DNA from: Malacoraja senta
Lineage: Eukaryota
Direction of reading: 5' to 3'
NCBI GenBank assembly: GCA_038087875.1
Contig: CM075977.1
Span: 330,956,001 to 331,020,000, forward strand
Length of the DNA stretch: 64,000 nucleotides
Shown here: one piece after another, positions 1 to 64,000 of the stretch
Numbering within the stretch: the first letter of the stretch is position 1
Layout of the letters: each line of letters begins with the position of its first letter
Position numbers and translations under genes: made by a program
The notes under the pieces: model-generated
Databases searched by the model: none
Told to the model about the DNA's origin: nothing
Seen by the model: the letters and a program-made list of their open reading frames with translations, nothing else

Positions 1-221
1 GTCACCAATTGCTTAGACTTACATTGCTAAACATGGAAATCAGTGCTATGGATTTGTGACTGAATATTGATTTTGATAAGTTGCTGCACAATAATAAATA
101 TCCCTTTTTATTATTCCCCACGAACTCGGACTCGAAAACAACATGGTAAATTAAGCTCAGGGAAGACAATCTGATCCAGAGATACCTTAATTGGAAACAA
201 ACAATTTTAAATTAGGAAATG

Positions 222-810
222 GTTTAGTTTAGTTTAGTTTAGCTTATTGTCACGTGTACCGAGGTACAGTGAAAAGCTTTTATTGCATACTAACTAGTCA
301 GCGGAAAGACAATACATGATTACAATCGAGTCATCCACTATGTATAGAAACATGATAAAGGGAATAACGTAAATAATGTTCAGTGCAAGATAAAGTCCAG
401 TAAAATCTGAATAAAGATAGTCCGAGGGTCTCCAATGAGGTAGATGGTAGCTCAGGACTGCTCTCTAGTTGTTTGTAGGATGGTTCAGTTGCCTTATAAC
501 AGCTGGGAAGAAACTGTGCCTGCATCTGGAGGTGCGCTTTCACAATTTAATATCTCTTGTCGAATGGGAGAGGGGAGAAGAGGGAGTGGCCAGGGTGCGA
601 CTTGTCCTTGATGGTTACCTTGCTGATACAGCGTGAAGTGTAAATGGAGTCAATGGAAGGGAGGTTGATTGGTATGATGGTCTGGGCGGCGTCCATAATT
701 CCCTGCAATTTCTTGTGGCCTTGGATGGAGCTGTTCCCAAACCATGCTGTGAGGCATCCTGATAAAATGTTTACTACGGCGCATCTGTAGAAGTTGGTGA
801 GAGTCACTAG
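222..810 (-). mobile_element. Rex1/Babar-like LINE, 3' fragment
   Basis: ORF 547-807 (LTNFYRCAVVNILSGCLTAWFGN...HPGHSLFSPLP..KRY) matches the Rex1/Babar ORF2 C-terminus; (GTTTA)n tail at 222-243. Confidence 0.8.
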
Positions 811-1063
811 TCATTAGTCACTGCATTACAGTATCCTAGTCACTGAAATGTTGTGGAAATCACAAAGCATGGAACCAAAATATCTGAAAGAAATATGTGT
901 TTGGACATGTTTGGGTAGAAATTAATCACAGTCAGTGACACAAATAGAGAGTATTGCTATGTATTTGTATTATGAATAGTATAGTGGTTACCTAATTCAA
1001 TAACATTCTTTGTCGACAAGCCAAGACAAAATCCTACTTCAAATTGTCTTGGCAAGACCCAAA

Positions 1064-1156
1064 CACAAGGGTTTCGGCCTGAAACGTTACCTATTTCCTT
1101 CGCTCCATAGATGCTGCTGCACCCGCTGAGTTTCTCCAGCATATTTGTGTACCTCC
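1064..1156 (+). mobile_element. Penelope-like element terminal (pLTR) fragment
   Basis: AAGGGTTTCGGCCTGAAACGTT...GATGCTGC...CCGCTGAGTTTCTCCAGC, the same motif that ends Neptune-type PLE relics elsewhere in the window. Confidence 0.65.
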
Positions 1157-1171
1157 CAAATTGTACATGTT

Positions 1172-1450
1172 TTGTTTAGTTTAGGGATACAGCGTGGAAA
1201 CAGGCCCTTCAGCCCACCAAGTCCACACCGATCAGCGATCCCAGCACACTAGGAACAATTTACATTTATACCAAGCCAATTAACCTACAAACATGTACAT
1301 CTTTGGAATATGGGAGGAAACCAAAGATCTCGGAATAAACCCCTGTACAAACTCCGTATAGACAGCACCCATAGTCAGGATCGAACCGGGGTCTCTGGCA
1401 CTGTAAGCTCTGTAAGGTAGCAACTCTACTGCTGCGCCGCCATGCCGCCC
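1172..1450 (-). mobile_element. tRNA-derived V-domain SINE (HE1-like)
   Basis: Minus strand begins GGGCGGCATGGCGGCGCAGCAGTAGAG (A box) and has GGTTCGATCC (B box), a V-SINE core, a CR1-like 3' end and a (CTAAA)n tail. Confidence 0.8.
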
Positions 1451-1504
1451 TAACAGTGAATGTTATGAATGAATAATATGAAAGGGGTTGTACAGCTGCC
1501 CTGT

Positions 1505-2107
1505 TCAAAAAAAAGACTGAAGAAATTTGGCATGTGTCCAATGACTCTTACAAACGTCTATGGATGCACCATAGAAATCATAATGTTAGGTAGCATAACA
1601 GCTTGGTTTGGGAACAACTCTGCCCAACACTGCAAAAATTGCACAGTTGTGGATATAGCCCAGTCCATTGCACAAACTAAACTCCCACCACTGACCATCT
1701 ACACATCACAATGTTTCAGGAAAGCAGCCAACAAGATCAAAGACTTTTCCCACGTCAGTTATTCCTTCTTCTCCATTATCCCTCAGGTAAGAGATACAGA
1801 AGCTTGAAATTGTGAACCACCAGAATCAGGAACAGCTTCTTCCCCTCCATTATCTGAATGGTCATTCCATAAGCTAAGGTACTGTCCGATTCTCCTCTAT
1901 CTCCCTGCGCACATTGGAGTTTGGCTCTGTTGTGCTTTAATGCTGAGAAAACGCTTTCTACATTCAGTACCTTTACCCTTTGCTTCATCTATTATACTGG
2001 AGTTTGTCTTCATTGTTTTTACTGATGGTATTTTCTGATTTGATAGGACAGCATGCAAACAAAAGCTTGTCAAGGTACCGCCTAATGACAAACCTAAATC
2101 TAAACCT
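1505..2107 (+). mobile_element. Rex1/Babar-like LINE, 3' fragment
   Basis: RLKKFGMCPMTLTNVYGCTIEIIMLGSITAWFGN; 3'UTR homologous to 222-810; AAACCT tail. Confidence 0.75.
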
Positions 2108-2799
2108 GGGTCCCAAATACACTTTGTTTGGATATTGACTGCAACAATCACACTATTTTATTCAACCACTTCTATTGCCTATCACCTGATTTAATTACTT
2201 TATATTCTCATAATACCTCAAGAAGTATCGCTGATCATTGGTCTACTTACTTCTTTTTGATTTGATTTAGAACTATTGTCAAGACTGTCACTGTCACCTG
2301 AAGAGTTAATGATTGCCTATTTATCTTTGTCACTAGGATGCTGGTCTCAGTATAGATCGGATGGATCCAATTCCGACAGTAAGTTCCTTCTTGTCCCAGT
2401 ACTACCCTCAATATCTGCTGAAATAAATCCCTGTTATCTTTCAGCAATTATGTAACCTCTGAAATCTGCTTATTTCTGCACTGATATTCATATTAAGCAG
2501 CTGGCCATGTAGAACCTACACCCTTTGAGATCCTATCTTTTAATTTGGCTAAGAAACTGGTATTCTCCAACCAGGATCCCTTGCCGATGCTGTCCAAAAT
2601 CCATTTGAGTCAATAAATGTTGTGCCTTATTCTGGCACCGACCAGGGACCATGTGGTATCCTCAGTCCGGCTCAAAGGGAAGTGTTTCATATTCCCCCAT
2701 TATTGAATTCCAAGTATTGCTGAGGCTCTGCACAGGGAAAGTGAATTTGTAAAATCTCTTATTTCTTTTTCTTCTGTCTACCACATTACTAATGCCCAT

Positions 2800-3090
2800 T
2801 TCAGTTTTAGTTTATTGTTACGTGTACCGAGGTACAGTGAAAAGCTTTTGTTGCGTACTAAACAGTCAGCGGAAAGACACTACATGATTACAATCGAGCC
2901 ATTCATAGTGCACAGATACATAATAAAGGAATAACTTTTAGTGCAAGGTAGAGTCAGTAAAGTCCAATCAAAGATATTCCAAGGGTCCCCAATGAGGTAG
3001 ATAGTAGTTCCGGACTGATCTCTAGTTGTGGTAGGATGGTCCAGTTGCTTGATAACAGCTGGGACAAAACTGTCTCGGAATCTAGAGGTG
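2800..3090 (-). mobile_element. Rex1/Babar-like LINE 3'UTR fragment
   Basis: Close copy of 236-530 (TTTATTGTTACGTGTACCGAGGTACAGTGAAAAGCTTT). Confidence 0.75.
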
Positions 3091-3979
3091 TAAAGGATGC
3101 CAATTATTTTTGCTGCAGGATAGTCTCAAATATGTATTAGAGTGAATGTAGGAACACGCAGGATAAGCATTATTGTGTGCCATGCCTGCTATTTGAACAA
3201 AGACCCATTTCTAGGATTCATAAATTATGTCCCTCACTGGTGCAGTCTTCACCAATATGTGCCACCAAGCAAGATAAACCTTGACATGTTTAAAAGAATA
3301 AAGAATTATGTTCCGTTGCATCACATCATGTCCCATGACAGGATGAGATAGAGAAATACTGATCTGTCACTGGGGTTTATTGAAATTCAGATGGATGGAA
3401 GGAGTGAAAAGATAAAAGGAGTGTACCTTCATTAGGGAGAACAAAAACTGACGGGAGATCTGACCTCCACCATCACTACAGACCGCAAAACACATGAAAT
3501 AGCAGTTTTGCCTCCTCTGTCGCACAAAGCCAAAAGCAAAATATTAAACAATAGGGAAAAGGTTGAACCCCTGCCATGTCCTAAAGGTGCCCAAATAGAT
3601 TTTGTTTTGATATTGTGTCTCATCAATATGCTTCATCAATTCTCAGACATTTTCATGGAGCTCTGGCCAAGTTTTCTTTCTGTATTTCTTTGACACTGTA
3701 TTACTCTGCAAATAAAGTTGAGAGTATAATTTGAACAGACTAACTATTCGTGCTTATTTAGCATACATAGTATACTTTTCTTTTCCGTCTTGAAAGCTGA
3801 AAAATTGTAATTAAGCCCGTCTATGAAAGGCTTCGTTCAGCCATTCATAATGTAAAGCTCTATTGATAAATAGTTTATGGATTAATAAAAAAGGTAAGCA
3901 TATTTGGAAATTGATTTACTGTGCGTGATTGGAACTGCATTGTGATCATGCTCTTAGAGAGATATTGAGTGGGGAAAAA

Positions 3980-4432
3980 ATATCCTCTTGGTCCTACAGG
4001 TCCATGCCCACCATCAAGCAAACATTTATACTGATCTTATCTTAACACATTTTATTCTCCCCGCTTTCACATCAATTCCGTCTCAGATTCTACTCACCTA
4101 AACATTTACAATTTACAGTGGACAATTGATCAGCCATCTTGCACATTTTTGGGATGGGGGGGGAAAACGGAGCACTCAGGAGAAACTCAAACAGTCAGAA
4201 AGTGAACAAGCACACTCCACACTAAGAACACTGGGGGTTACAGTAAAGGCCTGGGCACTGTCAGCTGTGCTACTGTGCCCTTGTTGGGATGTGGGAGGAA
4301 ACTGGAGAATCCATCAACAGCCCACAGTTACTTGAAAACAAGCAAACTCTATACATTCATGCTGGCAATATCGATACCAGACTCTGGTTTTGTGAGGTAA
4401 CAGAACTAACTAATGCACCACTGTGCCTCCTC
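3980..4432 (-). mobile_element. Decayed V-SINE copies
   Basis: Degenerate TGTGGGAGGAAACTGGAG and GCACCACTGTGCC motifs. Confidence 0.55.
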
Positions 4433-5154
4433 TAATCAGTGATAATTTAAACTTCAGGTTGTTATGCACAAAAATACTCATGATTGCTTTATTTTTTAAT
4501 GTTGCAATTGACTTGCCCTTAACAAAGCTCTGCACACAAAACTGATGGTGATGCCAAGGGGACATTACCAGAAAACACCAATTTTGCTGCTTTAAGCCTC
4601 CTCAAATTGTACGAATGACCTTTTTACAGAGGTGTTATTAAAATAAAATATTGTCAGAATGTATTTTCTTTACATAGAACTGATAACAGTACACAAATGT
4701 AATTAGTAAATGTTTTTGTATATAGTTGAATTCAGCAATTTTACATTGGGCACTCACGGGTGGAGAATTCTCTGTGGTATTAAAAAGACTATCAGTTCTG
4801 TCATTATTAAATAAGTTGTAGAATTTTTAATGGGAAAATAAATCAAATAATGATATTCTATTATTCTGCCAGACTGTGCAAGCTCTTGTGAGTTTTTCCT
4901 GTGACTAGTTAAATAAATTTTAGTTGAAACTTGTAGCATAACATCGGCAGAGTATGTTCAAGATCATTTTGTGTGCAAATTAACAATTGGGCAAGAAATG
5001 TAAGCTCTACTCTGAAATGTTGCTCATTGCTCATTGCTCAATGTTAATTTATTGAATGTGCTATTCTAGTAAGTTAGACTTCCTTGTTTCTTTTAATCCA
5101 ATTAAGTAATACCAGAAAGTCTGAGGAAATTCTGTGACATATATATCGAAAATT

Positions 5155-5552
5155 AAAAAAACTGCAGATTATCTGCAATAAAAAGAAAAATCGCTGGAAA
5201 TAGATCAGGCAACATCAGTGAAAAAGTGAAATAGAGTCAACAGTTCAGGTTCGGGACCCTTCTTTAGAAATGGGAAAATAAAAAAATGATGTTACTTCTC
5301 AGTAGGAAAGATGGAAGGAGAGGGACTTACAGGACCAAGGACATATCTATGATCATTTGAGACCAAGTGAGTTAACATTGCAATTAGATTCATCCTATCA
5401 CAGATATACCCAACCTTCTATCAACCTTCCCCCAATTCTTCTACTAAAAACTAACTTGATTTCTCCCTTTCCCAGTTCTAATGAAGGGTCCCAGACCTGA
5501 AACATTAATTCTGTTTCTCTTTCCACAGATCCTAGCTGTCCTTCTGAGCATT
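5155..5552. mobile_element. Old Penelope-like terminal fragments in inverted arrangement
   Basis: 5190-5270 is the reverse complement of 5475-5550 (ATGAAGGGTCCCAGACCTGAAAC...). Confidence 0.6.
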
Positions 5553-5715
5553 TCCAGCGTGTTCTTTTTTTAAATAATTGATAATATTTATTGTTATTTC
5601 AGCTTTCTTGTAAATGTTTAATTGCTAATATTTGATTCATCAGTTGACTGTTCACTTCAAAGCTTATAAATATCATAAACAAGTGTAATATGAAATTCAG
5701 ACGATAGAATTTTTG

Positions 5716-6332
5716 GGTGGCACAGTGGCATAGCTAGTTGAGCTGCTACCTCACAGCTTCAGTGATCCAGTTTCAGTCTTTAGACTTTAAAGATACAGCA
5801 CGGAAACAGGCTCTTCGGCCCAGCGAGTCCGCACAGATCATCGATCACCCCATACACAACAACTGCCCGACACACTAGGGACAATTTACAATTTACTGAA
5901 GCCAATTAACCTACAGACCTGTACGTCTTTGGAGTGTGAGAGAAAACCGGAGCACCTGGAGAAAACCCTCACGGTCACAGGGAGAACGTACAAACTCTGT
6001 ACAGACAGCACCCGTAGTCAGGATCAAACCCGAGTCTCTGGCACTGTAAGGCAGCAACTAAACCACTGCGCCACCGTGCCACCCTCTGTGGAGTTTCCCC
6101 ATTCTCCCTGTGATTGTATAGGTTTTCTTTGAGTGCTCCTGTGGCTGGGTACATTTGTTAGTCATTGTAAATTACCCCAGTGTCTTGGTGAGCAGTAGAA
6201 TCTGAGCAGTCGGCAGAAATGCAGGGAGAATAAATATGGCCTTATTGTAGGATTAGTATAAATGGGTGCCTGCTGATCAACATTGAGTTGGTGGACTCAA
6301 GAATCTGTCCCTATGCTGTACGATTCAATGAC
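5716..6332. mobile_element. Older plus-strand V-SINE interrupted by a younger minus-strand HE1-like SINE (~5781-6083)
   Basis: Plus-strand head GGGTGGCACAGTGGCA at 5716 resumes with CTGTGGAGTTTC at ~6086; a complete minus-strand copy lies between. Confidence 0.7.
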
Positions 6333-6862
6333 TCGATGATTCATATTAACAACAAAAGACAATTTCTGTTGAGAGGCACATCTATTCACATTCTAAATCA
6401 CACGCCCTTGATAAAATTATATTGAAAGATATATTTCAGCTGCATAAAAGTGTAAGGAATTAACATGCAATAAGATAGTGACAGAGCCTAAATGTCCTTT
6501 CTATAAATCCTTTATAAATCATTGAGCAAATGAGGCTACTGTGATGTAGTCACTACCTGCATTTTAGTTCCTGTCAGTTGCATGCATGAATGATCACTAA
6601 TGGATATTTAATGCAATCATGCAGAAAGCTTCTAATTTGTAACAGAGATCATTTCACACTTATAAAATGATGGATCAAATGGGGAATAACTACGTGCAAA
6701 TCTTGCATGAAATGCAGACAGACGGTATCCTTGGACTATATTTATCATCTCAGAATGCAACTATTTTCACTGTGTTTCTCACATTTTCTTAAATGCAGTA
6801 AATAATTAATAGATTTTGATCCTTCATTATCCAGAAGCGTTTGTGCAGTTTAATTGAAAAAG

Positions 6863-7438
6863 GGTCATAAGGTCATAAGGAATAGGATTCGAATTAGGCC
6901 GTTTGGCCCATCAACTATACTCTGCCATTCAATCATGGCTGATCTATCTCTCCCTCTTAACACCATTCTCCTGCCTTCTCATAACCATAATGAAACCATC
7001 TGAAAGGTTAGAAGATAGAACTATAACAAATAGAAATAGAAGCTTATCTGGACAAAGCAGGCACTCGAGCCTCCTCCATCATTTAATAAGGTTGTGACTG
7101 TTTCAATAAGATCATATATTGGCCTCCACACCATTTTCCAATCTCTTCCCATACTCCTTGGCATCCTTGTAGTTCAAATGTCTGTTCATCTCCACTATGA
7201 ATATATTCAATGACTCTACCTCCATGGCTCCCTGAGAGAGATAATTCGAAAGATTAGCATCTCTCTGAGAAGAGAAATGTCTCCACAATTACCACCTAAA
7301 ATGGGTAATAATTTATTCTGAAATCATGTGCCCTCAGTCTTGATTCCCACCCTAAGGGAGATATCCTCTCAACATCACCCCACCAATTGTCCTCTGAATC
7401 AAAATTTTCACCTCTCATTCCTCCATACTCTGAAGTGT
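6863..7438 (-). mobile_element. CR1 3' fragments (young tail 6863-6985; older copy ~7050-7438 continuing at ~10730-10990)
   Basis: (GGTCATAA)n tail; GCCATTCAATCATGGCTGATCT 3'UTR motif. Confidence 0.6.
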
Positions 7439-10400
7439 AGAAACATGGAAACATAGAAACATAGAAAATAGGTACAGGAGTAGGCCATTAGGCCCTTCGA
7501 GCCTGCACCGCCATTCAATATGATCATGGCTGATCATCCAACTCAGTATCATGTGCCTGCCTTCTCTCCATACCCCCTGATCGCTTTAGCCACAAGGGCC
7601 ACATCTAACTCCCTCTTAAATATAGCCAATGAACTGGCCTCAACTACCTTCTGTGGCAGAGAATTCCAGAGATTCACCACTCTCTGTGTGAAAAATGTTT
7701 TTCTCATCTTGGTCCTAAAAGACTTTCCCCTTATCCTTAAACTGTGACCCCTTGTTCTGGACTTCCCCAACATCGGGAACAATCTTCCTGCATCTAGCCT
7801 GTCCAATCACTTAAGAATTTTGTAAGTTTCTATAAGATCTCCCCTCAATCTTCTAAATTCTAGCGAGTACAAGCCGAATCTATCCAGTCTTTCTTCATAT
7901 GAAAGTCCTGACATCCCAGGAATCAGCCTGGTGAACCTTCTCTGTACTCCCTCTATGGCAAGAATGTCTTTCCTCAGATTAGGAGACCAAAACTGTACGC
8001 AATACTCCAGGTGTGGTCTCACCAAGACCCTGTACAACTGCAGTAGAACCTCCCTGCTCCTATACTCAAATCCTTTTGCTATGAATGCTAGCATACCATT
8101 TGCTTTCTTCACTGCCTGCTGCACCTGCATGCCTACTTTCAATGACTGGTGTACCATGACACCCAGGTATCGTTGCATCTCCCCTTTTTCTAATCGGCCA
8201 CCATTCAGATAATAGTCAACTTTCCTGTTTTTGCCACCAAAGTGGATAACCTCACATTTATCCACATTATACTGCTTCTGCCATGCATTTTCCCACTCAC
8301 CCAACCTATCCAAGTCACCTTGCAGCCTCCTAGCATCCTCCTCACAGCTAACACTGCCCCCCAGCTTGGTGTCATCCGCAAACTTGGAGATGTTGCATTC
8401 AATTCCCTCGTCCAAATCATTAATATATATTGTAAATAGCTGGGGTCCCAGCACTGACCCCACTAGTCACTGCCTGCCATTCTGAAAAAGACCTGTTTAC
8501 TCCTACTCTTTGCTTCCTGTCTGCCAGCCAGTTCTCTATGCACATCAAAACTGAACCCCCAATACCATGTGCTTTAAGTTTGTATACTAATCTCTTATGT
8601 GGGACCTTGTCGAAAGCCTTCTGAAAGTCCAGATATAACACATCCACTGGTTCTCCCTTATCCACTCTACTAGTTACATCCTCAAAAAATTCTATAAGAT
8701 TCATCAGACATGATTTACCTTTCATAAATCCATGCTGACTTTGTCCAATGATTTCACCACTTTCCAAATGTGCTGCTTTCCCATCTTTAATAACTGACTC
8801 TAGCAGTTTCCCCACTACCAATGTTAGACTAACTGGTCTGTAATTCCCCATTTCTCTCTCCCTCCCTTTTTAAAAAGTGGGGTTACATTAGCTACCCTCC
8901 AATCCTCAGGAACTACTCCAGAATCTAAAGAGTTTTGAAAAATTATCACTAATGCATCTACTATTTCTGGGGCTACTTCCTTAAGTACTCTGGGATGCAG
9001 CCTGTCTGGCCCTGGGGATTTAGCGGCCTTTAATCCATTCAATTTACCTAACAGATGAATACGTGGCTTGAAAAATGGTGTAAGGGGGAAGGATTCAAAT
9101 TTCTAGGGCATTGGAACCAGTTCTGGGGGAGGTGGGGCCAGTACAAACAGGACGGTCTGCACCTGGGCTGGAATGGAACCAATGTCCTTGGGGGAGTGTT
9201 TGCTAGTGTTGTCGGGGAGGATTTAAACTAATGTGGCAGGGGGATGGGTGCAAGAGCAGAGAGACAGAGGGGTGTAAAATGAGGATAGAAGCAATAGGTA
9301 GCAAGGTGAAAAGTAAAAGTGGCAGGCAGACAAATCCAGGGCAAAAATCAAAAAGGGCCACTTTTCAACATAATTATATAAGGGGTAAGAGTGTTGTAAA
9401 AACAAGCCTGAAGGCTTTGTGTCTCAATGCAAGGAGCATTCGTAATAAGGTGGATGAGTTGAATGTGCAGATAGTTATTCATGAATATGATATAGTTGGG
9501 ATCACGGAGACATGGCTCCAGGGTGACCAAGGCTGGGAGCTGAACATCCAGGGATATTCAATATTCAGGAGGGATAGACAGAAAGATTCTGGAGTAGTTC
9601 CTGAGGATTGGAGGGTAGCTAATGTAACCCCACTTTTTAAAAAGGGAGGGAGAGAGAAAACGGGGAATTAAAGACCAGTTAGTCTAACATCGGTAGTGGG
9701 GAAACTGCTAGTTATTAAAGATGGGATAGCAGCACATTTGGAAAGTGGTGAAATCATTGGACAAAGTCAGCATGGATTTATGAAAGGTAAATCATATCTG
9801 ACGAATCTTATAGAATTTTTCGAGGATGTAACTAATAGAGTGGATAAGGGAGAACCAGTGGATGCGTTATATCTGGACTTTCAGAAGGCTATCGACAAGG
9901 TCCCACATAAGAGATTAGTATACAAACTTAAAGCACATGGTATTGGGGGTTCAGTATTGATGTGGATAGATAACTGGCTGGCAGACAGGAAGCAAAGATT
10001 CGGAGTAAACGGGTCCTTTTCAGAATGGCAGGCAGTGACGAGTGACTTTAAGAATCAATTGCCAGTCTATCTTGGCCAATTCACGTCTCATACCCTCAAA
10101 GTTACCTTTCTTTAAGTTCAGAACCCTTGTTTCTGAATTAATTATGTCACTCTTCATCCTAATGAAGAACTCAACCATATTATGGTCACTCTTGCCCAAG
10201 GGGCCACGCACAACAAGACTGCTAACTAACCCTTCCTCATTACTCAATACCCAGTCTAGAATAGCCTGCTCTCTCGTTGGTTCCTCTACATGTTGGTTTA
10301 GAAAACTATCCCGCATACATTCCAAGAAATCCTCTTCCTCAGCACCCCTGCCAATTTGATTCACCCAATCTATATGTAGATTGAAGTCACCCATTATAAC

Positions 10401-10725
10401 TGTTTTACCATTGTTGCACGCATTTCTAATTTCCTGTTTGATGCCATCCCCAACTCCACTACTACTGTTAGGTGGCCTGTACACAACTCCCACTAGCGTT
10501 TTCTGCCCCTTAGTGTTTCGCAGCTCGACCCATATCGATTCCACATCCTCCAAGCTAATGTCCTTCCTTTCTATTGCGTTAATCTCCTCTCTAACCAGCA
10601 ACGCTACCCCACCTCATTTTCCTTTCTGTCTATCCCTCCTGAATATTGAATATCTCTGGATGTTCAGCTCCCAACCTTGGTCACCCTGGAGCCATGTCTC
10701 CGTGATCCCAACTATATCATATTCA
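7439..10725 (-). mobile_element. CR1 LINE with internal inversions and duplications (end of ORF1 esterase, APE endonuclease, RT)
   Basis: RT (LDFQKAFDKVPH, KFADDTK, RPHLEYCVQFWSP) on minus 7549-9050; DGLHL and LCLNARSIRNKVDEL on plus 9052-9585; APE (GDFN, SDH) on minus 10039-10725; (GAAACATA)n tail. Confidence 0.92.
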
Positions 10726-11058
10726 TATATGGTTTGGACTACTCAAATTTTCTTCTTACATCAACCTCTTCATCACTTCAATCAACCATTTCTGTGCCGC
10801 CTCCAAAAGCAAGTATATCCTTCCTGAAATATGAAGATCAGGTATGTGCAGTACGCAAGCTGGGCTCTCACTAACCAACCTGTAAATGTTCGTTAAGGCC
10901 TCCTGACTTTCATATTCTGCACCCCTTTAATAAGAGCCAACGTTTCATTAGTCTTCCTAATTATTTGCTACACCTGCAAGCTAAGTTTTTTGTATAGGAA
11001 GGAACTGCAGATGTTGGTTCATTCCAAAGATCGACACAAAATGCTGGAGTAATTCAAT

Positions 11059-11330
11059 AGATAGTAGACAACAGGTGCAGGAGTAGGCCACGGCTCTTCA
11101 AGCCAGCACCGCCATTCACTGTGATCATGACTGATCATCCACAATCAGTACCCTGTTCCTGCCTTCTCCCCATATCCCCTGACTATCTTTAAGAGCTCTA
11201 TCTAACTCTCTCTTGAAATCATCCAGAGAATTGGCCTCCACTGCCTTCTGAGGCAGAGAATTCCACAACCCTCTGTGTGAAAAAGTTTTTCCTCATATCC
11301 GTTCTAAATGGCTTACCCCTTATTCTTAAA
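11059..11330 (-). mobile_element. CR1 3' fragment inserted in a Penelope-like terminal fragment (10993-11345)
   Basis: CR1 3'UTR flanked by GCTGGAGTAATTCA and CGGGTCGGGCAGCATC, the two halves of the PLE motif. Confidence 0.75.
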
Positions 11331-12511
11331 CGGGTCGGGCAGCATCACTGAAGAGGAGCCAGGGCTTTCTGCTGTTGGCACATGGTGCTAACATTTTGTG
11401 TTCCATGTATTAGGACCCCTCATATCCTTTCCTTTCACAACATTTGATTGTCTCACTCCACTTAAGTATTCATCTCCAAGGCTCTTTGTGTGCTTCTCAC
11501 AACTTGCTAGCCCACCTACTGTGGATCATCAGCCAATCTGGCCACAGTACATTTGTTTTTTTTCTTTCAAGTGATCATCATAGATCTTGTATAGTTGAGG
11601 TTCTAGCACTGATCCTTGCAGAACTTCCAAGTTAGTGATTGCCAATCTAAACATATATTCATAACTTTATGTTTCCCATTAGTAACCCATTAGTGCCACT
11701 CCCTTAACCATACCAATATATTCTCCACAACCTTATGCACTCTTAAATGGTGGCAATAACATATATGCAGCATCTCATCAAATGCCTTTTTTGAAATCCA
11801 AATTCCCCTTTATCCAAAATAATGTTTAAATATAATTTACCTTTCATTAACTGTAACAATGTTGATTCTGCATGACTGCCTCTCGATTTTTCTAAATGTA
11901 CTGCTGATACCTATTTTATAATGAATTTTGGCTTTTTGTTCTGATAACAAATGCAAAATTACCTGGTCAATAGTTTTCTGCTTTCTTGAATGACAGATAT
12001 TGTAGAATAGATTTCAACATGGTCTCTTCCAATTAGCCCTTTGAGCCTGTGCCATCACCTAACCAGAATAACTCACTAGAGCCACCCCATCCTCCCCCAC
12101 TCTAGCTTTGTAAAGTTTTCCTCACTATACATTTATCCAGTTCCCTTTGGAAAAGTCCAATGGAAATATTTTCACCAGATCTACAGGCAATGCATTCCAG
12201 ATTCCAACAATGCATAAATATAAAACAACAATCCCGGCCTCTTTTAATATAAACTTGTTACATTAGTCCCTCCTCTCAGTAACCATTCTCATAAATAGTT
12301 CTGGACCCTTACTATCGGAAATAGTTATGGTTACTATCTTCCACTGAGGCAACCAGAATTGAGTACACTAATGCAGTTGAGGCCTGACCTGTATTCGACT
12401 TCCATTCTTTTATACTCTATGCTTCCGTTGATTAAAATCTAAAATTGTAGATGCCTTATTAACTGCTTTTGCATCTTGACCTGCCATGTTAAATTACATG
12501 TACACCCATAT

Positions 12512-12742
12512 CAGGCACATGTCGTCATGGTAGGCAAGTTAGCCGACTGCCTGCCTACCCTGAGTAATTACGCACGGCACGTGCCGTCGGGGTAGTAATT
12601 ACTCACGGCACGTGCCGTCAGCGTAGTAATTACTCGCGGCACGTGCCGTGGGGGTAGTAATTACTCGTGGCACGTGCCATCAGGGTAGTAATTACTGGCG
12701 GCACGTGCCGTCACATTAGCAATTACTCGCAGCACGTGCCTG
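12512..12742. mobile_element. hAT-superfamily MITE containing a 31-bp palindromic tandem array
   Basis: TIR CAGGCACATG...CACGTGCCTG; 8-bp TSD ACCCATAT (12504-12511) / ACCCACAT (12743-12750); ~6 units of GTAGTAATTACTCACGGCACGTGCCGTCAGC. Confidence 0.8.
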
Positions 12743-14019
12743 ACCCACATCCACTGAGTCCTCTGCTCCTGCAATTCTTTTTGGACTTTATTCTGTATTG
12801 CCTTTCTTTGATCTTTCTATCAAAATGATTCTACAGTCCTAAATCTTGTGTGCCATGTTTGCCCATTCCAGCACCCTTTTAATATCCTGCTGCTTTCTTC
12901 GTTGCAGTAACAGTACTGCTGTCGAGTTTTAATTTCATCCTCAAATTTAGAAATCAGATTGCTGGTTTGTCTTTGGGAAATCCTATTCACTATTCACTTT
13001 CCACCAATCTGAGAAACAATCATTCACCACGACCATCTGTTACTTCACCAACTTTGTATCCAGACTATCTATGTCCCTTTTATACAATGTGCTTCAGCTT
13101 TGCTGGTAAGCCTGTTATGTGGTACCTTATTGGCATTTAAGAAGCTTTTAATATTATAATAATATTAATGTCATGTACAACCACACTCAAATTAAACACA
13201 TTGGGATTAATCAAATGAGAGTGGAAATAAAAATCTTCACTCTTTCACTCTCCTTAATTGTCTATGATTTCCAAGATGCTTTTGGAATCAAAAAGTACTT
13301 GTTTAATTTCTCTGCCATGCGAAGCACTTTTCCAATGTTTCTGTTGAAAAGAAACATTAGGAAACAGTGGAGTCATATTTAAATAATTCCAAAATATAAC
13401 TTTCATAACAATTAACAAATTAATAATATTAATATAATATACAACCTCATTCAAATGATTCACATTGGGATTAATCATATGAGAGTGGAATCAAAAATCT
13501 TCATTCTTTCACTTGCCTTTGTGGTGAATGGCAGTGAGTGACCCCATTCAAATGAATGGTGCCCTATTAAGATAAAATCAAGAGGCCAGATGCAAACCAA
13601 TCCAGTCCTCACCTGTGCACATTATGGACTACCTTTGAATTCACTTATGTGCCGAGGGTGTGCACAGGAGGAAGGATTCATCTGCACCTGACCTGCCCCT
13701 TGCTTACTTCCACGCTACAATGCATTGGGGCTGAAATCTCATGCTAACACTCATTGCAGAAGGTGTATTTTCTGCCTTGACTTAGCAATCTCAAAGAACT
13801 GCTAGCTAGCCATCAAGAGTCAAGAGTCAAGAATGTTTTATTGTCATATGTCCCAGATAGAACAATATAATTCTTACTTGCAGCAGCACAACAGAATATG
13901 TAAACATAGTACATTGTATTTGCCTGTGAATCTATGATAATGTATCAATCACTAGCAGTGTTAAAGCAGAAAAGGCTTCAATATTCAAGCAAATATCATG
14001 ATGTACATGAATTCAAACG

Positions 14020-14670
14020 AATTGTGCATTTATAGAAAAACTGGCAGTTTATCAAGACCAAATTAGATGCAAAAGGATTGCAATCAATCAGGAAATAAAC
14101 AAAAGTGTACTGGCAACAAGACCTGAAAAGATTTCAGAATGTCGATCATTCTTGGACATGGTACTATAACATGCCAAGTTTTTGTCAGTCCTGTCAGAAA
14201 GACGTAAAATGGAATTGTAACAAAGAATACCCAAAAGGTATTTGAGGAATTTGGAAGTGAATCTTTGACAGTTAACTTTCTTAAAATATGTTCATTTAAA
14301 TTTGCATGAGATGCTTGGGGCTATGGAGTTGGACCTGTTATTTGTCATATGATGGGCACAGTCAAGAATAAAATGATTGAGTATACAATATGCACATGAT
14401 GAAGAATACAAATATTTAGAATCAAATTAAGAAAGAGGCATTGGAAATTGTTTAGCGGAGAAAAAGTCTCATCAATCATTTATCTTTTAAGATCTTTTAT
14501 CTTAGTCACGGAACACAAGTCTGCCAATTCCTGATCTCAAGTCTGCAAAACCCACTTTGGCTGCATTGAGATTCCAAAGGAAGATAATTATTTTATCTCA
14601 ATAAGATTGCACAATTGAGTATGGAAGTTTTAAACAAAATGCAATTGCAGATGCATTATCAGGGTTTCAT
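14020..14670 (+). pseudogene. Ancient Gypsy/Ty3 LTR-retrotransposon pol relic (RT thumb and RNase H)
   Basis: Degenerate RSFLDMVL*HAKFL (~14142), A*DAWGYGVGPVI (~14304; consensus ACDASxYGVGAV), QIKKEALEIVLAEKKSHQ, VTEHK, NAIADALSG. Confidence 0.7.
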
Positions 14671-14832
14671 GAGAGAATGTAGACAGGTTATGAATGCATC
14701 ATCTTCAGATTAAACAGTCAATGTTTAGTTTTAATTTTGTAATGCAGATTGTCATATTATTCCCTTATATATCTATAAAAAAGGACGGTTTGAATTTGGA
14801 ATAAGGACAACAGACCCTACCATTATTACTCT

Positions 14833-15006
14833 GTAAGAACGAACTGCAGATGCTGGCTGACATTGAAGGTAGACACTAAATGGCGGAGTAACTCAGCAGG
14901 ACAGGCAGCATCTCTGGAGAGAAGGAATGGGTGACGTTTCAGGTCGAGACCCTTCTTAGAGACTCAGCTGTCCCGCTGAGTTACTCCAGCATTTTGTGTC
15001 TACCTA
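14833..15006. mobile_element. Penelope-like terminal fragment with inverted arm
   Basis: GGAGTAACTCAGCAGGACAG ... CTGTCCCGCTGAGTTACTCC; flanked by direct repeat CTACCATTATTACT. Confidence 0.7.
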
Positions 15007-15934
15007 CCATTATTACTGTTGTTGATGAAACAGAGTTGTGTTAAATGTGTTGAAACTATACCTTTTTTGAAAGCTTGAAGCTGAACATGTTGGTGGTACA
15101 AACATGAAGGCAATAACAATAAGATATTTCAGCATTTTATTTTATTTCAGATTTCCAGCATTAGCAGACATTTTTCTTTCACGATTCATTTTATTTCTCA
15201 ACTGGTTTACATGAAGATATTGATCATGATCTCTCCAGATTGCAAAATCAAGCCAGTAAAGATACTCTCACAAACTGGAAATGACGAATGGGATATTTCC
15301 AAAAAGTTCATGTTGCTCATTGTGAGAAAGGATTTGATATCCTCTTAACAATTAGCCTCTCAAAATTGATTCATATTGTGTTCAATACTGTGACAGCACA
15401 CCACCAAAGAATTGACTTGTATATCTCAACTGAACTGATTTTGGATTATGATACTTGATTTCACTTATTTTTATCTGACTGCATTCACGTTGTTTATTTC
15501 ACCAAATCATTCCACATCAAAAAATGGCAAGGTGTGGAGATCAATAAATATTGTCAAGTGATTCTCAAATTCTCAACAGTGCTCATACATAATAACAGGA
15601 CAATGATTAGTTACCTATTGCTCAACTAGGGAATAATCCCACGTCATTCCACTTCAGGTTATATTCCTGCAGAGTTTCGATACAATAACGTTTTTGATCA
15701 GCCAGATCATGAGGGGAGTGTTGAAGATCAGTCAAGACAACAAGAAAACTATCATTTAAGTCACGTAGTGAAGCATTTTAACCAATATGTTTGAATTTAT
15801 GTTTTAACACCGACATGGCTAATCTGACTTTTGGAAATGGATGCTAGAGCCATTGTTGATGTATGCAGTATGAAGAGATACCTTGGTAAAAATAAGAAAT
15901 ATATTTAACCTCCGTAAATGATATACAAGAGGAA

Positions 15935-16282
15935 AGTCATAGATACAGCACAGGCACAGGCCCTTTAGCCCACATAATCTGCTCCAACCATCAGTCACCC
16001 GTTTACACTAACTCAACACTAATCCCATTTTTATTCTCCATTCATCAACTACCCCAATATTCTGCCACTCACCTACACTCACGGCGTAGTTTAGAGCAGC
16101 CAATTAATCTACCAACCTACACATCTTTGGGATGTGGAATGAAAATAGAGCACTTGGAGGAAATCCATGCAGTCATAGGGAGAACATGCAAACTCCACAC
16201 GAACACTATATGAGGTCTGATTGAACCCAGTTCTCTAGCATTGTGAGACAGCAGCTCCACTGGCCGCACTGCTGTGCCACGC
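15935..16282 (-). mobile_element. Older V-SINE
   Basis: GGGAGAACATGCAAACTCCAC core; tRNA-like head at 16220-16280. Confidence 0.65.
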
Positions 16283-16456
16283 TTGCTTTTGCAGTTGTCC
16301 ATGTTTCTTTATTATTTATTGTGGCTGTGCAAGTTAAAATTAAGAACCCACTCATAAAATGCAGTTTACAATAGAGGAGAGGAGTAGGCAATAATATTTT
16401 CACAGACACCGCAATCGTGAGTAGGTTTCATGGACAACAACACATTTTGGAGGACA

Positions 16457-16850
16457 AGACACAAAGTGCTAGAGTAACTCAGGGGGTCAGGCAGCATCTC
16501 TGGCGAACATGGATGGGTGACGTTTCGGGTCAGGACTCATATTCAGGCTGATTGTCGGAGGGGCGTTGGAAAGAACACTGGAAGAGAGGAGGGGCAGGAC
16601 AAAGCCTAGCAAGTGATAGGTTGAAACAGGTGAGGAAGGCTTTTTGATAGGCATATAGTTGACAAAAGCCAGAGATGAGAAGACAGAAAGTGTGAAACAA
16701 AAGGATTGAAGAGCTTAATGTGAAGCTAGAGGAAGAAATGTAGGTTGAGGGGAGGGGGGAGGGGGGAAATAGATACAAGTCCAGGCGGAACATGGGGAGA
16801 GTGGAGGGAGAAGAAGGGAAGAGTTATATGGAGGAAGAATGGAGAGGGCT
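16457..16850 (-). mobile_element. Penelope-like element 3' region
   Basis: PLE terminal motif followed by a purine-rich tract (pyrimidine-rich on the coding strand). Confidence 0.65.
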
Positions 16851-17810
16851 GGTTAAAAGTGTCAGTTTTGTGACACATTTTGGAGTCTTTTTGGATCGAT
16901 AGGTTAATGGCTGTTAGATGTCAACCCTATTTAAAGGGGTTCGGGGAGCACAGATAAAGATTTATCAAGGGAAGTAACCAGAGTGAGAGAAAATAAAGCT
17001 TCCCAATGTGATTAAGGAACTGGAGGTGAAGGGTTTGGTTGTGCAGAACTGCAGATCACTGGCTGCAGAGCAGCAATGACAAATGCAGGGCCTAAGATGG
17101 TCTGCCAAAGGTAATTGGGCCAGTTTGAGCCAGCTACTTGTATTGTCATCTGCTGTGCCTGTATCTTTGCTCTTACTTAAGTTGACAGAGAGCTGATCTG
17201 GTCTGTGCTTTGCAGTTTTGAGTCAGGCCGTGAGGTTCAAAACGTGAATGGGCCAAAGAGGAAGCTGTGTGAAGGGTCTGAAACATCCAAACCAATCTTT
17301 ACTCCAAGCAGAGTCTTGGCCGACAACCCAACAGCATGAACACTGAATTCTCCAATTTCAGGTACACACACCCTTTATCTCGTCTTTTGATCTAGCTAGG
17401 TCCTCTCATATACACCTTTCTTTCCAAACCTCCTGCCTTCTAGCGCCAATTCCTCCTCCACCTCTCCCTTCTGCTCATCACCCACCCTATCCCTCCAGGT
17501 CCCCTTCTTTCACCCCTTTGTTCCCACGTGCTTACTATCACTCTCTCTGCTTCCACATTTCACTCTTCATCTTCCATTCCTATCAATTTCCACCATCTGT
17601 AGCCCATTATTTTCACCACTTCTCACCTCCAGCCTTTGGGACAATCTGTACCCTTCTCTCCCCTACTTGACCCATATACCAATCACTCTCCTTACCTGGA
17701 TCCACCTAACACTTGTCATCACATGCCCCGTTCCTTCTTTTTCCTTCTTTCTGCCAGCTCAGCCAGCATTGCACTGGTCTTGACGAAGGGTCGTGACCTG
17801 AAACATCATC

Positions 17811-18312
17811 GCGTTGGAGAGGATCCAGAGGAGGTTACGAGAATAATCCCAGGAATGATTGGGTTAACATATGATGAGCGTTGGAAGACTCTGGGCCTGT
17901 ACTCTCTGGAGTTTAGAAATATGAAGGGGGTCCTCATTGAAACTTACCGAATAGTGAAAGGCCTAGATAGAATGAATGTGGAGAGGATGTTTCCTCTAGT
18001 GGAAGAGTCTAGGACCAGAGGGCACAGCCTCAGAATAAAAGGACGTACCTTCAGGAAGGAGATGAGGAGGAATATCTTTAGCCAGAAGGTGGTGAATCTG
18101 TGGAATTTATTGCCACAGGTGGCTGTGGAGCCCAAGTCATTGGGTATTTTTAAAGCAGAGATCAACACTTTCTTGATTAGTAAGGGTGTCAAAGGTTACA
18201 GGGAGAAGGCAGGAGAATGGGGGTGAGAGGGAAAGATAAATCAGCCATGATTTGGTCAGTGTAGACTCAATGGGCCTAATGTCCTAATTCTGCTCCAAGA
18301 ACATATGAACTT
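17811..18312 (+). mobile_element. CR1 3' fragment
   Basis: GLYSLEFRNMKGVLIETYRIVKG...SRTRGHSLRI; ATCATC duplicated at both ends. Confidence 0.85.
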
Positions 18313-18369
18313 ATCATCTGTCCATTTACCAACTACAGATGCTATCTGACCCGTTGAGTTCCTCCAGCA

Positions 18370-18830
18370 ACTAAAATAGAAGATAGTAAAATTTAAAAAA
18401 ATTTAGATAACTGTAATCTTCCAAAACTTGATCTTTTGGAACAAGAGGAACTTGGAGCTCAAATTACAATTGAAGAAATAGGTGAACAATAAAATCGCTG
18501 AAAAATGGTAAAACACCGGGACCACATGGTTTTAGTAATGAATTTAATAAAAAATTTCATGAGATAACGACTCCTTATTTATTTAATTTATATACTCATG
18601 CTTTTAAAGAAAATAAACTACCTGAAACATTAGCAGAATCAACTATTACGCTTATTCCAAAAAAAGATAAAGATTTAGACGATCCGGGCTCATATAGAGC
18701 TATATCACTTTTAAATACAGACCAGAAAATTTTAACAAAGACTTTAGCCAGAAGATTAAGCAAATATATTAGTAAACTGATAAATCCTGATCAAACGGGG
18801 TTTATACCTAAAAAATACTCATTTAATAAT
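18370..18830 (+). mobile_element. Internal L1 ORF2 fragment without poly(A), flanked by a 16-bp TSD
   Basis: KSLKNGKTPGPHGF...ITLIPKKDKDLDDPGSYRAISLLNTDQKIL...DQTGFIP; TTGAGTTCCTCCAGCA (18354) / TTGAGTTCTTCCAGCA (18831). Confidence 0.85.
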
Positions 18831-19742
18831 TTGAGTTCTTCCAGCAGTTTGTTTTTTGCTCAAATAATCTTCTATCAAGCTTATTACACTCCTTTGTTAA
18901 AAATGCGCTATGATATTTAGACCATTACATTTGTGGCAAGGCACACAAGAAAAGTCTTCATTCAAGAAACAGGAGGACGTTTTGAGTAGGAAGGAGAAAT
19001 GGAAAAGTGTCTTTGCCAAAAAATTCTTTCAGAAAAACAGGGTATCACTCTAATGTAGTACCCTCAAGCAGCTGAGCTGTCAGATGTTATACTTTTGCAT
19101 TGACAGGAATGCTATAAATTTAGCCTTTGGGACATTGTCTTACAAGTAGGAAATGAGTTGGCAATATTTTTAGACCATATCTTACTAACGGACTGGTGTC
19201 GCTGAGGCAATCACTGGAGGGAAATTCATCAGCTCCATTGAGAAACTTTGAATCGTGCCTGGAGGGATGGACACTACATCCAAAACCTAATTAGTGTTTA
19301 AGTGGAAACATTAAGCCTCTGCCAGCACTGTTGAACAAAGTTGATGAAATGTTGACTGCTTCTGTAGACATTTAATTTCTCAATGGGAGATTTTTTGACA
19401 AGCAAATGAACATGCTATCAAAGGAGACACAAAATCTGCTTAACATAAAAAAAGAAATGTAACTGGCATTTCCTTTGAAGACCTAACCAATGAAAGATAG
19501 ATCTCTAAATTCTACATGTCACTTAAATAAGATTTCAAATCACTGCTATCTTGAAAGGTCATAAAAGTTAATTTTCTTTTACAAATTCTACAATGACACT
19601 GGTGCTCAGGCTTTGAGTGTGCCTGAAATTGTGATAATTTTCAGGAATTACTCAACTTTTCCTCAGGTTTCTGGTTATTTGCATGTCAGCATACATCAAA
19701 TCTGCCATGCACTACCACCATTATCCCAACAGTGATCACTCT

Positions 19743-22700
19743 AAATAGTAAGAATAAACAAGAACTTACCAGTTTGATGTTTGATCTTTATTTTATGAGG
19801 AGTTACGATGAGGGATTACGTGAAGAAGACCCGGTTGTCCGCATGCGCGTCAATCTTCAAAGCAGCGGTGTGAAATCAAAGATAAAAGTAATTGATGTAA
19901 CATAGTAAGATTAGAGAAGACTAGATGACCTTTATGAGGGTTGGGAGCAGAGGGCACGTAATCCCTCATCGTAACTCCTTATAAAATAAAGATCAAACTT
20001 CAAACTGGTAAGTTCTCGTTTAATCTTACTATTTTACTTCGGAGTCACGTGAGTAACTACGTGAAGATTTCAAAGCTCTGTGATTTCATGCCGTGAGAAA
20101 CGAGTCTACACAACCACAACTGCTTCATTGACAGATGAGGGAAACATTCATAATGCATACAGACATGACATAGATTTAAAACATGCTGATGCTGTCAAAT
20201 GAAGTAAAAATAATAGTAACACTTCTCATCCAGATGGAAACTATAAATAGAACGTAAAATAGAGTTGACAAATACCCCTGGTCTGGCAATGGGTTATTAT
20301 AAAATGTTTGGAAATTCATTCGTTTGACCATGCTGCATCCATTAGGATGTGGTCCAGCGGAATGTAAATAACCCTTGCTGCTAATGTTGTAGCAGCCCAG
20401 GTGGAATGAGATCTGGAAATCAGTATCTACTCCTGCATAAATCGAACTCCGTATATTACCTGGAAATGGTCTGAACGGATACGTTCGTATAAAGTTTTTT
20501 GTAACTAACAAGCATTGCTAGTTCAGAGCCTCGAAGGCTCTTGGTGACCTTGACATATTGTTGTATATGTGTGCCCTCACGTAACCAAAGTTCCCTGGGT
20601 ATGCCTTGAACTATTTTGAGACCTGACACCCCTTCTGCTCTGCTTACTTAAATTATAAACATAAAATATTATATATATTATTTACAGATGTAATCATCCT
20701 GTCCCGTCGCAATTATGTAGCGACTGAACCTGTTGCGCTAAAACCAGCGCCAGGAGGATAACTACCTTATGAGAGCCGGCCAAAGCTAAGGACGTAGCTG
20801 GAGCCCCCTGGTGAAATAGTGTTAACACAATGTCAATATCCCATACTGCATTGTACTTGTCCTGGGAGAACTTGTTTTAAAGCTATCCTTTACAAACTCA
20901 ATATCCGGGGGTGAACCCGACAGAGTGGGTCCCGTTTGCTGCAGCAAATATGATGGGAAGGCACGTTGGCACAGTTAATGGCCCTATAACTCAATTATTG
21001 TCAAAAGACCATTAAAAATGGAACCCCAAAACGTCAGTAATCTGTACCGTATTAAATGTAACATTAGCATTAAACAAAACGCTTCCCATCTCCTGAAGAA
21101 GAAATATACTGCTTTTTTGGTGCTATCCCAGCACTCTGGAGTGAACACATACAAGGATAGGTTTGACAACCAAAGCTGTAGAGACAGTCTATTCAGAATC
21201 TGCAGAACATAAATTGATTTTATCATGCAAAGGCTGATTTCCCGAGTCACAGGCTGAACCAACAAAGTTTACGTTTAGAATAACCGTATAAGGTTGTATA
21301 TTATTCCCGACAAAATCGGGAATCAAAGCTGCATAGGCCAATCAGACAGTAGGAAAACCTAAAGCGGGATCTTGATGACTTTATTTGAAGACCCGACTGA
21401 TGAGGCAAAATGGAGGAAGACATAAAAGACCATTCCTCCTCCTTGTAGCGAGAATGTATCTTTCGCCACTGTTATGCCACATATTTTTGCAACCTGTGAA
21501 TAAGCATGAAAAGCAACATATTGATATTCGGTGTTCCATTGAACCAGAATTTCATAAATACTGTGTGATCCAACAATCATTCTGTGTTGTCATTGATCTG
21601 TACTTGATGATGCACCAGTGGCAAGTGAGATTAGGTAAACTATTACAGGATACTTTTACTTGATTGCACCCTTGTGACTAACATATGCCACCATCATAGT
21701 GTATCAACCTGAAGTTGAGCATGCAGAATATGCATATTCGCTCAGTCACTCTTTAACCCATAGAATGCACGTAGGGTCTATAAATAGTTGATACCAATAA
21801 TTGAAGAATTGGTAACTCATGCAAATCTCCTCCACCACCACCAAACTAGAGATGACATTCACAATTTCCCATGTTAGGGCCCTTAGCATCAGTTTGCAAT
21901 ATAACTGAAATTTTACTGACCAAGCTATTGGAGCAATGCTGAATACTGTTTGTCCATCATTGTGACCCTAGTAGCCTAAGCTGGTAATAGCATAGGTGTG
22001 TTAACAACCTACATGGCACTTTAGAGTTTGCCATTTAACATGATGTCAGCTCTCCCACTAGCACAGCTGAATCACAGCTATTATATTGCCAATTAGTCTT
22101 AATGAATAGAAGGCTGCTTTATAACAACAAGGCTGTTACAGGTTTCTATTAACTCCAATCTGTTGCCCAGAGCGGAGTCATAGGCCAATAAATAGCTAAA
22201 GGTAAATCCCAATGACCAACAAGTCTATTTGGTAAAACTTAATTTTTTACTGGATAGAGGAGCCCAATTTCTCAAATATAGTTTGAGACTGAAACAGTGG
22301 ATTTTAGCAAAATACAGCGTTAAAATATCACCCAGTCAAGACATAACAAGTGTTTTTGAACTCTGAGTAGTCAGCTTTGAATGCTTTATTGTCATCATAC
22401 TGTTATTATTGCCTCATCATAGCAATTGCCTCCTCCAAATCTCTCAGATGATCCCAGTAAATGGGAACACCCTATGACATTAGTTGTTAATCAGCCATCT
22501 TTCATAATGAACAGGCCACGCCTGCCATCATTTCGTGCCTGCCTTGAACGACAACTCTGGTCCGATTTCCGAGTCTGTCTTGCAAGACAATCCTGGCCAT
22601 AATACTGAGCCTATCTGATAATTCTGACCTGTCTTAAAAGACAACTCTGGCCATAATTCTGAGCCTGTCTCGAAAGACAATTCTGGCCACAATTCTGAGC

Positions 22701-23226
22701 CTGCCTCGAAAGGCAATGATGTCTGATCACAGAGCACAGAGCAACCAACTTTACTAGCATCATACCAAACCACTAAACATTCATTCGCCAAGGCAAATTC
22801 CTTGTATGTGAATACTTGGCCAAAAAACTTATTCATTCATTCATTCACTTCACCAGCATTGCACAGACATCATAGTTCCCCGGGAACCACAGCGTCTGGA
22901 AGTCACTGACCATCTTATCAGTGACTGCGATCGCAAACCCGACATTCGCCAGCTTCCGCGGTCGGACCCTGGTTTCCCCACAGCCCATAGCTGGTTTCCC
23001 TCGTCGGCCTTCGCGAAGTATCGGACAGGAAACCTCTGTAACAAGAGGTTCCTGCAAGAAATCAAAAACAGGTAAGAAATACAAACTTACCTGAAGTTTA
23101 AACTTACCGCTGACAGGAGCGACGCGCCTGCCAGTCCGGTGCTTCGCCATGCGAGCCTCGTAATGACGCGCATGCGGACGACCGGGGTCTTCACGTAGTC
23201 ACTCACGTCACTCCGAAGTAAAATAG
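19743..23226 (-). mobile_element. DIRS1-like tyrosine-recombinase retrotransposon (decayed coding region, intact terminal architecture)
   Basis: ITRs ~19817-19853 and ~23163-23197; ICR 19955-20067 complementary to both termini; minus-strand relics of YR (AGVDT..., FQTFYNNP, WDSTKK..Y...WEAF) and the DIRS methyltransferase-like domain (DTFSLQGGGMVFYVF). Confidence 0.88.
22538..22715. repeat. 36-bp tandem repeat within the DIRS gag-like region
   Basis: GACAACTCTGGCCATAATTCTGAGCCTGTCTCGAAA, ~4-5 units; minus-strand in-frame peptide ETGSELWPELSF. Confidence 0.8.
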
Positions 23227-23359
23227 AGAAAGCACTATCTCATTCATGGAGTTAAAGTGATACAAGCTTATCCATTATCTATGGTAAACTGCTGCTCACT
23301 CTAATTAAATACCATTTTCTTCTGCAAGAGAAGACAGTTAGTGATTGCTGCTGTCCGTA

Positions 23360-23490
23360 AGATCAGAAGACCAGAAGACATAGGAGTAGAATTAGGTCAT
23401 TCGTCCCATCAAGTCTACTCCACCATTCAATCATGGCTGATCTATTTTGCCCCCTCAACCCCATTCTCCTGCCTTCTCCCTGTAACCTTG
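23360..23490 (-). mobile_element. CR1 3'UTR fragment
   Basis: CCATTCAATCATGGCTGATCTAT...CCATTCTCCTGCCTTCTCCC. Confidence 0.7.
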
Positions 23491-23582
23491 CACACCTGAC
23501 TTTGTTTGGCTGCTGTCACTGGTGTATTGGTGACAGTCAATGCCAGCTGTGTGACATGAGTGTGAGACTTGCATCATTTGTA

Positions 23583-23907
23583 AGTTTAGCTTTGTTTAGT
23601 TTAGTTTAGAGATACAGCACGGTAACAGGCCCTTTGATTCACCGAGTCTGTGCCGATCAGCGATCCCCGTACACTAGCCCTATCCGCCACACTAGGGACA
23701 ATTTACAATTTTTTTGAAACCAAAGCCAATTAACCTACAAACCTGCACATTTCTCTTTGGAGTGTGGGAGGAAACCGGAGCACCCGGGGAAAACCCACGC
23801 AGTCACAGAGTACAAACTCCGTACAGAACGCACCCGAAGTCAGGATCAAACCCAGGTCTCTGGCGCCGTAAGGCTACAACTCTACCGCTACGCCACCATG
23901 CTGCCCC
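23583..23907 (-). mobile_element. HE1-like V-SINE, full length
   Basis: A/B boxes, V core, (CTAAA)n tail. Confidence 0.85.
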
Positions 23908-24701
23908 CATTAGTGTGTGTGTGAGTATGGTGGAGAATATGTGTGCTAGGTATGAGACCAGATTGGTAGAGATGGATGATGAATGAGGGATGAGGCTGTG
24001 TTGCATTGAACAAATGTCGAAGGCTGGTGGGCGCAGACGGCGGGATATGGAATTTGAAATTACAGTCACTGAACTTGACCACTTGTGTCAGGTCATTGAA
24101 GTTTTGTGGTCCTACCCCATCGCAAGGAGTATGATTTCTGGTGTTGTCCATTTCCTCCCACTGCCTTAGATCTATGTGCTATGGAGCTTCCTGATCCCCT
24201 GTGGACATTAGATTTCTCTCTTACTTTAGATTTTGTTCAGCTTGTCTCTAATGCATTGTCTGAAATCCATGGATCTCTCTCTCTCCCTCTCTGTCCCACT
24301 GAAAGGGGATGACAAATTTGGTATACTGTTTCCATAGAAATTGTAGCCCATGAATTAGTCATGGAATCATGCTCCCGTTTTCTGTTTTGGGCTGTAATAG
24401 CAGTACCCAATTTATCCTTATACAGTAAGTAACAGTGAGTTATGGACCTATAAGTTGTATAAGACTCACACCCATTCTGGTCCTCACCCTTTGACAGTTT
24501 TTCTGTGAATGGCCTGACAATGACAAGGACTGCTAAACTAAACCAGTAAACATACTTATCAGGTGAGAGTCAGGGAGGGGGAAACTAGAAGTATGGGAAG
24601 GTCCAGAACAAAGCAGAGCCTGCATTAAATTGATAAACCAGTGTCTGCAGTTCGTACTTACACAACTGACATCATTCAGTTTCCACAAGCCAAGACAAAA
24701 T

Positions 24702-24901
24702 GTATAAGAAGGAAATGCAGATGCTGGTTTAAACCGAAGATAGAGACAAAAAGCTGGAGTAACTCAGCAGGACAGGCAGCATCTCTGGAGAGAAGGAATG
24801 GGTGCCTGAAGAAGGGTCGTGACCCGAAACGTCACCCATTTCTTCTCTCCAGAGATGCTGCCTGTCCCGCTGAGTTAATCCAGCTTTTTGTGTCTATCTT
24901 C
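24702..24901. mobile_element. Penelope-like terminal palindrome enclosing a hammerhead-like core
   Basis: ~68-bp arms at 24736-24804 and 24833-24901; loop CTGAAGAAGGGTCGTGACCCGAAACGTC. Confidence 0.75.
24806..24833 (+). ncRNA. Minimal type I hammerhead ribozyme motif (PLE-type; activity unproven)
   Basis: CUGAAGA-A-GGGUC-GU-GACCC-GAAAC-GUC: conserved core, helix II, palindromic ACGU helix III. Confidence 0.55.
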
Positions 24902-26036
24902 CTCAAGCTAAGATCCCAAGCTGAGATCTGCTGTCTCAGCTAAGGAATTATAAATTTGATTTTCAACCAGAGGTTGCTGTGCTTGAAAAACTCATAATAT
25001 GTTGATCCAAATCTGGTTATTCAGCATGAACCGTATATGATTTGCACAATACTAATAACTGGTATAAAACAATAGTCCTGAGGTTGAGAAGCAATTATTG
25101 AAATTGTATTTGGAGTTCAGGCAACTTGAAATGTCCTTCCTGCAGAAATGCATGATCCGACTTCACTATCTTTCAGGTCAACTTAAATCTGACAAATGAC
25201 AGTCGTTACACACAAACTAGACTGAATTACTTTCTTAATTACTGAAAATGTGTTCATTTGTAAACTTCAGGTTTTGCTCAAAATGAACATTACCTAAGAG
25301 ATGAAAAATAAATAGAAATATAGAATATTTCTTTTCATGCTGACCCTGAAACTATCCACCACAAAATGGAAACAGTAAAGTGATTATTCAAAAGCATTAA
25401 TATATATTACAATTATTCTAATTTACTATACAGGAATAAAATATCTATGGTGGGGATTTTCATTTTTGCCATCTGGGCAGGTCACGCGTGATTTTTGATT
25501 TCATTTTCTTAAAATTACAATATTTGATCCCTAATGCAGTTATCTGCATTTTTACATTTTTATTTGCTCTCTCTCAAATACTGCATTTTAAGTTTTACGG
25601 CAAGGAACTTCATGATTGCAACATAACTTAAAAGAAATAAGAAGTTAGTAGGCTGTCATCTTATTGAAGAAACATGTCTCAGGGCAAGAGGTCAACTGTT
25701 GAAGGCTTGCATGAGGAAGAAGAGATGTGAATCTATCAAATTCTCTAATCCAGAGGCTGGGGTTGCTCAGCTGTTTAGATTAATTTAAATAGAACAATAT
25801 TTGTTTTGCATGCAAAAGAAATCTAAGTGATAAAAGGAAAGTGTGCAAGTAGGAGTTGTTAGCTCTAACATGCTTTTATTGAGCAGCTGACCGGATATAA
25901 AAGGCTAAATTACACGAGTTTGCACCTCGTTCTCAATTACTTTTGCCATTGCCTGGTAAAATGCATGGTTTTGATCTTTTATCCTCAGCTCACATACAGT
26001 ATTGTTGCCAATGTATAAAGTAGGTTGCGGTAAAAA

Positions 26037-26372
26037 AAAGACACAAAGTGCTGGAGTAATTCAGTGGGTCAGGCAGCATCTCTGGAGGACATGGATAGGC
26101 GATGTTTCTGTCATGACCCTTCTTCAGTGCCGAGCCAAAACGTCGCCTATCCACGTCTGATCCACTGAATTATTCCAGTACTTCACATCTTTTTGGGTAA
26201 ACCAGCATCTGCAGTTCCTTGTGTCTACAATTAACTTAGGGTAGAGACAAAATACAGGTGTAACTCAGTGGATCAGGCAGCATCGATCGAAGCTGCCTGA
26301 CCTGCTGAGTTACTCCAGTATTCTGTGTCTATCTCCAGCATAAATTGGCATCTGTAGTTCCTTCCTACACCC
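26037..26372. mobile_element. Two Penelope-like terminal palindromes
   Basis: GCTGGAGTAATTCAGTGG...CCACTGAATTATTCCAG and GTAACTCAGTGGATCAGGCAGC...GCTGCCTGACCTGCTGAGTTAC. Confidence 0.65.
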
Positions 26373-26446
26373 AGGGTAGTTGGACTGAGCCCTGAGGAAC
26401 AAACATCAAGAATAATGCCCTCTGATAATCATGATTGTTTTCCAAT

Positions 26447-27057
26447 AGTTCAGTTTAGTTTAGTTTAGAGATACAGCATGGAAACAGGCTCTTCTGCTCA
26501 CCGTGTCCACGTCGACCAGCAATCCTCACACACTAACACCATCCTATACACACACTAGGGACAATTTACAATGTTACCAAGGCAATTAACCTACAAACCT
26601 GTATGGATTTGGAGTGTTGGAGGAAACCGGAGAACCCAGAGAAAACCCACGCAGATCACAGGGAGAACGCACAAACTCCGTATAGAGAGCACCCATAGTC
26701 AGGATCGAACCCAGGTCTCTGGCGCTGTAAAGCAGCAACTCTACCGCTGTCCCACCTTTACCCCGGTTAATTGGCCTCTGCAAATTGCCCCTTGTGTGTG
26801 GGGAGTGGATGCGAATGTGGGATAACAGAACTAGTGTGAACAGGTGATCGATGGTCGATGTGGTCTCGGTGGGCCAAAGTATCTGTTTCCATGCTGTATA
26901 TTTCAATTCAAATCAATGGTGGTATTGGACATGAGAATAAAACAAAGGGTTGTCGGCAGCAATCCATGCAAAGAACATTTTCATTCTCTGGTCGAGATGG
27001 AACCCGGGTCTCTGGCGCTGTAAGGCAGCAACTCTACCGCTGCACACGTTGCCACCC
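26447..27057. mobile_element. HE1-like SINE (minus), adjacent plus-strand SINE tail, and extra head fragment
   Basis: Minus copy 26447-26757; plus tail 26764-26905; head fragment 26995-27057. Confidence 0.75.
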
Positions 27058-27683
27058 ACAAATGACAGATTTTTCTACGGCATTGAAGGATTTGTCCCTT
27101 GAACTGCATGATTCACTTTTGCGGGAGCATTTCAGTGCTGTTAATTTTGTACCTTGAAAGTGAAGGGCGGTTACTCTCCATTTTTCCTCAGAATATCCAG
27201 CTACTGTAGACATGCCTGGATCAAGGGCTCTGACTAGGTGGTTTGAGCAGAACTCAATCTGAGTGTCAGCAATCATGTAATTGGTGAGTAAAGGCAGCTT
27301 GACAGAATTAGTAATAACTTCTTCCATCACTTTTCTAATGGATAGTGAATGCTGCCTTGTATGGCAGAATGAACAATTAAGATTTCTATTCAACAGACCA
27401 ATCTGCAGTGACAATGAGAGGCTACAATTTTTCCTTCAACTCACCGTGTTTCAAGAGCCATGAATATCAGTCATTGCACCAAGATAACTTGAACCATCCC
27501 TTCACATTGCCACTGTGTAGGATCACAGAATCTATCATTCTAACAATGCACTAGAGTTCATTCTGAAATAATTTGTACCGACACACGTCCTCATTTGCTT
27601 TTTTCACAGAAAGCAGAATCTATGTCCAATATTTGATGGATAGAGAAAAGCACACAGCTGGTTCATTGAAAATCACAGCTCTG

Positions 27684-27830
27684 GAATAGAAAATAGGTGC
27701 AGGAGTAGGCCATTCGGCCCTTCGAGCCAGCACCGACTTTTAATATGATCATGGCTGATCATCCAAGATCAGTACCCTGTTCTGTTTTTTTCCCCATATC
27801 CCTTGATTGCCTGAGCCCTAAGAGCTAAAT
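27684..27830 (-). mobile_element. CR1 3' fragment
   Basis: ATAGGTGCAGGAGTAGGCCATTCGGCCCTTCGAGCC. Confidence 0.8.
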
Positions 27831-27969
27831 ATTGAAATGCAGCACCAAATCCCCAATACTTTGTTTGTCTTCTCGCCAGTATATCTCACGTTTCCTACTG
27901 GAATGGGACTACTCCGCAGGATGATTAGAAACTTGCTTGAACAATATCACCTCTTTTCCACCACCACTA

Positions 27970-28140
27970 TTGAACTTTATCGGACTTTCCCTTGCAATAA
28001 ATGTTGTACCCTTTATTTTTCATCTGAACACTGTGGACCCCTTGATTGTAATCATGTATCCGCTTTGCTTTGACTGGATAGCACGCAAACAAATGCTTTT
28101 CAATGTACCTCGGTACTCGTGACAAAAATAAACTAAATTA
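27970..28140 (+). mobile_element. Rex1/Babar-like 3'UTR fragment
   Basis: GCTTTTCAATGTACCTCGGTACTCGTGACAA, then AAACTAAA tail. Confidence 0.65.
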
Positions 28141-28329
28141 CAAAGCTCCCCACAACATCAGTCATTGGCCTGCAGTGTGCAGACAATGCTTACATATGCT
28201 GTGTTGAATTCCAAGTCATTAGTAACTAAATCTCAGATGTACATGTAAAAATGGAGCTAACACTATATATCCACTCAACAACAGTCTTCGACCAACCTGA
28301 CCCTGCTGCACCACACTGCACCTGTACGC

Positions 28330-28472
28330 GTGTCAGGGGTTATGGGGAGAAGGCAGGAGAATGGGATTGAGAGGGAAAAATAGATCAGCCATGATTGAAT
28401 GACAGAGTAGACTTGATGGGCCAAATGGCCTAAATGTACTCCGACAACTTATGAACTATGAACTTGTGAACT
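28330..28472 (+). mobile_element. CR1 3' fragment
   Basis: GGTTATGGGGAGAAGGCAGGAGAATGGG; (TATGAAC)n tail. Confidence 0.75.
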
Positions 28473-28639
28473 AAAGATTCATGCCAAGACTTGGAAAAAC
28501 GATAATCACTTGTGAAATCTCAAGAGGCATCTCTCAGTATTGGCTAACAACACGGATGAAATTCAACAACCACAGTCAGTCGCACAGGCTGAGTTACTCC
28601 AGCACTTTGTGTCTTTTTATTCACCACACTCCGTTAGCT

Positions 28640-28980
28640 CTGACGTGCACTTGCCCAACGCTGGATTTCTGAAGCGGTCACTCGGCTCTGTTACGGCAAG
28701 CAATTACCAGGTGGACAGATGAAACACTTCAAGGACATTCTCAAGGCCCTTATTGAGAACATGTAACATCATCACCTACTCGTGGGAATCTCTGATTAAT
28801 AGCTGGTCAAAGTGGAGAAAGAACACCCAAATTGGTGGCAAGGACCTTTGAGTCTCTTCTTCGGAGCATGTGGATGTCCAATGAAAATAGCAGAAGGAAC
28901 ATACCAATTGTAAAACCACACACTTCAGCTAACACCTCCTTCCTCGCCCATGGAGGAGGCTGTGGGAGCAAGATATCCTT
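28640..28980 (+). mobile_element. Ancient RTE-clade LINE relic
   Basis: GKQLPGGQMKHFKDILKA...WES...SKWR resembles the RTE ORF C-terminal G(K/R)RxxGGQxKRxKD motif. Confidence 0.55.
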
Positions 28981-29589
28981 AATCCCAAGGGTCCAGCAAA
29001 GAAGAAGGTGGCATCAATAGAAAAGAACAATGCTGGCTCATTAAAGATCATTGCAATAGTGTGCAGTCCTGGTGCACAACTTCTTTAAGTGTCTTCTTTT
29101 TCTACAACATTGTAAGAGGTGACAGAGTCTAATTATCATACATGGTGACTTGCAAGATACCAAGGTGGTATATATTATATTACTTGTTAGGATTTGTGTT
29201 GAATTAGCATAACACAGGGTGTAGGATGACACTGGTCCAGTAGGTACACATCCACTACATAATAGGCATTGAAAGGACTTCAGAAATGAGAAGTAGTTAT
29301 CTCAGCAGCTTGCCAGGTTAATACTTACAATGATACAATGTAGAAAAACTTGAGAGGACATTAAATATGTATATAGTATTGCAGCATGTACTGCAGATTC
29401 GTTTTTTTAATTCATTTTTTGGGACCTGACAAAGCCAAGTTTATTAGGTTTCCTTAATTATCCTTGAGAATGTGGTGGTGAACTGCTTTTTTAAATTTCT
29501 GCAATCTTTCTGCTGAAGGTAGATCAGGCACTGGTGAGTTCACCTTTAGAAAATGACAAACAGTTTTATCGCAAGCCCGATATCTAGCT

Positions 29590-30097
29590 CTGGAGAGGGA
29601 GCAGAGGAGGTTTATGAGGATGATCCCAGGGATGATTGGCTTAAAGCATGAGGGGCGTTTGAAGGCTCTGGGCCTGTACTAGCAAGAGTTTAGAAGGATG
29701 GGTGGGTTGAGTGGGCATCTAATTGAAAACTGCCAGTTAATGAAAGGCCTAGATGGAGAGGACATGGAAAGTATGTTTCATGTAGTGGAAGAGTCCAGAA
29801 CCAGAGGCTACAATCTCAGAATAAAAATAACATACCTTTAGAATGGTGATGAGGAGGTTCTTTAGCCAGAGGATGGCGAATCTGTGGAGTTCATTGCCAA
29901 AAACGTTTGTGGAGGCCAAGACATTGGGTATTTTTAAGATGGAGATCAGGGTTGACAAAGTCGGGCATCAAAGGTTACGGGGAGAAGGCAGGAGAATAGG
30001 GTTGAGAAGGAAGTACAGATTAGTCATGATTGAATGTCAGAGTAGACTCGATGGACTGAAAGGCCTAATTCAGTACCTATGTCTCATGGTCTTATGG
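29590..30097 (+). mobile_element. CR1 3' fragment inserted in an older minus-strand LINE relic
   Basis: RRFFSQRMANLWSSLP; CR1 3'UTR. Confidence 0.8.
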
Positions 30098-31629
30098 TAC
30101 CCCTAAAATGCTTTTGGGTAGGAACGTCCAACATTTAGACCTAGTGGCAATGAAGGGACAGAGATATATTTCCAGATCAGGATGGCTCGTGACTGAGAGG
30201 AACCAGTCGGTGGCAATTCTTCCATCCACTGGAGGCTCTTGACCATCTTGGTACTAAATGCCATAGGTTAGGAGTTGCTGTGAGAGTAGTGTAGGTGAGT
30301 GACTGCACACCATACAGGTACTGTGAACCAATGGGGGAGGGATGGAATGATTAGGTTGATGGACCAGGGCCCAGACGCGTCATCATACATTTTTATTGCT
30401 GACATCTCTCACGTTTTATACTGCACACTTCACTGGCAGACACTCGTAGTTAGTAAAATAAGCCCTACTCCAATCAGTTAATTGTGAGTCACTGCTAGTG
30501 GAACACCACCGGTGGTGGGAGGGAGGCAGGGAAGGAATTGCCAACATTTTGGGTCAAGAACCGACAACAGTAAACTGTAGGCCGGTAACTATAGTTACTA
30601 ATCATAATAACCAGTAATGCCTGTTAGGCCACAATGAGATCTAGCATTTAATTTTGGACAATTTATTTTGGAAAGGGCATTAAAGTCCAAAGAAATAAGC
30701 AGAAGAGATTTACTGGATTTTTTCCAAGGAAGACGTAATAAGGTTGGACTGGAAAAGCCAGAGTTGTTTTCCATCAGAATAAAGAAGGTAACAAAATTAA
30801 TGGATTGCATGGTAACATTTCCATGACTCACTGAGTACTTGGTAATAATCTGTACTGAAAAGAAACCCTTTACCTCTAACAATTTATCTCTGGTTCATTG
30901 GAAAATTAGGGAATCCAGAGCTGGTGTTATCTCAGTTTAATTTATCGGCTTTGCTTCGTCTTCTTACAAGCACAATCCTGACAAGAAAAACAAGACCTTC
31001 CCCTTTAAGGTGCCACACATCTTCAAAGCCTGCAACAGTACCAGTAAACAGGCAAGTTTCCAATTGGACAAATCATTCCTGCAAGCAGTCACCAGTATTA
31101 TTTAATTCAATCTGACCCTTGAAATTCTGTCAGGATCAACAAACTACACTCAGGCATGTGCTAATTATACACCAGCCAAATTTCATTGCTTGGAGGGCTG
31201 ACAGAAAATTTATGCTGATTGGACTGACTTTGAATATGAAGATTTTCACATTTACAATTTAAATGGCATTATCAATTTTAATTATGCATGCAATTTGATT
31301 TCAATAGCACCCTTGGTCAGTGTAAGTATCAGATCATTGAGAGTCAGTCTTAGCAAGAATATTTGCATGAGTTTGATTCAGTGAGGACTACCTGCCATAA
31401 AGTCTGATTGAGAAAATTAATTAGTTTTAAATTATTTTGTTGTGAAAAGCCATCATGGTATCTCAACCCAGTTTTAGCATATCAATAACCCCAACACAGT
31501 GTAATAATTATTTTATATTTAAGCTAGGAAGTTTAATTCTGAATTGCCGGGAAGCAAATATATTTGACATGTAGAAATGTTTGTTGTGTTTTTCCTTATT
31601 TCTGTTTATTACTTGTTCTGAACATGAAG

Positions 31630-32195
31630 GTCATTTGTGAGGCCTCATTTAGAGTATTGTGTTTAGTTCTGGGCACCATGTTATAGGACAAAGGGTCAAG
31701 CTGGAAAGGTTACAGAGAAGATTTACGAGGATGTTGCCTGGGCTAGAGGGTCTGAGCTATAGGGAGAGGTTGAGTAGGCTGGGACTCTCTTTCTTGGAAT
31801 GCAGGAGGATGATGGGTGATCTTATTGAGGTGTATAAAATCACGAGAGGAATAGATCGGGAAGATGCACAGTCTCTTGCCCAGAGTAGGTGAATCAAGGA
31901 CCAGAGGACATAGGCTTAAGGTGAAGAGGAAACGATTTATACAAATCTGAGGGGGTGGTGGGTGTATGGAACAAGCTACCTGAGGAGGTAGTTGAGGCAG
32001 GTACTCTCCCAACATTAAAGAAATAGTTAGACAAGTACATGGATAGGACAGGTTTGGAGGGAAATGGACCAAGCGCAGGCAGGTGGGACTAGTGTACCTG
32101 GGACATGTGTAGATGGGGCATGTTGGCCGGTGTGGGCAAGTTGGGCCAAAGGGCCTGTTTCCACACAGTATCACTCTATGACTCCATGACTATGA
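31630..32195 (+). mobile_element. CR1 3' fragment (subfamily sharing its 3' end with the SINEs)
   Basis: LERLQRRFTRMLPGLEGLSYRERL; GGCCAAAGGGCCTGTTTCC; (CTATGACT)n tail. Confidence 0.85.
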
Positions 32196-33362
32196 AAAGG
32201 GGACGATGATTTATTCTTGTAAACATTCTTTGAGGTCATATAAAATTGGCTTACTGGATTTTACTGAATATCAATATATTTAATTGCAATAAACCTATTG
32301 GGACCTAAACCCTTTATTGTGTACTATCATTTGATCTCTCACATAAAAACTATCATGTAAAGGGCAAATAAAATAAGTTGTCATAATTGTGTTGACTAAA
32401 GATACAAGACTGAAATGATTTTAAGTTTAATTTTAAAATATGTTTCCTCATATATTTTCTAAAATGATATTTATATTGAAGCAATTCTGAGGGACTAATA
32501 TAATTAAAACTATATTTATCATAGCATTCAAATGTTTCTATGCCTCCTTCCGTCCTTATCATCTCTAACCATACATGTGGAGAAGCTTAGTAAATTTATT
32601 ATTTTGTGTGGTTACATATAGCTCAGTTGTATTAACTGAAATAAATGAATCAAATTGTTTCCAGTCAGTTGCACAGCACTGTCAAGTGTTGTGAGAAACA
32701 AAGACAACAATTTGCATCTGATATTATTTCATCTTTGTGGAAAGAAAATTGGCAATGAACATTCTCCTCAAAATGCAAAGGGATGTTATTAATACATTGT
32801 ACTTTAGTTAATAAGGAGTAGCGTGGGCACATTTTAAAAGATAATCCACTTGGCTCATGTGGAGGAGAAACCTCCTCTGGTATACTCGGGTGAGTACTTA
32901 AAGTAACTTATAACAAGACATCTTCACAGCTATCATTGGCATGTCTGATGGAATTAAAATAAAACCATTGGGTTGTACAGCATTGACTGAGAGCACTGAA
33001 GGTAATGGGATGAGACAAATTCTTAGGTATTGAAGTGAGATCTGTGCTCCAGAGGTGGCTGCACTTATTGCCACGCAGTTCCTGGAACATTGGCATCAAC
33101 ATGGAAAATTGGCAAAGTGAGCCTTATTAGCCTTGTTAACAAAGAGCAGGCCAATGACTGCCCAGTCTACTTCAATCATGACAAACATCATCGGTATCAT
33201 TGACAGTGCTAGCAAGTAGCACTGACTCACCCAGATACCACAGAGCTGAGTTCCAGAAGAGAGGTGAGAGAATACATCTTCTATTTAATGCCAGCATTTG
33301 ACTGAAAGTGGCATCAAGGTCTGTTGGTGACACTAAAGTCAAAGGTCTGAGTGTAAAACCAA

Positions 33363-33456
33363 AATCTGAAGAAGGGTCGACCCAAAACGTCACCTATTCC
33401 TTTTCTCCAGAGATGCTGCCTGACCCTCCAAGTTACTCCAGCATTTTGTGTCTACC
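33363..33456 (+). mobile_element. Penelope-like terminal fragment
   Basis: CTGAAGAAGGGTCGACCCAAAACGTCACCTATTCC; flanked by CTAAAGTCAA direct repeat. Confidence 0.7.
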
Positions 33457-33499
33457 TAAAGTCAATGGCCTTCAGAGGGAGGGGTTATAACTGACACAA

Positions 33500-34570
33500 A
33501 GGGAGATGTTGTGGTTGAGGAAGTTAATAATTCCAATCACAAGAACCTCACTGTAAAAGTTCATCAGGGTAGTGTTCTAACCTTAGCAATCTTCAGCTGC
33601 TTCTAACAATGTGCTCTCTTCTAACAGAAGTAGGGAGGTTTGCTGATTATTGCATAATGGTCAATTCTATTTGAAACTCCACAACAAATGAACCATTATT
33701 GCATGCAACAAGACCAAGAAAACATTCTGGCTTAAGCTGTGATATGACAAATAACAATCATGCCACCAAACTGCCAACAAGACACAGCCTAACTATCTAC
33801 TGTGCATACAACATTTAATGGCATTATCATTGCCAAGTCTCTTATCATCAATTAGCTGGGGGTCACCATTGACGAGTAACTCAACTGATCCAGCCACATA
33901 ATTACAGTGGCTACAACACCCATACCTTTTCCACCTTATACTTTATAATCATCATATCTGGGATTAATGTTACCACCTAGATGTCACTTGTATAGTTGCT
34001 TTGGCTATAATATTACATTTGGCATAATTGCTCTAAATTGGAATTTGCCAAACTGAATGAAATTAGATCCCTGCACTGTAACAAGCCATTCATTTACAGA
34101 CAGATTTGCATAAAATATGCTACACTTTTCTTTGTTTTTCTAAGATGTAAGCCAAGTGCGTGATAAAATTCTCTACACTGGCCTGGATTACTGCACTCCA
34201 ATAACTATCAAGGAACTACCCACCTTGCATTCAAGCCAAAGCAAAGCCAAACTACTTATTCCATCCACAGTGCTGTGGTCGGTATCATTCGCAAAATGGC
34301 TATTCTGGCAGGACCATGATATTTACCACCAAGTCAAACCAGGGCAACAGGTTCATGAGAACAGCGCCACCTACAGACTCCGCTTCAAACCGCGTGATAT
34401 CCATATTTGGAAATGTGAGGCTAGACCTTCATCATTGCTGGAACTCCTTCCCCAATAGCTCTGTGGGAGTACATTCACCAGAAGAACTGCTGCAGTTCAA
34501 GAAGGCAGCTCACCACCTTCTCTGGGGCAACTGGGGATGGGCAATGAATGTCAATTTGCCAAGACCATGT
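33500..34570 (+). mobile_element. Ancient CR1/L2-like LINE relics
   Basis: CAGGGTAGTGTTCTA, TTTGCTGAT, WNSFPNS..G...EELLQFKKAAHHLL, GGGATGGGCAAT 3' end. Confidence 0.5.
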
Positions 34571-35209
34571 GAAAAATGACTTAAAGCAATACCTCTGGAT
34601 AGAAAAACACAGTTATGACCTTTCATTAAATTTTTATCTGATTAATTCATACTTAACAGATGCATGCCCACCAAACTGCTAAGATAAAAGAGAGAGTTTA
34701 AGAAATGTCCATGAGGTTGGATCATAATTTGATATGCACTTGGCAAGATTTACAAACAAGGCAGATTGTGCTTCCCTTCCAGTTTTGAACTCACCATTAG
34801 AATTTTACTGTTTACACCGCAGAATGTTTGCAAAATGTCCAGGCTTTATATATTAACATTCCAAATCTTCATTACACTAAATCTCTAGTACTGCAGTAAA
34901 GCAAACTACAGATTGCTATGAAACCTTCTCATCCCTTTCACCTTTGACAGTTTCAACAAATAGACTTCCTGCACTCCACAGCCTTCAATTACTTTGCTGG
35001 TATTTTCCTTTCTTCCAAAGTTTCTTTGGAGAATTCAAATATTTTTCCCTGGCCATAGTCATCCATATACTATATACCAGCTGATAAATAATTTCCAGAA
35101 TTCATGCAAGGTGGGGAAAGCATCCAACAGCCAAAGGGCATGTGCAATCTGCGGAATATCACCCACAAGTTCTGATCTCACTCATCAGGTTAGTTTGGAG
35201 AAGGTTTTG

Positions 35210-36144
35210 ACAATAGACAATAGACAATAGACAATAGGTGCAGGAGTAGGCCATTCGGTCCTTTGAGCCAGCACCGCCATTCAATGTGATCATGGCTGAT
35301 CATCCCCAATCAGTACCCCGTTCCTGCCTTTTCCCCATATCCCCTGACTCCGCTATCTTTAAGAGCCCTACCCAGCTCTCTCTTGAAAGCATCCAGAGAA
35401 CCTGCCTCCACCGCCCTCTGAGGCAGAGAATTCCACACACTCACAACTCTCTGTGAGAAAAGGTGTTTCCTCGTCTTCGTTCTAAATGGCTTACCCCTTA
35501 TTCTTAAATTGTGGCCCCTCGTTCAGGACTCCCCCAACATCGGGAACATGTTTCCTGCCTCCAGCGTGTCCAAACCCTTAACAATCTTATATGTTTCAAT
35601 AAGATCCCCTCTCATCCTTCCAAACTCCAGAGTGTACAAGCCCAGCTGCTTCATTCTCTTAGCAAAAGACAGTCCCGCCATCCCGGGAATTAACCTTGTA
35701 AACCTACGCTGCACTCCCTGAATAGCAAGAATGTCCTTCCTCAAATTAGGGGACCAAAACTGCACATAATACTCCAGGTGTGGTCTCACTAGGGCCCTGT
35801 ACAACTGCAGAGGGTCCTCTTTGCTCCTATACTCGACTCCTCTTGTTATAAAGGCCAACATGCCATTCGCTTTCTTCACTGCCTGCTGTACCTGCATGCT
35901 TACTTTCATAGACTGATGAACATGGACCCCCAGATCCCGCTGTACTTCCCCTTTTCCCAACTTGACGCCATTTAGATAGTAAACTGCCTTCCTGTTTTTG
36001 CTACCAAAGTGGATAACCTCACATTTCTCCACATTGAACTCCATCTGCCATGCATCTGCCCACTCCCCCAACCTGTCCAAGTCACCCTGCATTCTCATAG
36101 CATCCTCCTCACAGTTCACACTGCCACCCAGCTTTGTGTCATCT
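35210..36144 (-). mobile_element. Young CR1, 5'-truncated
   Basis: ORF 35523-36227 RT C-terminal half; (GACAATA)n tail. Confidence 0.92.
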
Positions 36145-36249
36145 GTTCCTGCTTCCTGATTCGGAGGCAGGTGTGTTACCACTGAGCCAAGGATTAATGC
36201 TAACTTTATTTCTACTGTTCTGAACAAATATCAAAAAATGGGATGTTTT

Positions 36250-36736
36250 GTACAAATAATGAGGATGTTGCCAGGACTAGAAGGTGTGAGCTATAGGGAG
36301 AGGTTGAGTAGGCTGGGTCTCTGTTCCATGGAGTACAGGATGATGAGGGGGGATCTTATAGAGGTGTACAAAATCATGAGAGGAATAGATCAGGTAGATG
36401 CACAGTCTGCCCAGAGTAGGAGAATCGAGGACCAGAGGACATACCTTGGTTCAAGGTGAAGGGGAAAATTTTTTATAGGAATCCTAGGGGTAACTTTTTC
36501 ATACAAAGGGTGGTGGGTGTATGGAACAAGCTTCCAGAGGAGGTAGTTGAGGTTGGGACTATCCCATCGTTTAAGAAACAGTTAGACAGGTACATGGATA
36601 GGACAGGTTTGGAGGGATATGGACCAAGCACAGGCAAGTGGGACTAGTATAGCTGGGACATGTTGACCATTGTGGGTAAGTTGGGCCGAAGAGCCTGTTT
36701 TCACACTGTATCACTCTGTGACTCTATGATTCTATA
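36250..36736 (+). mobile_element. CR1 3' fragment
   Basis: Homologous to 31630-32195. Confidence 0.85.
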
Positions 36737-36845
36737 ACGTGGTTTAGCTTGCATTCTTCGCATATGGGAAAATATTTGTAATCTCACTGCTCAGTGAACT
36801 ATTTGCAAACATGTTTAGTGACCTGAATAGATGATCTTTTCAAGT

Positions 36846-36940
36846 AAATAGACGATAGACAACAGACAATAGACAATAGGTGCAGGCGTAGGCCATTCAG
36901 CCCTTCGAGCCAGCAGCGCCATTCAATGTGATCATGGCTG
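36846..36940 (-). mobile_element. CR1 extreme 3' tail
   Basis: (GACAATA)n then GGTGCAGGCGTAGGCCATTC. Confidence 0.75.
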
Positions 36941-37404
36941 TCCCACTATGGCGACCTTATTTGCGAGTTTAGGAGAGTTTGCACACGCCACAAGCTCGCA
37001 GCATGGTCGACACATGGTCATAGGTGGTCACTGGTAAGTCTCCTTCATGGTCGAGAGGAGTTCCCGCATAGTGGTTACTAGTCGCGGCCTCAGTTTGCTC
37101 GCTGAACATTTTTCAACAAGCCGAAAAATTTTCTGCGAGTAAGAATTGGTCGGCATGGAGATAATCAATACTTTTGAACTCATAGTGCAGTGGTAGTGGG
37201 GTTGCCATGTCGTTGTAGGTAGTCAAGGTAGCCGTAGGTAATCTCCTTTGCTGACTGGGCATTTTAATTGGCTCATTGGGGGAAAAAGCATGAGTTTTCA
37301 GAACCAAAGAAAACCAGTAATGTTAAATGCCCGCTAAACTTCACAGCTACAGTATGTATCTCTGGCTTATTAAAAGTTGTCTGGCTCCTTAAAAGTGTCT
37401 CCAC

Positions 37405-37640
37405 TCCTTCTCTCCCCTTCTCCCCCCTTCTCTCCCCTTCTCTCCCCTTTTCTCCCCTTTTCTCCCCTTCTCTCCCCTTCTCTCCTCTTTTCTCCCCTTC
37501 TCCCCCTTCTCTCCCCTTTTCTCCCCTTTTCTCCCCTTTTCTCCCCTTCTCCCCCCCTTCTCTCCCCTTTTCTCCCCTTTTCTCCCCTTCTCTCCCCTTC
37601 TCTCCCCCTCTCACCTTCTCCCCCATTCCCCTCCCCCCCC
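37405..37640. repeat. (TCTCCCCTTC)n polypyrimidine tract
   Basis: Direct observation; explains the spurious SPLF/GEKG ORFs. Confidence 0.95.
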
Positions 37641-37762
37641 GCTCTTTTAAAGGACTTACCGTACACTGTGCCAGCCGTCTTTACCCTTCCTGTTCATCGC
37701 GGGTATGACCTTGGCTTTGCACCGTGTGATTTTCAGACAGCTCTTCCCTGCTTTTCCCTGGC

Positions 37763-38004
37763 NNNNNNNNNNNNNNNNNNNNNNNNNNNNNNNNNNNNNN
37801 NNNNNNNNNNNNNNNNNNNNNNNNNNNNNNNNNNNNNNNNNNNNNNNNNNNNNNNNNNNNNNNNNNNNNNNNNNNNNNNNNNNNNNNNNNNNNNNNNNNN
37901 NNNNNNNNNNNNNNNNNNNNNNNNNNNNNNNNNNNNNNNNNNNNNNNNNNNNNNNNNNNNNNNNNNNNNNNNNNNNNNNNNNNNNNNNNNNNNNNNNNNN
38001 NNNN
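37763..38004. other. Assembly gap (242 N)
   Basis: N run. Confidence 1.
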
Positions 38005-39119
38005 ATCCAGCTCGCGGTTTTTCAGGCGAGTGCCCCCGAGCTTGAAGGTCGCAGACAGTTTGCTGAAAAGTCGCATAAGTGGGACAGGCCCTTCAGCTGA
38101 AGACCAGATATCAGTTCTGCAATGCCCAGAGCACAATGCTGGAGCAATATCTATCCCTCTAACATGACAGATGGCAACACAGCAGACTGTCTGAGAATGA
38201 AGGAATGTGCAGGCCTCCCAACTGCATTGTCCATTAAGGTCTTTTGGCAGCAGTTACACACTCTCTGTGTGACCATTAATGCTGAGAGATTGATAGTCTT
38301 TACTGTGGCAAAACAGTGAGGGTTCCCATGTGAAATCCTTAAACCCACGGGTCTAGAATCCATCACTCCCTGAACTCGGCATGTTAACCAGCCAAATCCA
38401 ACTTTGCAGCTGTGTGCTCTCTATTCTGGACATGGAGTTGAATAAAATGCCACAAACCTCTGCTATGTGGTAGATATCAGCCACTGCCACTGGAATGATA
38501 TGAAAGGCAATAGGTTCACACCTTTGCTACTTCTCCTCTGTAGAGGGGTTGGTCAGGCCTGGGTAGTTGACTGGCATTTTTGAACTTGTTTGCCTCTGGG
38601 TGCTTTCTCGCTGAGAAATAGAGATAGGGACATGACTCCCAGTAGATTCTTGAAGGATAGAGTCTCCCCTCCATCCCCTTCATCCCTCCATGAGGCTTCC
38701 CTTTCGGCAAACTGATCCTGACTGTGCTGTAGATCCAATGGCATTACTAATAAAGAATACATTTATAAGCAGGAATATGATAGTCAGCCCCAGAGGTTTG
38801 TCAGAGGTTCAGCCACATAGAGCACAATGAACTTAACTCTAAGTTAATCCTCGACAAACCTGCCAGCAATTAAGGATCCCTTAGATGCAAAGGTCAGGGC
38901 TTCTCCTTGCTCTTCATACCTGATGTCTGGTTCATTCACTCGTGTGTCAGATGACGCATATCTCGCTGTTGGCTTCCATCGTCGTCCAACATGTTGACAG
39001 AATTGGTTGCCTGACGCGTCACAAAGTGCATCGTGTCGTCGTTTCCAGGGATCGCCACGAGGAGGTTTCTGTCATGATCCCCCTGATGTCCGGTGTGCAG
39101 CCCATACTGGATGTCAGAT

Positions 39120-39240
39120 GTGTAGGAAGGAACTGCAGATGCTGGTTTAAACCAGAGAAAGACAAAAAAAGCTGAAGTAACTCAGCGGGTCAGACAGCAT
39201 CTCTGGAGAAAAGGAATAGGTGACGCTTCAGGTTGAGACG
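39120..39240 (-). mobile_element. Penelope-like terminal fragment
   Basis: AGGAAGGAACTGCAGATGCTGG...GTAACTCAGCGGGTCAG. Confidence 0.7.
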
Positions 39241-40022
39241 TGCTTGGACACAACCCAACAGACAATAGACAATAGACAATAGACAATAGGTGCAGGAGTA
39301 GGCCATTTGGCACTTTGAGCCAGCACCGCCATTCAATGTGATCATGGCTGATCATCCCCAATCAGTACCCCGTTCCTGCCCTCCCCATATCCCCTGACTC
39401 CACTATTTTTAAGAGCCCTATCTAGCTCTCTCTTGAAAGCATCTAGAGAACCTGCCTCCACCGCCCTCTGAGGCAGAGAATTCCACAGACTCACCACTCT
39501 CTGTGAGAAAAAGTGTTTCCTCGTCTCCATTCTAAATGGCTTACACCTTATTCTTAAACTGCGGCCCCTGGTTCTGGACTCCCCCAACATCGGGAATATG
39601 TTTCCTGCCTCGAGCGTGTCCAAACCCTTAACAATCATATATGTTCCAATGAGATCCCCTTCATCCTTCTAAACTCCAGAGTGTACAAGCCCAGCTGCTC
39701 CATTCTCTCAGCATATGACATTCCCGCCATCCCGGGAATTAACCTTGTAAATCTACGCTGCACTCCCTCAATAGCAAGAAGGTCCTTCCTCAATTTAGAG
39801 GACCAAAACAGCACACAATACTCCAGGTGTGGTCTCACAAGGGCTCTGTACACCTGCAGATGGACCTCTTTGCTCCTATATTCGATTCCTCTTGTTATAA
39901 AGGCCAACATGCCATTCGCTTTCTTCACTGCCTGCTGTACCTGCATGCTTACTTTCATAGACTGATGAACAATGACCCCCAGATCCCGTTGTACTTTCCC
40001 TTTTCCCAACTTGACGCCATTT

Positions 40023-42429
40023 TTTTTTTTTTTTAATTTTATTTTTATTTTTTTATTTTATTAGAAGTAAGTACAATTGTATACAATCATATTTACATAA
40101 TACCTTTTATGTACAGCTTCTTATTTTTTAAATTTTTTTAAATAAAGAAGAAAAAGAAAAAAGTTAGATAATGAAAAATAGAAAAATGTGAGATATATAG
40201 TGTGTGAAAAACAAAAATAAAGAATGAAATAAGAAAGTTGAGACATAGAAAATAGAAGAGAGAGAATAAAAGAAAAGAAGAGAAGAAAAGAAAATAGAAG
40301 GAGATCATTTATAATCTTGACCATCCGCAGTCACGGATTAGCTTTTACACCTGTTTTGCACCATACGTTTCCAAAAAGACGACAAATGGAGACCAACTCG
40401 TTATGAATTGGTCAAATTTATCTATTAGGAGGAATCGCATTTCCTCAAGATGTGCGGTATCCAACATACTTGCAATCCACATTTTGAGCGTTGGTATTGG
40501 TGTATTTTTCCAAAATTTCAATATTAATTTTTTTGCTATTATTAAACCATAATTAAAAATTGACTTTTGAGATGAGCTCAATTTGTTCCCGTCTTCCATT
40601 ACCCCAAATATAATCAATTCATTATTGGGTTCCATTTTTGTCTTAAATAGTTTTGTAAATATTTCGAAAATATCACTCCAAAATCCATGAAGTTTTATAC
40701 AAGAAACAAAAGAGTGTGTTATAGTTGCTTCTTGGGTTAAACATTTATCGCAAATGGGCGATATATTTGGATAAAATTTATTTAATCTTGTTTTTGAGTA
40801 ATATAATCTATGTAAAATTTTAAATTGGATTAGATTATGTCTTGCGTTAATCGAACACTTGTGAATGTATGTCAAATACTTTTCCCATGTAGCCTTCGTA
40901 ATTTTTATCAATAATTCCCGTTCCCACTCTTCTCTAATTACCTCGGTCACAGGTAAATCTATATTTAAGATACTATTATATAAATATGCTATTAATTTTT
41001 GTGTATCAGCTTTTATATTCATTACTTCTTCTAGTAAATCAGGAGTTATTTTTTGATATCCCTGTATGTATGTCTTCAAAAAATTACAAATCTGAAAATA
41101 TTTAAAATAATGAGTGTTTTTCAGTTTAAATTTTAATTGTAATTGTTGAAATGATAATAAATCTCCCATTTCATACATATCCCCGATCCTTTTAATTCCT
41201 AAACTTTCCCATTGATTATATATTTTATCCATCATAGATGGTTTAAATAAAGGATTATTCGCTATCGGTGTTAACAATGATAGGTTTCTTAATTTTAAGG
41301 ATAGTTTTATTTGTTTCCATATTCTTATTGTATCTTGTATAATTGGGTTTTTCTTATATATTGTATTGTTCATTTTTTTCGGGGAGAAGAGGATTGTTCC
41401 TATATTACAAGGATAACAATCCTCTTTCTCCATTTTTATCCATTCTGTCTGTTGAGTTGAACTATCCAACCAGTAAATTATATTCTTAATATGTATTGCC
41501 CAATAGTAATACAAAAAATTAGGGAGTGAAAGTCCCCCGACATCTTTTGGTTTACATAAGTGTTCTTTTTTAATTCTATGTGATTTGTAATCCCAAACAA
41601 AATTAGTAATATTAGCATTCAGTTTAGAAAAAAAATATTTTGGTACATATACTGGTATAGATTGAAATAGGTATAATAACTGTAGTAAGAAGCTCATTTT
41701 AATAGCATTTATTCTGCCTATTAATGATAAAGGGAGTGTTTTCCAAAATGTTATCATTATATTAAGTTTATTTATTAAGGGTATAAAATTAGCATTGAAT
41801 AAAGCTTTATGTTTTCTAGTAATCTGTATACCCAGATATTTAAATTTTTCTGTTGCTATTTTAAAGGGGAATTTCAATAAGTGTGTGGATTCTTGAGGTT
41901 TTAACGTCATAATTTCACTTTTGTTCCAGTTTATTCTATATCCTGAAAAGGACCCAAATTCCTCTATTAAATTTAATAAATTTGTTATGCTCGTTTGTGA
42001 ATTTGTTATATATAACAAAATATCGTCTGCATACAATGAAATTTTATTATTTGAGTCCCTAGTATTATAACCCTGAATATTCGGATGGCTTCTTATACTT
42101 TCAGCCAGAGGTTCTATCATAAGGGCAAATAGCAGGGGTGATAAAGCACATCCCTGCCTATTACCCCTTGATAATTGAATTTTTTGAAATAACATGCTGT
42201 TAGTTAATATTCTTGCCATCGGTTTATCATATAATAATTTCACCCATGCAATAAAATTCTCTCCCATATTAATTTTTTGTAATACTATGTATAAATACTG
42301 CCATTCTACCTGATCAAATGCTTTCTCTGCGTCCAAAGAAATAATTGCTGTCTTTTTCTTCCCTTTTATGTGAGTACATTATATTAAACAGGCGTCTCAA
42401 ATTATTAAATGAATATCTTTTGGGTATAA
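40023..42429 (-). mobile_element. L1-clade LINE, 5'-truncated, with poly(A) tail and 15-bp TSD
   Basis: T-rich tail at ~40021-40060; TSD AACTTGACGCCATTT at 40008-40022 and 42430-42444. Confidence 0.93.
40345..42336 (-). CDS. L1 ORF2 fragment: RT and C-terminal cysteine-rich domain, uninterrupted for 663 aa
   Basis: DAEKAFD, RGNRQGCALSPLLF, LYADD, YLGI, CDKC-x8-H-x4-C. Confidence 0.9.
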   Translation of the reverse strand: MDAEKAFDQVEWQYLYIVLQKINMGENFIAWVKLLYDKPMARILTNSMLFQKIQLSRGNRQGCALSPLLFALMIEPLAESIRSHPNIQGYNTRDSNNKISLYADDILLYITNSQTSITNLLNLIEEFGSFSGYRINWNKSEIMTLKPQESTHLLKFPFKIATEKFKYLGIQITRKHKALFNANFIPLINKLNIMITFWKTLPLSLIGRINAIKMSFLLQLLYLFQSIPVYVPKYFFSKLNANITNFVWDYKSHRIKKEHLCKPKDVGGLSLPNFLYYYWAIHIKNIIYWLDSSTQQTEWIKMEKEDCYPCNIGTILFSPKKMNNTIYKKNPIIQDTIRIWKQIKLSLKLRNLSLLTPIANNPLFKPSMMDKIYNQWESLGIKRIGDMYEMGDLLSFQQLQLKFKLKNTHYFKYFQICNFLKTYIQGYQKITPDLLEEVMNIKADTQKLIAYLYNSILNIDLPVTEVIREEWERELLIKITKATWEKYLTYIHKCSINARHNLIQFKILHRLYYSKTRLNKFYPNISPICDKCLTQEATITHSFVSCIKLHGFWSDIFEIFTKLFKTKMEPNNELIIFGVMEDGNKLSSSQKSIFNYGLIIAKKLILKFWKNTPIPTLKMWIASMLDTAHLEEMRFLLIDKFDQFITSWSPFVVFLETYGAKQV

Positions 42430-42659
42430 AACTTGACGCCATTTAGATAATAATCTGCCTTCCTGTTTTTGCTACCAAAGTGGAAAACCTCACATTTATC
42501 CGCATTAAACTTCATCTGCCATGCATCTGCCCACTCCCCCAACCTGTCCAAGTCACCCTGCATTCTCATAGCATCCTCCTCACAGTTCACACTGCCACCC
42601 AGCTTTGTGTCATCTGCAAATTTGCTAATGTTACTTTGAATCCCTTCATCCAAATAACT

Positions 42660-43234
42660 TCTGCAGACCCTGTCAATTAGGTGCAGAATGCATAGAATGG
42701 ATTGGATGAATGCAAACCAGAGATACACCTTGTAAATAATGTTGCAAAGCTTTACTTTGCTGAATGTTGATTGGATGAGGTATTGAGCCTTGTCTTGCAT
42801 ATCAGGGTAAATGTTGCGATATTTGCTTCCTCCGAGAAACACTGTTAGAATACAATGTATTAGCTACTGTATGATTGGGTTAGGGAAATGTCTATGGGGA
42901 TAATCGATATCTGCAATTGGATTGCAAAAAGACCACCCCCATGTGGTTCGGCCCCTCAAGGTCCGGGGACCTATTAAAGTCCGCTGCCACGAGGTCTTGC
43001 GTCGATCTTCTGGGAGAGCACTTGGGACTGCATGACCTTCTGGAGTGTCTCTGTTTGAGCGAGGCCTAGAGGGCTTGATCAGGCAGATACGAGGATCGAA
43101 CCCGCGGTGGTTTGGTACAGTAGTTGGAACTGTAATTGTGTTTTGTCAAAATAAAGATTAGTTGCGCAAGTGCTTGATTCAGTGGTTTTTGACTGAAACT
43201 AGACTGGGCGGAGGCTTAGAATGAGCAATTTACA
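42660..43234 (+). mobile_element. ERV 5' LTR (5' end missing at the CR1 junction)
   Basis: Homologous to ~57990-58578; several ATTGG boxes, TATA-like CTATTAAA at ~42971, AATAAA at ~43149; ends TTTACA. Confidence 0.9.
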
Positions 43235-43235
43235 T

Positions 43236-43253
43236 TGGGGGCTCGTCCGGGAT
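43236..43253 (+). promoter_or_regulatory. tRNA-Pro primer-binding site
   Basis: TGGGGGCTCGTCCGGGAT, identical to the MLV PBS-Pro; single-mismatch copies at 46288-46305 and 63859-63876. Confidence 0.95.
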
Positions 43254-44370
43254 CTCAACAGACCCCCAAACACAAGTTTTCGATCAAGGGTGTTGAGCTG
43301 TTTCGATCACGAGTGCAGAAATCGGGCCCACTGTGCGGTTTTCGTATTGAATTTCGGCACTTCGCTAGTCGGAGCGGATTGATGACTCGCACGCTTGGGA
43401 AACGGTCTAATGGAGATCATTAGAATAGAGTCTATCAAGCACAGGGGGGGGGGTGGTTAGCACTCCTTTGGTTTGGGGCCCCTAAAACAGGGTGTGGAGT
43501 GGCCGAAAACTTGGACGTAGTTGACAGACTGCAGCTGCTTTAACGAGAGCCTGACGTGCTTCATTGGGCGAGGTGTGGCCCAAGGTTAGATTTGGTATCC
43601 TATTGGCGGGGTAATGAAATACAGGTCTGGTCTATGTATCGATCTATCTTTGCCGGCAGCGCGGATTGGAAAGGTGTGCTCTGAAAATCGGCATCGACAA
43701 CTGCCAGCGCGAAGCGGCTAGGCGCTGAACCCCCCGTGCCCAGCAGAGAGGAATATCTGTGTGAAGGTGTCTGAGTCCCTTCTTGAAGTGACGTATGAGG
43801 AACCTCGTAAAGGTACTGGGTTCAGTTGTCAGAGTATAGATTGGCTGGGAATATTCTAGTCCATTCGAGAATTTAATTGGGCAATTTAGTTTAATTAGCG
43901 AGCCCGTGTATGTGGAGCACTAAAACTAGGAGTTCGAGAACGAGTCTAGATTTGCAGAATCAAATTTCCAAATATAGAATTTCACATTGAAGTTCTGCCC
44001 ATAAGGTAGAATTCGAATTCTTGTAGATAGAAATTCGGAGTTGGTGCATGTCCGTGATCAATTCCAAATAGCGGCTGATCAACAGTGAATAGTAACCCTC
44101 TGATCGATTGTTGATTAGTACCTGATAGCGAAGAGTACCTGAGAGATGGGAACCTGTTTACTTGGTGAAAAGTAATCCGAATAGCGAAGGGTACCCCTAA
44201 GTCTGTAGAACTTAGATAGGAGGGATAGAGGTCCCCCTATAGAAGTCCAGTCTTAGCAGAGGGATAGTAACATTCGGGAGGAAAAGTAGTCATTTAAGGA
44301 GTAGTACCCCTCAGCAAAGAGTAACCTAGGAAGGGGGAAATCTTCGGTACCAGAGGGAGAGGTTCACTGA

Positions 44371-44371
<1 letters not shown>

Positions 44372-44424
<53 letters not shown>

Positions 44425-44784
44425 TATTTTATTGTCATTGCACAGAGGTACAACGAGATTTGGTATGCAGCTTCCATCCGACGTAATAACTTAATTAACT
44501 TAAAATTTAGACACCCAGAGAGACAAGATTTAAAAAAAACACAGTAAAACAGTATAAAGTGCAAATAGGTCTGTGCCGGGTCGATGTGCGACGTGACCAT
44601 CCGAGGAAGACATTTCATGGGGGGGAGGGGAGGAGGGGGGGAAGGGGAGGGGGGGAGGGGGGAGGGGGGGAGGGGGGGGACTCAGCAGGGCCGGTTCAGA
44701 GCAGCTATAGCTCTGGGGATGAAGCTGTTCCTAAGTCTGGAGATGCGGGCGTAGAAGGCCATGTAACGTCTGCCGGAAGGCAAA
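44372..44784 (-). mobile_element. Rex1/Babar-like 3' fragment with (TAA)n tail in the ERV leader (duplicated at 47425-48445)
   Basis: LPSGRRYMAFYARISRLRNSFIPRAIALLN; G-rich tract; (TAA)n. Confidence 0.8.
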
Positions 44785-47423
44785 CACAGCATGACACGGT
44801 TGTCAAGATTGAGTGTTTGTAAACTGTGCGCTAGTGCTTTAAATCATTTTAGTAAATTGTAAAAATGTTTTGTATTGTTATCGGATCCAAATTGTATAAA
44901 TATTCCGTGTATGTAAACAAATTTAGAGTGTGTTAAGATTTAGAAAGTTAAGATTTAAAGTGTGTTAAGTTCACGGACCGTTGTTTATATTGCTGCTTGA
45001 GTGCGTCTTTACGGATTTAGATACGAAGTAAAAGTGTGTTTGAGTTAAATATTTGTAATTGTTTAGAGTGTAGTATTGTGAGAATCTGAGTCGTGGTGGT
45101 TCGATCAGGGATTGTACTCTTTCGAGCGGGGGAGGAGTCATTCCACTGACCGATTGCTCCATGAGGAGGATTTATTAGAGTGCGTGATTGATTTATAATA
45201 AACAAATGTTTGTGGTTTATGTAGGAGTGTGGTTGTGCCTGATAGTAATAGGTAGCATGTTATCCTGCTTGTGGACTGTGTTACTTGCATGTCTTAAGAT
45301 CATTTTCAGGTGTTTCGATTGAGGATTAAATGAGCGTGGGATTGTGTTTGATTGTGCTTGGATGTGTTTGATTGTTCGCTGGAGTACACTGATCCTTGAA
45401 TGACTGGGGATTGAGAAAGTTGTAAGGTTGAAAGGGTGTGGACTTGTGGGAGATAGGAGAAGAATTTGAATAGTAGAGTAGGATTGGTGGTGCAAAGGAG
45501 CAAAGAGTTGTGAGGCTGCGAAAGCTTTGAACCATTAGCCATTGTTTAAGAGCGAGCTTGATAAATTTAGGGATCAAAATGAAGGATTTAGGAATTCTGT
45601 TTTGGGTGTTCGGAAGCATGGGGAATAATGTGGATCGAGATGTGATCTTCTGAGGTAAATAGCCCATTGCAACTAATGTGTAATGAGGTCCCTCACAAAG
45701 CAGAGAAATTAAGAAATTATGAAATAAGCTATGGCTGCCGGGGGGGCATTAGAACAGTAAAAGGGATAAAATACATAGAACGGATTATTTGGCAGCATAG
45801 TAATAACGATAGTGCAAAAGAATTAATAGGGTTATGGAGAAAATATTATGAGGAACGGAAGGCAAATAAGGCGGTTAAGAGAATGGCTAGTTGTGAAAAA
45901 GCGATCGCTAAACTCGGAATAGAACTAAAAGAAGGTGAAGTAGATCGACCTCCAGGCAGTAGAAGGACAGGAGTGGAGATGAAGAGAAACACACAGAACA
46001 AGGGAAAGTTAGATCTCCTGGAAGGAAATTAGTCCCTGTAGAATTAAAGATTAGGAATCCGATGGTTAGTGCTGACTTCGAGGGGGAAGGAGATGAATAT
46101 TCGGAAGAGTGGACAAATGTTAACGATAGTCGAAGTTCGCAGCTCCCACCATGTTCCTCTTGCATTTCTCAGTAGTTGGAACTGTAATTGTGTTTTGTCA
46201 AAATAAAGATTAGTTGCGCAAGTGCTTGATTCAGTGGTTTTTGACTGAAACTAGACTGGGCGGAGGCTTAGAATGAGCAATTTACATTGGGGGCTCATCC
46301 GGGATCTCAACAGACCCCCAAACACAAGTTTGCGATCAAGGGTGTTAAGCTGTTTCGATCACGAGTGCAGAAATCGGGCCCACTGTGCGGTTTTCGTATT
46401 GATTTTCGGCACTTCGCTAGTCGGAGCGGATTGATCACTCGCACGCTACGGAAAGGGTCTAATGGAGATCATTAGAATAGAGTCTATCAAGCACGGGGGG
46501 GGGGGTGGTTAGCACTCCTTTGGTTTTGGGGCCCATAAAACAGGGTGTGGAGTGGCCCAAAACTTGGACGTAGTTGACAGACTGCAGCTGCTTTAACGAG
46601 AGCCTGACGCGCTTCATTGGGCGTTGTGTGGCCCAAGGTTAGATTTGGTATCCTATCAGCAGGGTAATGAAATACAGGTCTGGTCTACGTATCGATCTAT
46701 CTTTGCCGGGAGCGCGGATTGGAAAGGTGTGCTTTGAAAATCGGCATCGACAACTGCCAGCGCGAAGCGGCTAGGCGCTGAATCCCCCGTGCCCAGCAGA
46801 GAGGAATATCTGTGTGAAGGTGTCTGAGTCCCTTCTTGAAGTGACGTATGAGGAACCTCGTAAAGGTACTGGGTTCAGTGGTCAGAGTATAGATTGGCTG
46901 GGAATATTCTAGTCCATTCGAGAATTTAATTGGGCAATTTAGTTTAATTAGCGAGCCCGTGTATGTGGAGCACTAAAACTAGGAGTTTGAGAACTAGTCT
47001 AGATTTGCAGAATCAAATTTCCAAATACAGAATTTCACATTGAAGTTCTGCCCATAAGGTAGAATTCGAACTCTCGTAGATAGAAATTCGGAGTTGGTGC
47101 ATGTCCGTGATCAATTACAAATAGCGGCTGATCAACAGTGAATAGTAACCCTCTGATCGATTGTTGATTAGTACCTGATAGCGAAGAGTACCTGAGAGAT
47201 GGGAACCTGTTTACTTGGTGAAAAGTAATCCGAATAGCGAAGGGTACCCCTAATGCTGTAGAACTTAGATAGGAGGGATAGAGGTCCCCCTATAGAAGTC
47301 CAGTCTTAGCAGAGGGATAGTAACATTTGGGAGGAAAAGTAGTCATTTAAGGAGTAGTACCCCTCAGCAAAGAGTAACCTAGGAAGGGGGAAATCTTCGG
47401 TACCAGAGGGAGAGGTTCACTGA

Positions 47424-47474
<51 letters not shown>

Positions 47475-47789
47475 TATTTTATTGTCATTGCACAGAGGTA
47501 CAACGAGATTTGGTATGCAGCTTCCATCCGATGTAATAACTTAATTAACTAAAAATTGAGACACCCAGAGAAACAAGATTAAAAAAAAACACAGTAAAAC
47601 AGTATAAAGTGCAAATAGGTCTGTGCCGGGTCGATGTGCGACGTGACCATCCGAGGAAGACAGTTCATGGGGGGGAGGGGGGGGAGGGGGGGAGGGGGGG
47701 AGGGGGGAGAGGGGGAGGGGGGGAGGGGGGGGGGACTCAGCAGGGCCGGTTCAGAGCAGCTATAGCTCTGGGGATGAAGCTGTTCCTAA

Positions 47790-48392
47790 TAGCCGTGTCT
47801 TACCTGTTTGCGGTCATCGGCGGTGAAGCGCGGCATCGCCGGTAGCGAGGACCGCGCGGCAACTGCGAGAGCGTCGAGCCTATCCACCGGAGCGCCGCAC
47901 GGATGTTGCGCGGGGGCCGAGTTAATTCAAACACGGCGGGTCCCACGTGCTTGCGGTAAGTAAAAAAAGGGCGGGCCGACTGCGATGACGTCGGCCCCCC
48001 GCACGTGACTCACCAGCGGCGGCTGTGGCGGCGGCCATCCTGATCGCGGCGCTGTAGCGGTGGCTGTGCCTGCGGCCGCGCAGCACACGTGCCTCACTGG
48101 CGGCGGCACGTGCGTCACTGGCGGAGGCTGTGGCAGAGGAGGTTTGACGCACGGCGCTCGACCCACACTGGCGGCGGCCCGTGCGAGCGGCCGTGCGCAC
48201 TCGTGCATCACTGGTGGAGGTTGTGCGGTGAGTATAGTGTTTTCGACATTGTCGATTTTATTTTTGCACCGCGCGGTGTTGGGAACACCGTCGCACGGCC
48301 CGGGAATTGTTCTTTCTCACGAGTGCGCGGTCTATGGCGGCAGATTCTTCCCGTTTCGCCGCCAATGACCGCAGATTCGTGAGACAGACCTT
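47790..48392. mobile_element. GC/CpG-rich Harbinger-type MITE present only in duplicate copy 2
   Basis: Empty site CCTAAGTC in copy 1; TAA duplicated (47787-47789, 48393-48395); imperfect TIRs. Confidence 0.82.
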
Positions 48393-50619
48393 TAAGTCTG
48401 GAGATGCGGGCGTAGAAGGCCATGTAACGTCTGCCGGAAGGCAAACACAGCATGACACGGTTGTCAAGATTGAGTGTTTGTAAACTGTGCGCTAGTGCTT
48501 TAAATCATTTTAGTAAATTGTAAAAATGTTTTGTATTGTTATCGGATCCAAATTGTATAAATATTACGTGTATGTAAACAAATTTAGAGTGTGTTAAGAT
48601 TTAGAAAGTTAAGATTTAAAGTGTGTTAAGTTCACGGACCGTTGTTTATATTGCTGCTTGAGTGCGTCTTTACGGATTTAGATACGAAGTAAAAGTGTGT
48701 TAGAGTTAAATATTTGTAATTGTTTAGAGTGTGGTATTGTGAGAATCTGAGTCGTGGTGGTTCGATCAGGGATTGTACTCTTTCGAGCGGGGGAGGAGTC
48801 ATTCCGCTGACCGATTGCTCCATGAGGAGGATTTATTAGAGTGCGTGATTGATTTATAATAAACAAATGTTTGTGGTTTATGTAGGAGTGTGGTTGTGCC
48901 TGATAGTAATAGGTAGCATGTTATCCTGCTTGTGGACTGTGTTACTTGCATGTCTTAAGATAATTTCAGGTGTTTCGATTGAGGATTAAATGAGCGTGGG
49001 TTTGTGTTTGATTGTGCTTGGATGTGTTTGATTGTTCCCTGGAGTACACTGATCCTTGAATGACGGGATTGAGAAAGTTGTAAGGTTGAAAGGGTGTGGA
49101 CTTGTGGGAGATAGGAGGAGAATTTGAATAGTAGAGTAGGATTGGTGGAGCAAAGGAGTAAAGAGTTGTGAGGCTGCGAAAGCTTTGAGCCATTAGCCAT
49201 TGTTTAAGAGCGAGCTTGATAAATTTAGGGATCAAAATGAAGGATTTAGGAATTCTGTTTTGGGTGTTCGGAAGCATGGGGAATAATGTAGATCGAGATG
49301 TGACAGAAGAGGAAAATAGCCCATTGCAACTAATGTGTAATGAGGTCCCTCACAAAGCAGAGTAATTAAGAAATTATGAAACAAGCTATGGCTGCCGGGG
49401 GGGCATTAGAACAGTAAAAGGGATAAAATACATAGAACGGATTATTTGGCAGCATAGTAATAACGATAGTGCAAAAGAATTAATAGGGTTATGGAGAAAA
49501 TATTATGAGGAATGGAAGGCAAATAAGGCGGTTAAGAGAATGGCTAGTTGTGAAAAAGTGATCGCTAAACTCGGAATAGAACTAAAAGAAGGTGAAGTAG
49601 ATCGACCTCCAGGCAGTAGAAGGACAGGAGTGGAGATGAAGAGAAACACACAGAACAAGGGAAAGTTAGATCTCCTGGAAGGAAATTAGTCCCTGTAGAA
49701 TTAAAGATTAGGAATCCGATGGTTAGTGCTGACTTCGAGGGGGAAGGAGATGAATATTCAGAAGAGTGGACAAATATTAACGCTAGTGAAAGTTCGCAGC
49801 TCCCACCATGTTCCTCTTGCGTTTCCCAGGCTTCACTAGCACCGTGTATGACTTGTGTCTGTAATAAATATTGTAGGTCTGCATAATCTATAACAACTCC
49901 TGCAGTTTCTACATCTGAACAGATTCTACCAAAAGCAGATACTGGGGTACCAGATTCTTCGAACCTATCCACGCCATCATTGATAGATTGTCCAGTGGCT
50001 TATGGCACGCGGAGTAGAATGAAAAGGTTAGCTCCGGTGTTTAAAGAAAAGGAAGTTATGTTAGATATAGTGCCAGAGTATTTCTGTGAGCCACAACCTA
50101 GACAGATTACACTAGTAAGAAAGAGGAACAATTTATTTGGGCAGTATCGGGAAACCCCTAGCGAACGGAAAGATTCATCTGAGGGTGAGACAGTGATTGA
50201 AGATACCGAGATAGATTTTGACATAACCGAGAGTTTACAAATTAAACAGATATCCCATAGGCAGTTCCCAGTAAGGGAAGGGCTGGGTACAGCAGATTCG
50301 ACCAGCGCAGTAAGTATGAATAATCCCCGTGCCACAGACGTCCATACTCCGTGGAAGCCCCATGACATAATGGCAGTATGAAACAGAATCCACGATAGGA
50401 AGAAGTCTGCTGCTGCCTTTATAGATTACTAGAATAAATGGGACCCATTGGGACCCATGTTCACACGAGGGGGCTGGTCCCCCAATGCAATATTCCACCT
50501 CTCCACCAATTCCAATATTGGTGGCCAGTGGGGGGGGGCATTCTGGAATGCTAGTATGGGTGTTGTGGGCCAAAGTGACTGGTTTCCAGAGGGCTAGTAT
50601 GGTCATTATGGGCTGGAGG

Positions 50620-50985
50620 TTCAGTCACTCAGGCCAAGTGGGCTGGCAGCTCAGGCCTGGTAGGCTGGCAGCTCAGTCACTCAGGCCTGGTGGGCTGGCA
50701 GCTCAGTCACTCAGACCTGCTGGGCTGGCAGCTCAGTCACTCAGGGCTGGTGGGCTGGAAGCTCAGTCACTCAGGGCTGGTGGGCTGGCAGCTCAGTCAC
50801 TCAGGGCTGGTGGGCTGGCAGATCAGTCACTCAGTCCTGGTGGGCTGGCAGCTCAGTCACTCAGGCCTGCTGGGCTGGCAGCTCAGTCACTCAGGGCTGG
50901 TGGGCTGGAAGCTCAGTCACTCAGGGCTGGTGGGCTGGCAGCTCACACTCAGGGCTGGTGGGCTGGCAGATCAGTCACTCAGGTC
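50620..50985. repeat. 30-bp minisatellite
   Basis: GCTCAGTCACTCAGGGCTGGTGGGCTGGCA, ~12 units. Confidence 0.95.
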
Positions 50986-51004
50986 CACCCATGGCTATTC
51001 CTTG

Positions 51005-51363
51005 AAATTCCATTTCAAGCAGAGTGCTGGCCACCAAATTCAATTTCATAGTATTTCAAGCAGCGCGCAGGCCACCAAATTCAATTTCATAGCATTTCAA
51101 GCAGAGTGCAGGCCACCAATTTCAATTTCATTGCATTTCAAGCAGAGTGCAGGCCAAATTCAATTTCATAGCATTTCAAGCAGAGTGCAGGCCACCAAAT
51201 TCAATTTCATAGCATTTCAAGCAGTGTGCAGGCCACCAAATTCAATTTCATAGCATTTCAAGCAGAGTGCAGGCCACCAAATTCAATTTCATAGCATTTC
51301 AAGCGGAGTGCAGGCCACCAAATTCAATTTCATAGCATTTCAATCAGAGTGCAGGCCACCAAA
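51005..51363. repeat. 41-bp minisatellite
   Basis: GGCCACCAAATTCAATTTCATAGCATTTCAAGCAGAGTGCA, ~9 units. Confidence 0.95.
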
Positions 51364-51607
51364 TTGCCAAACAACTCATTGCATTGTCATTAAGGATGAA
51401 CAAATCATTTATTACAAGTACATTGCAGACTCACAGTTGAGTTGATTCACAGCTTAGAATCACAGTTGTGGATTCTCCCTCACGATCTTCCAGAGTGAAT
51501 GACTCCAGGCATCCGGGGTTTTATAGTCCTGCCAACCCCCCCACCCCCCGGTAGGGGCTTTACCTTAATCATGGTGATTAACAGGCGAGAGGTCCAATCA
51601 GCTGATC

Positions 51608-52587
51608 TCAATAGACAATAGACAATAGACAATAGGTGCAGGAATAGGCCATTTGGCCCTTCGAACCAGCACCACCATTCAATGTGATCATGGCTGATAA
51701 CCCCCAATCAGTACCCTGTTCCTGCCTTCTCCCCATATCCCCTGACTCCGCTATTTTTAAGAGCCCTATCTGGCTCTCTCTTCAAAGCATCCAGAGAACC
51801 CGCTTCCACCGCCCTCTGAGGCAGAGAATTCCACAGACTCACAACTCTCTGTGAGAAAAAGTGTTTCCTCGTCTCCGTTCTAAATGGCTTACTCCTTATT
51901 CTTAAACTGTGGCCCCTGGTTCTGGACTCCCCCAACATCGGGAACATGTTTCCTGCCTCTCGCGTGTCCAAGCACTTAACGATCTTATATGTTTCAATGA
52001 GATCATCCTCTCATCCTTCTAAACTCCAGAGTGTACAAGCCCAGCTGCTCCATTCTCTCAGCATATGACAGTCCCGCCTTCCCGGGAATTAACCTTGTAA
52101 ACCTACGCTGTACTCCCTCAATAGCAAGAATGTCCTTCCTCAAATTAGGGGACCAAAACTGCACACAATACTCCAGGTGTGGTCTCAATAGGGCTCTGTA
52201 CAACTGCAGAAGGGCTTATTTTCTCCTATATTCGATTCCTCTTGTTATAAAGGCCAACATGCCATTCACTTTCTTCACTGCCTGCTGTACCTCCATGCTT
52301 ACTTTCATAGACTCATGTACAAGGACCCCCAGATCCCGTTGTACTTCCCCTTTTCCCAACTTGACGCCATATAGAAAGTAATCTGCCTTCCTGTTTTTGC
52401 TACCAAAGTGGATATCCTCACATTTATCCACATTAAACTTCATCTGCCATGCATCTGCCCACTCCCCCAACCTGTGCAAGTTATCCTGCATTCTCATAGC
52501 ATCCTCCTCACAGTTCACACTGCCACCCAGCTTTGTGTCATCTGCAAATTTGCTAATATTACTTTGAATCCCTTTATCCAAATCATT
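51608..52587 (-). mobile_element. Young CR1 nested in the Helitron
   Basis: KFADDTK...RPHLEYCVQFWSP; (GACAATA)n tail. Confidence 0.92.
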
Positions 52588-52829
52588 GATTTTTTAAACA
52601 CTCATAACTTTTTTTTTCATCGATCAGAAAAACCCTCGGGGTTGCCTCAGCGGAGGACTGTGAGTAAGATGACCAAAAATTATAGCGATATATGGTAGCG
52701 TTTTTTCTAAAATCAATATACAGCGCAGACATGAAGTGGTCTAGATGAGACTTTTAGTTATATAGTTTTAAGAACCACAATGCGTGTATATCATGCAGGT
52801 TCCCGGGATTTGTGGGAGACCATACAACA

Positions 52830-55120
52830 GATCAATCAATCAATCAAAGACTTTATTGTCATTCAAAAATACACCAACAAATGCGTCTGAATGAAATTTC
52901 ATTGCATCTGGCTCACCGTGCAACATAAAATAACAAAAGGATAAAATAGATAAAAAGATAAAATAGATAAAAAGATAAAATAGATAATAGTGGCGGCACA
53001 TTATATAGAATTCAAGAATCTGATGGCTCGGGGGAAGAAGCTGTTGCAAAACCTGGCTATTCTGCTCCTTATACTGCGATACCTTTTGCCCGAGGGCAGC
53101 AGAGTGAACAGTCCATGATGGAGATGTGTGGGGTCTTTTATAATGCTGTTGGCCTTGGACAAACAATGTGTGCACGCAATGTCCCGGATTGAAGGAAGAG
53201 AAGTCCCGATGATTTTTTCAGCCGTCCTCACCACTCTCTGCATAGACTTCCAGTCGGAGGCTTTACAGTCCCCAAACCAGACAGAGATGCAGCTGGTCAA
53301 AATGCTCTCGATGGTGCCCCTGTAGAAAGTGGTGAGGACGGGATGGGGGAGGTGAGCTCTCCTCATCCGGCGCAGAAAGTGCAAACGTTGCTGCGCTCTC
53401 TTAACTAGTGATGCAATGTTTTGTGACCAGGTCAGACTGTTCGTGATCTGCACCCCCAGGAACTTAGTGCTACTGACCAACTCCACATCAATGTCATTAA
53501 TGTGTAGTGGTGCGTGACTGTGCCGGTTTCTCCTGATGACCTCCTTTGTTTTGTCAACATTCAGGATCAGATTGTTCGTGTTGCACCAGTCCACCAGTTG
53601 TTTCACCTCCTCCCTGTAAGCCAGTTCATTGTCGTCCCTGATAAGACCCACCACTGTTGTGTCATCTGCGTACTTCATGATGTGGTTTGTACTAAACCTG
53701 GCACAACAGTCGTGGGTCATCAGGGTAAACAGCAGTGGACTCAGGACGCAGCCCTGAGGGAACCGGTGCTCAGAGAGATGATGTTGGAGGTGTTGTTTCC
53801 AACCCGCACTGACTGGGGTCTGTCAGTGAAGAAGTCCAGTAGCCAGTTACACAAGGGGGTGCTGAGGTCCAATGAACCCAATTTGCTTACCAAGTGCTGA
53901 GGGGTGATTGTATTGAATGCTGAACTAAAGTCCACGAACAGCATTCGCACATATTTGTTCTTCTCCTCTAGATGTTCCAGGCTCAGATGGAGTACGGAGG
54001 ATATGGCGTCCTCTGTAGAGCAGTTTGGCCTGTAAGCAAACTGGAACGGGTCAAGTGTGGAGGGGAGTCTGGAGGTAATATGGTCCCTGACCAGCCTCTC
54101 GAAGCACTTCATCATTATGGGAGTGAGTGCTACAGGGCGGTAATCGTTGAGACATGTTATTGCGGATTTTTTTGGCACTGGTATGATGGTGGCAGTCTTG
54201 AAACACGATGGGACAACAGCCTGGTTCAGTGAGGTGTTGAAGATGTCAGTAAGGACATGCGCCAGCTGATCAGCACATTTCCTGAGCACCTGGCCTGGTA
54301 TGTTATCAGGGCCTGCCGCCTTCCGTGTGTTCACTCCTTTTATGGTCCTCCGAACATCCACTGTATCAAGACTGAGTGCCTGTTCATCATAGTGAGGAAT
54401 GCCTTTTCTCGCAGGTGTGTTGTTGAATGCCTCAAACCGTCCAAAATATTTATTGAGTTCATTGAGGAAGTTTATGTTGTCTTCACAGGGTGGTGGAGCA
54501 GTCTTATAGTCCGTGATGGTTTGGATTCCCTGCCACATGCGCCTGGTGTTCATGGGGTCATGAAAGAAGCTCTGGATTTTCTGACCATGGGCACACTTTG
54601 CCAGCCTGATGACTCGGTTCAGGTTGGCTCTTGCGGATCTGAGTGCCACCAAGTCACTGGATTTGAACGCGGTATTTCGTGCTCTCAGCATACCACGTAC
54701 CTCAGGGGTCATCCAGGGTTTCTGGTTGGCCCGTATAGTGAAGGTCTTGGTGACACAGACATCCTCTATGCACTTTTCCATGTAAGCAGACACAGACGCA
54801 GCATACTCCTCCAGGTTGGTGTGTTGATTGTCAGTTGCAGCCTTCTTGAACATGTCCCAGTCCGTGCACTCAAAGCAGTCCTGTAATGCTGTCATAGCTC
54901 CCTCTGGCCAGACCCTAACCTGCTTCACAGTAGGTTTTTCTCAGGTAAGCAGGGGCCTGTATGCAGGAATTAGCATCACAGAGATATGGTCTGAGCCAAG
55001 ATGTGGGTGGGAGGGACTGCCTTGAATGTCTTCTTAATGTTTGTATAGGCTAGGTCCAGTGTGTTCACTCCCCTGGTTGCAAAGTCCACATGCTGGTAGT
55101 AATGTGGGAAAACTGTCTTC
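52830..55120 (-). mobile_element. Rex1/Babar LINE, 5'-truncated, RT nearly intact (one frameshift at ~53750)
   Basis: ORFs 53741-54928 and 53001-53720: KAAGPD, YRPVALT, VDFSSAFNTI, KYADDT, FLGV; (TTGA)n tail. Confidence 0.92.
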
Positions 55121-57909
55121 ATGATAATTACTCCAGCTGAAAATACCAAATTTCTAGTAGCCCTAGGACACCCAACTTATGAAGTCTTGGCAAACGTAGT
55201 AATGAATGACAGTGCAAGAGATGAGGCTGTTTTAATGGCCCTTGCAAAAACGTTTCAGAAACCAGGCGATTTAAAACGAGTTCTGGAAATAAAACCAGAA
55301 AAGGGTGAAGGAGCAGACGAATTTCTAGACGCTTTTTGGATTTAATTAAAACTGATAACAGAAACTGGTCTGAGAACCGAGCCAGTCAATTAGCCAGAGC
55401 TGTGAGGCACTATTGGAAGGAGGGTAGGAACCAGGAAAATTACCCTGTAACTAGAAGAGAAAGTGAATGCATAGCCAAGAAAGAAATGCCAAGATCTAAC
55501 TCAGAACCATGGATTCCCGATTGAGAGAAATTAGGGTCACAGATCACTCAGATTATTATCACCACTACACTCCTAATTTAGAACCCATTCCAATGAAACC
55601 AAGAGGTAGAATAAGACCAACCATGTTGCCTAATCAATGCTATACTTGTGGGGGAATGGGACATTGGAGTCGGGCCTGTCCAACAAAGGAGCGAGTGAGA
55701 GAGAGGGGTCAAATAAGGGATTTGCAGGATTACGAAGAAATTAGAAATCCTAGGGAATATAGAAACATCCGAGATCCGAGGAATTATGAGAGGTCCTTTA
55801 ATTCCAGAGCCTACTGGGACCCAACTGACCAGAGAGAGAGAGATGGCCTGAATGTCAGGAACCAAGAAGTCACACACCGTTCACTCAAGCTAACCCATTC
55901 TCTCAGCCTTGACTTACCAACCCATTCATGAATTGTGGGCATGGAGACATGACCCCTACTCTACAATCCCCTACAGTAATTTACCAGAATGAACTAATTG
56001 GATGTACTATTGTAGTAAAAACTGAAAATCACATAGAAGAAAATTGTAAACCATCTTATGACTACCCCAGAAAACCCCTCAGAGCAAAGAACATTGTAAA
56101 TCAAGGAGCTTGTTACAACTGTACCCAATTAGGTCATTGGAGCAAGGAGTGTCCAGCGAGAAGACAGAATATAGCAGGACGGAAGAAAAACCAAGGGGCA
56201 ATAAAGAAAGTAAGAAAAGGAACATAGTAACTGGTGAGAAGGAATGGTAACTAAGGAATGGAAATGGCACTAGGAAGAGAAGAAACAAATTTATTGTGCA
56301 GAAGGTACGGGAGTGGGGAAAGAAGTTATTATACTGACGTGTTACTGAGTTTGTGACTGCAGGACAGTATATCGACAACATACTATCTGGGGAGTGAGGT
56401 AAAGAATACACGGACCCCTTGAGAACGGGCAGAAGACACCAAAGGTAATGTAGCTCCCCAGAAACAGGAATCAACTAGCAGGAGGGAATGATACTGTCCT
56501 GCTCCTCAGTATCCCTACGCCCTTGAAAACACCAGAAATGAAGAAGAAGAAGAAGAAGAAAAAGTAGACCTACCCTAGTGCCCAACTTTAACATCATCTT
56601 GCTTTTGAAGAAAGAACAGGAAGGAAAGTAAAGGACACTATCTAATCTTCCCTAAAGAAACAACACTGACAACCTATAACGACTATTGGGACAAGCTCCG
56701 CTTTAAAAAACTGAATATTTAAAAAAACATTCCTCTGTGGTTTGGAGTAAAATACCTAATTTGCGTCTAAATTATGATTATTAGAAATAAATTTAGGAAA
56801 TGTTGGTTTCGGTCTCGAAATTGTATGGTAATTAATTGGAGGGAAATTTTGAGATTTGGAACAGACTTGTGAAATTTGGTTTAAGGATATTTGAAGTTTG
56901 ATTATTAATTGATATTGTTATTATCTCATCCCCAGACAGGCAGCCAAAGATGGGAAGGATTATTCAGAGGACATCAGGAAGGATGGAACATGGGAAGATC
57001 TGGTAACATGCAAATTATTCAGGGAATATGAGAGTTGGAATTAAAATTGGAATTAAAATTGGAATTGAAATTGAAATTGGAGTTAGAATTGGAAATGGTC
57101 AAAAGAGGAACTGTGAGCAGCAGGACTTCCCTTTAAGAGACCGGACTAGAAATTACTCAGTAGTCAGGAAGTAGTATAAGCGAGAATACCTAGACTGAGA
57201 ATGCAGCCAACATAGTAAGGAGTCAACATAAATAGGAAGAGGTACTGGTGGAGAAACCTAGTGAATTGTAGAGGGAGAAAATTTGAATGGGCGTAGGAAT
57301 AGCAGAGCTGATGCATATTTAACTGATGGATCTAAATTGTTTAACCCTTGATGGTAAAGCGGCTTCTATTATCAAGGTGGAAAGAAATTGTCCCCGGATT
57401 CGGCATTCTTAATTGGATTTATAATGAAATTTACAGCATATAGAAATTGATTGTTTAAATTTGAACAGCTGGGAATTCCACAGGAATTGGAATGGAATTG
57501 TGTTATCGGCCACAATGCTGTGGAATAAGAAGGATGAGATGGACTGAAACTTGAAATAGTAAATTGAAGGCTGAGACTGAATTTGGTTAAATTGGAACAT
57601 TTATCATGGTTTGCTTTAAATTAGAGTCATGCCTGTAGGGAAATCTGGACTGAACCCAGTTGAAATTTATATGAGAACCCTTCATCAGATATACATATTA
57701 TAACATCATGTGAATATGGAGAGGGCTGATCCAAGGATAATAAAGAGTATATTAGGGAACAGAATAGGAATAGGAACACAGTGATAGAACAGAACATAAT
57801 AGGTTTGATTGAAGTGGAATGTATGGGAAAGCAAGGGTGCATGATGGTAACTTGCTTTGTCCCAAGTTTTTCAGGAATTTTAGGTTATAGGTTCGACTAT
57901 GGAAAGGGA

Positions 57910-58578
57910 TGAAAGAAGCTTGTCTGCAGAAATGAGACTAGCTGCAGAATGGCCAGCCTAGATAAGAGTTGCAGGGAAAGAATGAGACATCTGCAGACCA
58001 TGTCAATTAGGTGTAAATTGCATGAAATGGATTGGGTGAATGCAAACCAGGCATAAACATTGTAAATATTGTTGCAAAACTTTACTTTGCTAGATGTTGA
58101 TTGGGTTAAGTGTTGAGTCTTGTCTGGTTTTCTTGCATATCAGGGTAAATGTTGCGATGTCTGCTTCCTCCGAGAAACACTGTTTGAATACAATGTATTA
58201 GCTACTGTATTATTGGGTTTGGGAAATGTCTGCCATGTATGGGGTTAATCGATATCTGTAATTGGATTGTAAAGAGACCACTCCCATGTGGTTCGGCCCC
58301 TCAATGTCCAGGGACCTATGAAAGTCCACTGCCACGAGGTCCTGCGTCGATCTTCTGGGAGAGCACTTGGGACTTTGGGACCTTCTGGAGTGTCTCTGTT
58401 TGAGCGAGGCCTAGAGGGCTTGATCAGGCAGATACGAGGATCGAACCCGCGGTGGTTAGGTACAGTAGTTGAATTGTAATTGTGTTTTATCAAAATAAAG
58501 ATTAGTTGCGCAAGTGCTTGATTCAGTGGATTTTGACTGAAACTAGACTGTGGGGAAGCTTAGAATGAACAATTTGCA
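57910..58578 (+). mobile_element. ERV 3' LTR (start approximate)
   Basis: Preceded by purine run GGAAAGGGA, starts TGAAAGA; homologous to the 5' LTR; ends TTTGCA; no PBS follows. Confidence 0.85.
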
Positions 58579-58813
58579 TGCCCATTGGGTCTGAGGAGAG
58601 GAAACGGCAGACAAAAGCAAAAATCAAAGTTCTGCAGGTACTCAACAGGTCAGGCCGCATCTGTGGAGGGAATGGATGGATGACATTTTGGGTTGGATTC
58701 CTTCTTCATACTGAAAGCTGGAAAGGAAAGCTGGCAGTGGAACAAACCTGACAAGTGATAGGTGGATACAGGAGAGGGGGAGACGCATGGAGATTGGCAG
58801 ATGGGCAGAGTAA

Positions 58814-59528
58814 AGGGCCTGTCCCACTTAGGCGATGTTTTAGGCGACTGCCTGTGACTGTCAGTGTCATAGCAGGTCGCCGAAAAACTGGATCCCCCCT
58901 GCAACAATGTCTATGACAAGCTACAACAACCTACCATCTAGTCGACATCAAGCTACGGCAAGCTATCGAAAACTGGCAACCCAATCATCGTGACTTAGGA
59001 CGTCCACCTACGACCACAACTATGACAACCTACGACGACACCTACGACAACCTATGACCACACAGGCGACAACCTACGACATCTGAAGTCAACCTACGTC
59101 CACCTGCAACAAGCTACGACAGGCTATGACATGCCCATCGGCGACAACTGAAGACACCTAAAGACAATGCCTGTCGCTACTTGCCTTCTCTTGACGCTGG
59201 TACCTGTCGCCGGTTGACGTAGGTTGACATAGGTAGTCGCCGATGGAATTCACCAAAGTCAGCACCCGCGACAACCTACGTCACCTGGCGACAACCTACG
59301 ACAGCACCTGCGACAGGAGAAGTCAAGCTACGCTCATTGGTGTCAAGCCCACTGTTGCCGAAAATGTTTGAACATTTTGAAAATCCAGCGGCGACCAGAA
59401 AGACACTGTAACTCTTTGTGCGACTGAGGAAACTACTAATGACCATGCAGGCGACACACCGGCGATCATGTGGCAACAGCCTAGTGGCCTGTAGTCGCCT
59501 AAAAATGTGCTTAAGTGGGACAGGCCCT
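58814..59528. mobile_element. PIF/Harbinger-type MITE
   Basis: 17-bp TIR AGGGCCTGTCCCACTTA / TAAGTGGGACAGGCCCT; flanks TAA/TCA; internal CGACAACCTAC repeats. Confidence 0.8.
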
Positions 59529-59770
59529 TCAGTGACAAAGATTAGAGGTGCAAAGAACACAAAATTGTGTCAGATAAGGAAAGAAGAGGAGGAGTGAAAT
59601 GTAAACCCAGAGGGAGGGATAGTGATGGAAGAGGACAGGTAGCAAGGAAAAAGGGGGGTTAAAAGAGAAATGTGGCCAGCGGCGATGGGAAATGAGCATA
59701 TGAAGAAGAGAAATGGAGCAGGATGACTGGGGTGGTCAGAGATGGTGGAAAAAATGTGGGCACATTGAGG

Positions 59771-60667
59771 TCAATAGTCAATAGTCAATTTTATTCGTCA
59801 CATACACCCAAAGGTGCAGTGAAATGAATTTGCCAGCAGCGGTACAATTAAAAAAGAACACAATACACAATAAGATTTAACACAAACATCCACCGCAGTG
59901 TTCTTCACTGTGGTGGAAGGCACAAAGTTCAGTCAGTTCTCCTCCTTGTTCACCCATGGTCGATGCCATAAAACCCCCGCAGTCGCTTCTACGGACGGAC
60001 GGATGTACTGGTCCTCTCGTCGGGACGGTCGGACACACTCCGCAGCTTCGAGGTCCCGAATCGGCACTTTCTTACCGAAGACCACGGCTTCAGGATGTTG
60101 TAGGCTGCAGGCCGGCGGTCGGAGATCTTCTCTGGCTATCCCCGGTAAGTCCACGCCCAGCCCACGGCTAGAAGCACCGCAGACTGCGGTTTCAGGATTT
60201 TATAGGCCACGGGTCGGCAGTCGGAGCTCTTCTCCGGGGATCCCCGACTTGGGATCACAGGCTCTGGACGCCGCGCCGCGGCTAGAAGCCCCGCCGACCG
60301 CGGCTTCAGGATATAACAGTCTGTGGGCCAGCAATCAGAGCACTCCCTTCTGGCGACCCCCGGCAAGGGCTCGCCCGCTCCGCGATGAAAAGTCCACGCT
60401 GCACCCGTTGCTGAAACTCCGGGCCTGACTCTGGGAAAGGCCGCTCCAATCCATGGTGTTAGGCCGCGAAGGAGATGTCATGGAAAAGGTCGCCTCTCCG
60501 TGATGGAGGCGATTGAAATCGGTCCCCCCCTTTCACCCCCTCACCACCCCCCACATAAGACACACCGAGAGACACAAAAACAAACATTTGGACACACAAA
60601 AAACAAAAACAAAAGTAGAAATAATGAACACGCTGCTGCCAGGGAAGCCATCTTGCAGCGCCCCCAC
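59771..60667 (-). mobile_element. Non-coding, non-autonomous LINE-derived retroposon
   Basis: (TGACTAT)n tail and Rex1-like 3' end (AATAAA after TTTCACTGCACC); 5' end GGGGGCGCTGCAAGATGGC; GC-rich body. Confidence 0.6.
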
Positions 60668-61589
60668 CGACCAGGTGAGGATAATGGGAAGGAGAGTGGG
60701 CATGTGAGTGGTATTACATGAGATCAGTGAATTCAGTGTTCAAACCGTGTGTTTATATACTACCCAAGTGGAATATGAGGTACTGTTCCTCCAATTTGCA
60801 TGTGAATTCACTCTGGCAATGGAGGAGGCCAAAGACAGAAAGGTTGGTATGGGAATGGGAAAGGTTAGCAGCAAGGAGCTCCAGCAAGCCTTGGCAGACC
60901 GAGCACATAGTCAGCATGTTTAACGTCACACTTGGGCTCGCCAATGTAAAGGTGGCCACATTGGGAGCACCAGTAGATAATGTTGAAAAAGGTACATGTG
61001 AATCTCTGTTTCACCTATAAAGGTTGCTGAGTTCCTGGTTGGAAATGATAGAGAAGATGTGGAGACAGGTATTACATCTCTTACAGTTGCAGGGTAAAGT
61101 ACCTGGGGAGTGGATGGGTTGGGTGGCAAGGGATGAGCAGACTAAGGAGTTGTGGATAGAGTGGTCTCTATGGAAAGCGGATCGGGGTGGGGACGGGAAG
61201 ATGTGATTGGTGGTGGGTGCACATTGATGATAGTGAAAATATTGGAGATTGTTGTTTTGGATGGGGAGGCTGGGATATACTATGATTGTTCCATCTGGGG
61301 GGAGGGGTAGCAAGAGTAGGGCTGGAGGACCCAGAGGAGACATGCATAAGGGCTCCTTTCACAACAGCGGCGGGAAAGAGTCAAGAGTCAAGACTATTGA
61401 ATTGTCATATGTACCGACAAACAGAACTATGACATTCTTACTTGCATGCATACTAAAAAAAGGGGACGTCAGATGTCCCAGAAAGGAAAGTGTCATATTG
61501 GGAGCAGATGCAATGGAGACAGAGAAATTAAGAATAAGGGGTGGCATGGTTGTAGGAGTCAGGTTGGGAGGAGGTGTAGTCAAGTTTCC

Positions 61590-61750
61590 TCTCTCCTACA
61601 CTAAATTCTACAATCTTTATATTTTCCTTTGCTCTATGTACTCGAGTTTGGCTTGATGGTATTATTTGATTCAATTGGATAGCATGCAAAACAAAGATTT
61701 TCACTGTACCTTGGTACACCAGACAATAATGAGCCTAAACCTAAACCTAG
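61590..61750 (+). mobile_element. Rex1/Babar-like 3'UTR fragment
   Basis: TTTTCACTGTACCTTGGTACA; (CCTAAA)n tail. Confidence 0.65.
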
Positions 61751-62630
61751 GGCTACCTTAGATACAAGCTACTGAAGTAGCTTTGCTCCCGGGAACTTCC
61801 TGCCTTCCCTTATCCATAAATAACAACTTGTGTGTTTATCTGTGCAGTGTTTTTTTCCCCCCAAATATGTGAATCATATTATGGAGATCGACTTACTTTG
61901 CATTTCAAAGAGGCCTTTAATGAGACAGTAGGCAAGTCATATGCAGATTCCAAGTACCTGTGGCACTTCCAGGTCTAGATCCACATGGTGCCCCTGTATG
62001 TATGAGTGATTGTATGGGTCCTGAGACAGTGCACAGAGGCCATTCGGGATACATTATTAGCCCATTAGTCTTGCCCCATGCTGACCACATTTCCTTTGTT
62101 CTTTCCAACTTTATCCATGACAATGTTGAATCATATTCATGTTTTTTTTAACATTCGTAAGGTTGTGGTTAATTTGAAGCTAGAGATATTCTCTTTAGAT
62201 GTTAGAAGTTATTTACATTTTCATAATTTTTTTTGCAAATCTCAGTCTCAATGCTGACTTTATTAGTCTGTATTGCTAACTTTTATAAGTCATTGTATGA
62301 GCTGTCTGTTTAAATGTTTTGATCTAAACTGCACTAATAAATGAAACAATTAAATGATCTGTGGGGCAACAACTAACATTTAAATATAAGTTATAATTTA
62401 CACAAAAGTCTTTCTGAGGGTAATGATGAGTTTCAAAGTGACAAAACTCTGAACATACTTACAAAGTAAGAAAAATAGTAACAACAAAAATGTTGCAATT
62501 AGTAGTACATGAACAGTGTTGTTAAAATTGCAGAACAATGTTGAAAGAAGGTGAATTTGGAGTAACATGTGGTTATACATTGCAGTGGAAACAGCAAGGA
62601 ATGAAAAAGGCATCAAACAATAGAACAAAG

Positions 62631-62875
62631 CAAAACACAAAGTGCTGGAGTAGCTCAGTGGGTCAGGCAGCATCTGTGGAGAAAATGGATAGGTTATGTT
62701 TCAGGTTGGGACCTATCTTCAGAGAAAAATATGTTTTCATTTGCACAGTTTAAAGAAGGGTCCCGACCCCAAATGTTAACTATCCATTTCCTCCACAGAT
62801 GCTACCTGATCCACTGAGTTACTTCAACACTTTGAGTTTTGCTCAATATTACAGCATCTGTAGTTCCTTGTGTCA
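62631..62875. mobile_element. Penelope-like terminal palindrome
   Basis: 62632-62722 is the reverse complement of 62752-62841. Confidence 0.7.
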
Positions 62876-63199
62876 ATAGGCATCAGTAATCCATGCCTAT
62901 TCATAGAGTACAGCTTGCATGCACCTAGATTGCAATCCTGATGTAAAACTATAGGCATGTTATATGTCAAAGGTATTGGTCCTAATAAACCGATTTTGAA
63001 TTTAGTACCACATACAGCATTTATAGCATTAAATCATGTAAGCGTTTCAGCCCCTCTAGAGAGGGCTGCTACAGATTTGACAGGAGTCAAAAAGAAAGAG
63101 CATGCTTTTTATTTTGTTAATTCTGGACAAATTTGAGATGTCTGGACACTAAAATTGAGTAAAGGCTTCTGGGCGGCTAGGCCATTTGGTCAATTTAAA

Positions 63200-64000
63200 T
63201 GTGCCTTCTGCAGAAAAGGGACAAGCTGCAGAATGGTGCTAGCTTGTCTGGAGCCTAGATAAGAGCTGCAGGGAAAGAATGGGACATCTGCAGGTTCTTA
63301 CAATTAGGTGCAAATTGCATGAAACGGATTGGGTGAATGCAAACCAGACATACACATTGTAAATATTGTTGCAAAGCTTTACTTTGCTGGATGTTGATTG
63401 GGTTAAGTGTTGAGCCGTGTCTGGGTTTCTTGAATATCTGGGTAAATGTTGCTATGTTTGCTTCCTTCCAGAAGCTCAGTTTGAATACAATGTATTGGTT
63501 ACTGTATTATTAGGGTTAGGGAAATGATTATCATGTACTGTGTTAATCGATATCTGTTATTGGACTGTATAGAGACCACCCCATGTGGTTCGGCCCCTCA
63601 AGGTTCGGGGACCTATAAAAGGTAGCTCCCACGAGGTCCTGTGTCAATCTTCTGGGAGAACGCTTAGGACTGCGTGACCTTTTGGGGTGTCTCTGCTTGC
63701 ACGATGCTAGGAAGGCTTGGATACAAGCAGATACAAGGATCGAACCCGCGGTGGTTAGGTATATTAATGGGTAACTGTTATTGTGTTTTTTCAGCTTGAC
63801 TCAGTATCTTATTGACGGAAACTAGACTGGAGAGAAGCGTAGAATGAGAAATTTACATTGGGGGCTCGTTCGGGATCTCAACAAATCCCCAAACATATTT
63901 GCGATTAAGGGTGTTGAGCTGTTTCAATCGCGAATGCAGAAATCGGCGCAACTATGTGGTTTTCGCATTGATTTTCGGCACTTCGCTAGTCGGAGCAGAT
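63200..64000 (+). mobile_element. Second provirus of the same ERV family: 5' LTR (ends 63857; start may be ~63115), PBS-Pro and start of leader
   Basis: Homologous to the 57921-58578 LTR; TATAAAA at ~63614; TGGGGGCTCGTTCGGGAT; leader homologous to 43254-43380. Confidence 0.88.

Follow-up and report, generated by a model that had tools for sequence, protein, structure and literature searches.

The window is a stretch of 64,000 nucleotides from Malacoraja senta. Its segment 42657..58578 is a genuine provirus of type A, a short form of an endogenous retrovirus (ERV) family, with LTRs, an exact tRNA-Pro PBS and a broken gag. The family also comprises a pol-bearing form (type P) and a third, capsid-less form (type B). 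The features of the window are as follows.

42657..43234, plus strand: 5′ LTR, first ~165 of ~770 nt gone; a CR1-like LINE adjoins
43236..43253, plus strand: PBS for tRNA-Pro, 18 nt directly after the U5 end TTTACA and a T
43254..45617, plus strand: long leader, common to types P, A and B
45618..46169, plus strand: gag 5′ end, first copy, with MG start, broken
46170..49829, plus strand: tandem duplicate of U5 end, PBS, leader and gag start, 97-98% identical to 43118-46172
49276..50428, plus strand: type A gag 5′ part, from the MG start through a matrix-like region and a linker to the start of capsid, with premature stops and frameshifts
50429..52757, no strand assigned: insert 1 in capsid, a Helitron-like repeat with two satellites and a CR1-like piece
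52758..52832, plus strand: capsid coding piece of 75 nt, 92% identical to the L102 copy's capsid
52833..55122, minus strand: insert 2 in capsid, a non-LTR retrotransposon fragment with RVT_1 and ALKBH8_N matches on minus-strand frames
55123..55912, plus strand: type A gag 3′ part, with the C-terminal half of capsid and an MHR-like motif
55913..56227, plus strand: post-stop frame of 104 codons, in line with gag, after a TGA-C stop
56228..57909, plus strand: decayed pol relic and start of 3′ UTR, with islands (pre-RT about 56340-56440, integrase-core 57303-57673)
57910..58578, plus strand: 3′ LTR; the PPT and the first ~85 nt of U3 are absent in the window copy (about 350 nt in all)
63115..64000, plus strand: second type A provirus (5′ LTR, PBS at 63859, leader start), running past the window end

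Intact LTRs of the family span TGTTAAT..TTTACA. Both window LTRs are clipped at their 5′ ends, and the PPT was lost with that of the 3′ LTR; ‘TGAAAG’ at 57910 was rejected as an LTR start, the position being a deletion junction. The two LTRs are 89% identical (K2P 0.090, 578 columns). The preliminary description had read the U5 end TTTACA followed by a PBS-Pro, and an 18-nt PBS is indeed present at 43236-43253. It pairs without mismatch with CCA joined to the 3′ end of tRNA-Pro(TGG) genes in the same genome, and is presumably identical to the PBS of MLV. ARAGORN, applied at tRNA pattern matches, called a tRNA in none of the first three stretches and in two of three further ones. Exact TTTACA-T-PBS sites number 117 genome-wide, with 0 in the control. 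A ~410-nt insert, headed by a (TAA)n array, sits in the leader at about 44369-44780. The leader gives no reading-frame signal, and neither it nor the tail holds a hidden frame.

Several rearrangements, the clipping of both LTRs among them, had been overlooked in the preliminary description. The tandem duplication of ~3 kb, from U5 through PBS and leader to 5′ gag, post-dates integration, because the same (TAA)n insert is found in both copies; the PBS of the duplicate, at 46288, has one mismatch, and an additional ~600-nt repeat lies inside it (47790-48392). Two inserts split the window gag and leave the 75-nt capsid piece between them, insert 1 being probably Helitron-like, to judge from its end motifs. 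The region also has a near-duplicate (99.4-99.95%) 73-75 kb downstream. The second provirus, correctly announced near 63 kb, begins about 63115 and is of the same type A; its gag is 82-89% identical to that of the window copy, its relic tail is present and its LTR pair is 90% identical.

Type A gag and the decayed pol relic

The gag landmarks named in the preliminary description are in place: MG starts at 45618 and 49276, the capsid-start motifs QFPVRE (50262) and VHTPW (50340), and the MHR-like segment (55292-55327). The first zinc knuckle (55638-55679) precedes the gag stop TGA (55910-55912), and a second one lies past that stop at 56111-56152; both had been missed earlier. The family is predicted to have a retroviral two-domain capsid. 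A structure model of the type A capsid (region of copy L048, pLDDT 54) matches only HIV/SIV, MLV, HTLV and BLV capsids (probability about 1.0, best E 2e-3), and the Atlas lead is Gag_p30 at 0.88. A grouping of Gag with Gypsy elements, which had been named as a possible outcome, is not what the model indicates, since its matches are retroviral capsids only. Genomic matches to Gag_p30 (PF02093) were rejected as family members; they belong to a different family and have no LTR in common with this one.

The post-stop frame occupies the place that protease has in type P. It has an ATG at codon 13 and at least 150 genome matches; the TGA-C stop precedes it in 52 of 55 copies, and no frameshift is common to copies. 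Selection at codon positions leaves a modest signal over the frame as a whole (p 0.044) and none in codons 1-13, in a set gathered by searching with the frame itself, which biases it toward intact copies; an initial test on nine copies was not significant (p 0.08). Two sequencing runs, probably of DNA, yielded no splice joint.

The tail of 1.7 kb, described earlier as devoid of integrase motifs, contains a decayed integrase-core stretch. The segment 57303-57673 is 64-67% identical in nucleotides to full-length relatives, with E values of 1e-27 to 1e-35 in five of eight long copies and a shorter match in a sixth; the match reaches 126 bits, against at most 29.7 among 100 shuffles. The pre-RT relic at about 56340-56440 was detected via five of seven stepping-stone copies. 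When the tail of the window copy was scanned with Pfam and PDB, X being written at stops, zinc knuckles alone came up; the relic is visible only against its relatives. For the ‘pro start’ and ‘RNase H end’ islands that some copies have, no position in the window copy could be assigned, and a search for short 3′ ORFs found nothing. YLTDGS at 57316 was dismissed as RNase H, a chance resemblance in a stretch that aligns to integrase in another frame, and a protease remnant spotted by eye in the tail was not supported. The tail is decayed pol and not empty.

The pol relic has been shown to have a single origin and to be common to dozens of independent insertions. Against the intact frame it carries 34 shared frameshifting indel events. 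Besides the window, the tail is matched over 1.3-1.7 kb at 15 places; identity is 80-86% at 14 and 100% at the remaining one, which is the neighbouring duplicate. In the tree of the integrase region, seven of the eight P copies form one clade (100/100), and all 30 relics of types A and B, together with the recombinant L068, form the other, at 0.27 changes per column from P.

Partner, capsid-less form and selection

The check proposed earlier, whether an autonomous partner has a matching LTR and PBS, had a positive outcome. Type P has the layout gag-TGA-pro-pol, with LTR, PBS and leader the same as in type A and with Pfam RVP, RVT_1, RNase_H and rve on its frames; gag and pro-pol share one frame with a single stop, the TGA junction being present in all six P copies in which the motif could be located. 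The distance from capsid to knuckle is 842-870 nt in P and 839-850 nt in A. The existence of full pro-pol-env copies had been put forward as evidence for a private deletion: pro-pol copies do exist, but they are without env in all five P copies measured, where 270-320 nt separate the integrase end from the 3′ LTR and the longest stop-free run is 54-73 codons. Sister families, at 52-71% RT identity, have env-like frames in two of three frames scanned, and none of the four shares an LTR or leader with this family.

Judged by RT sequence, the family is a class I ERV whose RT falls in an elasmobranch-only clade. This class was tested on the P partner, type A having no usable RT. The P RT scores 257 bits with MLV-type RT, 117 with foamy, 85-88 with Ty3 and about 35 with HIV, and the homologues listed are class I-like, annotated merely as ‘uncharacterized’ proteins. 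In a quick, midpoint-rooted tree, seven elasmobranch rows form a clade of support 100 that is separate from the named gamma clade. Its neighbours are class I rows from fish, amphibians and reptiles, in a set that holds no named epsilonretrovirus. Membership of Gammaretrovirus (clade Jin) was rejected, as the RT falls outside the MLV/PERV/REV clade; so was membership of Ty3/Gypsy, RT scores and capsid fold both being nearer retroviruses, and of the MaLR, ENS-1 or Bhikhari families, the partner RT being class I and not ERV-L-like or lokiretrovirus. Between PR and RT lies a putative 2H-like stretch (weak LigT_PEase match, E 0.18); the skate homologue has two HxT motifs and a PR-to-YxDD spacing of 427 aa, versus 306-320 in eight tetrapod rows.

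A PBS-anchored census of 56 stretches was labelled by script as 17 B, 15 P, 12 A, three with P-type gag and no pol in view, and nine unclassified, labels being mended by hand for L100 (a short mosaic) and L106 (type A). Of the copies that received a class, about two thirds are of type A or B. Type B is as common as type A and has lost nearly the whole capsid while keeping the N-terminal and nucleocapsid parts; a protein of type B-like layout is annotated in Leucoraja erinacea (little skate). The fold model of type B Gag is of low confidence (pLDDT 40); it matched no matrix structure, a fold search returned generic helices only (Z up to 5.3), and Atlas gave no match. The family has TG..CA LTRs, a tRNA PBS, a PPT and a 4-nt TSD. 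Among the 13 copies whose two ends can both be read, nine have an exact TSD, every one different. All copies examined are decayed, and the range of LTR divergence is alike in all types. The LTRs of P and of the short types have been shown to interleave: on a tree of 404 columns there are 27 type-label changes versus 26.1 after shuffling, and one-clade trees are rejected (p-AU 3e-54 for P, 2e-6 for A, 9e-38 for B). This is the expected outcome of co-packaging and template switching.

Purifying selection is shown on A gag, B gag and the A post-stop frame, and none on the relic; on gag it acted during spread. Pairwise dN/dS is 0.37 for A gag, 0.36 for the post-stop frame, 0.19 for the B N-terminal part, 0.15 for the B nucleocapsid, 0.17 for RT and 0.93 for the relic, values to be read against non-independent pairs and a non-coding leader baseline (0.62-0.70) well below 1. 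The share of variants at codon position 3 is 0.51-0.53 for shared versus 0.32-0.35 for private variants in A gag (p 0.011, 0.00013) and 0.49 versus 0.31 in B gag (p 2e-9); it is 0.73 for shared variants in RT, and 0.34 versus 0.35 in the relic (p 0.9). The third-position test was not significant for P gag (nine copies) or P integrase (seven copies).

Origin of the short forms and related systems

The window copy is most probably a dead type A member of an env-less class I elasmobranch ERV family, which likely spread in germ cells by means of type P enzymes. Short A and B RNAs would have been co-packaged with P RNA and Gag-Pol, Pol being borrowed in trans from P copies with the same LTR, PBS and leader, and LTRs as well as gag modules would repeatedly have been exchanged by template switching. 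The Gag of type A was probably retained for aiding the packaging of its own RNA, and the post-stop frame probably provided an extra zinc-knuckle module, via an inherited leaky UGA or its own ATG. Type B Gag, presumably unable to build a shell, may have been a membrane-plus-RNA tether that loaded its own RNA into helper-built particles.

That the pol-less layout defines a lineage, as the preliminary description proposed, follows from the tail matches, the single relic clade, the selection on gag but not on the relic, and the existence of the pol-bearing partner. It is scarcely credible that the layout is peculiar to the window locus, having arisen there by deletion or passive decay and then been multiplied through segmental duplication or gene conversion. 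The duplicate downstream is the one observation in favour of this reading, but dozens of copies on many contigs carry the relic, at 80-86% identity and with distinct TSDs, and the relic clade lies apart from P; the distinct TSDs and the shared relic islands refute it. A division of labour in which A supplied Gag to particles with P RNA, making a two-part P and A system exploited by B, is improbable. It would fit the full capsid of A, selection as strong as expected of a working gag, and the similar abundance and age of all types, but P carries its own full gag, of matching spacing, and therefore needs no partner. Slightly less probable still is that the host kept the gag frames to serve its own cells, a role that has been proposed for the Bhikhari Gag of zebrafish. 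PMC12067270 offers precedents in gag-only fish and chicken ERVs, and the little skate protein could be read in the same way; against this, the selection signal sits in variants shared between copies, which reflect the spread phase, private variants look neutral, private frameshifts are many and no conserved intact locus was seen.

Beyond the favoured reading of a dead type A copy, it is tentatively suggested that sharks and rays harbor a three-tier system, with an env-less helper, a gag-only passenger whose protease slot became a second knuckle for binding RNA, and a Gag that lacks capsid and that selection has maintained over tens of millions of years as an adaptor acting in cis. If so, this adaptor would link the RNA that encodes it to helper particles, and Gag would work without capsid. 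The family is a natural deletion series that can show how much of Gag is still required by a non-autonomous element, and forms such as A and B are overlooked by pol-based screens. Selection on a capsid-less Gag and on a nucleocapsid-like frame in the protease slot bears on how defective retroelements out-compete helpers for packaging.

No report of a three-form family or of a selected capsid-less Gag was found in the literature searched, which included few subscription journals, Repbase and Dfam lying outside the comparison. Gag-only ERVs are already known, MaLR, ENS-1 and Bhikhari being described in the consulted parts of PMC12067270 and PMC11359688. Bhikhari-1/-2 of zebrafish and ENS-1/ERNI of chicken are likewise non-autonomous, with LTRs and a gag frame and without pol or env (PMC12067270, in part); they are lokiretrovirus- or ERV-L-related and young, with a coiled-coil Gag, whereas the window family is class I and old, with CCHC knuckles, a pol relic and a helper in the same genome. 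Mammalian ERVL-MaLR similarly lacks pol and env and has a gag-derived internal region and an env-less autonomous relative (PMC11359688, in part), but is class III, while the window family has two forms of gag and a helper with directly shared LTRs.

For MusD/ETn, IAP I-delta-1, KoRV/recKoRV and bovine ERVK C/D, PMC10924933 reports pairs of a competent and a defective morph within one clade, with common LTR and PBS, recombining and complemented in trans. The bovine defective form has no intact frame, whereas the defective forms of the window family kept gag under selection, and their middle is their own decayed pol and not a foreign piece swapped in. TR-GAG and related plant elements also kept GAG and lost the enzymes, some TR-GAG-like elements retaining decayed RT/RH/INT remnants and template switching reshuffling modules (PMC13570524, in part), but they are Copia/Gypsy elements and not retroviruses. 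Chondrichthyan ERVs are thinly described, with three near-complete ERVs from elephant shark (PMC4422223, PMC4977317). Epsilon-like fish ERVs (WDSV, SSSV, ZFERV; CmiERV lineages II/III), relative to which the family is placed indirectly, from published descriptions, resemble it in their class I RT and in a gag-pro junction of one in-frame stop, UGA in SSSV and ZFERV (PMC13517186, in part). A 2H domain is reported for WDSV (PMC9503650, in part), which the putative 2H-like stretch between PR and RT may recall; unlike these viruses, the window family has neither env nor accessory frames.

The window copy and its surroundings

The window provirus belongs to the form that keeps gag and has a decayed pol (type A). 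The window spans G000:C1:330956001-331020000 in the 1.94 Gb genome searched. Features are listed in window positions:

40345-42378 (-), open RT frame of 677 codons with zf-RVT, presumably L1/Tx1-like, inside a CR1-like element adjoining the 5′ LTR
42657-58578, type A provirus
43236, 18-nt PBS
50262, 50340 and 55292, capsid motifs QFPVRE and VHTPW, and MHR-like segment
50429-52757, insert
55913-56227, frame following the gag stop (post-stop frame)
56228-57909, tail with pol relic

The U5 end TTTACA, the PBS, the MG start and the capsid motifs are all present as preliminarily described. The PBS-Pro assignment also stands, the site being perfectly complementary to the 3′ end of host tRNA-Pro(TGG) genes with CCA added; we take it to be the same as that of MLV. 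The copy is more scrambled than first described, with a tandem duplication of U5-PBS-leader-5′ gag (97-98% identity) and two inserts that interrupt the capsid and leave a 75-nt capsid piece between them. Compared with intact family copies (LTR of about 770 nt, TGTTAAT..TTTACA, purine-rich PPT), about 165 nt of the 5′ LTR are missing, as are the PPT and about 85 nt of the 3′ LTR. Frameshifts and premature stops in gag mean that this copy is dead. On its own it is an unremarkable ruin, and its interest lies in the three-form family reached through it.

The 50429-52757 insert has a hairpin and CTAG at one terminus and, at the opposite one, a TATATA-like motif, from which we presume a minus-strand non-autonomous Helitron; its ends recur in 11/218 and 15/218 loci, and it contains 30-nt and 41-nt satellites. 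In window 1-42000 only LINE-/SINE-like repeats and one N stretch (37763-38004) were seen, with no host gene or Rfam match. Window 27554-64000 is duplicated, without 45799-47709, at G000:C1:331059001-331093360 (at least 34 kb, 99.4-99.95% identity, 73-75 kb downstream); either the region underwent segmental duplication very recently, or the assembly contains a haplotype artefact here. Loci L089/L090 and L098 also show a second PBS, some 3.0-3.1 kb past the first, with breakpoints unlike those of the window. The 3′ LTR-flank junction (58523-58675) is bridged by contigs in sequencing run X1 (0 differences/137 nt) and in run X6, from another organism (12 differences/145 nt, depth 5.8); this hints weakly at an insertion older than a species split. 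Type A parts are covered in 4/4 runs, from four organisms.

One family in three layouts

Exact TTTACA-T-PBS sites number 117 in the genome and 0 in the control. Stretches of 10 kb were read at 18 tail matches and at 56 PBS sites. These 56 are the sites listed on C1 and C2 minus those of the window, its duplicate and, in three close pairs, the second member. Three layouts share the LTR, the PBS and a leader of ~1.9 kb: type A, type P (gag-TGA-pro-pol) and type B, whose gag is unlike that of type A and lacks almost the whole capsid. A pol-bearing partner with the same LTR and PBS, of the kind that the preliminary description proposed to look for, exists in type P. Script labels at the 56 sites gave 17 B, 15 P, 12 A, 3 with P-type gag and no pol in view, and 9 unclassified, with hand corrections for L100 (short mosaic), L106 (type A) and L089/L090 (a single locus). 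Type P matches Pfam RVP, RVT_1, RNase_H and rve, all four lying within the read stretch in 7 copies; type P lacks env, the integrase-to-LTR gap being 270-320 nt in the 5/5 copies measured. At least 100 decayed RT matches (70-90% identity) exist in the genome. LTR pairs diverge by 0.04-0.12 in P, A and B alike (window 0.090), computed without tandem duplicates, members of other families or pairs of <200 columns. A guessed shark substitution rate, taken from the accessible part of PMC4422223, gives roughly 100-200 million years; the rate being unsure, the family's age is claimed no further than 'tens of millions of years or more'.

Scored against MLV-type RT, the P RT reaches 257 bits, compared with 117 for foamy virus and 85-88 for Ty3. 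Its closest proteins come from Scyliorhinus, Heptranchias, Leucoraja and Amblyraja (66-74%), followed by other class I sequences at about 35-46%, and with its shark and ray relatives it forms a clade of support 100 outside the named gammaretroviruses. In a tree set holding no named epsilonretrovirus, this placement would fit clade Mu as described in the available portion of PMC6001957. Judged by these relatives, the host is very likely a shark or ray. Between protease and RT, type P has an additional ~110 aa that include two HxT motifs and resemble a 2H phosphoesterase; skate and teleost relatives have them too. The genome also holds a separate Gag_p30-positive class I family (71 matches) and sister class I families (RT identity 52-71%) that have separate LTRs, carry env-like frames and include young ones.

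A decayed pol and two conserved Gags

The tail had been described as free of integrase motifs, and Pfam and PDB scans of it recognised nothing; 57303-57673 nevertheless aligns with the P integrase core (126 bits; best of 100 shuffles 29.7). In 5/8 long copies the nucleotide identity is 64-67%; a sixth gave shorter matches, and copies whose read stopped before integrase gave none. Better-kept short copies map a pre-RT island at about 56340-56440, and the same islands recur in the same order among short copies. The integrase-island tree splits in two: a 100/100 clade of 7/8 P copies, and a second one with all 30 A and B relics, intermixed, plus the recombinant L068. The relic therefore has a single origin, after which it accompanied either gag. 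A private deletion is the alternative to the pol-less lineage first proposed; the single relic clade argues for the lineage, as do the exact 4-nt TSDs at 9/13 copies with both ends readable, every one different.

Variants in at least three copies (spread phase) were compared with private variants (after insertion).

Table. Share of variants at codon position 3, and pairwise dN/dS (pairs not independent)
Region (copies); shared; private; p; dN/dS
A gag (10 and 14); 0.51-0.53; 0.32-0.35; 0.011, 0.00013; 0.37
B gag (29); 0.49; 0.31; 2e-9; 0.19 N-terminal region, 0.15 nucleocapsid part
P RT; 0.73; 0.36; -; 0.17
Relic, integrase frame (32); 0.34; 0.35; 0.9; 0.93
Non-coding leader (baseline); flat; flat; -; 0.62-0.70

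The tail control was likewise flat, the difference was not significant for P gag (9 copies) and P integrase (7 copies), and the dN/dS figures agree with the codon test.

From capsid start motif to knuckle, B measures 240-270 nt (8/8 copies with both motifs), against 839-850 nt in A (n=3) and 842-870 nt in P (n=5); both capsid probes gave 0 matches in 20 further loci chosen by a diverged B N-terminal region. Selection in B gag spans the N-terminal helices, linker and knuckle region, excluding the capsid stub. Its sole database homologue, a Leucoraja erinacea protein (56% identity), has equally short spacing. The fold model, of low confidence, has helices at the N-terminus as well as disorder, and neither it nor a structure search confirmed a matrix fold; the putative 'matrix' label draws on where the region lies, on its MG start and on its identity of 30-44% to P and A N-termini. 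The type A capsid, by contrast, is predicted to fold as a retroviral capsid.

In type P the protease follows the gag TGA in frame; in type A this slot is occupied by a frame of 104 codons that includes a second CCHC knuckle. The frame has at least 150 genome matches, many 104-105 codons long at only 57-75% identity, collected with the frame itself as query and hence biased towards intact ones. Among 55 copies, the gag stop is TGA-C in 52 and the four knuckle positions are retained in 52, 54, 43 and 51 respectively; dN/dS is 0.36, and shared frameshifts number 0 within the frame vs 12 shared events in the following 100 nt. Expression by readthrough of the gag UGA, as an inherited mechanism, is on balance slightly the likelier route; the available part of PMC13517186 describes a UGA between gag and pro in SSSV and ZFERV, as in this family. 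A spliced or re-initiated product would be the alternative: within 55888-55951, a pyrimidine-rich, branch-point-like stretch runs up to a CAG right before the gag stop (CAG in 45/58 copies), and codon 13 of the post-stop frame is ATG in 53/58, with a purine at -3 in 58/58. Judged by sequence, these are a possible splice acceptor and start.

Interleaved LTRs, a likely helper and known systems

The LTR tree mixes the three types completely (27 label changes vs a shuffled mean of 26.1), and trees forcing any one type into a single clade are rejected; internal regions are type-specific despite the mixed LTRs. Three mosaics were read: L068 (P gag and RT joined to a relic-type 3′ end), L077 (B gag with A post-stop frame) and L100 (a short copy, basal on the tree, with a much better kept relic). 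Mixed LTRs and mosaics form the pattern that co-packaging with template switching would be expected to leave. As the sister families have other LTRs and leaders in 4/4, P is the likely helper. The short RNAs would have used P enzymes, A Gag may have favoured its own RNA, and B Gag may have acted as a tether.

The literature search returned nothing on the P/A/B family, on a selected Gag that lacks capsid or on a protease slot taken over by a knuckle frame, repeat libraries and supplements lying outside its scope. Recombining competent and defective forms, comparable to P and A/B, are described for bovine ERVK in the accessible text of PMC10924933, and recombination of this kind for mosaic HERVs in that of PMC4724089. 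Gag-only non-autonomous elements as such are already known: according to the portions available, Bhikhari and ENS-1 (PMC12067270), MaLR (PMC11359688) and TR-GAG (PMC13570524) are non-autonomous families that kept gag, as type A did.
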